Source: Deltaproteobacteria bacterium (GTDB taxonomy: Bacteria > JAGRBM01 > JAHCIT01). Taken from it: a DNA stretch of 64,000 nucleotides. Position 1 is the stretch's first letter. Each line of letters starts with the position of its first letter. Below the pieces are notes generated by a model, which worked only from the letters and a program-made list of their open reading frames with translations, ran no database searches and was not told the origin of the DNA. The DNA lies in contig JAHCIT010000007.1 in the NCBI GenBank assembly GCA_026129095.1, positions 62,001-126,000 of the forward strand, read 5' to 3'. The position numbers and the translations under genes were made by a program. This document shows positions 1 through 64,000 of the stretch, in pieces.

Positions 1-286
1 CCCGGGCCAGCCGTATGTGGCCTATCTGGCTTTCCTCGGTGAGATCAAAGAGGTCGCTGGCAACGGGATTTCCCGACAACGTTTGGAATGTGAGTGGACG
101 GACGAATTCCTGGGCGCTGCGTGTCATCATTACCTGCACCGATGCACCAGCCTTCTGGATAAGCCGCATGATTTCGACCGCCTTGTAGGCGGCAATACCG
201 CCCCCCACGGCGAGCAGTATCCTCTTCCCCCGGAGTGCGGGATCACCGGTAATGGCAGCGGCCGGGGAAGCTGGCTTGGATTTCAT
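1..286 (-). CDS. coaBC: Bifunctional phosphopantothenoylcysteine decarboxylase/ligase, N-terminal part (runs off the window)
   Basis: Not in the ORF track. Manual translation from ATG at 286 gives MKSKPAS...[56 protein letters not shown]...IGHIRLAR, the typical CoaC flavoprotein N-terminus. Confidence 0.92.
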
Positions 287-296
287 CGGGCCCCGG

Positions 297-773
297 CTAG
301 CTCTTCACCCGTTCGGCGATGGAGTCGAAATAGCTTTGCACATGGTCGGTGCTTTTCTGTTCCAGCGCACGGCGTATCTGTGACACCGGAAAGATGAAGC
401 CCTCCTGGGGATGGGCAATACAGAGTTCCTTGAAACCCTCGTTATACCGCCAATCACCGCCGAAGGTCCGCCTGATCACTTCGCCCAGGTAGAAACCCAT
501 TTCCTCAATTGTCGGATCTGAAAGGGTATTCTTGGCATAGTTGCGTTCCAGCACGGTGTCGATCGCTTTCAGGGTCGCCCGGCCGAAGTCGAGTTTTTCA
601 CCTGTCGCCTTTTCGTGATCCCGGGCGTAGGCATCGGCTTTCTCTTTCGCATGGGTGGCAAGCCGTTCCGGGCTGGCGGAGGCGAGATCATGCGACTTGC
701 GGCTGAACATGACTGCCAAAACAGCCACTACCGCTACAATTCCAACCAGGACCAACAGGGTCGTCATGTCCAT
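297..773 (-). CDS. Membrane-anchored hypothetical protein (DUF3806-like C-terminal domain)
   Basis: N-terminal TM helix; LDF...LKAID...[16 protein letters not shown]...FP pattern. Confidence 0.6.
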
Positions 774-904
774 AACGGCGAGTTACTCTCCCTCAACTCC
801 TTGTATCACTGGCCATTTTCACGGGCAATGGGCGTTGGCTACCATGGGCGGGCACCAAAACCGGCCTACCCGCAACTCGGCATGGGAGGCCAGGAGATAC
901 AACC

Positions 905-1726
905 ATGCCTGAATCCATACCGTTTGCATCCACAGTGGTTCTCCTGAGACCGGGAATGGATGTGTTCCTGATGAAGCGGCACGGCAAAAGCGGCTTCATG
1001 GGCGGGGTGCATGTATTTCCGGGCGGCAAGGTGGATGAGGATGACCGCGCTGCGGACTGGACTGAAGTCATCGGGGCGGCAGCCGTCAGCCCGCTCACCA
1101 CAAAAGTTCCCGGCCTCACTGAAACCGACGCACGGGCACTCATTGTCGCCTCCATACGGGAAACCCTGGAGGAAGCGGGAGTGATTCTGGGCGGACCGGC
1201 TCCGACGGGACTGGAGGCAGTCCAGCAGAAACTGAACGCCAGCGAAATGCGGTTCCTGGACTGGGTACGCGAGACAAATGTCCGCCTCGACACTGATCGA
1301 CTGGCCTTTTTCGACCACTGGATCACACCACCCATTGAAAAAAAACGGTTCGATACATTCTTCTTCGCCGCTGCCATCCCTGAAGGCCAGACGGCGACAT
1401 CGGTCAGCCGGGAAACCACCGAAGGAGTCTGGATGCAGCCAGCCGAGGCCGTGGACCGCTATCGCGCCGGAGAGATCACGCTGGCACCCCCCACCTGCAC
1501 GACACTGCTGAGACTCTCCAGGTTCCGTGACCCCGGCGAGGCCATTGAAAGCCTCCGCCGCCGCCCCGTCGCCACCATGCTCCCCAAGGTATCGCAGGAA
1601 AATGGCCAGATGATTCTCATGCTGCCGGGCCACCCCGGCTATGGCCCACATGAAGGCGAACTGGATCCCGAAGGGCCATCCTGCGTCCGCATGAACGGCG
1701 GGAAGTGGTTCCCGGAAACCCGATGA
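905..1726 (+). CDS. NUDIX hydrolase, NUDT19-like
   Basis: VFPGGKVD...RETLEEAG split Nudix box; HWITP...RFDTFFF; LAPPT. Confidence 0.85.
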   Translation: MPESIPFASTVVLLRPGMDVFLMKRHGKSGFMGGVHVFPGGKVDEDDRAADWTEVIGAAAVSPLTTKVPGLTETDARALIVASIRETLEEAGVILGGPAPTGLEAVQQKLNASEMRFLDWVRETNVRLDTDRLAFFDHWITPPIEKKRFDTFFFAAAIPEGQTATSVSRETTEGVWMQPAEAVDRYRAGEITLAPPTCTTLLRLSRFRDPGEAIESLRRRPVATMLPKVSQENGQMILMLPGHPGYGPHEGELDPEGPSCVRMNGGKWFPETR

Positions 1727-2376
1727 AGCTCCAAAAACTCCGGGTGGCACGGAAACCCCATCCGCTCACAAGGCCCGGTTCCTTTTTCACCGTGGAAGGC
1801 TACCGCCTCGTGAACGACTACGGCGGCGGCAAGCGGTCGAAAAGTTATAATTGCGAAAGCGTCCACCGGCGGGGGACCGACGGTGTCGCGATTCTTATCT
1901 ATCGCCGGGGCCGCCGTGGTCAGACCGAAATTCTCCTCAAGGAATGCATCCGGCCGCCAATACTGCTTCGCGCCCCGCGCGTTAGGAAGAACCGACCCAA
2001 TCCCCCGCTCCTTCTGGAAATTGTGGCTGGCTCAAGGGAACCGGGCGACCAGACACAAACAGATCTGAAAAAGCGGGCCGCCGCCGAAATTCTCGAAGAG
2101 GCAGGCATACGGGTAAAGCCGGCGCTGGTTATGCCTATGGGGTTACCGGTTTTCACATCTCCCGGCGGCCTCTCCGAGGAAGTCCACATCTTCCAGTGCG
2201 ATGTGACGGGTCTTCCTCAATCGGGAGCGCAAATGCACGGTGCCCATCCGCTCGAACTCCACGCCCCACTACACTGGATTCCCCTGGAAACCGGACTCCA
2301 GTGGCTCAGGTCCGGAAAAGTCACCGACGCCAAGACCGAAATTGCAATCAGACGATTTGTGGAATGGGCGAGGTAA
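1723..2376 (+). CDS. NUDIX hydrolase (ADP-ribose/NDP-sugar pyrophosphatase-like)
   Basis: LEIVAG...AAAEILEEAG; SPGGLSEEVHIF; DAKT; ATGA overlap with the upstream gene. Confidence 0.85.
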   Translation: MKLQKLRVARKPHPLTRPGSFFTVEGYRLVNDYGGGKRSKSYNCESVHRRGTDGVAILIYRRGRRGQTEILLKECIRPPILLRAPRVRKNRPNPPLLLEIVAGSREPGDQTQTDLKKRAAAEILEEAGIRVKPALVMPMGLPVFTSPGGLSEEVHIFQCDVTGLPQSGAQMHGAHPLELHAPLHWIPLETGLQWLRSGKVTDAKTEIAIRRFVEWAR

Positions 2377-2420
2377 CTGATCCGTCGCCTTTATAACCGC
2401 CTCCGGTTATTAGGTACGGA

Positions 2421-4340
2421 ATGGACCTGATCGTCGGGATGTTCCGGCTACTCCGAACACCGTCGGCTTGGCTGTTGGCGGCAGCCTTGGGGCTTACTGC
2501 CCATGCGATTCGCTTCAATCCGGCATCCGGGTTTGTCACCGGCATTGACAACAATCACCAGATTGCCATTCTCGAATGGTTCTACCGGTCGGTCGCCCTC
2601 AGTGCCGGTCCGCTTCACTCGCCCGACTTCTACTATCCTGAACCGGGGATGCTCCTGACCTCGGAAGTCCCGGTGGTGCAGGGACTGGTTTACACAGCCC
2701 TGCGGACTGCAGGCGCCAACAATTTTCTTGCGTTCAATCTGGCACTTGCATTGCTGCTGTACGGAACAATGGCCGCCGCCTATGCGGCCTTCCGCTACGA
2801 GCGGTTTTCCCCCGAAGCATCAATTATCGCGGCGATATTCTATGCGAATTACGATGCCTGGCTGGTCTATCTTCCGGGGTCCATGTGGTATGGAGGCGGA
2901 TTTGGTCTGCCGCTCGCCTGGATGGGTCTGACCTGTTACCGGCGAGGCGACCACCGCGGAGCGTGGTGGCTCGCCGCATCTCTGGTAGTCCAGTTCCTTG
3001 CAAGCATGACGCTGGCCATGGCGGCCCTTCTGCTTGCCGGCACCAGGGCAGTTTCAGACCCGTATTTGCGCCGCCGTTTCCCGGCATTTTGCGCCGCCTG
3101 CATCCCGGTCGCCTGGTGCGGGCTCGCTTATGCCAACGCAGCCAGCCAACTGGCGCCATACCCTGCAAGGCTCGGCCTTGGCTTTCTCCTTTCCCAGCAG
3201 TTCTTCTACCGGCTCGATTTGTCCAATTTCGTCCCGTGGATTGGCGACTGCTTCGCCTCCGGGTTCAGTCACTTCATTCGCTGGCCCAGTTCCCACGATG
3301 CCTTCTCACCGTTCCTTATTCTCTGGACGGCATTTGCATCCATCGCGTGCTGGCAACACCGGACAAGCCGGCAAGCGACCAGCCATACGCTGCGAGTAAC
3401 AGCCGTAGCCCTAGCCTGCCTGATCGCATTATCTGTGACCGTGCTGATACACTGGAAGCTGTCTGCACAGTTTGGCCTCCCGATCTGGTTCTGGATTGCG
3501 ACGTTTTGTTTCTGGACCGGCATTCTCTGGACTAGCAAGCGGCTAACAGCTGCGGCGACAACCGGTCCTGCCAGTGAGCTTCTTACACTGAACACAATAA
3601 TGGGACTGTCGTTTCTCACAGCATTGGGCCCAGTGATTTTCGTGTCGGGTGCGCCGGTCGCAGCCGGACCGGCTGCATTCCTTGATCTTGTGGTTCCGGG
3701 CTTTGCCCAGATGCGTGTCACAGCGCGCACATTGCTGGCCGGCGGCTTTGCCCTGTGCATGTTGCTGGCGATGGCCGTGCACAGGTTCTTGTCCCATCGT
3801 GACTGGGCCAAAACAGTCGCCACACTCTTGGCCACCGGGCAACTGCTCATGGTTACCCACCGGCTACCATGGCCTGACCCTGCTGGCCGGACGACTGATA
3901 TTCGTATTCATGCAGAAGCCTGCCCAAGCTGCTCCGATATCGCACTCGGCACCGTACCGCTTCCGTACCAATGGATACTGGCGCACGGGAAAGCCCCACT
4001 GCTGGAACTTCCCGCCAGCCAAGGATTCGTGGATGATCCTGATCTCAACCATGACACCATCTACCTGTTTTACTGGCTTCTTGATGGAATACCCCGGCTC
4101 AATGGTGTCACTTCAAAAGCGCCTCTGTCTTACCGGCGTTTCGCTGAACAACTGGGCCATTTCCCAGACACCACGACCCTCTCCAGTATCCGCGAACGTG
4201 GCGCACGCTGGCTGGTCGTTCATGGAGACCGGTATCCACTGAATGAATGGAAACGGATTCAGGCCGCACTCGATCCGCCGCCTGAAGGGCTCCGCGTGGA
4301 ACAAAAATGGGGACCGGTCTGGCTCTTTCGGGTAGATTAG
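2421..4340 (+). CDS. Polytopic membrane protein, probable GT-C/YfhO-like glycosyltransferase
   Basis: About 12 hydrophobic segments; FYYPEP early loop; VPGFAQMRVTAR; C-terminal soluble domain LLELP...LNG. Confidence 0.65.
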   Translation: MDLIVGMFRLLRTPSAWLLAAALGLTAHAIRFNPASGFVTGIDNNHQIAILEWFYRSVALSAGPLHSPDFYYPEPGMLLTSEVPVVQGLVYTALRTAGANNFLAFNLALALLLYGTMAAAYAAFRYERFSPEASIIAAIFYANYDAWLVYLPGSMWYGGGFGLPLAWMGLTCYRRGDHRGAWWLAASLVVQFLASMTLAMAALLLAGTRAVSDPYLRRRFPAFCAACIPVAWCGLAYANAASQLAPYPARLGLGFLLSQQFFYRLDLSNFVPWIGDCFASGFSHFIRWPSSHDAFSPFLILWTAFASIACWQHRTSRQATSHTLRVTAVALACLIALSVTVLIHWKLSAQFGLPIWFWIATFCFWTGILWTSKRLTAAATTGPASELLTLNTIMGLSFLTALGPVIFVSGAPVAAGPAAFLDLVVPGFAQMRVTARTLLAGGFALCMLLAMAVHRFLSHRDWAKTVATLLATGQLLMVTHRLPWPDPAGRTTDIRIHAEACPSCSDIALGTVPLPYQWILAHGKAPLLELPASQGFVDDPDLNHDTIYLFYWLLDGIPRLNGVTSKAPLSYRRFAEQLGHFPDTTTLSSIRERGARWLVVHGDRYPLNEWKRIQAALDPPPEGLRVEQKWGPVWLFRVD

Positions 4341-4732
4341 CCGTTGCCAGGACCGGGGCCGAGCCGCCGTTCCAGCGCTTCGATCCGCTCCAGAATCCGC
4401 GTCATAACGGCCCGATCAAGGCGAGGTTCCTGAAAAACATTACGGATATCCTTGATCGTACGCTGAAGCTCCAGCGCGTCTTCCTCGAACCGGACGACGT
4501 GACGGGCCGTAAGATCGTTCTGGTTCATGACGTGCCGGAGCTGGCCGAGCACATCGTCGCGGATTCCTTCGGTAGTGGTGTGATATTTTTCAAGCCGCTG
4601 CTCAACCCCATCCAGCCGGGCGTTAAGGCGCGTCTCGGCCCGGCCGATACGGGAGATCGCCCACAATGCCGCTCCCGCTGCCACAACCGACATGGCCCCA
4701 ACCGACGCCCCCAGCAGAAATCCAGCCTCCAT
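4337..4732 (-). CDS. Small TM plus coiled-coil protein (paralog B)
   Basis: 131 aa; core nearly identical to 4741..5175. Confidence 0.8.
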   Translation of the reverse strand: MEAGFLLGASVGAMSVVAAGAALWAISRIGRAETRLNARLDGVEQRLEKYHTTTEGIRDDVLGQLRHVMNQNDLTARHVVRFEEDALELQRTIKDIRNVFQEPRLDRAVMTRILERIEALERRLGPGPGNG

Positions 4733-4740
4733 TTGTTTCC

Positions 4741-5175
4741 CTATCGTTCCGGAGAATGGTCATCCGGGTCGAGACGCCGCTCAATCACTTCAATGCGCTC
4801 AAGAATCCGGTTCATAACAGCCCTATCCAGACGGGGTTCCTGGAACCCATTGCGTACATCCTTGATCGTGCGTTGCAGGGCTACCACGTTTTCCTCGAAT
4901 CTTGTGACGTGCCGCAGAGTCTCTTCTTCCAGCTGGCTGATCCGACCGACAATCAGGTCATTCTGACCCATAACATGGCGAAGCTGGCCAAATACATCAT
5001 CGCGAATACCCTCGGTCGTGGTGTGATACCTTTCGAGCCGCTGTTCGACACCATCCAACCGGGCATTCAGACGTGTTTCAGCCCTGCCGATCCGGGAGAT
5101 CGCCCACAGTGCCGCTCCTGCTGCCGCGGCAGCGAGCGAAACCAGAACGATGAATATCATCGTGGCCAGGCTCAT
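4741..5175 (-). CDS. Small TM plus coiled-coil protein (paralog A)
   Basis: ATG at 5175 overlaps the radical SAM stop (ATGA); paralog of 4337..4732. Confidence 0.8.
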   Translation of the reverse strand: MSLATMIFIVLVSLAAAAAGAALWAISRIGRAETRLNARLDGVEQRLERYHTTTEGIRDDVFGQLRHVMGQNDLIVGRISQLEEETLRHVTRFEENVVALQRTIKDVRNGFQEPRLDRAVMNRILERIEVIERRLDPDDHSPER

Positions 5176-6608
5176 ACGCGCCCCCGGAAAATACACACAG
5201 TCGGCGCAGTGAGACACGGGTCAGCAAATACCCGGTCCAGCATCTGCTGGCGGACCTGGATCGCTTTTGGTGAATTCCACACCGTCTCGAATGGATCACG
5301 CGAGAGGTCCCCGATATATTCGCTCAGTTCGTCATGGTAGTAACACATACGAACCTGCCCATCCTCGGCCACCACCGCTCTGGACCACGGAACCATGCAT
5401 TTCTCCGGGTGCTGGTGGCGCTCGTTCATATGGGCGGAGATTACCTTCTGTTCATCAGTCAACTGCTTTGAGAGAAACCCCTGCCCCACGAAATTGACAG
5501 GCAGCGAGTAAAGCTTGGCCCGGCGATAGGCCTCAGTCAGCAAACGATCATGTTCGACAGGATCAATTTTCAGCTGGGCTGCATAATCGAATACATATTC
5601 GCCGCCGCCCGGCATCACCCGGCTGGCAGTCCAATCGAAGGTGGGGCCGGGGTTCATGTGAAACAGGTCGACACCGTCCACACCCAGCCGGGCGGCCAGA
5701 TCAATAAACTCGGGCAGTTCAGGCAATGCCTCGCGCGTAATACACATGTTGACTATGAGGGTCGGATACTTCCGTCCCATGCTTTTCTTCAGCTGCTGAA
5801 GATTCCCTATGTTTTCGACAATCTTGGCGAACCCGGGCCCCCGGAGTTTCGCATGTGTTTCGGCGCGGGCAGCATCGAGACTGACATTGATGCAGTCCAC
5901 ACGGCGGCCTTCGATGAGGCGCCGGGCCAGTGGTTCGTCCAGCGTGATGCCATGAGTATTGAACCGGACTTTCGTGGGAGGATCTACCAGCCCTAGCACG
6001 TCATCAAAGTAGCGCGCATAAGTCGGCTCGCCCCCACAATGAAGGTACAGGATGTCCAGGTGCCGGAAGACCGGCACGAGATTCACCAGCACGTTCGGAC
6101 TCATGTCGAATTCATCGTTTTGAGTTCGCTTGTTCCGCTCGCAGATGCCGCATGGGGGATTGATGTTGCAGCGGGTGGTAAGCGCCAGCGTCATTTCTTC
6201 CGGATACGAGGTGACACGCGTGATGCCAGCCTCGAACTCTTCCCGCAACCGGCGCCGGTTCTGTTCAGGAGCGGCCAGGCGGGATTCTGCGCTCACCCCG
6301 ATGCTGCCAGCACGGGTCTGCCAACCGGCAGTTTCATCCAGCTTCTGCTCCAGCTGGTCCAAACGTTCCATCATCTTGGCCAGATGTGGCCGCAGGAAGG
6401 CACCCGGTTCGTCTGGTCGTGTGCCGGTTTCCGCCGCCACTGAACTACCAGTATGATTCAGGGATTCCCTAACCTGCTGATGGACCTGATCGAACCGGTC
6501 GTGCATCCGGGTTTCAAACCGCCCCACGCGTGAAATGATGAACAGCGCGGTCCCCAGGATCAGGAGCACCAGTCCGAAACCGGCAGTAACGATCAGCAAC
6601 TCGTTCAT
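5172..6608 (-). CDS. Membrane-anchored radical SAM/SPASM-domain protein
   Basis: CNINPPCGIC; GGEP; VSLDA; C-terminal CMVPW...DGQVRMC...IGDL...VWNS...C...C; N-terminal TM plus coiled coil. Confidence 0.88.
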   Translation of the reverse strand: MNELLIVTAGFGLVLLILGTALFIISRVGRFETRMHDRFDQVHQQVRESLNHTGSSVAAETGTRPDEPGAFLRPHLAKMMERLDQLEQKLDETAGWQTRAGSIGVSAESRLAAPEQNRRRLREEFEAGITRVTSYPEEMTLALTTRCNINPPCGICERNKRTQNDEFDMSPNVLVNLVPVFRHLDILYLHCGGEPTYARYFDDVLGLVDPPTKVRFNTHGITLDEPLARRLIEGRRVDCINVSLDAARAETHAKLRGPGFAKIVENIGNLQQLKKSMGRKYPTLIVNMCITREALPELPEFIDLAARLGVDGVDLFHMNPGPTFDWTASRVMPGGGEYVFDYAAQLKIDPVEHDRLLTEAYRRAKLYSLPVNFVGQGFLSKQLTDEQKVISAHMNERHQHPEKCMVPWSRAVVAEDGQVRMCYYHDELSEYIGDLSRDPFETVWNSPKAIQVRQQMLDRVFADPCLTAPTVCIFRGRV

Positions 6609-6692
6609 CTGTAGCAAAGCGTAACGCCCCCTGCACAGCCGAAACAACCGGATTGGTGCAGACCCCGCTTTGACAACATTGTGATACGTGAT

Positions 6693-7193
6693 TCAGGGGG
6701 TCGAAGCGCCTTCGGGACTGTCCTGGCTAGTAGCATTCGCGGCCTTTTCCGCTGCCTGGGCGAACTCCTCCGCCGTGCCGCTCAACGAGCGGATAAAGTG
6801 GATGATCGACCATGTCTCCCGGGGCCGCAAATGCTTCCAAGAGGGCATCCCCTTCATGGGACGGCCCATCTGGATCGTGAGATAAAGTTCCGTGTCGGAT
6901 CTCGATCGGCTCCACTCCGGCCGGTTGAAGTGTGGAGCCGTCGGCCGCATGGCGATCGTCGGGCCAGGTGCTCCAGTGGCGCTGTGGCAGGCCATGCACG
7001 CAAGCTGATACGTTTTCTTCCCGGCATCGAGGCTTTCCTGCGTAAGGGGCACGGGATTGTAGCTGCTGCCCAATCCCTGCGATGGAACTCCATGCTCCGC
7101 AGCATCCCCCGAAGCTAAAGGCTCAGGGCGAGGCTGGCAGGCGAAGAAAAGGGAAGCCGCAATCAAGAAACCAAGAGAGGGGAACCGGTTCAT
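6693..7193 (-). CDS. Monoheme c-type cytochrome lipoprotein
   Basis: Lipobox FFAC; CMACH heme motif; GMPSW axial Met. Confidence 0.85.
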   Translation of the reverse strand: MNRFPSLGFLIAASLFFACQPRPEPLASGDAAEHGVPSQGLGSSYNPVPLTQESLDAGKKTYQLACMACHSATGAPGPTIAMRPTAPHFNRPEWSRSRSDTELYLTIQMGRPMKGMPSWKHLRPRETWSIIHFIRSLSGTAEEFAQAAEKAANATSQDSPEGASTP

Positions 7194-7274
7194 GGCACAT
7201 TTACATAAAGCCTGACTGTTATCCCGTCAAAACAGGTATGGCCCTGCCCAGCGGGATTTGATACGTTAACGCCC

Positions 7275-9068
7275 ATGTCCGGAACCCTTACGGAACTGAT
7301 CATCGAACGGCACTCGAAGTCGGGCGAGCAGCCCGCCATTCGTTTCTGGAACGGCAAGGAATGGATCTCTCTTACCTGGTCGGAATTTATCTGGCGGGTG
7401 GCAGAGATCGGTCTCGGCCTTGAGGTGACAGGTCTCAAGCGCGGCGAAGTAGTGAATATCCTCGCGGCCACCGGCTTCGACTGGGCAGCCATTGATCTGG
7501 GAACGCTGGTCGCCGGAGGAGTTAGTGTCGGCCTGTATCCGACCCTCACTCCTGAACAGGTACGCTATCAGCTCGATCATTCGGATTCCGTCTGCCTGTT
7601 TGTCGAAAACCAGGCACTCTATGACCGGATCAGGCCCATCCTCAGGGAGCTTACCAAGCTCCGTTACATCATCGCCATCAATCCTGTCACCGATCCTGCC
7701 GAATCCCGGCTCATGCCGCTGGAAGCGGTGCTCAGCAAGGGCGCGAACATGAATGCCCGGGACTCAACAACCTGGATGCACCGGGCCAACCAGGCATCAC
7801 CCGACGATCTGGCTGTCCTGGTCTACACGTCAGGAACCACCGGCCCGCCCAAGGGGGCGATGCTCACGCACCGGAATATCCGGGCCTTCGTGGACCGGAT
7901 TCCCGAAATGCTGCCAATCAAGGGAACCGATCACACAGTCGCTTTCCTGCCAATGGCACATGTGGCCGAACGCGTAGTGGGCCACTACGGCCGGCTGAAT
8001 ACCGGGGCATCGGTCACCTTTGCCCGTTCGCCGGAGACACTGGTGGAAGATATCGGCCTCGCCAAACCGGACTTCTTTGGATCAGTCCCGCGCATATTCG
8101 AGAAAATCCATGGGAAATTTGTCGAGGGACTGGAACGGATGCCACCGGAAAAACGGCGGCTTGCCGAATGGGCCGTGGATATGGGCCGCCAGCACAGTCG
8201 CGTTATCCAGCGGCGGGGAAAGCCGGGCTTGTGGCTCTCGATCCGTCACCGGGTCGCCAAGGCTCTCGTTCTCGGCAAGCTCAAGGACAAGCTGGGCGGC
8301 CGGGTCCGGTTCCTGATCTCAGGAGCCGCTCCCATCAGTTACGACCTGCTCGAGTTTTTTCATGCTTTCGACCTCTTGCCACTGGAGGTTTATGGACTGA
8401 CCGAATCGTCGGCCATTTGCACCGCCAATACTCCGGATGCCTACCGGTTTGGATCCGTTGGGAAGGCCATACCAGGCATCGAAATACAGATTGCCCCGGA
8501 CGGTGAAATCCTCATCAAGGGCGATCTGGTATTCAAAGGATATTTCAAGGAGCCCGGAGCGACAGCCGAAACGTTTCGTGACGGATGGCTCTGCACGGGC
8601 GACATCGGTGAGCTGGATTCAGATGGTTTTCTGAAGATCACCGATCGCAAGAAAAACATCATCATTACCGCTGGCGGCAAGAACATAGCCCCGGCGGGCA
8701 TCGAGAACCTTCTGAAATCCCATCCGCTGGTGGGACAGGCCCTCTACCACGGCGACCGGCGCAAGTTCCCGAGTGCGCTTATCGTCCTGGACCCGGAAGC
8801 TGCTCCGGCCTGGGCGAAATCCCGGAACCTGCCTCCCACTCTAGCCGAACTTGCCCGCCACCCCGATCTGCTGGCCGAAATCGGCACACACGTCGAAAAG
8901 GTGAACCAGTCGCTTGCCCAGTACGAACAGGTCAAAAAATGGATGGTTGTCCCCGAAGAGTTTACCGTTGACAACGGCCTGCTTACCTCGACCCTCAAGG
9001 TCAGGCGCAAGGAAGTGGAAACCCGGTACCGGGAAGTGCTGGACGGCTTCTATCAGGGCGAACACTGA
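7275..9068 (+). CDS. Long-chain fatty acid-CoA ligase
   Basis: YTSGTTGPPKG; YGLTE; TGDIG; DRKK. Confidence 0.92.
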   Translation: MSGTLTELIIERHSKSGEQPAIRFWNGKEWISLTWSEFIWRVAEIGLGLEVTGLKRGEVVNILAATGFDWAAIDLGTLVAGGVSVGLYPTLTPEQVRYQLDHSDSVCLFVENQALYDRIRPILRELTKLRYIIAINPVTDPAESRLMPLEAVLSKGANMNARDSTTWMHRANQASPDDLAVLVYTSGTTGPPKGAMLTHRNIRAFVDRIPEMLPIKGTDHTVAFLPMAHVAERVVGHYGRLNTGASVTFARSPETLVEDIGLAKPDFFGSVPRIFEKIHGKFVEGLERMPPEKRRLAEWAVDMGRQHSRVIQRRGKPGLWLSIRHRVAKALVLGKLKDKLGGRVRFLISGAAPISYDLLEFFHAFDLLPLEVYGLTESSAICTANTPDAYRFGSVGKAIPGIEIQIAPDGEILIKGDLVFKGYFKEPGATAETFRDGWLCTGDIGELDSDGFLKITDRKKNIIITAGGKNIAPAGIENLLKSHPLVGQALYHGDRRKFPSALIVLDPEAAPAWAKSRNLPPTLAELARHPDLLAEIGTHVEKVNQSLAQYEQVKKWMVVPEEFTVDNGLLTSTLKVRRKEVETRYREVLDGFYQGEH

Positions 9069-9959
9069 ATGAGGCTGGTCTCATTTGATGTAAAACGCCG
9101 GGCAGCACTCAGGCGGGCTGGCTTCTGGAAGGATTATCTGGTCGCCGGGCACCGCAACGATCTGGTGGGCGAATCAGGCAAACTGGCATTCTTCATGGTT
9201 CTGGCTTCGCTCCCGTTCGCGCTGCTGGTATTCACCGTCATCAGCCTTCTCCCCACCGAGGGGATGGAAACCGTGCTCGTCGACACGCTTGCCCGTCTGG
9301 TCCCCCGCCCGGCAGTGCCCGTTCTCAAGCAGAACCTTGTCAATACGCTGTCAACGAATGCGGGAGCTACTGTCTGGGTAGGGGCTCTTGGGTCAATCCT
9401 GATCGCCGCACGTGGAGTTGCTGTCTTTGAAACCAACATCAACCGCGCCCGCGGAACCACCGACGAGCGTTCCTATCTGCGGGCCTGGTTTGAGCGCATC
9501 GTCATTTCCGCAGTTCTCGGAATGCTCATGTCTGCGGCACCCTTGATCCTGCTCTCCGGCTGGCGGATAACGGAGTTTCTCGCTTCCCAGCTTCATACAC
9601 CCCAGCTCACGCTGACACTCTGGCATGTGACACGTTATGCGGTCGTCATCCTGATGGTGACACTGGCAGCGTCGGTCCTGTATGCCGTCGGTACTGCCAA
9701 TGACCGGCCCTGGCGATGGTTTACCGCCGGGACACTGATGGCTACTGCCGGCTGGCTTTCGGGTTCACTGATATTCAAGGCCCTGCTCGGCCGCTTCCGC
9801 GACTATAACGTGATCTACGGATCGCTGGGCTCGATATTCATCACCATCACCTGGATATACATGAGTTGCCTGTTCTTCATTGCTGGCGCCTGGCTGGATG
9901 GTTCGCTCGACAAGGCCGTCAACGGCGAGACGGCCCCGACCCCGGCGGCAATTGCCTGA
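9069..9959 (+). CDS. YihY/BrkB family membrane protein
   Basis: LAFF...SLPF; YNVIYGSLGSI...WIY. Confidence 0.88.
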   Translation: MRLVSFDVKRRAALRRAGFWKDYLVAGHRNDLVGESGKLAFFMVLASLPFALLVFTVISLLPTEGMETVLVDTLARLVPRPAVPVLKQNLVNTLSTNAGATVWVGALGSILIAARGVAVFETNINRARGTTDERSYLRAWFERIVISAVLGMLMSAAPLILLSGWRITEFLASQLHTPQLTLTLWHVTRYAVVILMVTLAASVLYAVGTANDRPWRWFTAGTLMATAGWLSGSLIFKALLGRFRDYNVIYGSLGSIFITITWIYMSCLFFIAGAWLDGSLDKAVNGETAPTPAAIA

Positions 9960-9981
9960 CGGGTATGCTATCGGAACCACC

Positions 9982-10953
9982 GTGGCCAGAAACCATTTCG
10001 TCACCGGCGCGGCCGGTTTCATCGGGTTCCATGTCTGCGAGCGGCTGCTCAGGCGCGGCGACCGCGTGATCGGTTTTGACAATCTGGACCCGTTTTATCC
10101 GCGGATCGTCAAGGAAGAAAACCTCAAGACACTCGAGCGGCTCGGGGACTTCCACTTCTGCGCAGGTGATATCCGAAGCCACGAGGATCTCGACGACGCC
10201 ATTCGCGGCCAGCCCAAGATCGATACCATCGCCCATCTGGCCGCCCGTCCCGGCGTGTCCAATTCGATCCTGAACCCGGCCGAATGCATGGATATCAATG
10301 TGCAGGGCACGGTTCAGGTATTCGAGCTGGCCCGACGGGTCCGCCCGGATGTTTGCGTGGCGGCCTCCTCGTCCTCAGTTTACGGCAACCAGACGAAAAT
10401 GCCGTTCGAGGAAGAGGATACCGTAGACCGTCCCATTTCGCCCTACGGTGTCTCCAAACGGGCCTGCGAACTGCTGGCCTATACCTACTGGCTCAATTTC
10501 GGGATTCCCTTCACGGTCATCCGCCCGTTCAGCGTGTATGGCCCGCGTGGACGGCCCGATATGGTGATATACAAGTTCGCCTGGCGGATGCGTGAAGGAA
10601 AGCCCATTCCGGTCTGGGGCAATGGCAGCCAGAAGCGGGATTTCACCTTTATCGGCGACTTCGTCGACGGATTTGTGGCAGCCCTCGACAAGCCGCTCGG
10701 CTATGAGATCATCAATCTCGGCGAAAACCGGCAGGTCGTATTGAACGATCTGATCACGGACATGGAGAAGGCCCTGAACGTGACAGCCATACGCGAGCAC
10801 CAGCCAGCCCGGACTTGGGACATTCCGGCTTCATGGGCATCGGTGGACCGGGCCCGGAAGCTACTCGGTTACGAACCCAAGACAGGCATCCGCGACGGCC
10901 TCCAGCAATTTGTTGACTGGTTCGCTACACTCAAAGAACCGGTCCGGATATAG
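9982..10953 (+). CDS. NAD-dependent sugar-nucleotide epimerase (UDP-glucuronate 4-epimerase-like)
   Basis: TGAAGFIG; ASSSSVYG; SPYGVSK; YGPRGRPDM; GTG start at 9982 inferred. Confidence 0.9.
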   Translation: MARNHFVTGAAGFIGFHVCERLLRRGDRVIGFDNLDPFYPRIVKEENLKTLERLGDFHFCAGDIRSHEDLDDAIRGQPKIDTIAHLAARPGVSNSILNPAECMDINVQGTVQVFELARRVRPDVCVAASSSSVYGNQTKMPFEEEDTVDRPISPYGVSKRACELLAYTYWLNFGIPFTVIRPFSVYGPRGRPDMVIYKFAWRMREGKPIPVWGNGSQKRDFTFIGDFVDGFVAALDKPLGYEIINLGENRQVVLNDLITDMEKALNVTAIREHQPARTWDIPASWASVDRARKLLGYEPKTGIRDGLQQFVDWFATLKEPVRI

Positions 10954-11013
10954 CAGTCTGTGGCCTCCCCATTGCCTCCTAATGCTTGATTTCTGACCAC
11001 ACTGGACCGGCTA

Positions 11014-11141
11014 CGCCTCGGATTTAGGCACGCCCGGGACACTTCTTCAAGTAGCCACTTCGTCACTATTTAATTTACATCAATAAATTCAGAGTGTTAT
11101 AGACATCAGGGGGCTATCGAACTGTTGGTACCGGTTTTGTA
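11014..11141 (+). promoter_or_regulatory. Putative sigma54-type promoter with upstream activator palindrome
   Basis: GCCT-N7-AGGC at 11015-11029; AT-rich IHF-like tract at 11085-11099; TTGGTACCGGTTTTGTA (GG-N10-GT) at 11125-11141. Confidence 0.4.
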
Positions 11142-11186
11142 ACAGAGCCTGAACCAACGTGCCTGAAGGAGGCAAAAGGGAAACAC

Positions 11187-12452
11187 ATGAAGAACAGAAA
11201 CACATTCCTAACGATCCTGACCGCCGCGTGCCTGTCGCTCGCGGCTACCGTGCATGCCCAGGAGACAAAATCTCATAGCGACGCAATGGCCGCCGCCGGC
11301 CACACTCAGCACAGCGCATCGGTATCTGGAGGCGAAGGCCTTGGGGGCTTTACCTTTACCGGATATGTCGATGCCCTCGCCGCTTATTCGACGGCTAGCC
11401 CCAACTTTCGTGGCGGCACCCGAATTGGGAACCCGCTGCTGGCAGGTTCGTCAGGTGGGCTCAACCTGATGAGCCCTACAGGGCTTCGTCCATGCCGTGC
11501 TAACACTAGTACCTGTCGTGACAACGACCTGACATTCCTGGCGGGTGAAGTCCTCCTGCAGATGCAGAAAGACTTTGGTGGCAAGGGCATCGCCGCAGCG
11601 ACATTGTCCTTCGCGGAAGCCGGATCCGGAACCGCTGGGCCCAATGAAACCGGTAGCACGGCCTTTGCTCTGACTGTCGAAGAGGCATATGCCGGTATCA
11701 ATATCGCGGAGAACCTGAACTTCTACATGGGCCGGTACATCGCACCCATCGGAATCGAATCGGTATGGTCCAATGCCCGGAAAAACATCACCATGTCGAA
11801 CCTGTTCGCCGGTTCCCTGCCATTCTACTACACCGGCGCCATGCTGGCCTACGAGCCTGAGTCCGGGCCGTTCTTCAAGGCGATGATCTTCAACGACGCC
11901 CTCGGCACCAACGATGATGGTGGAGTCGACAAAGGGTTCAGCTTTCTTGCCGGCATTACCCAGGAGAATATGTACGCCGGTCTGACCTGGGTGGCGAGTC
12001 CATCCACGCAGGCGGGAACCCGGAAGACCGACTGGTGGCATCTGTTCAACCTGGATCTCACCTTCACGGCCGACAAGGCATCCATCGCATTCGAGACGGT
12101 TTATTCGCGCAACTTTGTATCCGGATCTGACCAGCAGTGGATCGGTGCGATGGCAATCGTTGGATTCAAAGCTACAGATGCAGTCGAAGTCGGTCTGCGA
12201 GCCGAGTATAATTACCTGGATCCGGAGTTTGCTGCTGCAGTTGGCGTGGATCCGGCCACTTTTGGTGGTGCCCCGCTGGGATCATTCAAGGGTATGGGGC
12301 TTTCGCCATTCGTGATCTACACGGTAACGGACGGCCTCTTCGTCCGCGGTGAATACCGCTATGACGTCGAAAACCCGTTTGGGGGCAGCAAGAAGGGTGC
12401 GGAATACGGTCACGCGCATCTTCTTGGCCTGAACCTGAACGCCACGTTCTAG
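11187..12452 (+). CDS. Outer membrane beta-barrel porin (BBP2/DUF1597-like)
   Basis: Signal peptide; EEAY...GRY.APIG.E; RAEY and RGEYRYD strands; C-terminal Phe. Confidence 0.85.
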   Translation: MKNRNTFLTILTAACLSLAATVHAQETKSHSDAMAAAGHTQHSASVSGGEGLGGFTFTGYVDALAAYSTASPNFRGGTRIGNPLLAGSSGGLNLMSPTGLRPCRANTSTCRDNDLTFLAGEVLLQMQKDFGGKGIAAATLSFAEAGSGTAGPNETGSTAFALTVEEAYAGINIAENLNFYMGRYIAPIGIESVWSNARKNITMSNLFAGSLPFYYTGAMLAYEPESGPFFKAMIFNDALGTNDDGGVDKGFSFLAGITQENMYAGLTWVASPSTQAGTRKTDWWHLFNLDLTFTADKASIAFETVYSRNFVSGSDQQWIGAMAIVGFKATDAVEVGLRAEYNYLDPEFAAAVGVDPATFGGAPLGSFKGMGLSPFVIYTVTDGLFVRGEYRYDVENPFGGSKKGAEYGHAHLLGLNLNATF

Positions 12453-12473
12453 CCTGACCTTTACGGCCAAAAC

Positions 12474-12511
12474 GAAACCCCGCCCGGCAACCCGGGCGGG
12501 GTTTCTGTTTT
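12474..12511. terminator. Intrinsic terminator, probably bidirectional
   Basis: GAAACCCCGCCCGG-CAAC-CCGGGCGGGGTTTC hairpin plus T tract, between convergent genes. Confidence 0.9.
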
Positions 12512-12522
12512 CGACACATCGT

Positions 12523-13380
12523 TCAGATGGTTTTCAGGAAATCCTCGAGCTGGCGGCGCATCGAGCATGCGGGCAACTGCATCCTGTCCCCATGCCCCGG
12601 CAGTACCCATTCAAAGGAATAGTCCAGCAGTTTCTTCAGCGACCGTTTCTGCTCGGCCCAGGAATACCAGGCGACGCCGGGCGATGCTCCAAGACCATTG
12701 CGTTCACGGCTCCACCAGAGATGATCGCCGGAAAACAGGTATTTGCCGTCAACCAGCAGTGCGAGATGCCCTTTGCTGTGCCCCGGCACCGGAATGGCCA
12801 CAAATCCCGGGGCCAGATCAACGTCGGCAGTTCCTTCCAGCACCCGCTCGGCGTCCGGCTGGGCTGAAAGATCATCATGATGGATGGTGCGCTCCGCTCC
12901 GAACTGACGTGCGTATTTCCCGGCATCGGCCACATCGTCACGATGGGTCAGGAAGATGTGACGCACACCACCCGCCTCCTCAAACTTTTTGACCAGATGG
13001 GGAACAAACCGCGGCGCGTCCACCAGCCAGTTTCCCCTTGGGTGCTGGATGAAATAGCTGCTGCCACCAAACGAATCTTTTGAAGTAAATCCGCAGTAAG
13101 ACACCGGTCCATCAATGGGGAGCGGGAAATCCCCGATCACCTCGCGGGATTTGTTCTTGCCCAGTGTGCCAATGGAACCTGTCGGACAGGCCAGCATGGC
13201 CCGCGTGGCAGCGCGGGTGTCCGTTTCCCGCGACGGCTGCATGCATACGAAGGAATGGTCAGCCACCTCGTCAAAGGTTTCCGGTGCAAGCTGCCGGCAG
13301 GTGTCGCAGTTGATGCAGGTCGAGTCTACGAAAAAGTCGCCGGGGATATTCTCCGCCACGGCCCTGGCGCGGCTGGCCAT
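12523..13380 (-). CDS. Ferredoxin-fused MBL-fold metallohydrolase
   Basis: CINCDTC...CP; THRDD; PGHS; GDH; PGHG. Confidence 0.9.
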   Translation of the reverse strand: MASRARAVAENIPGDFFVDSTCINCDTCRQLAPETFDEVADHSFVCMQPSRETDTRAATRAMLACPTGSIGTLGKNKSREVIGDFPLPIDGPVSYCGFTSKDSFGGSSYFIQHPRGNWLVDAPRFVPHLVKKFEEAGGVRHIFLTHRDDVADAGKYARQFGAERTIHHDDLSAQPDAERVLEGTADVDLAPGFVAIPVPGHSKGHLALLVDGKYLFSGDHLWWSRERNGLGASPGVAWYSWAEQKRSLKKLLDYSFEWVLPGHGDRMQLPACSMRRQLEDFLKTI

Positions 13381-13386
13381 GGTTTC

Positions 13387-13842
13387 CTAGCCCCCGCTGC
13401 CTTGACCGCCACCTGCCCCCTTCACGACGAACTCGGTGAACGCGACACGGGCATCCCCGGTCCACAACTCCATCTGGTAACGGCCGGGCCCCTGTATCCC
13501 GAACTGCCGGGGAGTCAGCTTCGGCCCCGCTATGCACACAACAGAACGGTTTGGGTCCACATCAATGGTCGTGGAGTTGATTTCTTCCCTTGCTGTCTGT
13601 CCATCGGGCCCGCTGATCACCGCGAGATAAAGCTTGTGAACCTCGCTGCTCCCGAACGGGGAAGGACGCCGAATTGCCATGCTCATGGGTTCATCAATGG
13701 CGAATTCGCTGCGCACATTATCCAGTTCGCACATGGGATTCCGGAATGTCCCGAATTCAATCACGACACGGGAATCCACGGCCGGTCTGGAACACGAAGG
13801 AAACACCAGCCCCGCCAGCACCAGTAACCAGTATCTTTTCAC
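13387..13842 (-). CDS. Hypothetical lipoprotein
   Basis: GTG start overlaps the rlmN stop; signal peptide ending FPSC. Confidence 0.6.
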   Translation of the reverse strand: MKRYWLLVLAGLVFPSCSRPAVDSRVVIEFGTFRNPMCELDNVRSEFAIDEPMSMAIRRPSPFGSSEVHKLYLAVISGPDGQTAREEINSTTIDVDPNRSVVCIAGPKLTPRQFGIQGPGRYQMELWTGDARVAFTEFVVKGAGGGQGSGG

Positions 13843-15014
13843 CGCGGCACCTTCACTTTTCCCGTTTCGATACCCTTCAACATGCCGCAAGCGGCCGAAA
13901 TATCCCGCCCCCTCGGCGTCCGGACACGGGCGTTCATGTGATGGGCGATCAGGTAGTTCTGGAACTCCTGAACCTGTGCCGGTTCTGGCGTTTCAAGATC
14001 GGGACCAGGAAAAGGATTCCACGGCAACAGGTTGATCTTGCATGGAATATCTGCGAGCAGCGCGGCGAGCCGCCTGGCATCGTCAAGTGTGTCATTCAGT
14101 CCCTTAAGCATGACGTATTCTATCGTGATCTTCCGGCGGCCATCGAGCGGCACTTCGCGGAGCGCCTCGATCAGCCTAGCGATCGGCCATTTCCGGTTGA
14201 TCGGCATGATCCGGTCGCGAACCTTGTCGGTGGTCGCATTGAGCGACACGGCCAGATTTACATTCGTGATCTGGCCGAACTTGCGAATCTGGGGGACGAG
14301 GCCCACGGTCGAAACCGTCACCTTGCGCGCCGATATCTTGAAGCCGAAATCATCGGTCAGCACCTCACAGGCTTTGGCCACCTTTTCCAGGTTCTGGAGC
14401 GGCTCGCCCATGCCCATGAACACGATGTTGGAAAGCCGCCGCTCGGGAAACAGCTCTCTCATGGCAAGCTTGACATGAAGCACCTGTCCAAGGATTTCCC
14501 ACACTTTCAGGTTCCGCCGAAGCCCCATCCGCGCCGTCAGGCAGAATTCGCAAGCCATCGCACAGCCCGCCTGGGAGGAGACACACAGTGTCATCCGGTC
14601 GTCTTCGGGGATGAGTACCGATTCGATGAACTCCCCGTCGTCCATCCGGAACAGGAACTTGGTTGTACCGTCCACCGATTGTTCGCGCCGTGCTTCCTCC
14701 GGCATGCGGATTTCCGCCAGTTCTGCCAGCCCCTCACGAAACCCCTTGGCAAGGTTCGACATCTGGCCAAAATCAGTAATCCCCCGGTCATAAATCCAGA
14801 GCATCAACTGCCGGGCCCTGAACTTTTCCTTGCCCAGCCGGGTCAAATACGCCTCCAGATCGGAGGGGGAAAAATCGAGCAGATTCACCCGGCCCTCTTC
14901 AGGTTTAATGCCGGTAGTAGCAGGTGGTTCGGCCAGTTCGTTCAGAAACGTGGCATCGACCACCGCTGGGGCCCCGGGGCGAGTTTTCAACATCTGGTCG
15001 GTGGTCGCACTCAC
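13839..15014 (-). CDS. rlmN: 23S rRNA m2A2503/tRNA methyltransferase RlmN
   Basis: CAMACEFC; MGMGEP; DISAACG; start uncertain (15014 or 14993). Confidence 0.95.
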   Translation of the reverse strand: MSATTDQMLKTRPGAPAVVDATFLNELAEPPATTGIKPEEGRVNLLDFSPSDLEAYLTRLGKEKFRARQLMLWIYDRGITDFGQMSNLAKGFREGLAELAEIRMPEEARREQSVDGTTKFLFRMDDGEFIESVLIPEDDRMTLCVSSQAGCAMACEFCLTARMGLRRNLKVWEILGQVLHVKLAMRELFPERRLSNIVFMGMGEPLQNLEKVAKACEVLTDDFGFKISARKVTVSTVGLVPQIRKFGQITNVNLAVSLNATTDKVRDRIMPINRKWPIARLIEALREVPLDGRRKITIEYVMLKGLNDTLDDARRLAALLADIPCKINLLPWNPFPGPDLETPEPAQVQEFQNYLIAHHMNARVRTPRGRDISAACGMLKGIETGKVKVPR

Positions 15015-15335
15015 GTTACGGTTACCCGGACTCCCATAAATCCTGCCAGAAGGCCACTTGGAACATTTTGGACATTCCCCTGTGGAAAACAACCTGATTG
15101 GAAGAGTTGCCCGCCAGCATACCAGAATGGTTTCCGACGACGTAGATCACTTGTACCTATTGGCCCAATTGCGTAGCGTTCTTCGCACTTTACGGTTCTT
15201 CTTTTCGCCCGACAGGAACCTTGACCGGCGAGTCAAGCGGCGGTTATTGACGCGGGCCGTCGGCGGGGTATTCCGGGTTCCATCCCGGGCGGCCAACGTC
15301 GCGCAATCCATCATTCCGGCAGAAAGAGATTCCCC

Positions 15336-16886
15336 ATGACAATGGAAGCGAAACTGAAACTCCTGCGCGAGCGCGAGGCTTTGGCCGAGGCCGGCGGCGG
15401 CAAGGATCGGATCGAGAAGCAGCACAAAGCCGGGAAGCTGACAGCCCGGGAACGGATCGAGTTTTTCTTCGATCCCGGTACCTTCGTCGAACTGGACAAG
15501 TTCGTCGTCCATAACTGTTCGGATTTCGGCCTCGACAAGGAAAAATACTACGGCGATGGCGTCATCACTGGCTACGGCCTCGTGAACGGCCGGCTAACCT
15601 ATGCTTTTTCCCAGGATTTCACCGTATTCGGAGGCTCACTCTCCGGTGCCTTTGCCCGCAAGGTCTGCAAGATTATGGACCTCGCCATGCAGAATGGCGC
15701 CCCTTTTGTGGGCCTCAACGATTCGGGCGGCGCCCGCATCCAGGAGGGAGTTGATTCGCTTGGCGGATATGGCGATATCTTCACCCGGAACGTCCACGCC
15801 TCGGGCGTCGTTCCCCAGATCAGCGCCATCATGGGTCCCTGCGCCGGCGGTGCGGTCTACAGCCCGGCTATGACCGATTTCATCCTGATGACGGCCAAGT
15901 CGGCCTATATGTTCGTGACCGGCCCGGATGTCATCAAGACGGTAACTCATGAGGAAGTCACCAAGGAGGATCTCGGCGGCGCGCGCGCCCATTCGACACG
16001 CTCAGGCGTCTGCCACCTGACGGCGCCGGACGACAAACAGCTTCTCGCCCTGATCCGCGAACTGCTATCCTACATGCCTCAGAACAACCGCGAGGACCCG
16101 CCGGTAAAGCCCACCCGTGATGACCCCAGCCGGGCAACGACGGAAATCAGCCAGATCGTGCCAGATGAGGCGAATATCCCCTACGACATGAAGCAGATCA
16201 TCCGGGCGGTGGTTGACGACGGCGAGTTTCTGGAAATCCAACCGGACTATGCCCAGAATATCATCGTCGGCTTCGCCCGCGTGAATGGCCGACCGATCGG
16301 AATCACTGCCAACCAGCCCGATCATCAGGCAGGCGTCCTCGATATCAACTGCTCGATCAAGGGAGCGCGGTTCGTCCGGTTCTGCGACGCGTTCAACATC
16401 CCTCTCGTCACTTTTGTGGACGTCCCCGGCTTCCTGCCCGGCACTACCCAGGAATACGGCGGAATCATCAAGCACGGAGCCAAGCTCCTGTATGCCTTTA
16501 TCGAGGCCACGGTACCCAAGATCACCATCATCACCCGCAAGTCTTATGGCGGTGCGTACGTCGTGATGGCCTCAAAGCACTCGCTTGCCGACGTAAACTA
16601 TGCCTACCCGACGGCCGAAATCGCCGTGATGGGGTCGGACGGCGCTGTGAACATCATCTTCCGTGACGAGCTGAAGAACGCCAAGGACCCTGTTGCCGAA
16701 AAGAACCGGCTGGTGGAGGACTACAAAGATAAGTTTGCCAGCCCCTACAAAGCAGCTGAGAAGGGCTTCATCGACGAGATCATCCATCCGGCCGACACGC
16801 GCAAGAAGATTGCCCAGGCGCTTGAGATGCTGAAGAACAAGGTGCGCGTCAATCCTCCCAAGAAGCACGGGAACATCCCGCTCTGA
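15336..16886 (+). CDS. pccB: Acyl-CoA (propionyl-CoA) carboxylase carboxyltransferase subunit
   Basis: [36 protein letters not shown]. Confidence 0.92.
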
Positions 16887-16914
16887 ACCGGATACTGGAG
16901 CCAAACCACGAGTC

Positions 16915-18426
16915 ATGAGCACCAAGAAAATAAAGAAACTGCTGGTCGCCAATCGCGGCGAGATTGCCATTCGCGTCATCCGGGCGGCGCGGGATCTTGG
17001 TATCCCCACGGTAGCGGTCTATTCCGATATCGACAGGACCGCCCTCCATGTGCGCATGGCCGACGAGGCGTACCACATCGGTCCCACCGAGAGCGCCCAG
17101 AGCTACCTCAGAGCGGACAAACTGATTGACGTAATGAAAAAGTCGGGCGCGAATGCCGTTCACCCCGGCTACGGCTTCCTTTCGGAGCGGACCCACTTTT
17201 CCCGCGCCGTGATCGACGCCGGGTACATATGGGTCGGCCCCCCACCAGATGCCATCGATGCCATGGGTTCCAAGACGGCCGCCCGCCAGCAGGCGACCAA
17301 GGGTGGCGTGCCGGTGGTTCCGGGAGACAAGGAGCCTATTCGCGATGCTACCGATGCCCGCAAGACTGCCAAGACCGTCGGCTATCCGATCATGGTCAAG
17401 GCCGTAAACGGCGGCGGCGGCAAGGGGATGCGTGTCGTACGATCTGACGCCGAACTGGACGGCGCATTGGCGCTCGCCCAGAACGAGGCCCAGGCATTTT
17501 TCGGCGACAGCTCAGTGTATATCGAAAAGTACATTGAAAACCCCCGCCACATCGAAATCCAGATCATTTTCGACGAACATGGGAATGGCGTTCACCTGTT
17601 TGAGCGCGAGTGTTCCCTCCAGCGGCGCCACCAGAAGGTTGTCGAGGAGTGCCCCTCTCCGTTTGTCCGGCCCGATGTGGCCGCCAAAATGGGCGAAGAC
17701 GCCCTCAAGGCCGGCCGCGCCGTTGGCTACACGAATGCCGGGACGGTCGAGTTCATCATGGACGCGAACCAGAACTACTACTTCCTGGAGATGAATACCC
17801 GCATCCAGGTCGAGCACCCCGTGACCGAAATGGTGACGGGGGTCGATCTGGTGAAAACGCAGCTTCTGGTTGCCCAAGGCGAAAAATTGCCGTTCAGGCA
17901 ATCCGATATCGTCAAGCGCGGGCACGCCATTGAGTGCCGTATCTGCGCCGAGGATCCCGCAAACAACTACATGCCGTCACCAGGCCTCATTACCCACCTC
18001 CAGAATCCGGAGGGTCCCGGTGTCCGGGTGGACAGCGGTGTCTATGAAGGGTGGGAAGTCCCCATGTCCTACGACCCGATGATCGCCAAGCTCATCACCT
18101 GGGGCAGCGACCGCCGGGAAGCCACCCAGCGCATGCGCCGGGCCCTGCTCGAGTATAAGATCGGCGGCATCACGACCAACATTCCCTTCCACCTGGCGCT
18201 GCTGGAGCATCCCGATTTCGGCACCGCCGCCTTCGATACGCACTGGCTGGACAACAAGTTCAAATTCCAGGCCCAGCCGGCGCCAAGCGACGAAATGCCC
18301 CTCGCCCTCGCCGCCGCGGCCCTTGCGCGCAAGGATTCAGCCGTACCCGCAGCACAGCCTGATGGGGGCTCCAGCGGGAGCATGTGGAAGATCGTAGGGC
18401 GCGAGGCCCAGCTCCGCCGGCTCTAG
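16915..18426 (+). CDS. Biotin carboxylase subunit
   Basis: ANRGEIA; HPGYGFLSE; GGGGKGMR; EMNTRIQVEH. Confidence 0.95.
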   Translation: MSTKKIKKLLVANRGEIAIRVIRAARDLGIPTVAVYSDIDRTALHVRMADEAYHIGPTESAQSYLRADKLIDVMKKSGANAVHPGYGFLSERTHFSRAVIDAGYIWVGPPPDAIDAMGSKTAARQQATKGGVPVVPGDKEPIRDATDARKTAKTVGYPIMVKAVNGGGGKGMRVVRSDAELDGALALAQNEAQAFFGDSSVYIEKYIENPRHIEIQIIFDEHGNGVHLFERECSLQRRHQKVVEECPSPFVRPDVAAKMGEDALKAGRAVGYTNAGTVEFIMDANQNYYFLEMNTRIQVEHPVTEMVTGVDLVKTQLLVAQGEKLPFRQSDIVKRGHAIECRICAEDPANNYMPSPGLITHLQNPEGPGVRVDSGVYEGWEVPMSYDPMIAKLITWGSDRREATQRMRRALLEYKIGGITTNIPFHLALLEHPDFGTAAFDTHWLDNKFKFQAQPAPSDEMPLALAAAALARKDSAVPAAQPDGGSSGSMWKIVGREAQLRRL

Positions 18427-18462
18427 AACGTACTCCCCACGGGAAGGACAGGTTTCAACAGC

Positions 18463-18981
18463 ATGCAACTGCAGATCGAATGGAACGGCAAACCGGTCAC
18501 CGTACAGCTCCGGCCAAGGGACAACGGCACATGGGAAATGGAAAGCGGCGGCAAGATGTTCGCCGTGGATGTCCGCGCGATCACCCGCAACCTTTATCAC
18601 CTCATCCTTGATGGCCGCAGCTACGACGTTCAGGTGACCAGTTCCGGATCCGAAGTGATCCTGAGCCGCCGGGGCGGGAATATCACCCTCAAGACACCAG
18701 ACGAACGCAAATGGTCCGGGTCGGCTGCCGGTGGCGGCGCATCGGACGGCACCATAGCCGCCCCCATGCCCGGCAAGGTCGTGAAGTATCACATAAAGGT
18801 TGGCGATACAGTTCAGGCCGGACAGGGTGTTGTCATCGTCGAAGCAATGAAGATGCAGAACGAACTGAAAAGCCCTGTGAATGGCAAGGTCGTGAAACTG
18901 GGCCCCGCCGAGGGAACCGCCGTCGAATCGGGTATTCTGCTGATTCAGATTGAGCCGGACTCTGCATCCAGTCCCTCCTAA
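18463..18981 (+). CDS. Biotin carboxyl carrier protein
   Basis: APMPG; EAMKM. Confidence 0.95.
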   Translation: MQLQIEWNGKPVTVQLRPRDNGTWEMESGGKMFAVDVRAITRNLYHLILDGRSYDVQVTSSGSEVILSRRGGNITLKTPDERKWSGSAAGGGASDGTIAAPMPGKVVKYHIKVGDTVQAGQGVVIVEAMKMQNELKSPVNGKVVKLGPAEGTAVESGILLIQIEPDSASSPS

Positions 18982-19133
18982 AATATATTATTCCCAATAA
19001 TTACAGCGGCTTATAAGCATCTCCCATAACATTCTTGCAAATCGGGTAGCCTCCACTACTGTCATTTGCACGAGAGAACCGGCTTCCATACATACAGGGA
19101 TGTCCGGAAAGAAAGAGGAGGTCTATACGACCA

Positions 19134-19403
19134 ATGAAAGCACGTTCGACTGCAACCATCCTGTCACTTCTCGGCGCAGGCCTGATGGTACTGCCGGGCT
19201 GTCCGCCCAAATCCGAAGAAGCCGCCCCGCAACCGGCAGCGGTCCCGACACCGCCGCCTCCGCCACCCCCGGTTGAAGCCCCGCCACCCGCTGAGGAAGT
19301 TGTTCCAGCTGAGAGCGCCCCGGCAGAAGGCACTGCACCCGCAGAAGGTGCCGCTCCGGCGGAAGCCCCCGCCGGCAATCCGGCTGGCGGACTGACCCCC
19401 TGA
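19134..19403 (+). CDS. Small Pro/Ala/Glu-rich lipoprotein
   Basis: GAGGAGG RBS; LPGC lipobox; APAEG repeats. Confidence 0.75.
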   Translation: MKARSTATILSLLGAGLMVLPGCPPKSEEAAPQPAAVPTPPPPPPPVEAPPPAEEVVPAESAPAEGTAPAEGAAPAEAPAGNPAGGLTP

Positions 19404-19436
19404 TCCCACACGGTTTCCTGAAACAGGAATCCCGGA

Positions 19437-19477
19437 AGAACGCTCGACTCTGCAAGGAGCCGGGCGTTCTGTTTTCT
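19437..19477 (+). terminator. Intrinsic terminator
   Basis: AGAACGCTCGACTC...GAGCCGGGCGTTCT stem followed by GTTTTCT. Confidence 0.65.
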
Positions 19478-19487
19478 GGCCATTCTT

Positions 19488-20093
19488 TCAGGTGAAGTGG
19501 AACTCGTTCTGCTGGGAAACGGGAAGTCCCGCGCACCGCTCACGTATGACCGTCAGCCGTGTCCCCGTTTCCTTCCGGAGCACAGCCAGCTTGCTGCTCA
19601 CCTCGCCGCTCTCGCCAGCCGCACCGCCCGCACTTTCCCGAAGCTTGACGAGAATCGGCCCGGTCAGCTCCGCCGAGCGGATCAGGCCATCCAGAAGCAC
19701 CTGGCGGAATGACTCCACCAGTTCCACGGCCTCCTGCGGCTTGTCATGCCCGCTGTCCAGCCATGTCTTGATCTGGACCATCGCACGCGACGACCAGGCC
19801 CGGTTGAGGCTGCCTGTACTTTCAAGGGCTTTTTCGGTCTCGATCATCCACTCGGCAAGGCGGTCCCGGTCACCGATACTGAGCAGGGGGCCCGAAACGG
19901 CAGTATCGGCTGGCTCAGCCGCGGCATCCCCGCCGCCAGTCCGGGGCCTACGCTGGCGTGGCCGCTTGGCGGCCGGGACCGTCCCGGCCGGAAGAGTTTC
20001 CTTGCCCCTAGCCCATAGCCGATAGCCCAGAATGCCGGTTACAACGCCGCCGGCAAAACTCATCAACAAAAAATATCCAACCGGTGTCAGCAC
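19488..20093 (-). CDS. Hypothetical membrane-anchored protein
   Basis: N-terminal TM, helical body; fills the gap between confident genes. Confidence 0.55.
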   Translation of the reverse strand: MLTPVGYFLLMSFAGGVVTGILGYRLWARGKETLPAGTVPAAKRPRQRRPRTGGGDAAAEPADTAVSGPLLSIGDRDRLAEWMIETEKALESTGSLNRAWSSRAMVQIKTWLDSGHDKPQEAVELVESFRQVLLDGLIRSAELTGPILVKLRESAGGAAGESGEVSSKLAVLRKETGTRLTVIRERCAGLPVSQQNEFHFT

Positions 20094-20159
20094 GGATAAA
20101 GGGTTCCCGCACGCATCCTGTTAACCGGCAGCGGCGCGAAAAGTCCACCACCGAACCGG

Positions 20160-21359
20160 CTAAAATCCCAGAATCACCTTCCGGTACAGACTGAGCGGAA
20201 GGCCCCGTCCGTCGCCGATCAGGACGCTGGCGAACTGGTTCCGGATTTCCTCGTTCTCGACGGCCAGCTTCATGCTTCGTTCAACCAGTCGCGGGAAGCG
20301 GAACATCCGCTGCATCCGGTAGCCCATGGACATGGTATGGCCAAACCGGCGCATGCATTCCTTCCCGTAAGGATCAAGCTCCTTCTTTGTGTAGTTTCCC
20401 CCGGCTCCGTGTACCGTCAGGATCATCCCGGCGGCCGCCTCGCCGGACTCCAGAGCGTATTCGATCCCCTCACCCGTGAGCGGGTGAATGAATCCCGCCG
20501 CATCGCCCGCAAAGATCACCCGGTCGGCGGTGAACGGGTCGTAGTAGGATCCGAACGGGAGATAGTGTCCGCGAGGCTTCCCCTCACAGGTGGCGTTCTT
20601 CAGTTCCACCTGCATGCGGGGATTGAGCTTCACGAAGTCGTCGAACAAGTCCGGGAGCTTGCGACCCGACTCCTTCAGATAGTCCTCACGGATACCGAGC
20701 CCGACATTCGCCCGGCCGCCCTCCAGCGGAAACAGCCAGCCGTAGGCCGGCAGAAGCTGCTTGTCCCAGGATATTTCGAACGCCCCCGCCGAATCGGGCG
20801 CGACCCCCGAGTAGTACGCCCGGATCGCCCAGGCCCCATGCTTCGCTGTCCTCTTGTCCAGTTTCAGCTTGCGGCGGATGATGGAGTTCGCCCCGTCGGC
20901 TGCAACCAGCACCTTTGCGGCGTATTCATCCCCGCCCTCGGCTGTACAAATGATCTTGCCATCCTCGCGCCGGACTCCGGTCACGCGGCAACCCGACTGG
21001 AGCCTGGCGCCGGCATCAAGCGCGTTCTGGAGAAGCATGCTGTCCAGTTCGTAGCGGGGAACCACGAAACCCTGCCCGCCAAAGCACTCCTTCGGCATCT
21101 CCAGTTCGGCCAACGTACCAAATGGGGAAATCATCCGGACGGAGGTAATGCGGCGGTATTTCCCCTCGATTTTCTCGCGTAGCCCGAGCCGCTCGATCAT
21201 CCGTGTCGAACGCGGCGTGAGGCCATCGCCACACACCTTGTCACGGGGAAAGCGGGACTGATCCAGCAGGAGCGGGCGCAATCCGGCCCTCGCCAGAAAG
21301 TACGCTGCCGAGCTGCCAGCAGGACCGGCACCGGCAATCAGCACATCCACTTCAGGCAT
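20160..21359 (-). CDS. Geranylgeranyl reductase family FAD oxidoreductase
   Basis: GAGPAG; PRDKVCGDG; YGWLFP; GDAAG...PLTGEGI. Confidence 0.92.
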   Translation of the reverse strand: MPEVDVLIAGAGPAGSSAAYFLARAGLRPLLLDQSRFPRDKVCGDGLTPRSTRMIERLGLREKIEGKYRRITSVRMISPFGTLAELEMPKECFGGQGFVVPRYELDSMLLQNALDAGARLQSGCRVTGVRREDGKIICTAEGGDEYAAKVLVAADGANSIIRRKLKLDKRTAKHGAWAIRAYYSGVAPDSAGAFEISWDKQLLPAYGWLFPLEGGRANVGLGIREDYLKESGRKLPDLFDDFVKLNPRMQVELKNATCEGKPRGHYLPFGSYYDPFTADRVIFAGDAAGFIHPLTGEGIEYALESGEAAAGMILTVHGAGGNYTKKELDPYGKECMRRFGHTMSMGYRMQRMFRFPRLVERSMKLAVENEEIRNQFASVLIGDGRGLPLSLYRKVILGF

Positions 21360-21380
21360 TTCCCCTTCCCTTCCGGTCCC

Positions 21381-22097
21381 TCACCCTACCTTAAGATGCC
21401 GGGCAGCGGCGAACTCCCTCAGAACAAGCGACCCATCGGGGCGCACGTCGGTAGTGGTGATAGAGCCGTTCCGGACGTACCGGGTAACACGCACCGGCGG
21501 CCCGGTCCGGCAGAACCGGTCGGCCAGATAGGTGATGACATATCCATGACAGAATACCGCTATTGAATCGCCAGGATCGTGACTTTTGATGATGCCGCTG
21601 ACCGCACGGGTGAGGCGTGCGTGGAACTCCGCAGGAGTCTCTCCGCCGCGGGTAAGGCCCCGCTCCCACCGGTAATACATGGTGGGAATAACTGTCGCGC
21701 CGAGCACAAGAACCTTTACTCTATCCGGCAAAAGCGGTGCACCCGTCACCCCACGGATAAACCGCCAGGTCAGTTCGTCCTCCGAGAGTTTCCCCGCACG
21801 CACCTCCCGTAGGTCATCGGTGACCGTGATTTTATGGCCGGTAATGCCCGCCAGCGCCTCGGCCGTCTCGCGGGCGCGAATCATCGTGGAAGACCAGACC
21901 GACTTGATCGGTCGGCGGGCCAGCACCTGGGCGGCGGCCTCGGCCTCCCGGCGGCCCTTTCCCGAAAGCGGGCCCTCTTCCTCCTGTCCCAGCACCCGGT
22001 TCAGGAGGGCAAGGTCTGGGCCTCCTTTTGTTGTGCGAAACTGGTCACGCAGCCGCGCCGATTCCATCTCACCATGCCGGATCCAGTAGATACGCAA
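21381..22097 (-). CDS. Histidine phosphatase family protein
   Basis: RHGE; RARETA; LREV; HG; TTG start with GAGGGG RBS inferred. Confidence 0.85.
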   Translation of the reverse strand: MRIYWIRHGEMESARLRDQFRTTKGGPDLALLNRVLGQEEEGPLSGKGRREAEAAAQVLARRPIKSVWSSTMIRARETAEALAGITGHKITVTDDLREVRAGKLSEDELTWRFIRGVTGAPLLPDRVKVLVLGATVIPTMYYRWERGLTRGGETPAEFHARLTRAVSGIIKSHDPGDSIAVFCHGYVITYLADRFCRTGPPVRVTRYVRNGSITTTDVRPDGSLVLREFAAARHLKVG

Positions 22098-22179
22098 CGG
22101 ACGCCCCCTCCGGCTGCCATCCTGACCGCCGGTGCGGGGAATTCTCAAGAGCGGCGAACGTGTTAGACTCCCGCCATCC

Positions 22180-24033
22180 ATGCCACCCGATCTTTCACCC
22201 CATCCCAAGACCGTCTCCGCCCTGCAGGCGGTGGAGCGCATCCAGCCGGGCGAACGGGTCTACCTGGCCACGGGGGCGGCCGTGCCGGGGGCTATCGTGC
22301 AAGCCATCGTCGAAAGTCCCCGTCTCGCACCGGATATCGAAGTGGTTCAGCTCTTTACGCTTGGCGATGCTCCCTACCTAGGACGTCCCGGCCTCCGGTC
22401 GTCGGTTTTCTTTGTTGCCAGGAACAGCCGGGATGCAGTGAACAGCCAGGCTACATCTTTTTTCCCGGCACATCTTTCGGAACTGCCCGCCCTCATGCGC
22501 CACGGGCCGCTGGCCCCGGACGTGGTGGCCGTCTCGGTGACACCGCCCGACCCGCACGGTTTCGTCTCGCTCGGACCGTCGGTGGATCTCTCGCTTGCCG
22601 CCATGGAACCGGCCCGCCTCATCATCGGTCAGGTCAACCGCTTCCTGCCCCGTACCCGCGGCGCGGCGCTACTACCGGTACAGAGGTTTCACCTGCTGGT
22701 GGCGGCCGATGCTCCCCTCCCCGAGTACCAGGAACAGAGCGATCCCCGAATTGTCGCCGATGCCCGGAAGATTGGCGCGATCCTGGCTGACCTTGTACCC
22801 AAAGAGGCGACTATCCAGTGTGGCATCGGAAGCTGGATCGGCCATTCACTGAGAATGCTCGCCTCACATAAGAGCCTGTCCATCCACACGGAGCTGTTCT
22901 CTGACGGGCTCACGTCACTAGTCACGGCGGGAACCGCCGTGTCAGGAACCGCCAGTTTCGCCATCGGCTCGGCAGAACTGTACCGGTTCATCGGAACTCC
23001 GGACGGACCGGAGTTCGAGCCGTCGGATGATGTGTGCAGTCCGAAACGGATTGCCGCAATACCGAAAATGACCAGCATCAATACGGCTCTCGAAATCGAT
23101 CTCACCGGCCAGGTCTGTGCCGACTCCCTTGGTGGATACTTCTATTCCGGTCCTGGCGGATTTTCCGATTTTCAGCGGGGAGCGGCCCTTTCCCCCGGCG
23201 GCTGCCCGATCATTGCCCTGAGGTCCACTGCCATCGGCGGCCGTCACAGCCGGATCGTACCGTCGCTGGCCGCTGGCGCAGGTCTCGCCGCCGCACGTGC
23301 CGATATCCACTGGATCGTGACCGAGTGGGGTGCAGCCAATCTGCACGGAAAAAGCATCCGCGACCGGGCCCTGGCACTTACCGAACTGGCCCATCCCGAC
23401 TTCCGCCGCGAGCTGATGAACACCGCCCGCGAGCGGCGGCTGGTTTATGTCAAGGACCAGCTCCCGGCCGGTACCGAACGACGCTATCCGCACGAGCTGA
23501 TCGAGAAAGTCCTCCTGAAGGACGGCAGCACGGTGCGGATCCGTCCCCTCCGCCAGTCGGACGAGGAACGGCTGCGCGAACTTTTCTATTCTGGCTCCGA
23601 AAACTCCATATACCGCCGCTTCCACACCGCCCTACGTTCGTTTCCCAGTGACCGGCTGAGGCTGTTCTTCGACCAGGACTATCACAGCCGCCTGAGCCTT
23701 GGTGTGTATGAGACTGAAGACTCCGACGAAGCCCTCATCGGACTTGCCAGCTACGCCCTCGACCGCAAATCCCGTTTTGCCGAGATGGCCGTGCTGGTCC
23801 GTGACGACCGGCAGAAGCTGGGACTGGGTCCGATTCTCACCGAACGGCTCATCCGGATAGCCCGAAGCAAGGGATTCAAGGGACTCACCGCCTATATCCA
23901 AGCCGATAACCGGCCGATGATGCGTCTTGTGGAAACCTCCGGCCTGCCTTTCCGCAAGGAACTCAGCAGCGGTATCTATGAAGTCTGGATGCCATTCGCG
24001 CCGGAGCCGCCGGCAAAGGAGACACGCGGCTGA
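22180..24033 (+). CDS. Acetyl-CoA hydrolase/CoA-transferase fused to a C-terminal GNAT acetyltransferase
   Basis: QCGIG; HTELFSD; EIDLTGQV; VTEWG; then IRPLR...AEMAVLV...QKLGLG...N..M. Confidence 0.88.
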   Translation: MPPDLSPHPKTVSALQAVERIQPGERVYLATGAAVPGAIVQAIVESPRLAPDIEVVQLFTLGDAPYLGRPGLRSSVFFVARNSRDAVNSQATSFFPAHLSELPALMRHGPLAPDVVAVSVTPPDPHGFVSLGPSVDLSLAAMEPARLIIGQVNRFLPRTRGAALLPVQRFHLLVAADAPLPEYQEQSDPRIVADARKIGAILADLVPKEATIQCGIGSWIGHSLRMLASHKSLSIHTELFSDGLTSLVTAGTAVSGTASFAIGSAELYRFIGTPDGPEFEPSDDVCSPKRIAAIPKMTSINTALEIDLTGQVCADSLGGYFYSGPGGFSDFQRGAALSPGGCPIIALRSTAIGGRHSRIVPSLAAGAGLAAARADIHWIVTEWGAANLHGKSIRDRALALTELAHPDFRRELMNTARERRLVYVKDQLPAGTERRYPHELIEKVLLKDGSTVRIRPLRQSDEERLRELFYSGSENSIYRRFHTALRSFPSDRLRLFFDQDYHSRLSLGVYETEDSDEALIGLASYALDRKSRFAEMAVLVRDDRQKLGLGPILTERLIRIARSKGFKGLTAYIQADNRPMMRLVETSGLPFRKELSSGIYEVWMPFAPEPPAKETRG

Positions 24034-26366
24034 AACCGCTGAATACACTGATCCTTGTACTGGCCGTTTTCTGGCTGTTCGCCCCGGCCTTCGTGAACGG
24101 CGAAACCCTCTGGTCGCGGGATATCGCCGTCAACCACCTGCCGAATCTCGGCTACTGGATGCACCGGGTAGCCGGGGGAGAACTTCCCCACTGGAACCCC
24201 TATTCCGGAGGCGGCATGCCCTATGCCGCTGACCCGGTGCAGGGGACATTCTACCCGCCAAAGCTGCTCATCCTGGCGACGAGCGACCCCGTAACCGCCT
24301 ACAACTGGATCATTGCGCTGCACATGCTGGTTGCGGCGCTGGGCCTTGAACGGCTCCTTCGGGGTGCCGGTCTTGGCGCATTCGGAGCACTGGCCGGGGC
24401 GCTCATCTTCCTGTTCAGCGGGCCTATGGCAGCCGATACCCGGCAAACCCAGTTCATGTTCGCCCTTGCCTGGATGCCCTGGATGCTGGATGCTGCCCGG
24501 TGCCATCTTGCGGCCGGCGACTGCCTTTCGGGCCCGCTGCTTTCTGTATACGGCGGCCTGATACTCCTGGCTGGCGAACCGCAAACTTTCCTTGTCGCGT
24601 GGGGCACCGTGCTCCTTTACTGGTTCTGTACACCCGCTCCTATAGAACCGGGATCTCCGCGGAAAACACTCGCCACCAGCATTGGCAGCGCAGCCCTGTG
24701 GGGATCGCTCGGTATTGGGCTCAGCCTCATCCAGTGGGTTCCGGCCTGGATCATCGCGCAGGAGTCATCCCGTGCGACAGCGGGACTTGGCTATGCGGCG
24801 GCCGCCGAATGCTCCTTCCATCCGGTACGGCTCATGGAACTGTTCCTGCCACAGGTATTCGGCAGCGACATACGGGAGATGACCGCCTGGAGTCCGAAAT
24901 TCTCCTGCAGCGAGCAGATGCCGGTGTTCTATTTCCATTCGTTGTACACCGGCATTGCTACCCTTGCTCTCCTGCCGCTGGTATTCGTGAAAACACGCGA
25001 TGCGCGGCCGGTGGCCGTCCTCAAAACTTTAGCCCTCTGGCTCACGGGGCTGTCACTGGTGATCTCGATGGGACCATCCAGTCCCATTGATCTCTACCGT
25101 ATCCTTTACGACTGGTTGCCATCATGGAACCGGCTCCGGTTCCCGGAGCGGCTACTCCCATGGACGGCACTGGGGTTATCGGTCCTCGCAGCCATCGCCG
25201 CGAACCGATGGGAGACATCGCTCCGACTTCGGGACAGGCGGCGGTGGTACCCGGCTGTGGCTGCGGCAATTCTTCTGGCAATCATTGTTCTGCCTCCCTG
25301 GACGGCGATTTTCTCCAAACTGGACCCCCGTGCCTTCACATGGGCCGAGCCGGTGATCCTCCATGCGGCTAGAGACGGCCTCGCCGCTGCCCTCCTCTCC
25401 CTCGCAGTGTTTGTGATCACCGCCTTACGCTGGCCCGGCACGGCGGGCTTGCTGCTACCGGTTCTGCTGTTCATGGACGCTGGCAAACAGGCGGGGCGGA
25501 CGATGGACTTCTGGCCCGACCCGGCGTTCATCCGGACCGAGCCGGAACTCGCCTCTCATCTCCGCATCCTGAACAGTTCCGGCCCGGCACCGCTCCGGTA
25601 CGGTCCTCCCGGTGTACTGGTTACCCCTGCCAACCAGTATCGGGTGGCCGATCCGGTCACTCTGGCCGCCGCCAAGAACGCTGCCCTCGCCATCGACCAG
25701 GGGATTCTGTACCAGGTATCGGCCACCGCCACCGGCAACACACTGAAGTCGGCACGGCTGGAACTCGCCGAGCATTTTCTGGATCCTGTCCTTTACGAAC
25801 GGCTCCACGGGGCGTCGGTCATCGTCGCCGACCGGCAGTTTCCGCTGGAGAGCAAACAGTTCCACGCCGTTCATGAAACCCCGCAGGTAACAGTCTACCG
25901 GAACGGCGGGAACTCTTCCCGCGTGATCTGTCCCAGCTGGTGGGACAGCCTTCCCGATAACGAGGGAACTGTGCGGTTCATGGCTACCCCCGCCAGCCAG
26001 TTCGATCCCGACACAATGGCCGTCGGTCCGTTTGCCTCGGCCGGCACACGGGACACGCCAGCCGTAACCTGCCGTCTCGTCTCCTGGTCGGAGGAGCGGT
26101 ACGAGATAGAGGTGACACAAACTGACGATGCGCCGGTTGTCCTGCGTGAACTGTTTACCTCCGGATGGACGGCAAGGCTCGAAAATGTCCGCCCGCTCGA
26201 CATCCTGCCTGCCAACCATCTCCACCAGGCGGTGGTGGCTGGCCCCGGTAAGCACCGGATCATTTTTGAATACCGGACGCCGGGGCTTCTGGCGGGGGCC
26301 GCCGGAACGCTACTATCGCTCGTTCTCTTGGGACTGCTTGCCGTCCGACCGCGCCAGACGCACTGA
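24030..26366 (+). CDS. YfhO-family membrane protein (GT-C-like)
   Basis: LPHWNPYSGGGMPYAAD..GTFYP; LRFPER; C-terminal GWTA...AN...PGKH.I.FEY; start may be CTG at 24030, otherwise GTG at 24093. Confidence 0.85.
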   Translation: MKPLNTLILVLAVFWLFAPAFVNGETLWSRDIAVNHLPNLGYWMHRVAGGELPHWNPYSGGGMPYAADPVQGTFYPPKLLILATSDPVTAYNWIIALHMLVAALGLERLLRGAGLGAFGALAGALIFLFSGPMAADTRQTQFMFALAWMPWMLDAARCHLAAGDCLSGPLLSVYGGLILLAGEPQTFLVAWGTVLLYWFCTPAPIEPGSPRKTLATSIGSAALWGSLGIGLSLIQWVPAWIIAQESSRATAGLGYAAAAECSFHPVRLMELFLPQVFGSDIREMTAWSPKFSCSEQMPVFYFHSLYTGIATLALLPLVFVKTRDARPVAVLKTLALWLTGLSLVISMGPSSPIDLYRILYDWLPSWNRLRFPERLLPWTALGLSVLAAIAANRWETSLRLRDRRRWYPAVAAAILLAIIVLPPWTAIFSKLDPRAFTWAEPVILHAARDGLAAALLSLAVFVITALRWPGTAGLLLPVLLFMDAGKQAGRTMDFWPDPAFIRTEPELASHLRILNSSGPAPLRYGPPGVLVTPANQYRVADPVTLAAAKNAALAIDQGILYQVSATATGNTLKSARLELAEHFLDPVLYERLHGASVIVADRQFPLESKQFHAVHETPQVTVYRNGGNSSRVICPSWWDSLPDNEGTVRFMATPASQFDPDTMAVGPFASAGTRDTPAVTCRLVSWSEERYEIEVTQTDDAPVVLRELFTSGWTARLENVRPLDILPANHLHQAVVAGPGKHRIIFEYRTPGLLAGAAGTLLSLVLLGLLAVRPRQTH

Positions 26367-26503
26367 ATCGCCCTTAAGGGCACGCCTCAGGCAGCCGATT
26401 TTGACGCCGTGCGGCCATCGGCTACGTTAGGCGGCCTTACGGTACGGCCCATGGGCTGGAAATTACAGGGCTTTGAAGCCCTCAGAGGACGGTAGCGACC
26501 CAC

Positions 26504-27520
26504 ATGATCGTAGTATTCAAGCCGGATGCGACCCAGGAACAGGTTGACCAGGTGGCCGAACAGGTCACAGGCATGGGGCTCCGGGTCCACTTCAACAAAG
26601 GCGCGGAGCGGACGATCATGGGAGCGGTTGGCGACGACCGCAAGCTCCAGAGCGCCAACTGGCAGAGCTGGCCAGGCGTCGAGCAGGTGATCCCGATTCT
26701 TGCCCCGTACAAGCTGGTGAGCCGCGACTTCCAGAAGCACGATTCATCCATTGACGTGCGCGGCGAGCGGATCGGCGCGAAGGACAAGATGCAGGTGATG
26801 GCGGGTCCGTGCTCGGTGGAGAGCGTCGAACAGATGATGCACCTGGCCGATGTGGTGAAGACCGAGGGCCTGGGGTTCATGCGTGGCGGCGCCTACAAGC
26901 CCCGCACCTCGCCCTATGCCTTCCAGGGACTGGAGAGCGAGGGACTCGACATCCTCATGGAAGCCAAGAAGAAGACCGGCCTCCGCATCGTAACCGAACT
27001 GATGGACCCGCGCGACATTCCGCTATTCGAGGGCCGGGCCGACGTGATCCAGATCGGCGCACGAAACATGCAGAACTTCCGGCTGCTGAAGGAAGTGGGG
27101 CAACTGAAGACCCCGGTGCTCCTGAAGCGGGGCCTCGCCAATACGCTGAAGGAACTGCTCATGGCAGCCGAATACATCGCCGCCGGCGGCAACCTGAACA
27201 TCATCCTGTGCGAGCGCGGCATCCGCACGTTCGAGACCGACACCCGCAACACCTTCGATGTGAGCGCCATTCCGGTGCTGAAGGAAAAGACGCATCTCCC
27301 GGTCATCGCCGACCCCTCGCACGCCGGTGGGCGCTGGGATCTGGTGGAGCCTCTGGCACTGGCTGCCGTCGCCGCCGGAGCCGACGGCCTCATCGTCGAG
27401 ATTCACCACCAGCCGGAGAAGGCCCTCTGCGACGGCGACCAGGCGCTAAAGCCACCCAAGTTCGTCAAGCTGATGGAGAAGATCCGCGCCGTCGCCAAGA
27501 TCGTCGGCCGCGACGCCTGA
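26504..27520 (+). CDS. aroF: DAHP synthase type I-beta with N-terminal regulatory domain
   Basis: AGPCSVES; KPRTSPY; IGARNMQN; DPSH. Confidence 0.95.
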   Translation: MIVVFKPDATQEQVDQVAEQVTGMGLRVHFNKGAERTIMGAVGDDRKLQSANWQSWPGVEQVIPILAPYKLVSRDFQKHDSSIDVRGERIGAKDKMQVMAGPCSVESVEQMMHLADVVKTEGLGFMRGGAYKPRTSPYAFQGLESEGLDILMEAKKKTGLRIVTELMDPRDIPLFEGRADVIQIGARNMQNFRLLKEVGQLKTPVLLKRGLANTLKELLMAAEYIAAGGNLNIILCERGIRTFETDTRNTFDVSAIPVLKEKTHLPVIADPSHAGGRWDLVEPLALAAVAAGADGLIVEIHHQPEKALCDGDQALKPPKFVKLMEKIRAVAKIVGRDA

Positions 27521-27618
27521 GGATACGCCGCTTCCCCTCCCGAAGTGGAGTAACTGGCGAGCCGAAAGGCCACTTCCCCGCCTTGCCCCCTGCCCTTCCT
27601 CTCCGGAATACTCCCGCC

Positions 27619-28161
27619 GTGAGCGCCGATCCCGAGTCGAGGAATCCGCCGGTTGAGCTCTCCCGCATGCGGGAACTCGACCTCGACGAGATCATGCGGG
27701 TCGAAAGGCTGTCGTTCAGCTCCCCCTGGAAACGGGACATGTTCCTGGAGGAGCTGAACCGGCACCACTCAGTCACCTGGGTGGCGCGGGCAGCGGGACT
27801 TTCCGCCAGACCCCTGATCGGTTATGTGATGTTCTGGCTGATCGCTGATGAACTGCATATCCTCAACATCGCCGTCGATCCCGACTGGCGGCAGATGGGG
27901 ATCGGCACCAGGCTCATGGAAACGGTGCTCACCGCCGCCAAGGGGCATCAGAGCGCGCTCATCGTGCTGGATGTCCGTCCGGCCAACCGGGCGGCCCGGA
28001 AACTCTATGAGAGATTCGGTTTCAGGACCGTGGGCGTCCGGCCGCAGTATTATTCGGACACCGGCGAGGATGCGCTGGTGATGGTGCGCGAGGCCCCGTT
28101 CGAGCCCATGTGCCCCGGCAAACCGGCCGGCGGCAGTCCAGCAAGCGAAGGGAACCCATGA
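27619..28161 (+). CDS. rimI: Ribosomal protein alanine N-acetyltransferase
   Basis: ELHILNIAV; LDVR..N; YY.DTGEDALVM; 3' part of track ORF 26809..28161. Confidence 0.9.
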   Translation: MSADPESRNPPVELSRMRELDLDEIMRVERLSFSSPWKRDMFLEELNRHHSVTWVARAAGLSARPLIGYVMFWLIADELHILNIAVDPDWRQMGIGTRLMETVLTAAKGHQSALIVLDVRPANRAARKLYERFGFRTVGVRPQYYSDTGEDALVMVREAPFEPMCPGKPAGGSPASEGNP

Positions 28162-28955
28162 CCGTCGAAACTCCTGTTACCGCAAGCTTCCAGTCGGCCC
28201 GTCGTCTTTCGCCGGGCAATGACCCAGCCGGAGCCATGTACGAGATCAGGTTCCGGATGCTATCCGGCCACCAGCCGGCCCGTCCGGGCCAGTTTTATAT
28301 GGTCCGCCCGGCCATCGGCTCTGCGCCGCTGCTTCCCCGCCCGCTTGCGCCGTTTCTGGACACCAGGGACGAGATCGCCTTCGGCATCCGGGTGATAGGC
28401 GACGGCACACGGCGCATGATCGCTGCGATGAAAGGCGAGCCGTGGACCGTACTGGGGCCTTACGGCAACGGATTCGACGCGCCCGTCACTCCCAGGGAAA
28501 AGATATGGCTCGTGGGTGGCGGCATCGGCGTGCCCCCGCTCGTTCACCTGGCCAGCCAGTATCCATCTGACTACACGGCGATCATCGGCGCGAAAACCGG
28601 TGGTGAACTCCACTGGACCCGGCAGTTCGGCGGCGCGGGGGTGTTCCTCTCGACCGACGACGGCTCGGAAGGTTTCAGGGGGACGGCGGCAGACCTGCTG
28701 CGCCATCTTCTGTCCAGGGCCACCAAGCCCGACCGGATCATCACCTGCGGTCCCCACCCGCTCATGGCGGCCACGGCTGCCATTTGCCGCGCCGCCAACA
28801 TCCGGTGCGATGTATCGCTTGAGGAACGGATGGCCTGTGGTACCGGAATCTGCATCAGCTGCGTTTGCCGTATCCGCACGCCAGACGGTAACTACCGCCA
28901 TGCCCGCGTCTGCGCGGAAGGCCCTGTTTTCCCCGCCGAGGAGGTTCACTGGTGA
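28158..28955 (+). CDS. pyrK: Dihydroorotate dehydrogenase electron transfer subunit
   Basis: PGQF; GGGIG; CGP; MACGTGICISC...C.EGPVF. Confidence 0.92.
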   Translation: MTVETPVTASFQSARRLSPGNDPAGAMYEIRFRMLSGHQPARPGQFYMVRPAIGSAPLLPRPLAPFLDTRDEIAFGIRVIGDGTRRMIAAMKGEPWTVLGPYGNGFDAPVTPREKIWLVGGGIGVPPLVHLASQYPSDYTAIIGAKTGGELHWTRQFGGAGVFLSTDDGSEGFRGTAADLLRHLLSRATKPDRIITCGPHPLMAATAAICRAANIRCDVSLEERMACGTGICISCVCRIRTPDGNYRHARVCAEGPVFPAEEVHW

Positions 28956-30061
28956 GCCCGAAGAAAAAAGCCAAGGCCCCTGCCCGCAAGGCGGCATCCA
29001 AAGCCAGAGGGAAAAGACCGGCTACGAAGTCCGTCAGCCGCCCGAAGACACGGATCACCGTGAAAGCAGCCCACCGGCCTGCCGAAAAGCTCCCGCCGGT
29101 GGATCTCACCGCGCAGGTCGGAACCCTGGTGTTCAAGAACCCGGTCATGCTCGCCTCCGGGTGCGGCGGCTACGGCCCGGAACTGAAGGAGTTCTACGAG
29201 CCGTCCATCCTGGGCGGCATCGTCGTCAAGAGTCTCTCGCTGAAGGCCCGGCTGGGGAATGCTACTCCCCGCACCGTGGAAACGGCCTCTGGCATGCTGA
29301 ACGCCATCGGTATCCAGAGCGGCGGTATTCATGACTTCATCGAGACAAAGCTCCCGGCGCTCACCGGCGCCCGGACCGTCGTCATCGCCTCGATCTTCGA
29401 GGAAACCATTGGCGGCTATGCTGAACTGGCAAAAGTTCTGGACCATGTGGAGCGCGTGAACGGGATCGAGGTGAATCTTTCCTGCCCGAACGTGGAAAAG
29501 GGCGGGATCGTGTTCGGCACCGACCCCTCACAGGCGGCACTGGTCATCGAGGCGGTCCGCCGGGCCACCACCAAGCCGGTCTGGGCGAAGCTCTCGCCGA
29601 ATGTCACCAGCGTGGTGGATATCGCCAAGGCGGTGGAGAGCGCAGGTGCCGACGCCGTGACCGCCATCAACACCCTGCAGGGGATGGCCGTTGACTGGCG
29701 CGCCCGGAAGCCGGTCCTCGCCAACCGGACAGGTGGCCTGTCAGGCCCGGCCATCAAGCCTGTGGCTCTCAGAATCGTGGACGAACTGAAGCGCTCCGAC
29801 CTCGGGATTCCGATTGTTGGCGCTGGGGGAATCTCCAGCGCCGAGGATATTTGCGAGTTTCTGGCGACGGGGGCTTCGGCGGTGCAACTCGGTACGATCA
29901 ACTATCTGGACCCCAAGGCCGCGCCCCGGCTCATCACCGACCTTAACCGGCTGCTGGCGAAGGAAAATATCCCCAGTGCCCGGAGCCTCGTCGGGGCAAT
30001 CTCCGGGGGCTCGATGAAACAGATGTCCCGTGATCTCGCCGAATTTTTCAAGAGCTTTTAG
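28952..30061 (+). CDS. pyrD: Dihydroorotate dehydrogenase 1B catalytic subunit with basic N-terminal extension
   Basis: NPVMLASG; NLSCPNV; KLSPN; GGLSGPAIKP. Confidence 0.95.
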   Translation: MSPKKKAKAPARKAASKARGKRPATKSVSRPKTRITVKAAHRPAEKLPPVDLTAQVGTLVFKNPVMLASGCGGYGPELKEFYEPSILGGIVVKSLSLKARLGNATPRTVETASGMLNAIGIQSGGIHDFIETKLPALTGARTVVIASIFEETIGGYAELAKVLDHVERVNGIEVNLSCPNVEKGGIVFGTDPSQAALVIEAVRRATTKPVWAKLSPNVTSVVDIAKAVESAGADAVTAINTLQGMAVDWRARKPVLANRTGGLSGPAIKPVALRIVDELKRSDLGIPIVGAGGISSAEDICEFLATGASAVQLGTINYLDPKAAPRLITDLNRLLAKENIPSARSLVGAISGGSMKQMSRDLAEFFKSF

Positions 30062-30064
30062 CAA

Positions 30065-31015
30065 ATGAAGAACGGCCTCTACGGATCACGGAAACGGCTT
30101 CCACCACCGAAGCTCATCCCCGTTCCGGCCGCCAAGCCCGAGGATGTTGTCGTCGATACCGACGGTTCGCTCATCACCGGCACCGAGGACGGCCAGATAT
30201 TCCGGCTGGACCCCGTCACGGGCAAGGCAGTCCGGATCGCCCGCACCGGCGGACGGCCCCTGGGGATTGAATTCCTTCCGGACCGAAAGCTTCTTATCTG
30301 CGACAGCAAGCGGGGACTGCTGGCGGCCGATCCGGCCACCGGCAAGGTCGAGGTTCTACTGGACAGGGTGGGTGGCCGCCAGATGCGGTTCTGCAACAAC
30401 GCCGCCGTCGCCAGCGACGGGACTGTCTACTTCAGCGATTCATCGCTCCGGTACGGCATCGACCACTACCGCCGCGATGTGATCGAGAACCGGCCGAGCG
30501 GCCGGCTCCTCCGGTTCACACCTGCAAAAACAGTCGACGTGTTGATTGAAAATATCCCGTTTGCCAATGGCGTGGCACTGGCACCTGACGAATCGTTTGC
30601 CGTCGTTGCGGAAACCGCCGGATACTGTCTGACCCGTTACTGGCTGAAGGGCCCCCAGACCGGCCGGAGCGATACCTTCGCCGCCGACCTGCCGGGGATG
30701 CCGGACAATCTCTCCACCGGCTCGGACGGACTGCTCTGGGTGGCGCTCGCCTCGCCACGGGATCGCCGGCTCGAATCGATCCTGAAGCTCCCCTATCCCT
30801 TGAGAAAGCTGCTCTCACGGATACCGGAATCAGTCGGTCCGGCTGTGGCGCGCAGCGTCCTGATGATGGCGTTCGATTTTTCGGGCCGCTGTGTACACAA
30901 CCTTGAAGGTGATGCCGGTTCCTTCCATATGGTCACTGGTGTGCGTGAATATCAGGGAACGATCTACGCTGGCAGCATTGTCGAAAGCGCCATAGCGGCG
31001 TTTCGGTTCGCCTAA
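30065..31015 (+). CDS. SMP-30/strictosidine synthase-like beta-propeller
   Basis: PED; GRPLG; FANGVAL; LPGMPDN. Confidence 0.88.
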   Translation: MKNGLYGSRKRLPPPKLIPVPAAKPEDVVVDTDGSLITGTEDGQIFRLDPVTGKAVRIARTGGRPLGIEFLPDRKLLICDSKRGLLAADPATGKVEVLLDRVGGRQMRFCNNAAVASDGTVYFSDSSLRYGIDHYRRDVIENRPSGRLLRFTPAKTVDVLIENIPFANGVALAPDESFAVVAETAGYCLTRYWLKGPQTGRSDTFAADLPGMPDNLSTGSDGLLWVALASPRDRRLESILKLPYPLRKLLSRIPESVGPAVARSVLMMAFDFSGRCVHNLEGDAGSFHMVTGVREYQGTIYAGSIVESAIAAFRFA

Positions 31016-31140
31016 TTCCTCAAGCATTTTTAATAGTTACATCCCTTGCCGCCTCCGCCAGCCGTGCAAATATTCAAGCGGCGGAGCGGGTTCACTGGCT
31101 GGCTACCAGTTGTTGTACCGCTACCCGGAGGACTACCCTG

Positions 31141-31995
31141 ATGTTCGCAAACCGGCTCAAGACCTTTCTTCTTCTGGCAGGACTGTCGGCGCTGCTCATC
31201 TATGTAGGCGCGCTGCTCGGCGGAGAGACCGGCCTCATCATGGCATTCGGCATGGCCATCCTGATGAATGTGGGAAGTTACTGGTTTTCCGACAAGATCG
31301 TCCTGCGTATGTACCGGGCCCGCCCGGTTACACCGGAACAGGCACCGCGCCTCTATGCGCTCTGCGAGAAACTGGCAAGGAACGCGAAGATTCCGATGCC
31401 GCGCATCTACATCATCCCCGAACAGACGCCCAATGCCTTTGCCACGGGCCGCAATCCCGAGCATGGCGTCGTGGCGCTCACCGAAGGCATCATGAACATG
31501 CTGAACGAGCGTGAACTGGCTGGCGTGATCGCCCACGAGATGGGGCACATCAAGAACCGGGATATCCTGGTACAGACCGTGGCGGCCGTCATCGCAGCAG
31601 CGCTCCAGTTTCTCGCCCACTTCGCCATGTTCTTCAGCGGCGGCCGCCGCGACGAGCGGGGAACGCATCCGGCCATTGCCATCATCATCATGATCCTGTC
31701 GCCGATTGCGGCCCTGCTGATCCAGTCCATGATTAGCCGTACCCGCGAATACATGGCCGATTCGACTGGCGCGGCCATCGCCCAGGATACACAGGGACTC
31801 CAGAGCGCGCTGATGAAGATCGACAACTACGCCCGGGGCGTCCCGATGCAGCATACCCATGAGGCGACCGCCCACATGTTCATCATCAACCCGCTCGCGG
31901 GGGGTGGCCTCGTCAAGCTGTTCTCCACCCACCCCGCCACCCAGGAGCGGGTGAAGGCCTTGCAGGAGCTCGATATCCGTACTGTGCAATTGTAA
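31141..31995 (+). CDS. htpX: Zinc metalloprotease HtpX
   Basis: PNAFATG; HEMGH; SRTREY.AD; FSTHP. Confidence 0.95.
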   Translation: MFANRLKTFLLLAGLSALLIYVGALLGGETGLIMAFGMAILMNVGSYWFSDKIVLRMYRARPVTPEQAPRLYALCEKLARNAKIPMPRIYIIPEQTPNAFATGRNPEHGVVALTEGIMNMLNERELAGVIAHEMGHIKNRDILVQTVAAVIAAALQFLAHFAMFFSGGRRDERGTHPAIAIIIMILSPIAALLIQSMISRTREYMADSTGAAIAQDTQGLQSALMKIDNYARGVPMQHTHEATAHMFIINPLAGGGLVKLFSTHPATQERVKALQELDIRTVQL

Positions 31996-32106
31996 GAGGA
32001 GACGCCGGGCACGTCTCTTATGCCCCGCCGCGTCAAATATTTTTCGGATTGCGAGCCGATGCCCCGTAGCCGCTGAGGCTGCTTCAGGGGTAAAATACCT
32101 CGACGT

Positions 32107-33219
32107 ATGCCTCCGGTGACGCCACCCACCCGGCCTGCGCCGCCACAGCGGCCCGCCCCTGTACAGCTCACGCCACGGCAGATATATACCCACCTCGACC
32201 GGTTCGTAATCGGCCAGGACACGGCCAAGAAGGTCGTCGCAACCGCTGCCTATAATCACTACAAGCGGCTCTTCCACTCCGACCGGCGCCCCGAATACCC
32301 CATTCGCAAGTCGAACATATTGCTGATCGGCCCTACTGGTTGCGGCAAGACACACATCGCCCGCAACCTGGCCCAGATACTCGACGCACCTTTCACTGTC
32401 TGTGATGCCACCGAATACACGGAAGCCGGATACTATGGAAAAGACGTGGAGGTGATGGTCGCCGAGCTGCTGTTCAAGACCGGCGGCAATGTGGATGCAG
32501 CCCAGCGCGGAATCATCTTCATCGACGAAATCGACAAGATCGCCCGGCGGACCGGGAATATGCGTACCGGGGCGGGCTCCCGCGACATCGGCGGTGAGGG
32601 AGTCCAGCAGGCTCTGCTCAAGATGCTGGAAGGGCAAAAGATGTTCGTCCCGATGAACGTGACGCAACACTGGAACCGGCATGATTTCGTCGAAGTGGAC
32701 ACAACCAACATCCTCTTTATCTGCGCGGGTGCATTCAGTGATCTCCGGCCGGAACTGGAAGCCCGGCCCATCGGGTTCAGCACCGGCGGCAACGAGCAGG
32801 CACCCCAGACGTTACGCCGCAACCGGATAACAAACCGGGAACTCTCCAACTACGGGCTTATCCCCGAACTGCTGGGGCGCCTGCCGGTGGTGGTAGAAAT
32901 GGACCCGCTGACCCGGGACGAGATGATCCGGGTCGTCACGACTCCACCAGACTCCATCCTGAACGAATACACCCAGCTGCTTGCCATGGATGGTGTCACG
33001 CTGGATATCCGGCCCGAGGCAGTAGAAGTGGTTGTGGACTGCGCGATAGGGCAGCGGGTGGGTGCCAGAGGCATCAGATCCATCATGGAAGTGCTGTTCC
33101 GGGATGTACTATTTGAGGCGCCCGAACGGACCGGAGAGACATTTGTTGCGACGGGTGAATGGGTCAGGGAGCGAATCGCCGGAATGCAGGGACCGGATGG
33201 CGGATTATCCGTGTCCTGA
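32107..33219 (+). CDS. clpX: ClpX-like AAA+ unfoldase lacking the zinc-binding domain
   Basis: GPTGCGKT; IDEIDK; GEGVQQALLK; IGF loop; GARG. Confidence 0.85.
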   Translation: MPPVTPPTRPAPPQRPAPVQLTPRQIYTHLDRFVIGQDTAKKVVATAAYNHYKRLFHSDRRPEYPIRKSNILLIGPTGCGKTHIARNLAQILDAPFTVCDATEYTEAGYYGKDVEVMVAELLFKTGGNVDAAQRGIIFIDEIDKIARRTGNMRTGAGSRDIGGEGVQQALLKMLEGQKMFVPMNVTQHWNRHDFVEVDTTNILFICAGAFSDLRPELEARPIGFSTGGNEQAPQTLRRNRITNRELSNYGLIPELLGRLPVVVEMDPLTRDEMIRVVTTPPDSILNEYTQLLAMDGVTLDIRPEAVEVVVDCAIGQRVGARGIRSIMEVLFRDVLFEAPERTGETFVATGEWVRERIAGMQGPDGGLSVS

Positions 33220-33253
33220 TCCCCTCGCTTCGCAGTACAACGGAGAGAGACAA

Positions 33254-34501
33254 GTGACGGGGCTGGAGGGCAAGCGGATTCTGTGCGTCGATGACGAGCC
33301 GGCGAACCTGCAGCTTCTTGAGCGGGTATTCCGCCGGGCTCAGGCCGATGTACGTACGGCGGCAGATGCTGGCGCAGCACTGGACCTGCTCGGCCAGTTT
33401 GAGCCGGATATCGTCGTCACCGATCTCAGGTTACCGGACCTTCAGGGGAAGGATCTGGCTCTCCGGATCCGTGCGTCGCGTCAGATGCAGAACGTCCCTA
33501 TCGTTGCGATTACGGCCTATGACGACCCGGTTGCCCGTGCCGAAGCCCTCGCCGCCGGATGCAGCGGTTATCTGACCAAGCCGATCGATGTTCGCACCAT
33601 TACTGCACAGCTTGCGTCGTTCCTGCCTGGACAGCCGGGCGCATCCCCCCCACCTCCACCGACCAGCGAGGAAGTTCAGAGCCTGCGCCGGATGGGTGGG
33701 GATCTCGTGGATCGTCTCTATGCAAACATTTCCGAACTACGGGCCAAGAACGCGGAACTGTCGGCCCTCCAGGACCGGCTGGTTGAAGCCCGTACCCGCA
33801 GTGCCTTGGGCGAAATGGCGGCCGGCATCGTCCATGAATTCCGCAATCCGCTGTCCTCGATTTCCGGACTGGCCGGTGTGGTCGCCCAGGATCTGGCCAT
33901 TGCCGGCAGGGACACCAAGTTTGCGGATCTGATCCGCGATCAGGTGTCGCGGCTGGAGCGGCTCTGCACCCAGCTTCTGGGGTTTGCACGCCCGGAAACT
34001 CCCCGCACGGAACAGTTCGACATTACGGACTGGCTGGGGCGGGAAATTGAACGGCTCAGGCCCGGATTCCCCGCCCGGTGGACACCCCAGAGCCCGGTGA
34101 TACCGGGCAAGATGCTGCTGGTTCAGGGTGACGTGCACCACCTGGCACAAATAGTCCTGAACCTGGTCCGCAATGCCTTCGATGCCGTGGAAGATGGCGG
34201 AGACGTTCTTATCGCTCTGGAGGCTGTGGACGGGACGGCCCGGCTGACTGTGCAGGATACTGGCTGCGGGATTGAGCCCGATTCACGGGAAAAACTGTTT
34301 CAGCCCTTCTTTTCAACCAAAGGTGGCAATGGAACTGGCCTCGGGCTGGCGGTCTGCAAGCAGCTCGCCGACCGCAACAACTGGGAACTTTCCGCAGAGA
34401 GCGAACCCCGGCGACTCGACCGTCCCGGTAGCGGCTGGACCCGTTTCACCCTGAGTCTTCCACTGGTGCAACTGCCCCGGCAGGGAGCCCGTCATGAATA
34501 A
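33254..34501 (+). CDS. Hybrid REC-histidine kinase (cytoplasmic)
   Basis: VDDE..D..T..KP receiver; HEFRNPL; NLVRNA; DTGCG; GTGLGL; start uncertain. Confidence 0.9.
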   Translation: MTGLEGKRILCVDDEPANLQLLERVFRRAQADVRTAADAGAALDLLGQFEPDIVVTDLRLPDLQGKDLALRIRASRQMQNVPIVAITAYDDPVARAEALAAGCSGYLTKPIDVRTITAQLASFLPGQPGASPPPPPTSEEVQSLRRMGGDLVDRLYANISELRAKNAELSALQDRLVEARTRSALGEMAAGIVHEFRNPLSSISGLAGVVAQDLAIAGRDTKFADLIRDQVSRLERLCTQLLGFARPETPRTEQFDITDWLGREIERLRPGFPARWTPQSPVIPGKMLLVQGDVHHLAQIVLNLVRNAFDAVEDGGDVLIALEAVDGTARLTVQDTGCGIEPDSREKLFQPFFSTKGGNGTGLGLAVCKQLADRNNWELSAESEPRRLDRPGSGWTRFTLSLPLVQLPRQGARHE

Positions 34502-35093
34502 TCATGATGCCGTGGTGGTGATTGGCTCTTCCACCGGCGGGCCCCAGACGCTCCGGGCTTTTCTGGCGGCACTGAAGTCACCACTCCCCTGCCCCCTCAT
34601 TATCGTCCAACACATGCCCCCCAAATTCACATGGGGCTTCGCCCGTGGGCTCGATCGAATCTACTGTGGTCATGTAGTAGAACTTCAGCAGGATGAACAC
34701 CTGACCCCGGGCACCGCCTATGTCGCTCCTGGTGGCTACCGGGCCACCGTATGCCTCCCCGGTGAAAAGCCAAGATTTCGCATAGAACCCCCTTCGGCCG
34801 AAGACCGATTCGCACCAGGCATAGACCCCATGTTCAAGAGTGCCGCCGAACGCTTTGGCCGAAACACGCTGGCGATCATTGTTTCCGGAATTTCCACGGG
34901 ACTGGTCATTGATGGAATAGAAGGATGCCGTTCGGTCAAGGAACGCGGTGGCGCCGTCTTCGTGGAGAACCCCGATACTGCCGTGTGCGGCGGGATGCCA
35001 CGTGAATGTCTTCCCTATTCTGACCGCACCCTGGCGGGTGCAGATATGGCCCCGGCCGTCGAGGGCTGGCTGCTGGGGAGGATCACCAGTTGA
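34494..35093 (+). CDS. Stand-alone CheB-type methylesterase domain
   Basis: GSSTGGP; QHMP; DG..G; no receiver domain. Confidence 0.85.
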   Translation: MNNHDAVVVIGSSTGGPQTLRAFLAALKSPLPCPLIIVQHMPPKFTWGFARGLDRIYCGHVVELQQDEHLTPGTAYVAPGGYRATVCLPGEKPRFRIEPPSAEDRFAPGIDPMFKSAAERFGRNTLAIIVSGISTGLVIDGIEGCRSVKERGGAVFVENPDTAVCGGMPRECLPYSDRTLAGADMAPAVEGWLLGRITS

Positions 35094-35154
35094 AGAAGCA
35101 GACAGAATACGGGTATTTTGGCGTCAGTATGCATGACTACGGGAGCCCTCTGCC

Positions 35155-36762
35155 ATGAACTTTCTCGTGGTTGACGACGAGGCGGTACATCGCCTTGCAG
35201 TGGGCGAAATCCTGCGCCGGGCCGGGCATCAGGTTACCGAAGCCGCCGACGGACTCCTGGCAACCGAATTTGCCACCACTCAGAAGTTCGACTGGGTGTT
35301 GATGGATATCCGGATGCCCCGGCTGGACGGTATCCAGGCGACGGAAGCTCTCCGCCAGATTGATCCGACCTCCAAGATCGTCGTTATTAGTGCCTTCGTG
35401 GATAGTGCCGTTCGCTCCCGGCTGGAGCAGCTTGGTGTTCACAAGATCCTGAACAAGCCAATTTTGCCCGAATCGCTCATCGAAACGGTCATGGGCGCAA
35501 CCGGAAAAGACCGTCCTCCGCGCATCCTTTATATTGAGGATAACCCCGAGAACCTGCTGCTCGTCCGTCGGATTCTGGAGCGGAAGGGGTACGAAATACT
35601 GGCCGCCCAGTCGGGCCTTGCAGGGCTTGAGCTGGCCGCCCAGTCCCAGCCCGATCTCATCCTTCTCGATATCAACCTTCCGGAATTGGACGGTTACGCC
35701 CTCGCTTCCCGGCTGAAAAATACGGAAGGACTGAAGGACACGCCCATTATTGCCGTCACCGCCAATGTTATGGCGGGCGACAAGGAACGTTCGCTGGTCG
35801 CTGGATGCGACGGGTACATTGAAAAGCCGATCGATGTCGCCGCCTTTCCCGAACAGGTCAAGGCATTCCTTGCCGGCAAACGCGAGAAGATTGAAAATGT
35901 GGAAACCGAGAGCCGGTTCCTCAAGGAGTTCCGCGCCAATGTTGCCCAGCAGCTGGAAAACAAGATCCGTGAACTCGGACGGGCCAACGATGAACTACGC
36001 GAACTCGACCGTCTGAAGGGCGAGTTCCTGCAGAATATCTCCCATGAACTCCGGACACCTCTCACCCCCATCAGCGGGTATCTTGAGATGATGCTCACAG
36101 GTGAAATGGGCCCTCTGACCCAAAGCCAGCGCGAGGCGCTGAATGCGATTGAGCGGTCAGCCAAGAGACTCTCGGAGCTGATCGACCGGCTTCTGGACTT
36201 CACTCGGCTGGCATCAGGCCGGGCAGAAATAGCGCTGAAACCGTTCCCCGCCACCGAATGGATCTCCCAGATCCGGGGACAGATCATGCCGCTGGCGAAC
36301 GAAAAAAAGATCTATATTGGCTTCGATAGCGGCGACGCCCCTGAAATGCTCTATGGCGACCGGGAGCGGCTGCTTCAGCTCGTGCTGAATTTGCTCCAGA
36401 ATGCGGTCAAGTTCACACCGCCGGAGCGGAAGGTATTTTTCAGAATCAACCAGGCCGAGGCTGCTTCATTACTGGCCCGGTACGGGAACTTTCTCGGACA
36501 GCCGCTTACGCCCGGAACCAAATGGGTGCATATCGAGGTCGGCGATGAAGGGATCGGGATTTCATCTGAACACCAGCGCAGGATTTTTGACCGCTTTTAC
36601 CAGGTGGATGGGTCACTTACCCGGCGGTTTGGAGGCATTGGCATGGGGCTCGCGCTGGTGCGGATGATCGCCGAATCCCACGGCGGGCAGGTCTGGGTGG
36701 AAAGCGAACCCGGTTCCGGAGCCACATTTCATGTCATTCTGCCAATAAAGAGTACAACTTGA
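35155..36762 (+). CDS. Hybrid REC-REC-histidine kinase (cytoplasmic)
   Basis: Two receivers; SHELRTPL; NAVKF; DEGIG; GIGMGL. Confidence 0.92.
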   Translation: MNFLVVDDEAVHRLAVGEILRRAGHQVTEAADGLLATEFATTQKFDWVLMDIRMPRLDGIQATEALRQIDPTSKIVVISAFVDSAVRSRLEQLGVHKILNKPILPESLIETVMGATGKDRPPRILYIEDNPENLLLVRRILERKGYEILAAQSGLAGLELAAQSQPDLILLDINLPELDGYALASRLKNTEGLKDTPIIAVTANVMAGDKERSLVAGCDGYIEKPIDVAAFPEQVKAFLAGKREKIENVETESRFLKEFRANVAQQLENKIRELGRANDELRELDRLKGEFLQNISHELRTPLTPISGYLEMMLTGEMGPLTQSQREALNAIERSAKRLSELIDRLLDFTRLASGRAEIALKPFPATEWISQIRGQIMPLANEKKIYIGFDSGDAPEMLYGDRERLLQLVLNLLQNAVKFTPPERKVFFRINQAEAASLLARYGNFLGQPLTPGTKWVHIEVGDEGIGISSEHQRRIFDRFYQVDGSLTRRFGGIGMGLALVRMIAESHGGQVWVESEPGSGATFHVILPIKSTT

Positions 36763-36769
36763 GGACTGT

Positions 36770-37252
36770 CTAACTATTTCTGCGTTTCCAGTGCCCGCTT
36801 TTCCCTCCGGATTTTTCCAGCAGTCCTATATTCTTTATCACAATTCCGCGCTCAACGGCTTTCAGCATGTCGTAAACCGTCAGCGCCGCTATTGATACAG
36901 CCGTGAGGGCTTCCATTTCGACGCCGGTTTCACCCATGGTTTTCACGGCTGATTCAATGGTGACGACACCGTCACGGCCAAGCGAGGCGTCCACCTCCAC
37001 ACCCGTGACCGCTATGGGGTGACAAAGGGGAATGATATCCGGCGTCCGTTTGACGGCCTGAATACCGGCCAGAATCGCCACCTGCAGGACATCTCCTTTT
37101 TTTGCCTGTTTCGACCGGACCAGTGCCGCCGTGGATTTCGACAACTGCACCAGAGCCTGAGCCCTTGCGACCCTGACAGTTTTCAGTTTCCCGGAAACAT
37201 CTACCATCCGGGGCTTTCCGCCGGAACTGATATGAGTGAGCTTGCGAGTCAT
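36770..37252 (-). CDS. moaC: Cyclic pyranopterin monophosphate synthase
   Basis: LTH...MVDV; IPLCHP; GVEMEAL; YDMLKA; KSGGKSG. Confidence 0.97.
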   Translation of the reverse strand: MTRKLTHISSGGKPRMVDVSGKLKTVRVARAQALVQLSKSTAALVRSKQAKKGDVLQVAILAGIQAVKRTPDIIPLCHPIAVTGVEVDASLGRDGVVTIESAVKTMGETGVEMEALTAVSIAALTVYDMLKAVERGIVIKNIGLLEKSGGKSGHWKRRNS

Positions 37253-37391
37253 GGCCCCTATGCGTAGTGGATTGATGCTGGTAGCGGCAAGGTGTGGAAA
37301 CCACGCCCGGAAGTGATTATAAGTTCCTCCCCGCCCGTGCTGGCCGGGCAGTTCCCGCGAAATGCCGCCAGCGAGGTAATCCGCCTTCCCC

Positions 37392-40300
37392 ATGCCCCCT
37401 GAATCCCGCTTTCTGGAAGCCCTGAAGTCTCGCGTACTTGTATTCGACGGGGCGATGGGGACGATGATCCAGACGTACCACCTCACCAAGGACGACTTTG
37501 GGGGACGGCAGGGTGCGAACGATTACCTCGTTCTGACCCGCCCTGATGTCATACGGGAAATTCATGCCAAATACCTTGAGGCGGGGGCCGATGTAGTCGA
37601 GACCTGCACGTTCCAGTCCACCCGGCCACGGCTTGAGGAGTGGGGTCTCGGCGACAATGTGGCCGAAATCAATATCCGGGCCGCCGAAATTGCCCGTGCC
37701 GAAGCTGACCGGTTCTCCACTCCGGACCGGCCGCGTTTTGTGGCTGGTTCCATGGGACCGACGGGCTTCCTCCCCAGCTCATCCGACCCATCACTCTCGA
37801 ATATCACCTTCGACCAGCTTGAGGAGATATTCCGCGAGCAGGCCGAGGCGCTGGCCAGGGGTGGCGTTGATACATTCCTGATCGAAACATCACAGGACAT
37901 CCTTGAAGTGAAGGCCGCCATCGCCGGATGCGACCGTTTCCGCCGCGAAAGTGGCCGTTCCGATATCCCCATCATGGCCCAGATCACACTCGATCCTTCG
38001 GGCCGGATGCTCCTGGGCACCGATGCTGCGACGGCACTGGCGATCCTTGAAGAACTGCCGATCGCGGTCATCGGGATGAACTGCAGCACCGGCCCGCATG
38101 AAATGCGTGAATCTGTCCGGTATCTGGGCGAGAACTCATCCCTCCCGGTCTCCGTCATTCCAAATGCCGGAATGCCCGAAAACATTGACGGGGAGGCACA
38201 CTACGGGCTGAAGCCGGATGCGCTTGCCCACGAACTGCGCGATTTCGTCGGAAAACACGGCATCAGCATTGTTGGTGGATGCTGTGGCACCACTCCGGAG
38301 CATATCCGTGCCCTGAGCGACTCCGTTCGCGGGCTTACGCCCGGCAAGCGGCCCAGGTTTCACCTTCATGTGGTTGCCTCGCCCATCAAGCCACTCCGGC
38401 TGGATATCGACAATCCCCCGGTTGTGGTGGGTGAGCGCCTGAACGCCCAGGGTTCACGCAAGGCCAAGGAGATGATGCTGGCCAAGGACATTGATGCGCT
38501 CGTCACCCTCGGCAAGGAACAGGTGGACGATGGCGCGCACATGCTGGATATCTGCACGGCCATGACCGAAGCGCCGCTCGAAAAGGAGCTGATGCTGGAA
38601 CTGGCGCGCCGGCTGTCGCAGGAGACAGACGCCCCGCTTATGATCGACTCCACCGAAGCCGACGTGATCGAGGCAGCACTGAAGGTCATTCCTGGACGTG
38701 TGATCGTGAACTCGATCAATCTCGAAGGCGACGGTTCCAGGGTAAGAAAGATTGCCCCCCTGATCCGCAAGTTTGGCGCCGTAACCGTTGCCATGACGAT
38801 TGATGACTCCGATCCCGAAGTCCGCGGCATGGCCAAAACCGCCGCACACAAGCTTCAGGTCGCCCGCAAGATCACGGATATCTGCACACGGGAATATAAT
38901 CTGGACCGGGATCAGCTCGTTTTTGACGTACTCACGTTCACACTGGCCACAGGAGAGGCGGAGTTCCGCAGGTCGGCCACAGAAACCATTGAGGGCATCC
39001 GGGCGGTAAAGAAGGAACTGCCCGGCGTATTTACCGTACTTGGTGTTTCCAACGTGTCGTTTGGCCTGACGCCTCCGGCACGGAGAGTCCTGAACTCGGT
39101 TTTTCTCTATCACTGCGTACAGGCCGGGCTCGATCTTGCCATCGTGAACGCCAAGGAGATCATCCCCTATGCCGAAATACCCAGGGACGCGCGCGATATT
39201 GCCGAAGATCTGGTATTCGACCGCGCCGACGACGCCCTGCCCCGCTTCATCAAGCACTTCGAGGGCGCGGCTGGTGCCCCTGCTTCCGATCCCCGAAAGG
39301 CAAAAATCGACCCGTCGCTTCCGGTCGAGCAGCGTATCCATGAGCACATACTAAAACGGGTCAAAGAGGGGGTGATCGAGGCGCTGGAGGAGGCCCGAAC
39401 CCAAAAGGGTTACTCCCCGGTCGACATTATCAACAAGATACTTCTTCCGGCCATGAAGGACGTCGGCGACCGCATGGCCACGGGCGAGATCATCCTGCCG
39501 TTCGTTCTCCAGTCAGCCGAGGTGATGAAGCGGGCCGTCTCGCACCTTGAGCAGTTTCTCGACAAGGACCAGTCCGTCACGAAAGGGAATGTCGTTCTCG
39601 CTACCGTTTATGGCGATGTGCATGACATCGGAAAGAACCTCGTCAAAACCATCTGGTCGAATAACGGCTACACGGTGCATGATCTGGGAAAACAGGTACC
39701 GCTCAATACAATTCTCGCAAAGGCCCAGGAGGTTGGCGCCGTTGCGATCGGGCTCTCGGCCCTGCTCGTCACCACATCGAAACAGATGCGGTTCTGCGTT
39801 GAGGAGCTGGAAAAAATGGGGCTCCCCTTTGTACTGATCGTGGGTGGTGCGGCCATCAACCGGGAGTACGTGGCCCGGATTTCGATCACCGACGGGGAGA
39901 GTCCATACCGTAATGGTGTTTTCTATTCGAAGGACGCCTTTGAGGGACTCAGGCATCTCAACGCCGTCGCTGATCCGGAAGCAAGGGTGTCCTACATCGG
40001 CGACAACGTCAGGGACAACCAGCAGCGTTACTTCCAGTCACTGAAGCGTGCCACCAGCGCCAAGGCGCATGTGGGCAGCGCCGGGAAAACGAGCAGTATC
40101 CGCCGTGATGCACCCGTTCCGATACCACCGTTCTGGGGATCGAGGGTGCTCGGCGAAATCCCGCTTGCCGAGGTTTTCCCGCTCATCGACCGGAAGGCGC
40201 TGTTCGGCCATTCGTGGGGTGTGCTCAAGCGCAAACGCAGCCAGGAGGAGTACGACCGGGATATCAGGGAGACTTTCGAGCCACTGCTCCGCGATCTCCA

Positions 40301-40883
40301 GGACCGGGCCATCCGCGAGAAGATCCTGCTACCCAAGGCTGTCTATGGCTTTTTTCCCGTCTGGTCAGACGGGGAATCGCTCGTGATTTTCGATCCCGTA
40401 GTTCCGACCCGGGAACTGGGCCGTTTCAGCTTTCCACGCCAGCCCGAAGGCGACCATCTCTGCCTGGCCGACTATTTTTCACCAAAGGATCGCGGCCAGA
40501 AGGATGTCCTTGCCCTTGATGTGGTAACTGTCGGCGACCGGGTAAGTGAAATCTGCAAGGAATATGACGCCAAAGGCGACTACTCGATGAGCCTCTACCT
40601 GCATGGACTGGGCGTACAGACCGCCGAGGCCATGGCTGAATGGGTACATCAGCGCGTGAAGGCTGATCTCGGTATTCCAGGCGGGCAACGATATTCGTTC
40701 GGCTACCCTGCCTGCCCCGATCTCACCCAGCAGGGCCTGCTGTTCAAACTGCTTGGTGCGGAACAGGCCATCGGGACCGTGCTTACCGAGGGTTTCCAGA
40801 TCGTTCCGGAAGCCTCTACAGCCGCTTTTATCGCCCACCACCCGGAAGCAAAATATTTCAGCGTCCGGGACGGAGTCGAATAG
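37392..40883 (+). CDS. metH: B12-dependent methionine synthase
   Basis: DGAMGT; GGCCGT; pterin domain; DVHDIGKN; RYSFGYPACP. Confidence 0.97.
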   Translation: MPPESRFLEALKSRVLVFDGAMGTMIQTYHLTKDDFGGRQGANDYLVLTRPDVIREIHAKYLEAGADVVETCTFQSTRPRLEEWGLGDNVAEINIRAAEIARAEADRFSTPDRPRFVAGSMGPTGFLPSSSDPSLSNITFDQLEEIFREQAEALARGGVDTFLIETSQDILEVKAAIAGCDRFRRESGRSDIPIMAQITLDPSGRMLLGTDAATALAILEELPIAVIGMNCSTGPHEMRESVRYLGENSSLPVSVIPNAGMPENIDGEAHYGLKPDALAHELRDFVGKHGISIVGGCCGTTPEHIRALSDSVRGLTPGKRPRFHLHVVASPIKPLRLDIDNPPVVVGERLNAQGSRKAKEMMLAKDIDALVTLGKEQVDDGAHMLDICTAMTEAPLEKELMLELARRLSQETDAPLMIDSTEADVIEAALKVIPGRVIVNSINLEGDGSRVRKIAPLIRKFGAVTVAMTIDDSDPEVRGMAKTAAHKLQVARKITDICTREYNLDRDQLVFDVLTFTLATGEAEFRRSATETIEGIRAVKKELPGVFTVLGVSNVSFGLTPPARRVLNSVFLYHCVQAGLDLAIVNAKEIIPYAEIPRDARDIAEDLVFDRADDALPRFIKHFEGAAGAPASDPRKAKIDPSLPVEQRIHEHILKRVKEGVIEALEEARTQKGYSPVDIINKILLPAMKDVGDRMATGEIILPFVLQSAEVMKRAVSHLEQFLDKDQSVTKGNVVLATVYGDVHDIGKNLVKTIWSNNGYTVHDLGKQVPLNTILAKAQEVGAVAIGLSALLVTTSKQMRFCVEELEKMGLPFVLIVGGAAINREYVARISITDGESPYRNGVFYSKDAFEGLRHLNAVADPEARVSYIGDNVRDNQQRYFQSLKRATSAKAHVGSAGKTSSIRRDAPVPIPPFWGSRVLGEIPLAEVFPLIDRKALFGHSWGVLKRKRSQEEYDRDIRETFEPLLRDLQDRAIREKILLPKAVYGFFPVWSDGESLVIFDPVVPTRELGRFSFPRQPEGDHLCLADYFSPKDRGQKDVLALDVVTVGDRVSEICKEYDAKGDYSMSLYLHGLGVQTAEAMAEWVHQRVKADLGIPGGQRYSFGYPACPDLTQQGLLFKLLGAEQAIGTVLTEGFQIVPEASTAAFIAHHPEAKYFSVRDGVE

Positions 40884-40886
40884 GCT

Positions 40887-41531
40887 TCATTTGGGCGTTT
40901 TCCTGGCGTCGGCCAGAAACTGTGCAAGACCCGTGTCGGTCAGCGGATGCCTGGCAAGCTGCTTGATGACCTTGAGTGGACAGGTAGCCACGTCGGCACC
41001 GATCATCGCTGATTGAAGCACATGAATCGGATGGCGGATCGACGCCGCCAGTATCTGTGTTCCGAAACCGTAATTGTCGTAAATTGTCCGGATCTGTCCG
41101 ATCAACTCCATGCCGTCCTGGGAGACGTCATCGAGACGGCCGATGAACGGGCTGATGTAGGTAGCCCCCACTTTTGCAGCCAGGAGTGCCTGGGTCGGTG
41201 AAAAACACAGGGTAACGTTGGTCTTGATCCCTTCAGCAGTAAATATCTTCGTGGCCTTGATCCCTTCCTCGATCAATGGAACTTTCACAACAATGTTCTT
41301 GTGGATCTTCGCCAGTTCGCGCCCTTCCGCCAGAATCCCGGCGCAATCAACAGCCGTCACCTCGGCGGAAATCGGCCCGTCCACCAGCTTTACAATGTCA
41401 TCCAGTACATCGCGGAACTTCCGGCCGGTTTTGGCAACGAGTGACGGATTGGTGGTCACGCCATCCAGTACACCCAGCGCATTGGCTTCCTTGATCTCCT
41501 CGATATCGGCCGTATCAACGAAAAACTTCAC
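40887..41531 (-). CDS. Transaldolase/fructose-6-phosphate aldolase family
   Basis: DTA; GVTTNPS; VVKVP; SPFIGR; AASIR. Confidence 0.95.
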
Positions 41532-41643
41532 GCATCATCCTCCCCGGCATCAGGCAAAAACCCGCTGGACATTGAGCCTATGGAGCAGAAGGCTCGCCCG
41601 CAAGCGTTCATCCGATTTTTTCCGAATACAGTTTTCCACAGTT

Positions 41644-42630
41644 TCAGTCGGAACTGCCGGGGGGCGGAGCCGGTGTGTTACCCCATTCAAGCGGCTTGTA
41701 CTGCAGCGCCGCGCTCAGGCTCACCATGAAGCGCGTGGCCAGGTAATCAGCGGCCTCAGCAGTCGGCAGCCACCCACCCGGCTGGTACGGACTCGGAATC
41801 TGCACGGAAAGCTGCTTGCCGCCTTCCTGCACCTGACATCGGGCGGCCCGTGCGATCTGGTCGGCCACATGCGTATGCAGGGCTGAATCCACAGGTACCA
41901 CTACAACGCATGGCAGCGGCAACGGAAAGTTCTTTGCCAGCGTCGACAGTTCATCAATCAAGGGCGCGAGTGTCTGGCTGTTTTCATGCAGATCCGTCCG
42001 TGACTGGCGGCGCCGATCACTCCAGTAACCCCAGCGGCCTGTGAGGCGGGATCTTAATGCGCCGCCCCAGTAAGCCAGCGTAGCATTACCTGCGGGCGGC
42101 CGAAGGTCGTCTTCCGAAAGGACAAGAACCCAGTCAAAGGGCTCGCCTTTCCGGATCTGGTGCAGCAGTCTTTCCAGTGAAAGGCGGACGTTGTAACCCG
42201 GCACACCGGCATTGTGCACCCGGATCTGTTCATTGTAGGCACGAAAGTAGGCGACGCCCACATGTGCCGGAAATGTTTCGGCTGCTTCGAGACCCTCGCC
42301 AAACACCCACTCATCTCCAAACACGAACAGCCGATGAGTTACGCCGGTTTCTGTTTCTTCCGGACCCACACGGAAACCTTCGCCATCGGTAATGATCCGT
42401 ACAGGCTTTCTTCGCCTGGTAAACCCCTCAAATTGCATATCCAGATAGGGCTGGACTGCAAACCGGTATGACCGGTCCGGCTTGATCCGAAGCAGCCGCT
42501 CCTCAGGTCGCGGAGGAAGCCCGAGTCCGGCAAGCCATTCGGCTACGCCCCAAAGCAATACAATCGATGCAATCACCGCTGGCACGATGCGGCGGCGACT
42601 GGTTCTCTGCGGCACAACCACTTCAGTCAC
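41644..42630 (-). CDS. Membrane-anchored degenerate SGNH/GDSL-fold protein
   Basis: TM; GFR; FGDEWVFG; NAGVPGY. Confidence 0.65.
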   Translation of the reverse strand: MTEVVVPQRTSRRRIVPAVIASIVLLWGVAEWLAGLGLPPRPEERLLRIKPDRSYRFAVQPYLDMQFEGFTRRRKPVRIITDGEGFRVGPEETETGVTHRLFVFGDEWVFGEGLEAAETFPAHVGVAYFRAYNEQIRVHNAGVPGYNVRLSLERLLHQIRKGEPFDWVLVLSEDDLRPPAGNATLAYWGGALRSRLTGRWGYWSDRRRQSRTDLHENSQTLAPLIDELSTLAKNFPLPLPCVVVVPVDSALHTHVADQIARAARCQVQEGGKQLSVQIPSPYQPGGWLPTAEAADYLATRFMVSLSAALQYKPLEWGNTPAPPPGSSD

Positions 42631-42632
42631 CG

Positions 42633-44516
42633 CTACCGGAGCGCACCCTGCTGGTGAAGGTAAACCATGAGCACATTGATGGCTGCAGGCGTAATGCCTG
42701 ATATCCGGCTGGCTTGGCCGAGCGAGCGCGGGCGGATTCCAGACAGCTTCTGCCGGACCTCGGTCGAAAGCCCGCGGATTCCGGCATAGTCGATCCCGTC
42801 GGGAATAATGACGTCCTCATACCGGCGCGACCGTTCGACCTGTCCTTCCTGCAATTTCAGATAACCGCGGTAGGTCGCCTCGACTTCAAGGGCTGTCTCC
42901 ACCCACCGGCGGCCGGCCCCATCCAGATGACCGAGCGCATCCTCGAAATCGTCAACCAGCGCCACTGTCCTGCGGTAGTCAAACTCCTCCCGCCGGAGCA
43001 CGTCCCAGAGTGTCTGGGGCTTGCGGATATCAGCCGCGCCCAGTTCGCGGAACTGCCGCCGTATTTTTTCGCTCGGCGTGATTACAGTACGTTCCAGCCG
43101 GGCTGTCTCACGCTCCAACGCATCGCGCTTCCGGAGAAACTGCTCCCATTGGGCATCACCGACCGTTCCCAGTTTATGGCCGATTTCGGTCAGCCGCAGC
43201 TCCGCATTGTCCTCCCGGAGCAAGAGACGGTATTCGGCCCGGGATGTGAACATTCGATATGGCTCGTCCACGCCACGCGTCACGAGGTCATCAGCCATGA
43301 CACCGAGGTAAGCCTGATCGCGGCGGAGGACCAGCGGATCGTCCCCCCGGACATACTGGGCGGCGTTGATACCGGCGAGAATACCCTGACCGGCTGCTTC
43401 CTCATAACCCGAAGTGCCGTTGATCTGTCCGGCATGGAACAGCCCCGGAACCTTTTTTACCTCGTAAGTGGCCTTCAGTTCCGTCGGTGGCACGTAGTCA
43501 TACTCAACCGCATAGCCCCAGCGAACGACTTCCACATTCTCAAGACCGGGGATAGTACGCAGGAACCGTAGCTGCACATCGGCTGGCAGCGAGGTTGAAA
43601 GGCCGTTCGGATAGACCTCAATGGTATCGAGCCCGTCTGGCTCCAGGAATATCTGGTGACGGTCCTTGTCACGGAACCGCACTACCTTGTCCTCGATCGA
43701 AGGGCAGTATCTGGGCCCGATGCCCTTGATTACCCCTGTATAAAGCGGTGACTCATCCAGCCCGCCCATGATCTCCTGATGGGTCAGTTCATTGGTATAA
43801 GTAATCCAGCAGGGAAGCTGATCCCGGTCAATCCGGTCCGTCATGGCCGAAAAGGGCCGGGGGGGAATGTCGCCATCCTGACGCTCCAGAACGGCATAGT
43901 TGATCGTCCGGGTATCGAGCCGGGGGCAGGTACCAGTCTTAAGCCGTCCCACGGGGAGCCCCAGTTCCCTCAGTGAATCCGACAGCGTCCGGCAGGGTTC
44001 ATCACCCACACGGCCGCCACCTGTCTGCTGGCCACCGGTATGCATGAGGCCGTTAAGAAATGTCCCGGTCGTGACGACAACTGCGCTGGAGGCGAACGTC
44101 TCCCCGGCTTCGGTTTCCACGCCGGAAATCCTGCCGCCCCGTGTGATCAGGCGGCTCACCATCGCCTCACGTACCGTCACGTGCGGCTCGCCAGCGAGCC
44201 GCCGGGTCATTTCGTAATTATAGAGCTTGCGGCAACACTGGGCCCGAGAGCCCCAGACCGCCGGACCTTTGGAAAGGTTGAGCGTCCGGAATTGTATTCC
44301 GGCTGCATCAGTAGCGCGGGCCATCTCGCCGCCCAGTGCGTCGATCTCCTTGACGAGATGCCCCTTGCCCAGGCCGCCGATGGCCGGATTACAGCTCATC
44401 AGGCCAATCCGGTCCTTTCGTGATGTGATGACCAGGACGTTCAAGCCCATGCGGGCTGGCGCAAGTGCTGCCTCAATCCCCGCATGGCCGGCCCCTATGA
44501 CAATGACATCGAACAT
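42633..44516 (-). CDS. mnmG: tRNA U34 modification enzyme MnmG (GidA)
   Basis: [36 protein letters not shown]. Confidence 0.98.
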
Positions 44517-44576
44517 CGGCCCTTAAGGTTCACAATGCCGTCAGGCGGGTCAAGCTGACAGGAAACCGGTCATCCC

Positions 44577-45389
44577 CTATGGAATTTCCGGCGAGGGGGG
44601 TATTTCCTGCGGGTTTGCCGGGCCCGAAGGAGGAGGTGCTGGCTGCTTGAACGGACCAAAGTCGGGAGCATTGGGGTCCGGCAGTGGCTCTTCGGGAATT
44701 GGATCGGGGTTTACCTGCCCCGGCTTCGGCGCAGGCTGCCTGGGTTCAGCCTTCCGGGGCTGCTCGCCCTCTTCAGACGGGGCGGGAGTCGAGTGCTGGA
44801 TGCCCTCCCCAACCGGCCCCAAGGGGGCCGGGAGTGGTTCGCTCCCCGCTGGCAGAATCCGCAGGGTTGCGTCCTCGTTCTCAACCGCCCTCCGGGCCTC
44901 ATCACGGCGCTCCTGCTCACGACGTTCAGCCTCCAATTGGGCCTCGGTCTTGGCCTTGCTCGGAAGCTGCGAAGCGAACCGGAATGTGTAGATGATTCGC
45001 GTACGCGGGCAATCACACTCGGGGAACCTCATGCGGTTGACCAGCCGCATGAACTCGTCCTCGAAATCCTTCAGAACATAGTCTCGCTCGATCATGGTAA
45101 CCGATTCAACGTCACCATCCGGTGAAATGACCAGATCAAGCCGGTAGAAGTTCATGAAATGCGGGTAGTCGGCTTGCACCCGGAAATAGAGATCACGAAA
45201 TGGCTGGGCCTGTTCCTGAATTGCCTTTTCAATCGCTTCAAAGCTGCGCGGCCCGGTGATGTGCTTTGAATAGGGCGTGACGATCTGAAGCTTGCGGGAT
45301 GCACAAGAGGCACTGGCGAGCAGCAACAGGACAAGACCGAGCAAACTGCCAGCACGGCGCAAGGAAATGAAGTAAGTTACTTTATTCAC
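44577..45389 (-). CDS. Lipoprotein with TonB-C/AgmX-PglI-like domain and Pro-rich tail
   Basis: SASC lipobox; LVISPDGDV...MRFP...YTFRF. Confidence 0.6.
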   Translation of the reverse strand: MNKVTYFISLRRAGSLLGLVLLLLASASCASRKLQIVTPYSKHITGPRSFEAIEKAIQEQAQPFRDLYFRVQADYPHFMNFYRLDLVISPDGDVESVTMIERDYVLKDFEDEFMRLVNRMRFPECDCPRTRIIYTFRFASQLPSKAKTEAQLEAERREQERRDEARRAVENEDATLRILPAGSEPLPAPLGPVGEGIQHSTPAPSEEGEQPRKAEPRQPAPKPGQVNPDPIPEEPLPDPNAPDFGPFKQPAPPPSGPANPQEIPPSPEIP

Positions 45390-45476
45390 GCCTGCATGGT
45401 GTCCAAAACCGTCCAAACCGTCAAGCGGGTATTTCCGAATGAGCGGGATTTAATGGGGATATGTGGAAAGGCCGCC

Positions 45477-45887
45477 CTACCGGATCGAAACCACTTCGAT
45501 TCCGTCTGGAGTGCTGCGAAGAAGAAACCGGATGGGATCGTCCGGATCCTTTTCAACGATGAGTTCGTCCGCCACGAACACCCCGTCCAGACCCGTTCCA
45601 AAATGCCGCTTGCCGTGACATTCCACGATGATGTCCCCCACAGGCACCATTTTGCCGCCCCGGTACGGAAGCAGCCGGACCCGATACCCGGCCCCCGGAA
45701 GGCAGTTATCTGGCCAGTGGTTTGGGCTGATCTGGACTTCCAGTTCGACTCGGCCCCGCCGTTTCATGTCTGCCGCCGCATCCCGCAACTGGTAGCGGAT
45801 ACGGGTAGCCATGTCGCTCACAAGCGTTTCGCATCCGGTCGCCATAAAGAAGCAAGCAAGGGCGACAACGGACGCGGCTTTACGCAT
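45477..45887 (-). CDS. Hypothetical lipoprotein
   Basis: ATGC lipobox; directly follows hscA. Confidence 0.6.
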   Translation of the reverse strand: MRKAASVVALACFFMATGCETLVSDMATRIRYQLRDAAADMKRRGRVELEVQISPNHWPDNCLPGAGYRVRLLPYRGGKMVPVGDIIVECHGKRHFGTGLDGVFVADELIVEKDPDDPIRFLLRSTPDGIEVVSIR

Positions 45888-45889
45888 GG

Positions 45890-47839
45890 TCAATTTGCCG
45901 GCTTTGGGGGAGTCCCTTGAGCCACTGCATGGCCGCCCAGTTCGTCTGCTTCCTTCACAAGCCTGGAACTGGCGAGCGCAGTGGCTTCCTGCCCGCCGAG
46001 TGCGTCCTGGATGGATGTGTTAATAAGTTCTTCCGCAAGTCCATGCGTGGCGAGATCAAGTTCGTCTACCATCGCCTGGAGAACCGCCCGGTCATTGCCC
46101 TGCAGGGCCGCTTTCACGGTCATCAGCGCCTGCTGGACTCGCTGCATCTCGGATTGCGAGAGCCGGACACCGCCCTTAGACAGCGCCTTCTCGGTAGCCC
46201 GGACCATTGTCTCCGCCTCGACTTTCAGCTCCACAAGCTGCCGTATTTCAAGATCCTCCTGCGCATGGGTGATAGATTCCGTGAGCATCCTCTCAATGGT
46301 ATTCTCGTCGAGCCCTGAAGCGGGCTCCACTTGGATTTGCGCCGCCCGGCCAGTACGTAACTCCTTGGCAGTAACTTTCAGGATGCCGTTGGCGTCCACG
46401 AGGAAAGACACCTCGATCCGGGGAACCCCGGCGGGAAGCGGGGGGAGATCGCTCAGCTCGAATTTTCCCAGAAGCCGGCAGTCTTGGACCAGTTCACGCT
46501 CGCCCTGGTAGATATTGATCGCTACCCTCGTCTGCCCATCCACGAATGTCGTGAAGTTCTCTTTCGCCAGGGACGGGATGGTCGTGTTCCGGTGGATCAG
46601 TTTGGCCATCGCACCGCCCATTGTCTCGATTCCGAGCGAGAGCGGGATAACATCCAGCAGCAGCAGGTCATCCCGGCCTCCGGACAGGATCTCGCCCTGC
46701 ACGGCCGCCCCAAGCGCAACCACCGCCTCGGGATTCAGTTCCGTATGCGGTTTGCGGCCAAAAACATCCTCGACGAATTTCCGTACGAGCGGGACACGGG
46801 TGGACCCGCCCACCAGCACTACTTCGTCAATTTCCTTGGGGCTCACCCCGGCATCATTCATGGCCGCCCGCACAATCACGCCAGTACGCTCCACGATCGG
46901 CCGGATCACCGCCTCGAACTGGCTGCGCGAAACGGTCTGCCGGTAACTGAAATCGCCGGTTTTCACTTCAAAAACCGCGCCCTGCTCGTCCGACAGCCTG
47001 ATTTTCACGCGTTCGCATTCGGCAGCAAGCACGGCACGTCCAACGGCCGTATCCAGCAGATTCCGGCCCGTTTCACGCTCACACTCCTCATTGATCCACC
47101 GGGCAAAGGCATTGTCGAAGTCATCTCCGCCCAGCTGAGTGTCGCCGTTGGTCGCCTTCACCTCGAACACCCCGTCCCGGAGATTCAGGATGGAGATATC
47201 AAAAGTCCCGCCACCCAGATCATAAACGGCAATGAGGCCCTGTTTTTTCTTGTCCAGGCCATAGGCGAGCGCGGCTGCTGTCGGCTCGTTGATGATACGG
47301 ATGACATTGAGCCCCGCAATCTCCCCGGCAATCTTCGTCGCCTGCCTCTGGCTGTCGTTAAAATAGGCCGGGACCGTAATGACGGCATCTTCCACCGGCA
47401 GCTTGAGGACAGATTCGGCACGGTCCTTCAGTTCAGCAAGAATGAGCGAGGACGCCTCCACAGGATTCAGCTTCCGGCCTCCGACGACAAAATTGACCAT
47501 CTCCTTGTCCGTCGGCTCGACCGAATAGGGAAGCTGCTTCGCTATCTCTTTGACTTCCTCATAGCGTTTCCCCATGAACCGCTTCACCGAAAACAGCGTC
47601 AGTTCGGGATTCAGGATCCGCTGTGCCCGCGCCCGTTCACCGACCATGATCCCGTCACCCGTGAAGGCGATCATGGAAGGCAGCAGCGGATGCCCGTCAC
47701 AGTCTACGAGTATGCGCGGTCCGCCCTGATCGGAAACCGCCACAAGGCTGTTCGTCGTTCCAAGGTCAATGCCTACAACCGGGGCCTTTTCCTTCTTGCC
47801 CTTGATGGCCGACATGTCGATCATGATGGGACGGGCCAT
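45890..47839 (-). CDS. hscA: Fe-S assembly Hsp70 chaperone HscA
   Basis: GIDLGTTNS; DLGGGTFD; LGIETMGG; isc context. Confidence 0.92.
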   Translation of the reverse strand: MARPIMIDMSAIKGKKEKAPVVGIDLGTTNSLVAVSDQGGPRILVDCDGHPLLPSMIAFTGDGIMVGERARAQRILNPELTLFSVKRFMGKRYEEVKEIAKQLPYSVEPTDKEMVNFVVGGRKLNPVEASSLILAELKDRAESVLKLPVEDAVITVPAYFNDSQRQATKIAGEIAGLNVIRIINEPTAAALAYGLDKKKQGLIAVYDLGGGTFDISILNLRDGVFEVKATNGDTQLGGDDFDNAFARWINEECERETGRNLLDTAVGRAVLAAECERVKIRLSDEQGAVFEVKTGDFSYRQTVSRSQFEAVIRPIVERTGVIVRAAMNDAGVSPKEIDEVVLVGGSTRVPLVRKFVEDVFGRKPHTELNPEAVVALGAAVQGEILSGGRDDLLLLDVIPLSLGIETMGGAMAKLIHRNTTIPSLAKENFTTFVDGQTRVAINIYQGERELVQDCRLLGKFELSDLPPLPAGVPRIEVSFLVDANGILKVTAKELRTGRAAQIQVEPASGLDENTIERMLTESITHAQEDLEIRQLVELKVEAETMVRATEKALSKGGVRLSQSEMQRVQQALMTVKAALQGNDRAVLQAMVDELDLATHGLAEELINTSIQDALGGQEATALASSRLVKEADELGGHAVAQGTPPKPAN

Positions 47840-47862
47840 TCAGTAAACCTCTATCCGGCTTT

Positions 47863-48561
47863 TCAGCCGGCCTTTTGTGTGAGCCGTGCGATATCCTCGC
47901 GCATCCGGTACAAGTACTGACGCACCTGCCGTATCTGCGCCAGTTCCGCATGAATCGATTTGCGGAGATCCAGTGCCCCAGCTCGCCTGCCGGGATCATG
48001 CAGACCGTGTTCGTGCCAGCGCCGAACGACACGATCAACTGCTTCCTGGTTTCCGGTTTCGCTGGCTGCCAGCCGTGTCTCAAACGCCTGGAGCGCCGCT
48101 TTCGCCTCCACGCCACCTTCCATCAGGGCCTCCTGAAGCTCGAAGTAGTCCTCAGCGAGTTCCGCCGGAACCTGCCCTTTTGCCGCCGTCTTCCCCGCCT
48201 CCAGCCCCAGTTCCTTCCCTTCCAGGACAAGCAGGTAATCCAGACGGCTATCCGGGTTCCGGAGTGTCCGGTAAGCGTCATTCACCAGCGCCGAGCGATG
48301 CATGGCATTTTCGAGCTGCCCGGGCTTCCGGGTATAGCGGTCCGGATGCAACCGTCGCGACAGCTCGTAAAACCGTTTCTCACCCTGCTTCGTATCGAAG
48401 TCAGGCGACCGGGGAACCCCCATGACCGTAAAATAGTCCTCATCGCCCCGGAGCGGCTGCACGGCTTCACAGGATGGACAGAACGCGTCGCTGCCGGCGA
48501 CCGAATGGCCGCAGAACTCACAGGCATACAGGACCGTCTCGTGGTTAGTTGATGGCCTCAT
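47863..48561 (-). CDS. hscB: Co-chaperone HscB with N-terminal tetracysteine domain
   Basis: CEFC...CPSC; HPD; N.AY.TL. Confidence 0.9.
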   Translation of the reverse strand: MRPSTNHETVLYACEFCGHSVAGSDAFCPSCEAVQPLRGDEDYFTVMGVPRSPDFDTKQGEKRFYELSRRLHPDRYTRKPGQLENAMHRSALVNDAYRTLRNPDSRLDYLLVLEGKELGLEAGKTAAKGQVPAELAEDYFELQEALMEGGVEAKAALQAFETRLAASETGNQEAVDRVVRRWHEHGLHDPGRRAGALDLRKSIHAELAQIRQVRQYLYRMREDIARLTQKAG

Positions 48562-48592
48562 TGGAAAGACGGCCGGCGAACCACACTTCTCC

Positions 48593-48928
48593 CTATGCCG
48601 CGAACGATTCGCCGCAACTGCAGTTCTTGCTGGCATTGGGGTTATTGAAAACAAAACCGGAACCTTCGAGTCCATCCGTATAATCGAGCTGAATCCCCTG
48701 AAGGTAGAGAGAACTCTTGGGGTCAATGAATACCTTGAAGGCACCGGTATCCTGAACCCGGTCATAGGCACCAGGCTCCTTCTCGAATGCCAACCGGTAA
48801 CTCATTCCCGAGCAGCCACCCCCGACAACAGCCACCCTCAGACCGGCCGCACCGATCTGCTCCTTTTCCATGAGCCGCTGGACCTGCTGCACGGCCTGGT
48901 CGGTCAGGGTGATAATCTGGTCGCTCAT
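48593..48928 (-). CDS. iscA: A-type Fe-S carrier IscA
   Basis: GGCSG; CSCGESF. Confidence 0.93.
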   Translation of the reverse strand: MSDQIITLTDQAVQQVQRLMEKEQIGAAGLRVAVVGGGCSGMSYRLAFEKEPGAYDRVQDTGAFKVFIDPKSSLYLQGIQLDYTDGLEGSGFVFNNPNASKNCSCGESFAA

Positions 48929-48936
48929 CGCCCGTC

Positions 48937-49335
48937 TCAACTTTCCTTCTTGGTATCCTGACCCTGTTTCTTCAGGTAGTCGTTGATAGCGGCCTTGATG
49001 GCGTCCTCGGCCAGCACCGAGCAATGGATCTTCACCGGCGGCAGTGCCAGTTCATTCACGATATCGGTGTTCTTGATCTTGAGCGCATCGTCCACGGTCT
49101 TGCCCTTCACCCACTCGGTTGCAAGCGAGCTGCTGGCGATGGCGCTCCCGCAACCGAAGGTCTTGAACTTGGCATCCTCAATCCGGCCGTCTTTCACCTT
49201 GATCTGCAGTTTCATGACGTCACCGCATTCAGGCGCGCCGACGACACCCGTGCCGACGTTGTCGTCACCCTTGTCCAGGGCGCCCATATTCCGGGGGTTT
49301 TCGAAGTGGTCAATTACCTTGCTGCTGTATGCCAT
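48937..49335 (-). CDS. iscU: Fe-S scaffold IscU
   Basis: CGD; FGCGSA; LPPVKIHC. Confidence 0.97.
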   Translation of the reverse strand: MAYSSKVIDHFENPRNMGALDKGDDNVGTGVVGAPECGDVMKLQIKVKDGRIEDAKFKTFGCGSAIASSSLATEWVKGKTVDDALKIKNTDIVNELALPPVKIHCSVLAEDAIKAAINDYLKKQGQDTKKES

Positions 49336-49379
49336 ATGCAATTCTCTTTCTTTGGCGTCACCTTAATATGGGTCGGAAC

Positions 49380-50624
49380 TCAATGGGCTGCCCACTGCAC
49401 CGACTTCAGATCAATCCCTTCCTTGTGCATCTCGTACAATGGCGAAAGATCCCTCAGCCGCCGCACGGCGCGGATCACTTCGTCCATCACAAAATCCGTT
49501 TCCGCTTCGGTCGTAAAACGGCCCAGGCCGAACCGGATGGATGTATGGGCGAGTTCTTCTCCCACGCCGAGCGCACGGAGCACGTAACTCGGCTCCAGAC
49601 TGGCCGACGTACAGGCTGAACCCGAACTCACCGCCACATTCTTGATCGCCATCATCATCGATTCGCCTTCCACGAAGGCGAACGAAATGTTCAGGTTGTT
49701 CGGTAGCCGGTGGACTGGATGGCCGTTCAGGTAGATCTCGTCCAGTTCCTTGCGGAAACCATCCCACATCCGGTCCCGAAGCTTGCGGAGCCGTCCGCTC
49801 TCTTCTTCCCACACCTGTGCCGCCTTGGCCGCAGATGCACCAAAACCCACAATGCCCGGCACATTCAGCGTTCCCGACCGGATGCCACGCTCGTGACCGC
49901 CGCCATGAATGACCGGCGCGACGCGCACACGGGGGTTGCGACGCCGGACATAGAGGGCACCCACGCCCTTGGGGCCATACATCTTGTGGGCCGAGAGCGA
50001 CATGAGATCAATGCCCATCTGCTGGACATCGACCCTGACCTTGCCGATCGCCTGCACAGCATCGGTATGGAAGATAACGCCCTTTTCCTTGCAGAGCCGC
50101 CCAATCGCCTCGATATCCTGAATCGTGCCGATCTCGTTGTTGGCGAAGATCACCGAAACCAGGATCGTGTCCTTGCGGATTGCCCCCGCGAGCTGCTCCA
50201 GCGAAATGCGTCCGGTGGAATCGACATCGAGGTAGGTCACCTCGAAACCCTTTTTCTCTAGGTATTTGCACGGATCAAGCACCGCCTTGTGCTCGATCTT
50301 CGTAGTAATGATGTGCTTGCCCTTCTCGCCATACATCTCGGCGGTGCCCAGCACGGCAATGTTGTCCGACTCGGTCGCCCCGGAGGTGAATATGATTTCC
50401 TTCGGGTCGGCCCCTACCAAGGCGGCAATTTCGCCGCGGGCCTTTTCGACGGCAGCCTCGGCGGCCCATCCGTATGCATGGCTACGGCTTGCCGCGTTGC
50501 CGAACTCCTCGGTGAAATACGGCAGCATCACCTTGAGCACATCGGGATCAACAGGCGTCGTTGCGTGGTAGTCCATGTAGACCGGCACGCGAACCCCGTT
50601 TTCCAGTGTCTTCATCTCCGGCAT
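49380..50624 (-). CDS. iscS: Cysteine desulfurase IscS
   Basis: [25 protein letters not shown]-terminus. Confidence 0.97.
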
Positions 50625-50679
50625 GAGTCCAAAATCACCTTTCGCTGGCTGTCCCTGCTGGACGTCCGAAAACCCAAAA

Positions 50680-51174
50680 TCAGTCAGCGGCGGCGGCGGC
50701 CCCAGGGTTACCTGCCGCCGGCCGCTGCCCTTCCTGAACCGGGTCAGAAACGCCCGCGAAAATTTCCCCGAGCGTCGTCGAGCCGAGAACATCCTTCACC
50801 CGGCCATTCAGCCGCCGCATGGGTCCGACAATCGTGCAGTGGTTGAACTGGATGCAGGTCTGGGTACCCTTGCCATCAACCCCGCCAGGACGGGCACATT
50901 CGATCATTCCCAAAGGACCATCCATCGCCTCAATGAACCTGGCGAGGCTGACCTGGTCCAGATCCGTGGAAAGACTGTACCCGCCCAGGATTCCCTGGTG
51001 GCTCTGTACGTAGCCTTCCCGCTTCAGTTTCTGCATGATCTTTGAAACCAGATCGAACGAAAGGTGGTACCTGTCGGCTATTTCACGGGCACTGGAGTAG
51101 GTCCCTTCCGACTGGGAAGCGATATGCTTGAGCGCGATGATCGCGTATTCAGTTTTCTTGGTGAACTGAAACAT
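50680..51174 (-). CDS. iscR: Rrf2-family regulator, IscR-like
   Basis: wHTH with G..GGY; three Cys; first gene of the isc operon. Confidence 0.85.
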
Positions 51175-51214
51175 TTCGCGTTCCCTTTTCCTTTCGGCGG
51201 GTCCAATTTCCTCA

Positions 51215-51292
51215 AAACCCGACCTTAATTGTCCGAGATCAAGATGAATCCTGTGGCCAAGGTTGTCAAGATAGGACTGGATTTGTCTTTGA
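51215..51292 (-). promoter_or_regulatory. isc promoter flanked by two Rrf2-type operators
   Basis: TTGACA-N17-CATCTT on the minus strand; GAC-N7-GTC at 51221-51233 and 51275-51287. Confidence 0.65.
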
Positions 51293-51475
51293 TTAAGTGG
51301 GCAGCGCATTTATCTAAGTAATTACAGCTAGTTATATGGCCTCTGATTGACTTGAGAATAGCCCTGACAGACCATTCCGTAGGGAAGAAGCCGACACTGG
51401 ATTCCTCATGGTATTTCCCGTATTGATTAGAGGCTTTCACCGGTATCACTTGCCGACAGACGCGACAGAACATGC

Positions 51476-51560
51476 GCGAGAGTGGTGAAATTGGCAGACA
51501 CGCAGGTCTTAGAAGCCTGTGCCGCAAGGCGTAGGGGTTCAAGTCCCCTCTCTCGCACCA
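51476..51560 (+). tRNA. tRNA-Leu(TAG)
   Basis: GCGAGAG/CTCTCGC acceptor stem; CTTAGAA anticodon loop; long variable arm; GGTTCAAGTCC; encoded CCA. Confidence 0.97.
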
Positions 51561-51701
51561 GCCTTAACTCTGTGTTTGCCTTGAATAGCGGGGCGTCCAG
51601 TTCAGAAAACATCCTGTTAAACCAGTCCCGCGTGGCCGGTACATGCCCGTTTATGGGTGCGCTTCGCTGGAAACCACCGGATTTTCGGCTATGAAGTCCC
51701 C

Positions 51702-52913
51702 ATGACCGATCAGCTGTCATCGGATCTCAATTCGCTGCGCATATCACGCGATACTCCCCCTCCCCGGCAACGGCGCCAGTTGGGCTGGGTCATACCCATA
51801 GCCGCCGGAATTGCCGCAATCGTCATACTGGTCCCAATCGCCCGCCGGATCGTCTTCAAGACCAATGTGGAAGTGACCGAGGTTATTTCTGCATCCCCCG
51901 CCCGGGCTTCAGTGCTGCTGACAGCGAGCGGCTATGTGGTTCCTCAGCGGGTTTCAAAGGTCGGTGCCAAGATCACCGGCCGGATTGTCAGGATCTACGT
52001 CCGCGAGGGCGACACGGTTAAGGAAGGCGACCTGATCGCCGAACTGGAAGACGCGCAGGAACGGGCGGCCATTACGGTAGCCCAGGCACGAGCGGCTTCA
52101 GCCGAGGCGCGCGTACGGACCGCAGCCGCACAACTGCTGGAGGTGGACCGCCAGACGGACCGGCAGCGCCGGCTCGCCGAAGAAGGGGTCACCGCCTATG
52201 CGACGGTCGAGGATCTGGAAGCGCGCCGCGATTCGCTTGTCGCTGCCAGGGATGCTGCACAGGCCGAACTGGATATGGCCCGTGCCGAAGTAAATGCCCT
52301 CCGTACGACGCTCTCGTACATGCGGATCGAGGCACCCCTGAGCGGTGTCGTCATCGCCAAGCCAGCCGAGCCGGGGGAACTGGTCGGGGTAATGGCGGCC
52401 AATATTGCCGAAATCGCCGACATGTCCAGCCTTATGGTCGAAGTCGATGTCCCTGAGCGGCGGCTCGCCCAGGTAGTTCCGGGCAATCCGTGCGAGATTG
52501 TGCTGGACGCATTTCCCAACCGGAGACTCCGCTGCAAGGTGCATGAGATCAGCCAGCGGGTCGACAAGGCAAAAGCCACCATCACCGTCAAGGCGGCATT
52601 CGTGGACGAACCCAAAGGCGTTCTGCCTGACATGTCGGCGCGTGTGGGATTTCTCACCGAAGAACTCCCCGAAGATATCCGGAACAAGCCCGACGAACTG
52701 CTTGTCCCCAAGTCGGCTGTTGTTGGCGACCGGAACGATGCAGCGGTGTTTGTTATCCTGGATGGCAAGGCACGGCGTACCCATATTGCTTTCGATGAAG
52801 AGCGCGGAAACTATTACCGCCTCGTCGAAGGACCGACACCCGGCACCCGCATTGTCGACAAGCCGCCGCCGGGTCTCGCTGACGGACACCCAATCAAGGA
52901 GTCACTCCCGTGA
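51702..52913 (+). CDS. Efflux periplasmic adaptor (MacA/HlyD-like)
   Basis: TM; ASGYVV; V.EGD.V..GD; I.AP..G. Confidence 0.92.
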   Translation: MTDQLSSDLNSLRISRDTPPPRQRRQLGWVIPIAAGIAAIVILVPIARRIVFKTNVEVTEVISASPARASVLLTASGYVVPQRVSKVGAKITGRIVRIYVREGDTVKEGDLIAELEDAQERAAITVAQARAASAEARVRTAAAQLLEVDRQTDRQRRLAEEGVTAYATVEDLEARRDSLVAARDAAQAELDMARAEVNALRTTLSYMRIEAPLSGVVIAKPAEPGELVGVMAANIAEIADMSSLMVEVDVPERRLAQVVPGNPCEIVLDAFPNRRLRCKVHEISQRVDKAKATITVKAAFVDEPKGVLPDMSARVGFLTEELPEDIRNKPDELLVPKSAVVGDRNDAAVFVILDGKARRTHIAFDEERGNYYRLVEGPTPGTRIVDKPPPGLADGHPIKESLP

Positions 52914-53608
52914 ATGCACCCGCGCAACAGACTGACAGCAGGCCGATGGTGGAACTGCAAGGCATCACCAAGACCTACCACCGCGGAGACGAAGCCCTTA
53001 CCGTCCTGCACAATCTCGACTTCAGCCTCCCCAAGGGCGGTTACGTCGCGCTCATGGGTCCATCCGGTTCCGGCAAGTCGTCCCTCCTCAACATCATTAC
53101 CGGTCTTGACCGGCCGACTGCCGGCACAGTCCGGGTTGCTGACCATGTATTGACGGATATGGAAGATGGCGGACTGGCCAGATTCCGCGCAACGACGCTA
53201 GGGCTTATCTTCCAGACCTTCAACCTCCTCCCGGTGCTGACTGCGCTGGAGAATGTCGAGTTGCCCCTGCTCCTTACGCACCTGCCCGCAGCCGAACGGA
53301 AAAAGCGGGCTGAAACCGCTCTCCGCATTGTGGGCCTTGCCGACCGGCTTCACCACTATCCGCGCCAGCTTTCGGGCGGACAGGAACAGCGCGTCGCTAT
53401 CGCCCGTGCACTTGTCAACGATCCGGAACTGATCGTGGCGGACGAACCGACCGGCGACCTCGATCGGGATAGCGCCAACGATGTCCTTGCCCTGCTGGAG
53501 AAGCTGAACAGCGAGTTTGGCAAGACCATCCTGATGGTGACCCACGATCCGGCAGCGGCCGAGCGCGCCCATGCAATCCGCCGTCTCGACAAGGGCAACC
53601 TCGTATGA
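52910..53608 (+). CDS. ABC transporter ATP-binding protein (MacB/LolD type)
   Basis: GPSGSGKS; LSGGQ; ADEPTG; VTHD. Confidence 0.95.
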   Translation: MNAPAQQTDSRPMVELQGITKTYHRGDEALTVLHNLDFSLPKGGYVALMGPSGSGKSSLLNIITGLDRPTAGTVRVADHVLTDMEDGGLARFRATTLGLIFQTFNLLPVLTALENVELPLLLTHLPAAERKKRAETALRIVGLADRLHHYPRQLSGGQEQRVAIARALVNDPELIVADEPTGDLDRDSANDVLALLEKLNSEFGKTILMVTHDPAAAERAHAIRRLDKGNLV

Positions 53609-54771
53609 GCCTGGCCCTGCTGGCACGGCGGAATATCCGCCGGAACACGGTTCGCACCGCTCTCACGATGGTGGCACTTGCCATCGCCGTCGTGGCATTT
53701 GTAGCAATTCGCACCGTGCTGACGGCGTGGAGCGTTGCCGCTGATTTTGCCGCCAAAGACCGGCTGGCCACCCGGCACAAGATGTCGTTCGTCATCAGCA
53801 TGCCCAAGCATTATGCCGATACGGTGCGCGAGGTTCCGGGTATTCAGGCGGCAACCTGGATGAACTGGTTTGGTGCGCGTGATCCGCGCCGCCCGGACAG
53901 TTTTTTCGCCACCATCGCAGTCGATACCCGGACATTTCTTGATGTTTATGATGAAGTGATGCTCCCCGAGGACCAGAAGACCGCCTGGCTGGAAACCCGT
54001 AATGGCGCGATCGTTGGTGAAGTGCTGGCCAAGGAACTCGGCGTCCAGCCCGGCGACCGGGTGACACTGCAGGGAACGATCTTTCCCGGCTCGTGGGAGT
54101 TTGCAGTGTCGGGGATATACGTGCCGACCCGGCAGACGATCGACCGGATGTCACTGTTCTTCCACTGGGACTATCTCAATGATTCGATCGAGGAAGCCCG
54201 CCGCGACCAGATCGGCTGGATCGTAAGCCGGGTGGACGATCCCACCGCCGGGACGCGGATTTCCCAGGAGGTGGACCGGATATTCGACGAACGGGAGGTG
54301 CCCACGCTTACCCAAAGCGAGCGTGACCTGAATCTCTCGTTCATGGGCATGGTTTCGGGGATACTGAAGGCACTCGATATTGTCTCAATCGTCATCATGC
54401 TGATCATGCTGATGATTCTCGGCAACACGATCGCCATGGGCGTCAGGGAACGTACCCGCGAAAACGGCGTTCTCCGGGCGCTCGGGTTTTCGCCCGGACA
54501 GATCGTCGTGCCGATCATGGGCGAGGCTGCTGCCGTGGGCATCCTGAGCGGTCTCATCGGGCTCGTCCTCGCCTATCCCATCGTGGAACTGGGAATGGGC
54601 CGGTGGCTGGAGGAAAACATGGGGGCTTACTTCCCCTATTTCCGGATCGATCCGGTTACAGCCGTCACTGCGGTCCTCCTGTGCGGGCTGCTGGGTGTGC
54701 TGGCATCCATACCACCGGCATGGGGCGCGGCAAGAATGAAGGTCACCGACGCGTTGAGGCAGGTGGGCTGA
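53605..54771 (+). CDS. MacB/FtsX-type ABC permease
   Basis: RN..RT.LT; ERTRE.GVLRALGF. Confidence 0.92.
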   Translation: MSLALLARRNIRRNTVRTALTMVALAIAVVAFVAIRTVLTAWSVAADFAAKDRLATRHKMSFVISMPKHYADTVREVPGIQAATWMNWFGARDPRRPDSFFATIAVDTRTFLDVYDEVMLPEDQKTAWLETRNGAIVGEVLAKELGVQPGDRVTLQGTIFPGSWEFAVSGIYVPTRQTIDRMSLFFHWDYLNDSIEEARRDQIGWIVSRVDDPTAGTRISQEVDRIFDEREVPTLTQSERDLNLSFMGMVSGILKALDIVSIVIMLIMLMILGNTIAMGVRERTRENGVLRALGFSPGQIVVPIMGEAAAVGILSGLIGLVLAYPIVELGMGRWLEENMGAYFPYFRIDPVTAVTAVLLCGLLGVLASIPPAWGAARMKVTDALRQVG

Positions 54772-55940
54772 TGATACCGGTTGCTTACAATATCCGGAGC
54801 CTGAAGGTCCGGAAGCGGAATACCATCGCGGCAGCGGCAGGGCTGGCAATGGTGGTCTTTGTCTTTTCCGCAGTGCTGATGCTGGCCGAAGGAATTGAGC
54901 GCACACTTGGACGCTCCGGTGAAGATGGTGTGGCGATTCTCCTCCGCAAAGGCGCGGATGCGGAACTTTCCAGTGGAATCGATGCTGCACACCTCGGAAT
55001 CGTGGCTGGTGCCGGCGAAATAGCTACTGGCTCCGGTGGCATACCGCAGGCACTGGGGGAAGTGGTGGTTGTGCTGGCACAACCAATCGCCAGGATGCCC
55101 GACCAGTTCGCCAATGTGACTGTCCGGGGCGTCCCGGACAACGTGCTTCCCTTCCGGTCATCCGTGAAGATCATCGAAGGCAGGGCTGCGACTCCCGGCA
55201 CCGACGAGGCAATCATTGGCAAGGCCATCCGCGGAAGGTTTGCAGGGATGGATCTGGGGCAGTCGTTCGAACTTCGCAAGAACCGGCCCGTCAAGGTCGT
55301 CGGTATCTTCGACGCCCAGGGCTCGGCCTACGATTCCGAAGTCTGGGCCGATATCGACGCCGTGCGGAGTGCATTCGGCCGGCTTGGCGGGCTCTCGTCA
55401 ATCCGGGTGCGCCTGCAGTCGCCCGGCCGGTTCGACGCATTCCGGGCCCGCATAGAAACCGACCGGCAGCTCAGCATGGAAGTCATGCGTGAGCGCAGCT
55501 ACTACAACAAGCAGTCCGAAGGACTTGCCCTGTTCATCACTGCCATGGGGATGATGATCGCCGTTCTGTTTTCTACTGGCGCCATGATCGGCGCCATGAT
55601 CACCATGTATGCATCCATCGCTCACCGGAAACGCGAGATCGGAACCCTGCTTGCACTCGGGTTCTCGCGTATCAGCGTCCTTGTGTCGTTCCTGCTGGAA
55701 TCGGTGCTGCTGGCACTTGTGGGAGGGGGCATCGGTGCGGTTCTGGCCCTTTCGATGCGGTGGGTCAGCTTTTCAACCCTGAACATGCGCACCTGGTCGG
55801 AGATTACTGTCTCTTTTGAACCGACGGCTGGAATCGTGATCGGATCGCTCGTATTCGCCGGTGTGATGGGAATCATTGGCGGGCTGCTGCCCGCCATCCG
55901 GGCATCCCGCATGTCTCCCGTCACCGCGATGCGGGACTGA
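54771..55940 (+). CDS. MacB/FtsX-type ABC permease
   Basis: REIGTLLALGF; PAIRASR; TGATG overlap with the previous permease. Confidence 0.92.
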   Translation: MIPVAYNIRSLKVRKRNTIAAAAGLAMVVFVFSAVLMLAEGIERTLGRSGEDGVAILLRKGADAELSSGIDAAHLGIVAGAGEIATGSGGIPQALGEVVVVLAQPIARMPDQFANVTVRGVPDNVLPFRSSVKIIEGRAATPGTDEAIIGKAIRGRFAGMDLGQSFELRKNRPVKVVGIFDAQGSAYDSEVWADIDAVRSAFGRLGGLSSIRVRLQSPGRFDAFRARIETDRQLSMEVMRERSYYNKQSEGLALFITAMGMMIAVLFSTGAMIGAMITMYASIAHRKREIGTLLALGFSRISVLVSFLLESVLLALVGGGIGAVLALSMRWVSFSTLNMRTWSEITVSFEPTAGIVIGSLVFAGVMGIIGGLLPAIRASRMSPVTAMRD

Positions 55941-56966
55941 CTACTGCCAAGGGTCCAGCATTACCTTGCACTGGCGGTCAGGCACCTTGAGTGCTTCGAA
56001 TGCGTCAGGGAAACCCTGCAGGCCGGTCACCCCGGTTACCATCTGAAGCGGGTCGATACGTCCTGCCGCCATCATGTCGAGCGTGAACTGGAAATCCTGC
56101 CGCCGGTAGCCCACGACGAAATCCATACGTACTTCCTTGATGACTGCCAGAAGCGGAAAGATGGTATCGTTCTGCGAGCATACCCCGACGACGACAATAC
56201 GCCCGCGCGGCTTCACGGTCTGGATACACTGCTGGATAAGCCCCGGCACGCCGACGCATTCAAACACCACGTCCGGTGGCCCGCCGGCAAGCTTCGCAAA
56301 CTCCGCTGCCGGGCTCTGGCGTGAAGCATCAATGACGCCAGTCGCACCGAATTTCGCGGCCATCTCCAGACGCCCCGGCGATTTTTCACTCACGATCACG
56401 TGACGGGCGCCGAAGAACCGGGCCCACATGGCGGTCACCAGCCCCACCGGACCGGCACCGACTACCAGTACACTGTCGCCGCGCCTGATCTCCGACCGGT
56501 TCACCGCATTCAGGCCCACGGCGACCGGCTCCACCAGCGCGCCCTGCTGGAAGCTCACGCTTTCAGGCAGTTTCAGAAGCTCGCTGGATCCGGCAATTAC
56601 ATACTCGGCGTATGCACCCGGTATCTGGCCAAGTCCCGTCGCCCGGATTTTCATACACCGGATTCCATCCCCCGACAGGCAGGCCTCGCATTTCCCGCAG
56701 GCGACAAAGGGTAGCGCACAGACACGGTCGCCTTCCTTCCATTTGTTCCCTGCATCGGCCCCAACGGCCACGATTTCACCTGAAAACTCGTGCCCCATCA
56801 CCGTCTTCGGCGGCAGGCCCGGCGGGAGTGATGCGGCATGCAGATCGGAACCACAGATGCCACAACTGCACACCTTCAGCACCACTTCGCCAGCTTTCGG
56901 CGAAGGATCCGGCACCGTTTCCACGGCGAGCGGCGCACCGATCCTGTGGAAAACTATTGCCCGCAT
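55941..56966 (-). CDS. Zinc-dependent alcohol dehydrogenase (MDR)
   Basis: CGSDLH; GHEF; CGKCEAC...C; GAGPVG. Confidence 0.93.
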   Translation of the reverse strand: MRAIVFHRIGAPLAVETVPDPSPKAGEVVLKVCSCGICGSDLHAASLPPGLPPKTVMGHEFSGEIVAVGADAGNKWKEGDRVCALPFVACGKCEACLSGDGIRCMKIRATGLGQIPGAYAEYVIAGSSELLKLPESVSFQQGALVEPVAVGLNAVNRSEIRRGDSVLVVGAGPVGLVTAMWARFFGARHVIVSEKSPGRLEMAAKFGATGVIDASRQSPAAEFAKLAGGPPDVVFECVGVPGLIQQCIQTVKPRGRIVVVGVCSQNDTIFPLLAVIKEVRMDFVVGYRRQDFQFTLDMMAAGRIDPLQMVTGVTGLQGFPDAFEALKVPDRQCKVMLDPWQ

Positions 56967-56987
56967 TTCAACCGGCTCCCGTCCATT

Positions 56988-58433
56988 TCACCCAGCCCGA
57001 AGCAGCCCCGCAGCAACTCCCGCCTCAATGATCGTACGGAGCTGGTACGGACAGGTCCATAATCCGCCATGAAACGCCCGGTCCCGCAAGATGGTTTCCG
57101 GGTGCGCCCTATTCGCCAGGGGACGATGCAGATCTTGCACAAGAAGCGCCGCCATCACGGTGTTGGTCGTGTCCGCATCGAAAGTCTCAATCCCGAGCGG
57201 TTTCGTTCCCCGGTAGCCGGCTGCATAAATACGGTTCGACAGCACCGATCTGGTCCGTGTCATAGGCGCGACATTGCAGGATACCCGGCGGCCCTCGGCC
57301 TGGGCCAGAAAAACCCGCCACCGCTGGAGCCGTTTGGCCAGCAGGTAGTTGGGCCCCTGCCGGGCCTCCACGCAATCGACCACGGCGTGCGGCGAGTCAT
57401 CCAGCGCCGCTTCTGACCGGATATTCGCTTCGAACAGCCGACCCCGCGAGAGTGAACGCAATGGCCGGGAGAGCAGTCCCCGGCCATCAAATGAGTTACG
57501 AGAGATCACTGCCGTCTTTTCCGGCACCGCAAATACTTCCGTCGGAGTCATCAGGTAGGCAACCATTGTTTCCGGATGAATGGCCGCCAGTGCCGAAATG
57601 ATCCGGTCCATCGCTATCGTTACCCGCACATGTTTTTCGCCATCCAGGTAGGCATAGGCACCGATAACGTCGATCTTCCCCTGTTTGTCCAGCCAGTCGA
57701 TGATTTCCGGCAGCTCCGCAAGAAGGTCCGCACCCGGTGCCCGGCCCGGCTTCCGTGGCAGCAGTACACGGCCAGACGTCGCCTTCGCCGTTGCAGCTAT
57801 ACGTTCAGACACTTCAGGCCTGTCCAGGTCGAGTGCCAGAACCGTCGCACCCCACTCGAGAAGAGGACGTAACGGGCCGACTTCCGCCCCGGCGCCAAGC
57901 AGCACGAATGTCCGTCCGGAGAGATCCAGTGGTGCAGGATCGCGGGCCAGCGCGAGTAGCGCTTCCACACAGGCTGGCTCCGCGAGATGCCGGTCCCGCC
58001 AGCGAATGATTTCCTGTTCCAGTTCAGCGCCTTCCAGGATACGGCCGCCGAACGGCACCCTCAGGCTGGAGAACCGCTTTCCCTCTCCGCAAATGGTTTC
58101 GGTCTCAAAGGCACCACTCAGGGCAGCCACTTCAGAAACCGGCATGGCGCGGCCGTCGCGAACAAACTGGACCTTATTGTGAGCTGCCTGAACACCCTTA
58201 CGGGCAATAGTGAGTGCTGCCTCCCGGCTCCTTAATCCTGCCAGCATCATGGGAACGCCGTACCGGGTATAGGTGGCACGCCAGTCGGACTCGCTCCGGA
58301 TTGCCCCGGCAAGCGCAGGGTCAACTGCTTCCACGGCTGATGCGAACACATCACGGGCTGCAGTAATGGTACTGGGCCTACCCGGACCATCCGGGCGGAA
58401 CTGCACGCCCTCACCAATTGTCTGCGCCATCAC
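56988..58433 (-). CDS. Hypothetical protein, probable atypical SDR-fold oxidoreductase
   Basis: LLGAGAEVG; QGPNYLLAK; NVAP.T.T. Confidence 0.65.
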   Translation of the reverse strand: MMAQTIGEGVQFRPDGPGRPSTITAARDVFASAVEAVDPALAGAIRSESDWRATYTRYGVPMMLAGLRSREAALTIARKGVQAAHNKVQFVRDGRAMPVSEVAALSGAFETETICGEGKRFSSLRVPFGGRILEGAELEQEIIRWRDRHLAEPACVEALLALARDPAPLDLSGRTFVLLGAGAEVGPLRPLLEWGATVLALDLDRPEVSERIAATAKATSGRVLLPRKPGRAPGADLLAELPEIIDWLDKQGKIDVIGAYAYLDGEKHVRVTIAMDRIISALAAIHPETMVAYLMTPTEVFAVPEKTAVISRNSFDGRGLLSRPLRSLSRGRLFEANIRSEAALDDSPHAVVDCVEARQGPNYLLAKRLQRWRVFLAQAEGRRVSCNVAPMTRTRSVLSNRIYAAGYRGTKPLGIETFDADTTNTVMAALLVQDLHRPLANRAHPETILRDRAFHGGLWTCPYQLRTIIEAGVAAGLLRAG

Positions 58434-59248
58434 TGCTTCCCGGCCCGCGCCGATGGGGCATCGCGGTCATACATGATCCAGTCGGCCATGAACATAAGCA
58501 ACCATCGCGGAACCAATCGCGTTGTAAAAGCAGTCAGCCAGTTACGCCAGCCAGGCAGGATATTGGACTGGCGCCGGAGCATGCCATTGATGCCTATTTC
58601 AGCCACCCGGCGGCTGGTCATGCTCACAAGCCTCACCATAAACCCCGGTTTCTGCCCCGCCACATCCATGAATTCGGTCAGTGTCCCACCGGGAGAAAGC
58701 ACCGAGACACTGACGCCACTCCCCTTAAGCTCCCAGTTCACCGCCTCGCCAAAATTGAGCACATAGCTTTTCGCTGCCGCGTAGGTGGCGTAGGTGGGCG
58801 TCGGCTGGTAGGCACCGATACTCGACACTTGAAGGATATAACCCGATCCGCGCTGGAGCATCTCTGGCAGCAGGAGGCGCGTCAGGTGCGTGAGGTTGAC
58901 GAGATTCAGGTTCAGCATCTGTTCCTGTCGCTCCCAGGGAACCGCCACAAAATCACCCTTGATGCCAAACCCGGCATTGTTGATAAAAACTTCCGGCTGG
59001 ATACCCTCTTCCTTGAGGCGGCTGCAAAGAGCCACCGGGGCTTCCAGACGGCCGAGGTCCAGCGGGATTACCCGCGCATAAACTTTGTGACCTGTTTCAA
59101 TCTCGTGTGCCAGTTCGCGGAGCCGGTCCTCACGGCGGGCGACTAGCGCGACATTCATGCCCCGCCCGGCAAGCACAAGAGCCATGTCACGGCCAATACC
59201 GCTCGATGCGCCCGTTACGACCGCCCATTTACCTCTAAGTTCCGCCAC
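58430..59248 (-). CDS. Classical SDR oxidoreductase
   Basis: TGASSGIG; NNAG; YAAAK. Confidence 0.93.
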   Translation of the reverse strand: MAELRGKWAVVTGASSGIGRDMALVLAGRGMNVALVARREDRLRELAHEIETGHKVYARVIPLDLGRLEAPVALCSRLKEEGIQPEVFINNAGFGIKGDFVAVPWERQEQMLNLNLVNLTHLTRLLLPEMLQRGSGYILQVSSIGAYQPTPTYATYAAAKSYVLNFGEAVNWELKGSGVSVSVLSPGGTLTEFMDVAGQKPGFMVRLVSMTSRRVAEIGINGMLRRQSNILPGWRNWLTAFTTRLVPRWLLMFMADWIMYDRDAPSARAGKQ

Positions 59249-59338
59249 TGATGATCCCCCTGACCGTTAACTTGTCTCCCCCTGAACCCCGGCCCGGAGT
59301 TTGCGTCAAAGCCCGATGGGCCGCAAGCAGTTTTTGCA

Positions 59339-59986
59339 CTACACACTCCGGGTGTATTCGTAATAGCCGGTGACGATATCGGCCAGTTCATCGATCAGTT
59401 CGTCTTCCGTCAGGTGATCCGGTTTTTCCAGGACAATACGCAGGACAGCAGCCCGAATCATCCCGGAGACAAGAAACAGGGCAGCCTCCAGGTTCCGGTG
59501 GCTTGCGAAATGACGGTCCGTGTCCCGGGCCAGCGTCCGGCTGAATTCAATCATCTTCCGTTCGACATCACGGACCGGGGCCACTTCGTCCCATCGCGGA
59601 ACCTGCTCGACGATGATTCTCACCAGTTCCCGCCGTTCCCGCATCATTCCAACCGCCATCCTGAGCCAGCGACGGGTGGCAACCGGCAGCGATTCCGGAA
59701 GGAGCAAAGCCATTTCCTTCTGGAGCCGTTCCAGCGTTTCCCTTACCAAGGCATCCAGAAGCGCCATCACTATCGCATCCTTGTCCGGGAAATACTCGTA
59801 AACCGTACCGATACTGACTCCGGCCCGCCGGGCTATCTTGTTGGTTGATGCCTTGGCGTATCCGTGTTCCACCAGAACCTGAGCAGTTGCCTCCAGAATG
59901 GCGTTGACCGTCGCCTGCGACCGCTTCTGAATCGGACTTCTCCGGCGTATGGCAGCCGTTTTTCGCGCCTGAGCCCGCATTTTCAT
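59339..59986 (-). CDS. TetR/AcrR family regulator
   Basis: P.Q.RS..TV..ILEA; IARRAGVSIGTVYEYFPDK. Confidence 0.93.
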   Translation of the reverse strand: MKMRAQARKTAAIRRRSPIQKRSQATVNAILEATAQVLVEHGYAKASTNKIARRAGVSIGTVYEYFPDKDAIVMALLDALVRETLERLQKEMALLLPESLPVATRRWLRMAVGMMRERRELVRIIVEQVPRWDEVAPVRDVERKMIEFSRTLARDTDRHFASHRNLEAALFLVSGMIRAAVLRIVLEKPDHLTEDELIDELADIVTGYYEYTRSV

Positions 59987-59997
59987 CGTAGTCACCA

Positions 59998-60030
59998 AAT
60001 CCGAGTAGTATCTGAGCACTAGCTCGGATT
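59998..60030. promoter_or_regulatory. Putative TetR operator
   Basis: AATCCGAGTAGT-N8-ACTAGCTCGGATT inverted repeat between the divergent tetR and LLM genes. Confidence 0.6.
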
Positions 60031-60087
60031 AGTGTGATGGACCTGAAACCCCTCTGGCAAGGGATAAAAGCCGGAAACGGAGACATC

Positions 60088-61320
60088 ATGAAGTTCGGCC
60101 TGATCTACGAGATGAACACCCCGCTCCCCCACTCCGCTGCACAGGATTACCGGGTTTACTGGGAGGCACTGGAGCAGATCTGTCTCGCCGAAGACGTAGG
60201 CTTCGACTACGCATGGGAAGTCGAGCATCACTTCCTTACCGAGTATTCCCACTCCTCTGCGCCTGAGGTGTTCTTGGGTGCGGTGACCCAGCGGACGAAA
60301 CGGATCCGCATCGGTTCCGGTATCGTCCAGCTTCCGCACCGGTTCAATCACCCTGCAAAGGTCGCCGAACGTGCTGCCGTGCTCGATATTCTCAGCAATG
60401 GCCGGTACGATCTTGGCACCGGCCGGTCGATTACCGAGGCAGAACTGGGCGGATTTGAAATCAATCCAGCCGACTCCAAGGCCCAGTGGGAGGAATTCGT
60501 TTCCCTCATCCCGAAAATGTGGAAATCCACCGCGGACAAGCCTTTCTCCTTCAAGGGGAAATACCTCGACATGCCGCCGAGACATGTCCTCCCCAAGCCG
60601 ATCCAGTCTCCGCATCCGCCGCTGTGGGTCGCGGCGACGCAGCCGATGACTTTCAGACAGGCCGGAGAACGCGGCCTTGGAGTTCTGTGTTTCGGTTTCA
60701 ATGCGGCGGTAGCCCTTGGCGAGCAGAGCAGCGTTTACTGGGAGGCGCTCAAGAACCCCACACTTCAGGTCGGCGACTTTATCAACCCGAACCTCGCCGC
60801 TTCAGTACCCCTCTACTGCCATTCTGACCGACGGCAGGCCCGAATGGCGGGGATCCCCGCGTCGGCCTATTTCGCCGTCAAGGCGCTCCAGCTCTTTTCG
60901 CCCTGGTATGGCAAGGAGATCCCCGGCTACGAGTACTATACCCAGATGGCGAACCGTGGACAGGCCGACTTCGGCGTGGGCCGCGACGGGAAACCGATGG
61001 ATATGGACCGGCTCGTCTCGGAAGGAACGCTCCTCGTCGGCACGCCGGACGAAATCGGTGATGCGATCGAGAAATACGAGAAAGCCGGAGTCACACAGAT
61101 GGTGTTTCTCGTCCAGATGGGTTCACTCCCCCACCGGGATATCCTGCGTTCGCTGGAGCTGTTTGGGAAGGAAGTCATTCCGCACTTCCGGGCCCGGGGC
61201 CACCAGATTCCCTACGGGTTCAGGGAGTTCCAGACAAGCGTTCCGGTTCCGACAAAGGAGTTTGGCGCGCAAGGACTGGATGACGTGCGCCCGGCCTCCG
61301 GCACGTCCAGTGCAGCCTAA
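60088..61320 (+). CDS. LLM-class (luciferase-like) flavin-dependent oxidoreductase
   Basis: VEHHF; LDILSNGR; PKPIQ.PHPPLW; VGTPD. Confidence 0.92.
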   Translation: MKFGLIYEMNTPLPHSAAQDYRVYWEALEQICLAEDVGFDYAWEVEHHFLTEYSHSSAPEVFLGAVTQRTKRIRIGSGIVQLPHRFNHPAKVAERAAVLDILSNGRYDLGTGRSITEAELGGFEINPADSKAQWEEFVSLIPKMWKSTADKPFSFKGKYLDMPPRHVLPKPIQSPHPPLWVAATQPMTFRQAGERGLGVLCFGFNAAVALGEQSSVYWEALKNPTLQVGDFINPNLAASVPLYCHSDRRQARMAGIPASAYFAVKALQLFSPWYGKEIPGYEYYTQMANRGQADFGVGRDGKPMDMDRLVSEGTLLVGTPDEIGDAIEKYEKAGVTQMVFLVQMGSLPHRDILRSLELFGKEVIPHFRARGHQIPYGFREFQTSVPVPTKEFGAQGLDDVRPASGTSSAA

Positions 61321-62372
61321 CGGTACCCAGGACGGCGCGAAGTCAGCGACGGCAGCACATGCCGTTCACTTGCTGGCGGCATCCGGTAGTTGGTGCCCGG
61401 TGGCCCTTCCTGATACCAATAGGCACATGAGCTGTAGTCGGCCGGGATGTTGTCGTAGACTCCGTGGTGAATGACGGCGCGAATGTTCTCCCTGAACGGA
61501 ATCGGATCAAGCCAGTGGTAGCGGTATGAAGCGGTCCGCCCGGTAAGGTAGCTCCGTCCAAGGCAGCCCCAGTCTGGCGAGGTGAACCGGCCATCCGCGA
61601 AATACCAGCCGGTATTGAAATACTCCTCATGCCCCGTGCCGGTATGACTGCTTTGATCAGAACCGTCGGTGAAAATCTCCTCCCATCCTTCCAGATGTCC
61701 GAGGCCGAAACCTCTCGGCAGCACGGCACCCAGAATGGGCGGCCTCAGCCACCAGTCACGATTCTGGGTGGAAAGATGCATCCCAGTATAAAATCCCCGG
61801 CCCCGGGCTTCGAGGAAGGGAAACGGCTCACCCTCGCGGCAGATCGGATCCCGCCGCCACTGGCAGGAAAACCGGAGCGGCGAAACCGCTTCCGGAGACA
61901 GTTCGTAATAACCAAGCCCATAAAAGAAGAGTGGAACCGGGAGTGAACCCTCCTGCGTGAGGGTCATGCGAAAACTTTTCCCGAACGGCATCGGAGCGCT
62001 ACAGACGATCCCCCCCGACACGATACTAAAGAGACGGGAACTGTACTGCCGGTAACGGCAGTGATGGATACCGAAAAAATCTCCGATCGGGGCTTCGACA
62101 GAAGGCTGTTCCGCTCCATCCCAGTATATTCTGAGGGCGATCTCACGGTAGAGCGCGGGCCGCCACCATGCCGGGAACCCTACAAATATCCGCGTCACGA
62201 TCCCCGCGCCTTCCACGGCAGCCGCTTCGTGGATTCTGCCCGGTTTCAGAATCACACACTTGCGCGACCAGTCGGCAAGGATGCCCGGAAGCTGTGGCAG
62301 CGGTCCCTTGTCGTAACTTGTGAGCTGAACGAACCGGCCACGAACGTCCATCGACGGATAAAGGTAATCCAT
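61317..62372 (-). CDS. DUF2961 (GH172-like) protein
   Basis: IYWDG...PSVEAPIGDFF; PMPF; GTGHEEYF; YRYH..DPIPF; AYWYQ. Confidence 0.85.
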   Translation of the reverse strand: MDYLYPSMDVRGRFVQLTSYDKGPLPQLPGILADWSRKCVILKPGRIHEAAAVEGAGIVTRIFVGFPAWWRPALYREIALRIYWDGAEQPSVEAPIGDFFGIHHCRYRQYSSRLFSIVSGGIVCSAPMPFGKSFRMTLTQEGSLPVPLFFYGLGYYELSPEAVSPLRFSCQWRRDPICREGEPFPFLEARGRGFYTGMHLSTQNRDWWLRPPILGAVLPRGFGLGHLEGWEEIFTDGSDQSSHTGTGHEEYFNTGWYFADGRFTSPDWGCLGRSYLTGRTASYRYHWLDPIPFRENIRAVIHHGVYDNIPADYSSCAYWYQEGPPGTNYRMPPASERHVLPSLTSRRPGYR

Positions 62373-62414
62373 TTTCTCATTAGACCGCAGGCAGGATTGC
62401 GGGGCAAGCAGGGA

Positions 62415-62990
62415 CTATTTCCGTTTCAGATAAGCCCGGCCCCTCGGGGAAAGGCCATAGCCGGTGCCAAGACTTTTGGTGAGTCCCAACTCCTTGAGCT
62501 TCCGCACATCAAGCTTGAACTTGTCCGCTTCCCCTCCGATCCGCGCCGCCAGTTCGACAGCCCGCACTCCCCGGTTTCTCCGGATGAGATCAAGGACACG
62601 GCGAGTCCAGGGGCCGTGGCGGCTGGCTGCGTCCAGACGGGCCAGTTTCCCGTCAATGACCTTCCGTTCGGCGGCCGTCATTGACGTACGCTTTCGAAGG
62701 GCGATACGCGGATCAGGGCCGGCCAGATGGAACCGGATGCGATAGATTTTTCCTTCGCGTCCTGCAGCCAGTTCCTGCCGCAGTTCATCCAGTGTTTTAT
62801 ATCCCGCCTGCTTCGCTTCGCGGTCCGTGATGGCCGCCAGCGCCATCAGATCCACAGCGAGAAACTCCAGCACACCAGCCGGAGTACGCTGCGTCCTGCC
62901 CGGGGTCACCGCTGGTTTTTCCCAGCGCCGGAAGGCGAGCGTCACCTGGCCTGTGGCGATGCCATCCAGGAACCTCTGCCGGAACAGCAC
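62415..62990 (-). CDS. ASCH/PUA-like domain plus winged HTH protein
   Basis: G.VTLAFRRW; A..AG; FKLDVRKLK.LGLT.SL..GY.LSPRG. Confidence 0.75.
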   Translation of the reverse strand: MLFRQRFLDGIATGQVTLAFRRWEKPAVTPGRTQRTPAGVLEFLAVDLMALAAITDREAKQAGYKTLDELRQELAAGREGKIYRIRFHLAGPDPRIALRKRTSMTAAERKVIDGKLARLDAASRHGPWTRRVLDLIRRNRGVRAVELAARIGGEADKFKLDVRKLKELGLTKSLGTGYGLSPRGRAYLKRK

Positions 62991-62993
62991 GGA

Positions 62994-63527
62994 CTACTCT
63001 GGCTTCCACTCCGTCACACTGAGACGTTCGAGGATAAAGAAGTTCGAGGGGATACAGATCGGGCCAACGCGGATATAGGCCTTGCCGATGAAGAGATCGG
63101 GGTTGGCCGGATCGGGCTGAATCATGTAGTCACGCAGCACCCACGGGTCGAACAGGCCGTTCCGCTTGTTGCTGCCATAGTTGAGCAGCGTCGAGTTCGG
63201 GTAATTGCGGTCGCGCTCACTTTCCCGCACGGGATAAACATCATAGAAGCCGAACCGCTTGGGCTCCGTCGTCTTGTATTCCCACGGACCCTCAAGGCCG
63301 TTCTGCCTTACCGGGATGTTGTACCCCTCGACCTGCCCCTCCCGGTTCCGAAACATCCCCTTGATGAACTTCTGGATGCCTAGAAGGCGTGCAAAAAGGG
63401 GCGTGTTGAATCCCCGGAATTCATAGCCGGCAAACTGTTCAGGCTGTGGCTGAACGCCTTTCAGGAAAATTGCCTCCAGTTCACTGTTCGATGATTGCGC
63501 CAGTCCGTTATAGGTAAGTCCCGCCAT
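62994..63527 (-). CDS. Hypothetical protein
   Basis: ATG at 63527; globular beta-rich sequence (GYEFRGFN, KF.KG, LRDY, GKAY). Confidence 0.65.
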   Translation of the reverse strand: MAGLTYNGLAQSSNSELEAIFLKGVQPQPEQFAGYEFRGFNTPLFARLLGIQKFIKGMFRNREGQVEGYNIPVRQNGLEGPWEYKTTEPKRFGFYDVYPVRESERDRNYPNSTLLNYGSNKRNGLFDPWVLRDYMIQPDPANPDLFIGKAYIRVGPICIPSNFFILERLSVTEWKPE

Positions 63528-63638
63528 TGCACTGTTTCCTTCCAGCCTAAGCCGCTGCTCGTTTCTAACGGATAGTGGTGGAAAGGGACAAGCCGCCCCT
63601 TTCCGCGTTCCCGCCGGAATGGTAATAGGAACCCCGGC

Positions 63639-64000
63639 ATGGAAGGCACCGGCGATATCCGCAAGATTACACTGAAGGCCAGCGGCATGGATTTCCCGGC
63701 GCTGGAGACAGGTTCGGGACCGCTCGTGCTGCTGCTCCACGGATTTCCCGATCATAACCGCACCTGGCGGCTCCAGATGCCTGCACTGGCGGCAGCGGGT
63801 TTCCGCGCCATTGCCCCTGTCATGCGGGGTTACTCCCCTTCCTGCCAGCCCAGAGACAACGATTACCACGTGATCCGCATGGCCGAGGATGTGCTCGGCT
63901 GGATGGACTGCCTTGGCGAGACCAAATGCCATCTCGTCGGACATGACTGGGGTGCCATCGTCACCTATGCGAGCGGCACCATCGCTCCTGACCGGTTCCA
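63639..64000 (+). CDS. Alpha/beta hydrolase (epoxide hydrolase-like), partial
   Basis: Not in the ORF track. Manual translation: GPLVLLLHGFPD...MRGY...VGHDWGA. Confidence 0.9.
   Translation, partial: MEGTGDIRKITLKASGMDFPALETGSGPLVLLLHGFPDHNRTWRLQMPALAAAGFRAIAPVMRGYSPSCQPRDNDYHVIRMAEDVLGWMDCLGETKCHLVGHDWGAIVTYASGTIAPDRF

Follow-up and report, generated by a model that had tools for sequence, protein, structure and literature searches.

A unit of three genes in a 64,000-nucleotide stretch of a contig from a Deltaproteobacteria bacterium (the window) encodes a radical SAM enzyme and two small proteins, A and B, which all carry the same N-terminal membrane module. At somewhat below even odds (a probability of roughly 0.45) the enzyme is a cytoplasm-facing, membrane-tethered modifier of glycans or glycolipids, in which the module as an anchor replaces a GT4 glycosyltransferase domain, and which assembles with the small proteins as its stand-alone anchor paralogues.

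A module shared by three adjacent genes

The minus-strand genes run in the order enzyme, small A, small B and are co-oriented and tightly spaced, with an overlap and then a short gap, just as the earlier note had placed them (Table 1). The enzyme starts at an ATG also used by its orthologues. All three products have in common a single TM helix, the motif SRxGRxETRxxxR, which is juxtamembrane and invariant, and a C-terminal helix. The claim that the enzyme N-terminus matches both ends of the small proteins is well borne out: by BLASTP only the juxtamembrane stretch is recovered (E 1e-4 and 3e-7), and a profile-profile alignment of four enzyme N-termini with seven small proteins by hhalign gives a probability of 97.6% and an E of 4e-12, with both module ends collinear and some 45 small-protein residues absent from the enzyme. 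The earlier note had let the likeness stand or fall by shuffled controls, and with composition-preserving shuffles (n=3000) enzyme residues 1-95 score 71-80 against four small proteins where shuffles give 28 +/- 5, and 0/3000 reach the module score. With only the soluble part the score is 53-65 (shuffles 27 +/- 5, 0-1 of 3000), and the C-terminal helix alone is weaker and marginal (38-43 versus 20 +/- 4, 0-7 of 3000). Positions L23, S27, R28, G30, R31, E33, T34, R35, R39, P103, R107 and R116 are invariant in a 12-row alignment, and judged from these alignments the module of the enzyme and that of the small proteins are truly homologous.

The enzyme holds a short version of the module, which in the AF2 model is two ~27-residue helices (27 and 28) and a low-confidence linker, and by the alignment gap this linker sits where the small proteins have their extra residues, which are helical. 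No second hydrophobic segment appears in a Kyte-Doolittle scan of the enzyme. Its N-terminus is acidic and is followed by the TM helix and then by SRVGRFETR, a charge distribution that by the positive-inside rule predicts an N-out/C-in helix.

Small A and small B are 75% identical (E 3e-66) and stem from an old duplication (dS ~2.2); A has an insertion of 11 residues that no other copy shows, and B is the copy nearer the single orthologue of a sister genus. A second, near-identical pair of small proteins was also found. Purifying selection acts on the small genes (dN/dS 0.09-0.16), which are genuine, and no Pfam or NCBIfam family was found for small A. The AF2 model of small B is all-helical (3-71, 75-100 and 107-124) at low confidence (pLDDT 62.8, pTM 0.24), and its helix 26-71 is hydrophobic at 9/14 a/d heptad positions, which 0/2000 shuffles reach.

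The module search and the survey of fusion partners and neighbours that the earlier note had called for have now been made. Of 1.84 billion representative proteins, only those of two real clusters have the module, one being the small protein and the other the enzyme, and both belong to one family-level lineage of rare uncultured bacteria; three further matches, at E ~8e-4, are coiled-coil repeat proteins, and in the window's own genome the module is found at these three genes only. Full-length module-bearing orthologues of the enzyme are present in 4/4 genomes of the family and absent from two genomes of the order's other family. A small gene with an ATGA overlap follows the module-bearing enzyme in all four, which are close kin, and therefore synteny and co-occurrence count as about one or two independent observations. 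At 13 metagenomic loci of module-less relatives of the catalytic domain there is no match to the module or to the small gene (0/13). The stand-alone module is encoded twice in the window genome, as the earlier note had it, but only once in each of the three sister-genus genomes; only the genus of the window genome has the second small gene, and the GT-C-like gene as a neighbour of the unit.

Co-occurrence and the ATGA pattern fit a membrane assembly of paralogous anchors. The b and b' proteins of the F-type ATP synthase peripheral stalk are paralogues, each crossing the membrane once near its N-terminus and extending long helices into the cytoplasm, and the stalk is a homodimer where there is one gene and a heterodimer where there are two; the one small gene of the sister genus and the two of the window genome parallel this. 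In contrast to b/b', one paralogue here is fused to an enzyme, and when PDB sequences were searched with a profile, only chance-level matches came up (best E 0.13) and no b/b' homology was detectable.

Table 1. The three-gene unit, parts of the enzyme and neighbouring genes, in positions of the window
Feature	Positions	Strand	Remarks
Convergent multi-TM protein, DUF6311/YfhO-like (GT-C-like lead)	2421..4340	+	639 aa; stop codons overlap with the unit's end
Small TM coiled-coil protein B (P0003)	4337..4732	-	131 aa; 8-nt gap after A
Small TM coiled-coil protein A (P0002)	4741..5175	-	144 aa; ATG overlaps enzyme TGA (ATGA)
Radical SAM/twitch-type enzyme (P0001)	5172..6608	-	478 aa, N-terminal membrane module; ORF and translation
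Enzyme C-terminal auxiliary-cluster domain	5175..5408	-	twitch-like; C404, C422, C465, C472 conserved
Enzyme radical SAM cluster motif C147-x5-C153-x2-C156	6141..6170	-	non-canonical CX5CX2C; invariant in 10/10 and 20/20 aligned homologues
Enzyme second module helix, aa 72-99 (EP...R....R..ERL..LE.KL)	6312..6395	-	aligns with small-protein C-terminal helix; AF2 helix H72-99
Enzyme low-confidence linker, aa 52-71	6396..6455	-	pLDDT <50 over residues 52-69
Enzyme juxtamembrane helix with SRxGRxETRxxxR, aa 25-51	6456..6536	-	within AF2 helix H2-51
Enzyme single N-terminal TM helix (predicted), ~aa 4-26	6531..6599	-	Kyte-Doolittle 19-residue maximum 2.5 at residue 4
Exported c-type cytochrome, probable lipoprotein	6693..7193	-	Pfam Cytochrome_CBB3 and Cytochrom_C; CxxCH; Cys after signal-like segment
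FadD11-like fatty-acid--CoA ligase	7275..9068	+	divergent conserved neighbour
YihY/BrkB membrane protein	9069..9959	+	divergent conserved neighbour
NAD-dependent nucleotide-sugar epimerase/dehydratase	9880..10953	+	true start probably near 9982

The catalytic domain, its relatives and their gene contexts

The radical SAM motif of the enzyme aligns to the CX3CX2C of BtrN with a two-residue insertion, and a GGEP motif (residues 192-195) is invariant among aligned homologues. The designation as a SPASM enzyme in the earlier note corresponds to a Pfam label for residues 404-455 only (PF13186, 37.2 bits, cutoff 21.5); by the definition of twitch versus SPASM in PMC9477430, the four conserved C-terminal Cys make the domain twitch-like and not a two-cluster SPASM. 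The NF033640 twitch model matches residues 402-465 below its own cutoff, and other NCBIfam radical SAM matches are partial and all far under cutoffs. The enzyme lacks the seven or eight Cys that would mark two auxiliary clusters, and a domain search of it returned no RRE/PqqD match.

The AF2 model of the enzyme has a mean pLDDT of 83.6 (residue blocks 111-390 all at least 86, later blocks 66-97), and its Foldseek matches are SuiB, DesII, SkfB, BlsE, anSME, viperin, MoaA and BtrN. The best is SuiB (5v1s, E 2.7e-12), a peptide-modifying enzyme, and unlike SuiB and the other SPASM peptide maturases anSME (4k37) and SkfB (6efn) the enzyme lacks a two-cluster Cys motif and an RRE domain, and nothing beside it is recognisable as a precursor peptide. 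Sugar-acting twitch enzymes match in fold as well (BtrN 4m7t, E 3e-7; DesII 8hzv, 2.8e-11; BlsE 7vob, 2.2e-9), the single auxiliary cluster being suggested in the enzyme by its four Cys and the twitch region of BtrN aligning to residues 402-457. Identity to these is however only 13-17%, and the enzyme departs from them in its Cys spacing (CX17C...CX6C), its CX5CX2C motif and its membrane anchor. On the evidence of the model, the fold does not separate sugar-acting from peptide-acting members.

A homologous catalytic domain, at 37-43% identity, is found in GT4-radical SAM fusions of uncultured bacteria (for example Omnitrophota MAG proteins; P0012, P0025-P0053), which share with the enzyme CX5CX2C, an invariant Cys191 before GGEP, the four C-terminal Cys and the linker residues P114, N117, E124, S134 and P136. 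The fusions differ in that a GT4 domain of ~420 aa takes the N-terminal position held here by the TM/coiled-coil module and in having no small paralogous gene, and they usually lie behind a B12-binding radical SAM gene amid GT4, GT2 and Wzy_C genes. No paper on a GT4-radical SAM fusion was found in PMC and bioRxiv, and the members are uncharacterised. Such fusions are encoded at 8/13 of the relatives' loci, and a glycosyltransferase domain occurs in the same protein or a neighbour at 11 of the 13; a B12-binding radical SAM gene is directly upstream at seven, Wzy_C genes are present at three and Wzm/Wzt with a Wzt_C domain at one (L027). A further 29 GT4-fused clusters were found, named at source as glycosyltransferase (four), MoaA/NifB/PqqE/SkfB family radical SAM enzyme (one) or hypothetical (one) and otherwise unnamed. 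Counting against a glycan reading, the nearest relatives that lack the module (45-48% identity, stand-alone, 387-415 aa) turned up at a single locus, L019, which has no glycosyltransferase and where the neighbours are RecQ and FGE-sulfatase-domain genes. In a quick-search, midpoint-rooted tree the module-bearing clade is nested in a clade of 95% SH-aLRT support, which also contains a GT4-fused pair and short stand-alone forms and is placed beside a 28-member GT4-fused clade; where the module clade joins the GT4-fused pair, support is only 87% and the join is flagged as long branches meeting.

Around the unit itself, the gene for a cytochrome c, probably a lipoprotein, that was said to precede it is indeed there, 84 nt upstream of the enzyme on the same strand, and such a gene is also upstream in L001, L002, L009 and L018 (in L009 identified from position and length only). 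The convergent GT-C-like gene is likewise present in the window but is not a conserved neighbour, its orthologues in G001 and G002 being on contigs other than the enzyme's; its product has no Pfam match even at E 10, and the structure matches in the Atlas are DUF6311/YfhO clusters (TM 0.69-0.74). The epimerase/dehydratase gene is 5 kb from the unit in the window, and its orthologue, 79% identical, directly follows the small gene in 3/3 sister-genus genomes. These two are the only sugar genes near the window's unit, and no GT4, Wzy or ABC exporter gene was found there. The ligase and YihY/BrkB genes recur in L001 and L002 (by ORF position and length) and the ligase in L018 (by translation), and since a divergent fatty-acid--CoA ligase is conserved, a lipid substrate is conceivable.

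Other roles for the module

Instead of binding one another, the enzyme and the small proteins might attach, each on its own, to one further component: a membrane domain, a membrane protein such as the neighbouring YihY/BrkB, or the head group of a lipid, polyprenyl diphosphate for example. In that case the small proteins would have a job of their own or a regulatory one, as competitors. The invariant positions are mostly Arg, Glu and Thr at the membrane interface, and because the same ones recur in both kinds of protein they are what a common ligand would be expected to demand; also the enzyme does without the middle 45 residues, and the module has no further occurrence. We nevertheless regard such independent binding as unlikely, given that translational coupling by ATGA and a heptad pattern are more typical of the subunits of one assembly, and that no candidate partner is specifically conserved beyond close-kin synteny.

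It is improbable that, as one option in the earlier note has it, a hetero-oligomeric coiled coil sets the distance of the catalytic domain from the membrane, so that a growing lipid-linked glycan would be capped or modified at a defined length. The precedent is WbdD of E. coli O9a, whose coiled coil serves as a ruler for the chain length of O-antigen (PMC5082667). WbdD is a kinase/methyltransferase; its membrane region is C-terminal, and its trimeric coiled coil measures ~200 Å. It is, as the enzyme would be, a membrane-attached protein of glycan metabolism with its catalytic domain set off from the membrane by helical, heptad-patterned sequence (PMC5082667), but the two have no sequence relation, and the anchor here is N-terminal, short, interrupted and accompanied by stand-alone paralogues. 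The link of the family to glycan assembly, including the relative at L027 beside a Wzt_C cap-binding domain, favours a ruler, as do the heptad pattern of small B and the 11-residue difference between A and B, which as a hendecad keeps the helical phase. However the two short enzyme helices with their low-confidence linker compare poorly with the continuous coiled coil of WbdD (PMC5082667), the low-confidence small-protein model is three helices with breaks and not one rod, no polymerase or ABC exporter is beside the unit, and the module is missing from all 13 module-less loci, including the 11 with glycosyltransferase domains.

The option in the earlier note that the small proteins are protein substrates, docked through the module as a self-recognition tag, is disfavoured and very doubtful: the Pfam SPASM match, SuiB as best fold match with other peptide maturases among the matches, and small genes immediately downstream, as precursors often are, speak for it, and radical SAM peptide epimerases are not known to require a substrate Cys, but the relatives lie mostly in glycan clusters, often GT4-fused and without a small gene, which argues against it, as do the lack of an RRE/PqqD match, the single auxiliary-cluster motif, and small proteins that are 124-144 aa membrane proteins with Cys in 0/7, Trp and Tyr not conserved, and 59 invariant columns over the full length of an alignment showing no leader/core pattern and no variable core.

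The proposed membrane platform

In the preferred reading, that of a tethered glycan- or glycolipid-modifying enzyme, the protein would be a member of an uncharacterised twitch-type family, marked by CX5CX2C and one four-Cys auxiliary cluster, which elsewhere appears to work in glycan or glycolipid assembly, and a novel anchor would occupy the place where relatives often have the GT4 domain. A TM helix of N-out orientation, a juxtamembrane helix rich in Arg and one more helix would make up that anchor. The small protein or proteins, as longer stand-alone paralogues of the anchor produced by coupled translation, may join it by pairing like with like, both in the TM/juxtamembrane helix and in the C-terminal helix. 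A hetero-oligomeric platform would then form at the inner membrane face and bring the catalytic domain to a substrate bound to the membrane, putatively a polyprenyl-linked glycan or glycolipid, the reaction being presumably a modification of it. As relatives of the enzyme are found in glycan gene clusters, the unit probably provides a glycan-modifying enzyme with a membrane platform particular to this lineage, rather than forming a peptide-modifying system.

The gene unit and its membrane module

The three co-oriented, tightly spaced genes described in the earlier note, and the cytochrome c gene preceding them on the same strand, agree with the open reading frames and translations of the host genome (3.67 Mb, 96.7% complete). 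An in-frame TTG at 6647 as an alternative enzyme start is without support from the orthologues. At the far end of the unit the stop codons of small B and of the convergent gene overlap (TTAG/CTAA at 4337-4340) and so there is no space for a terminator between them, and a promoter and terminator scan of window positions 4000-7400 returned nothing above shuffles. Elsewhere in the window a 757-aa ORF (24093-26366) and two ORFs of 180-201 aa (19001-20093) have no Pfam match at E 1e-5, in surroundings of ordinary metabolic genes (acyl-CoA carboxylase subunits, RlmN, DAHP synthase).

Features of the unit and its flanking genes in the window
Feature	Position	Strand	Product	Remarks
Enzyme (P0001)	5172-6608	-	478 aa	start at the ATG used by all orthologues
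Small A (P0002)	4741-5175	-	144 aa	ATG overlaps the enzyme TGA as ATGA
Small B (P0003)	4337-4732	-	131 aa	8-nt gap after small A
c-type cytochrome gene	6693-7193	-		84 nt upstream of the enzyme; CxxCH; Cys after a signal-like segment
Multi-TM gene	2421-4340	+	639 aa	converges on small B, stop codons overlap

Small A and small B are 75% identical, and the module common to them and to the enzyme comprises an N-terminal TM helix, a juxtamembrane helix and a C-terminal helix. By BLASTP the enzyme N-terminus matches the small proteins over the juxtamembrane stretch only (E 1e-4 and 3e-7), and profile-profile comparison of four enzyme N-termini with seven small proteins gives a probability of 97.6% and E 4e-12, aligning in the same order the TM-helix end with SRxGRxETRxxxRxD and then the C-terminal helix EP..R....R..ER...LE, with some 45 small-protein residues having no counterpart in the enzyme. 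Twelve positions are invariant across the 12-row alignment of enzymes and small proteins. The similarity stood up to composition-preserving shuffles, the whole enzyme N-terminus scoring 71-80 (shuffles 28 +/- 5, none of 3000 reaching it) and the soluble part 53-65 (shuffles 27 +/- 5, reached by 0-1 of 3000), while the C-terminal helix, collinear with the rest, is marginal on its own (38-43 against 20 +/- 4, reached by 0-7 of 3000). As judged from these comparisons, the shared module is real.

Each of the three proteins has one hydrophobic helix, at its extreme N-terminus, preceded by no basic residue and followed by an arginine cluster, and so by the positive-inside rule the bulk of all three is probably cytoplasmic; a radical SAM domain requires that location. 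In the AF2 model the enzyme N-terminus forms a helix over residues 2-51, a low-confidence stretch (52-69) and a further helix (72-99). By a crude heptad test helix 26-71 in the small proteins is supported as a coiled coil, hydrophobic residues filling 9 of 14 a/d positions (a count that none of 2000 shuffles attained); the shorter small-protein helices are weaker. At residues 75-85 small A has 11 residues, one hendecad, that small B and every single-copy orthologue lack; an insertion of this length preserves the helical phase of a coiled coil.

Distribution of the module and the small genes

The module has no Pfam match above cutoff even at E 10, where only generic coiled-coil or TM families appear, no match in NCBIfam and no relative among PDB sequences (best E 0.13), and in a protein-atlas feature search nothing came up but small generic clusters labelled 'hypothetical' and, at about 0.90, DUF2730, a chance-level score. 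Against 1.84 billion representative proteins the module profile found the small-protein cluster and the enzyme cluster only, three further matches at E about 8e-4 being coiled-coil repeat proteins. The search for other fusion partners that the earlier note had proposed therefore came back with none beyond the enzyme, and because just two real clusters were found the module looks to be a lineage-specific invention, seemingly outside all families described in Pfam, NCBIfam, the PDB sequences and these representatives.

Its range is narrow. In the window's own genome the module occurs at three genes only, the enzyme and the two small genes, and the six relatives of the small protein are all of the same lineage. 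Full-length orthologues with the module are present in 4/4 genomes of the window's family and in neither of 2 genomes of the order's other family, and 55 more distant genomes gave generic radical SAM matches only and no full-length module-bearing orthologue. A metagenome contig (63% identity), counted among the close relatives, has the module and ends before the small-gene position, which brings the known range of the unit to four related MAGs and one short metagenome contig. The enzyme family is itself rare, a first search of 5.8 billion proteins finding twelve.

All four genomes of the family have, after the module-bearing enzyme, a small gene with an ATG overlapping the enzyme stop, whereas none of 13 loci of module-less relatives has an ORF matching either module profile; the small genes are conserved and coupled in translation to the enzyme, and their presence coincides exactly with that of the module on it. 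For the fourth genome (G003, L009:495-911) the start of the deposited 138-aa protein P0021 is probably misplaced, 14 codons upstream of the ATG that, like those of the other three genomes, overlaps the enzyme stop (ATGA) and gives a 124-aa product. That the module is encoded twice downstream is true of the window's genome, and the source of the near-identical pair P0016 and P0017 likewise has two small genes, but each of the three sister-genus genomes has one. The A/B duplication is old, with dS about 2.2, a value that rules out a recent duplication artefact, and copy B resembles the single-copy orthologue of the sister genus. With dN/dS of 0.09-0.16 (one pair saturated) the small genes are under purifying selection.

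A nucleotide-sugar epimerase/dehydratase gene lies directly after the small gene in all three sister-genus genomes, its window orthologue (79% identical) being 5 kb off and on the other strand. Other conserved neighbours are genes for cytochrome c, a FadD11-like acyl-CoA ligase, YihY/BrkB and an OmpL-like porin, which carry little weight because they are conserved among close kin only; the acyl-CoA ligase suggests a lipid as a possible alternative substrate. The GT-C-like gene said to converge on the unit is indeed there, but it is not conserved with it: orthologues of this multi-TM gene are on contigs other than that of the enzyme in two sister genomes, and so it falls outside the conserved unit. 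It has no Pfam match at E 10, and its atlas models resemble DUF6311/YfhO clusters (TM 0.69-0.74), so that a GT-C-like nature is a lead only. One sister genome (G001:C1:557864-561727; loci L033/L035) has two tandem DUF6311/YfhO-like paralogues, with 41% and 34% identity to the window copy.

The radical SAM domain and its glycan-cluster relatives

The enzyme belongs to the radical SAM superfamily by its three-Cys motif, its GGE-type motif and its partial TIM-barrel fold. C147-x5-C153-x2-C156, a spacing variant of CX3CX2C, is invariant in 20/20 homologues, CX5CX2C variants being known in the superfamily according to section 10 of PMC9477430, and G193, E194 and P195 of GGEP are invariant in alignments of 10 and of 20 homologues. 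PF04055 fails to reach the E 0.01 threshold on P0001 and reaches it on homologues; the NCBIfam matches, to numerous SPASM/twitch radical SAM families, are partial and lie far below their cutoffs. In the AF2 model the blocks covering residues 111-390 have pLDDT of at least 86 and the C-terminal blocks are more mixed (66-97). The model matches 203 PDB chains at E <= 0.001, radical SAM enzymes throughout among the matches listed; Foldseek matches (SuiB, DesII, SkfB, BlsE, anSME, viperin, MoaA, BtrN) confirm the predicted fold but mix peptide-acting with sugar-acting enzymes. The cysteine C191, directly before GGEP, is invariant in 20/20 homologues and C289 nearly so in the 10-sequence alignment, with a possible role for each as a catalytic donor of H atoms or as an extra cluster ligand.

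The name SPASM given to the enzyme in the earlier note has to be revised. The Pfam SPASM model is the only one above cutoff, at residues 404-455, but section 10 of PMC9477430 defines a SPASM domain by seven or eight Cys and two auxiliary clusters, and a twitch domain by three or four Cys and one. Only C404, C422, C465 and C472 are conserved in the C-terminal part (alignments of 10 and of 20 homologues), and so the enzyme would be of twitch type and not a two-cluster SPASM protein; the NF033640 twitch model matches residues 402-465 with 44.8 bits against a cutoff of 170.

Catalytic relatives were surveyed through 79 neighbouring ORFs at 13 metagenomic loci (those of 70 aa or more lying within 4.5 kb of the match, taken greedily by length), leaving out one weak partial match (L032; 31% identity over 122 residues, E 9e-4). 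At eight loci (L020-L026, L029) a 773-816-aa protein is made up of a GT4 glycosyltransferase as its N-terminal half and the catalytic domain as its C-terminal half, and a glycosyltransferase domain is found in the same protein or in a neighbour at 11/13 loci, the exceptions being L019, with RecQ and FGE-sulfatase-domain genes, and L030, a 2.6-kb contig. At L019, the locus of the closest module-less relative, the FGE-sulfatase-domain gene (5271-6427) lies in two abutting ORFs (310 aa and 74 aa), which could reflect a frameshift or an assembly error. Wzy_C genes occur at three of the 13 loci, a PMT_2 GT-C gene at one and Wzm/Wzt with a Wzt_C domain at one, and at seven a B12-binding radical SAM gene is directly upstream. 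That arrangement recurs among L020-L031 (for example L023:2433-7137 and L029:2433-7128) as a cassette in which the gene for a B12-binding radical SAM protein of about 750 aa (best NCBIfam partial match HpnJ, far below cutoff) directly precedes a GT4-radical SAM fusion of about 815 aa having CX5CX2C and a four-Cys twitch, with more GT4, GT2, Wzy_C or GDSL genes downstream; the cassette is apparently undescribed. A further search gave 29 GT4-fused clusters, the few with a named source coming from Omnitrophota-type MAGs and the names running from 'glycosyltransferase' and 'hypothetical protein' to 'MoaA/NifB/PqqE/SkfB family radical SAM enzyme'. In the literature outside subscription journals, no description of the fusion family or of the module was found.

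These uncharacterised fusions are the nearest kin of the unit. They share with P0001 a homologous catalytic domain, CX5CX2C, the Cys before GGEP and four C-terminal Cys, but they have the N-terminal GT4 domain that it lacks and glycan-assembly neighbours where it has cytochrome c, small genes, acyl-CoA ligase, YihY and epimerase. When 58 catalytic domains were placed in a quick maximum-likelihood tree (midpoint root, SH-aLRT support only), the four module-bearing enzymes formed one clade (100%), which groups with short stand-alone forms (95%) next to a 28-member GT4-fused clade; its join with a GT4-fused pair (87%) is flagged as a long-branch join. It seems, with moderate confidence, that the module occupies the position of the relatives' GT4 domain.

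A proposed placement of the enzyme at the membrane

In this unit a novel single-pass anchor, which also has stand-alone paralogues, is joined to a radical SAM domain of twitch type from a glycan-cluster family; a membrane-tethered enzyme with paralogous accessory anchors is an unusual architecture. The reading we favour, at a probability of roughly 0.45, is that the paralogous helices would associate like with like into a hetero-oligomer at the cytoplasmic membrane face, which would bring the enzyme to its membrane-bound substrate, either a polyprenyl-linked glycan or a glycolipid. The Arg-rich interface motif may contact anionic lipid head groups, and in the relatives the fused GT4 domain would be the counterpart for substrate placement. 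The reaction may be an epimerisation, an oxidation, a dehydration or C-C chemistry, and the sequence does not tell which. When the enzyme N-terminus (alignment A3) and a small protein (alignment A1) were modelled as a complex, ipSAE was 0.01 in both uncontrolled runs, a value that speaks neither for nor against association. It is unlikely that the shared motif instead brings the enzyme and the small proteins separately to a common third partner.

The idea of a stalk is harder to sustain. In its fuller form the module would be a self-recognising membrane oligomerisation device, the enzyme and one or two paralogues making a hetero-oligomeric stalk whose geometry, to which the 11-residue insertion of small A and the shortened copy of the enzyme would contribute, sets the site of the radical SAM reaction on a growing lipid-linked glycan. 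We give this little credence; were it true, the unit would correspond, among radical SAM systems, to the WbdD capping ruler, and radical chemistry would for the first time be found terminating or marking a polysaccharide chain at the membrane. A ruler in the manner of WbdD is equally improbable. That system has a long continuous coiled coil, about 200 Angstrom according to section 12 of PMC5082667, from anchor to a chain-terminating kinase/methyltransferase, and works with a polymerase and an ABC exporter, whereas the enzyme's own copy of the module is in the AF2 model two short helices interrupted by a low-confidence linker, kinase and methyltransferase domains are absent from the unit and no polymerase or exporter was found in the neighbourhood. 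The unit is not a WbdD homologue.

That the small proteins are docked substrates of the enzyme, as the earlier note had offered, is also very doubtful: there are peptide maturases among the fold matches, and a substrate Cys is not required by some radical SAM peptide epimerases, but Cys occurs in none of the seven small proteins, which are membrane-anchored and conserved along their whole length with no variable core, unlike RiPP precursors with their leader and core, while P0001 has no match to the PqqD/RRE domain found on or beside RiPP maturases and its relatives do without any small gene (0/13 loci). By the features tested the unit is not a RiPP system.

If confirmed, what would be new is an uncharacterised CX5CX2C twitch-type radical SAM family, repeatedly fused to GT4 domains and paired with B12-dependent radical SAM genes, together with the tethering of its catalytic domain, in one deep-branching lineage, by a novel membrane module of which free paralogues exist as well. 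The unit is a compact natural test case for recruiting a soluble enzyme to a membrane-bound substrate, and since the anchor and its partners have only 96-144 residues their interaction and topology are easily tested in E. coli. The family merits attention in its own right, its presence in glycan clusters of uncultured bacteria pointing to undescribed radical chemistry on cell-surface glycans or glycolipids.
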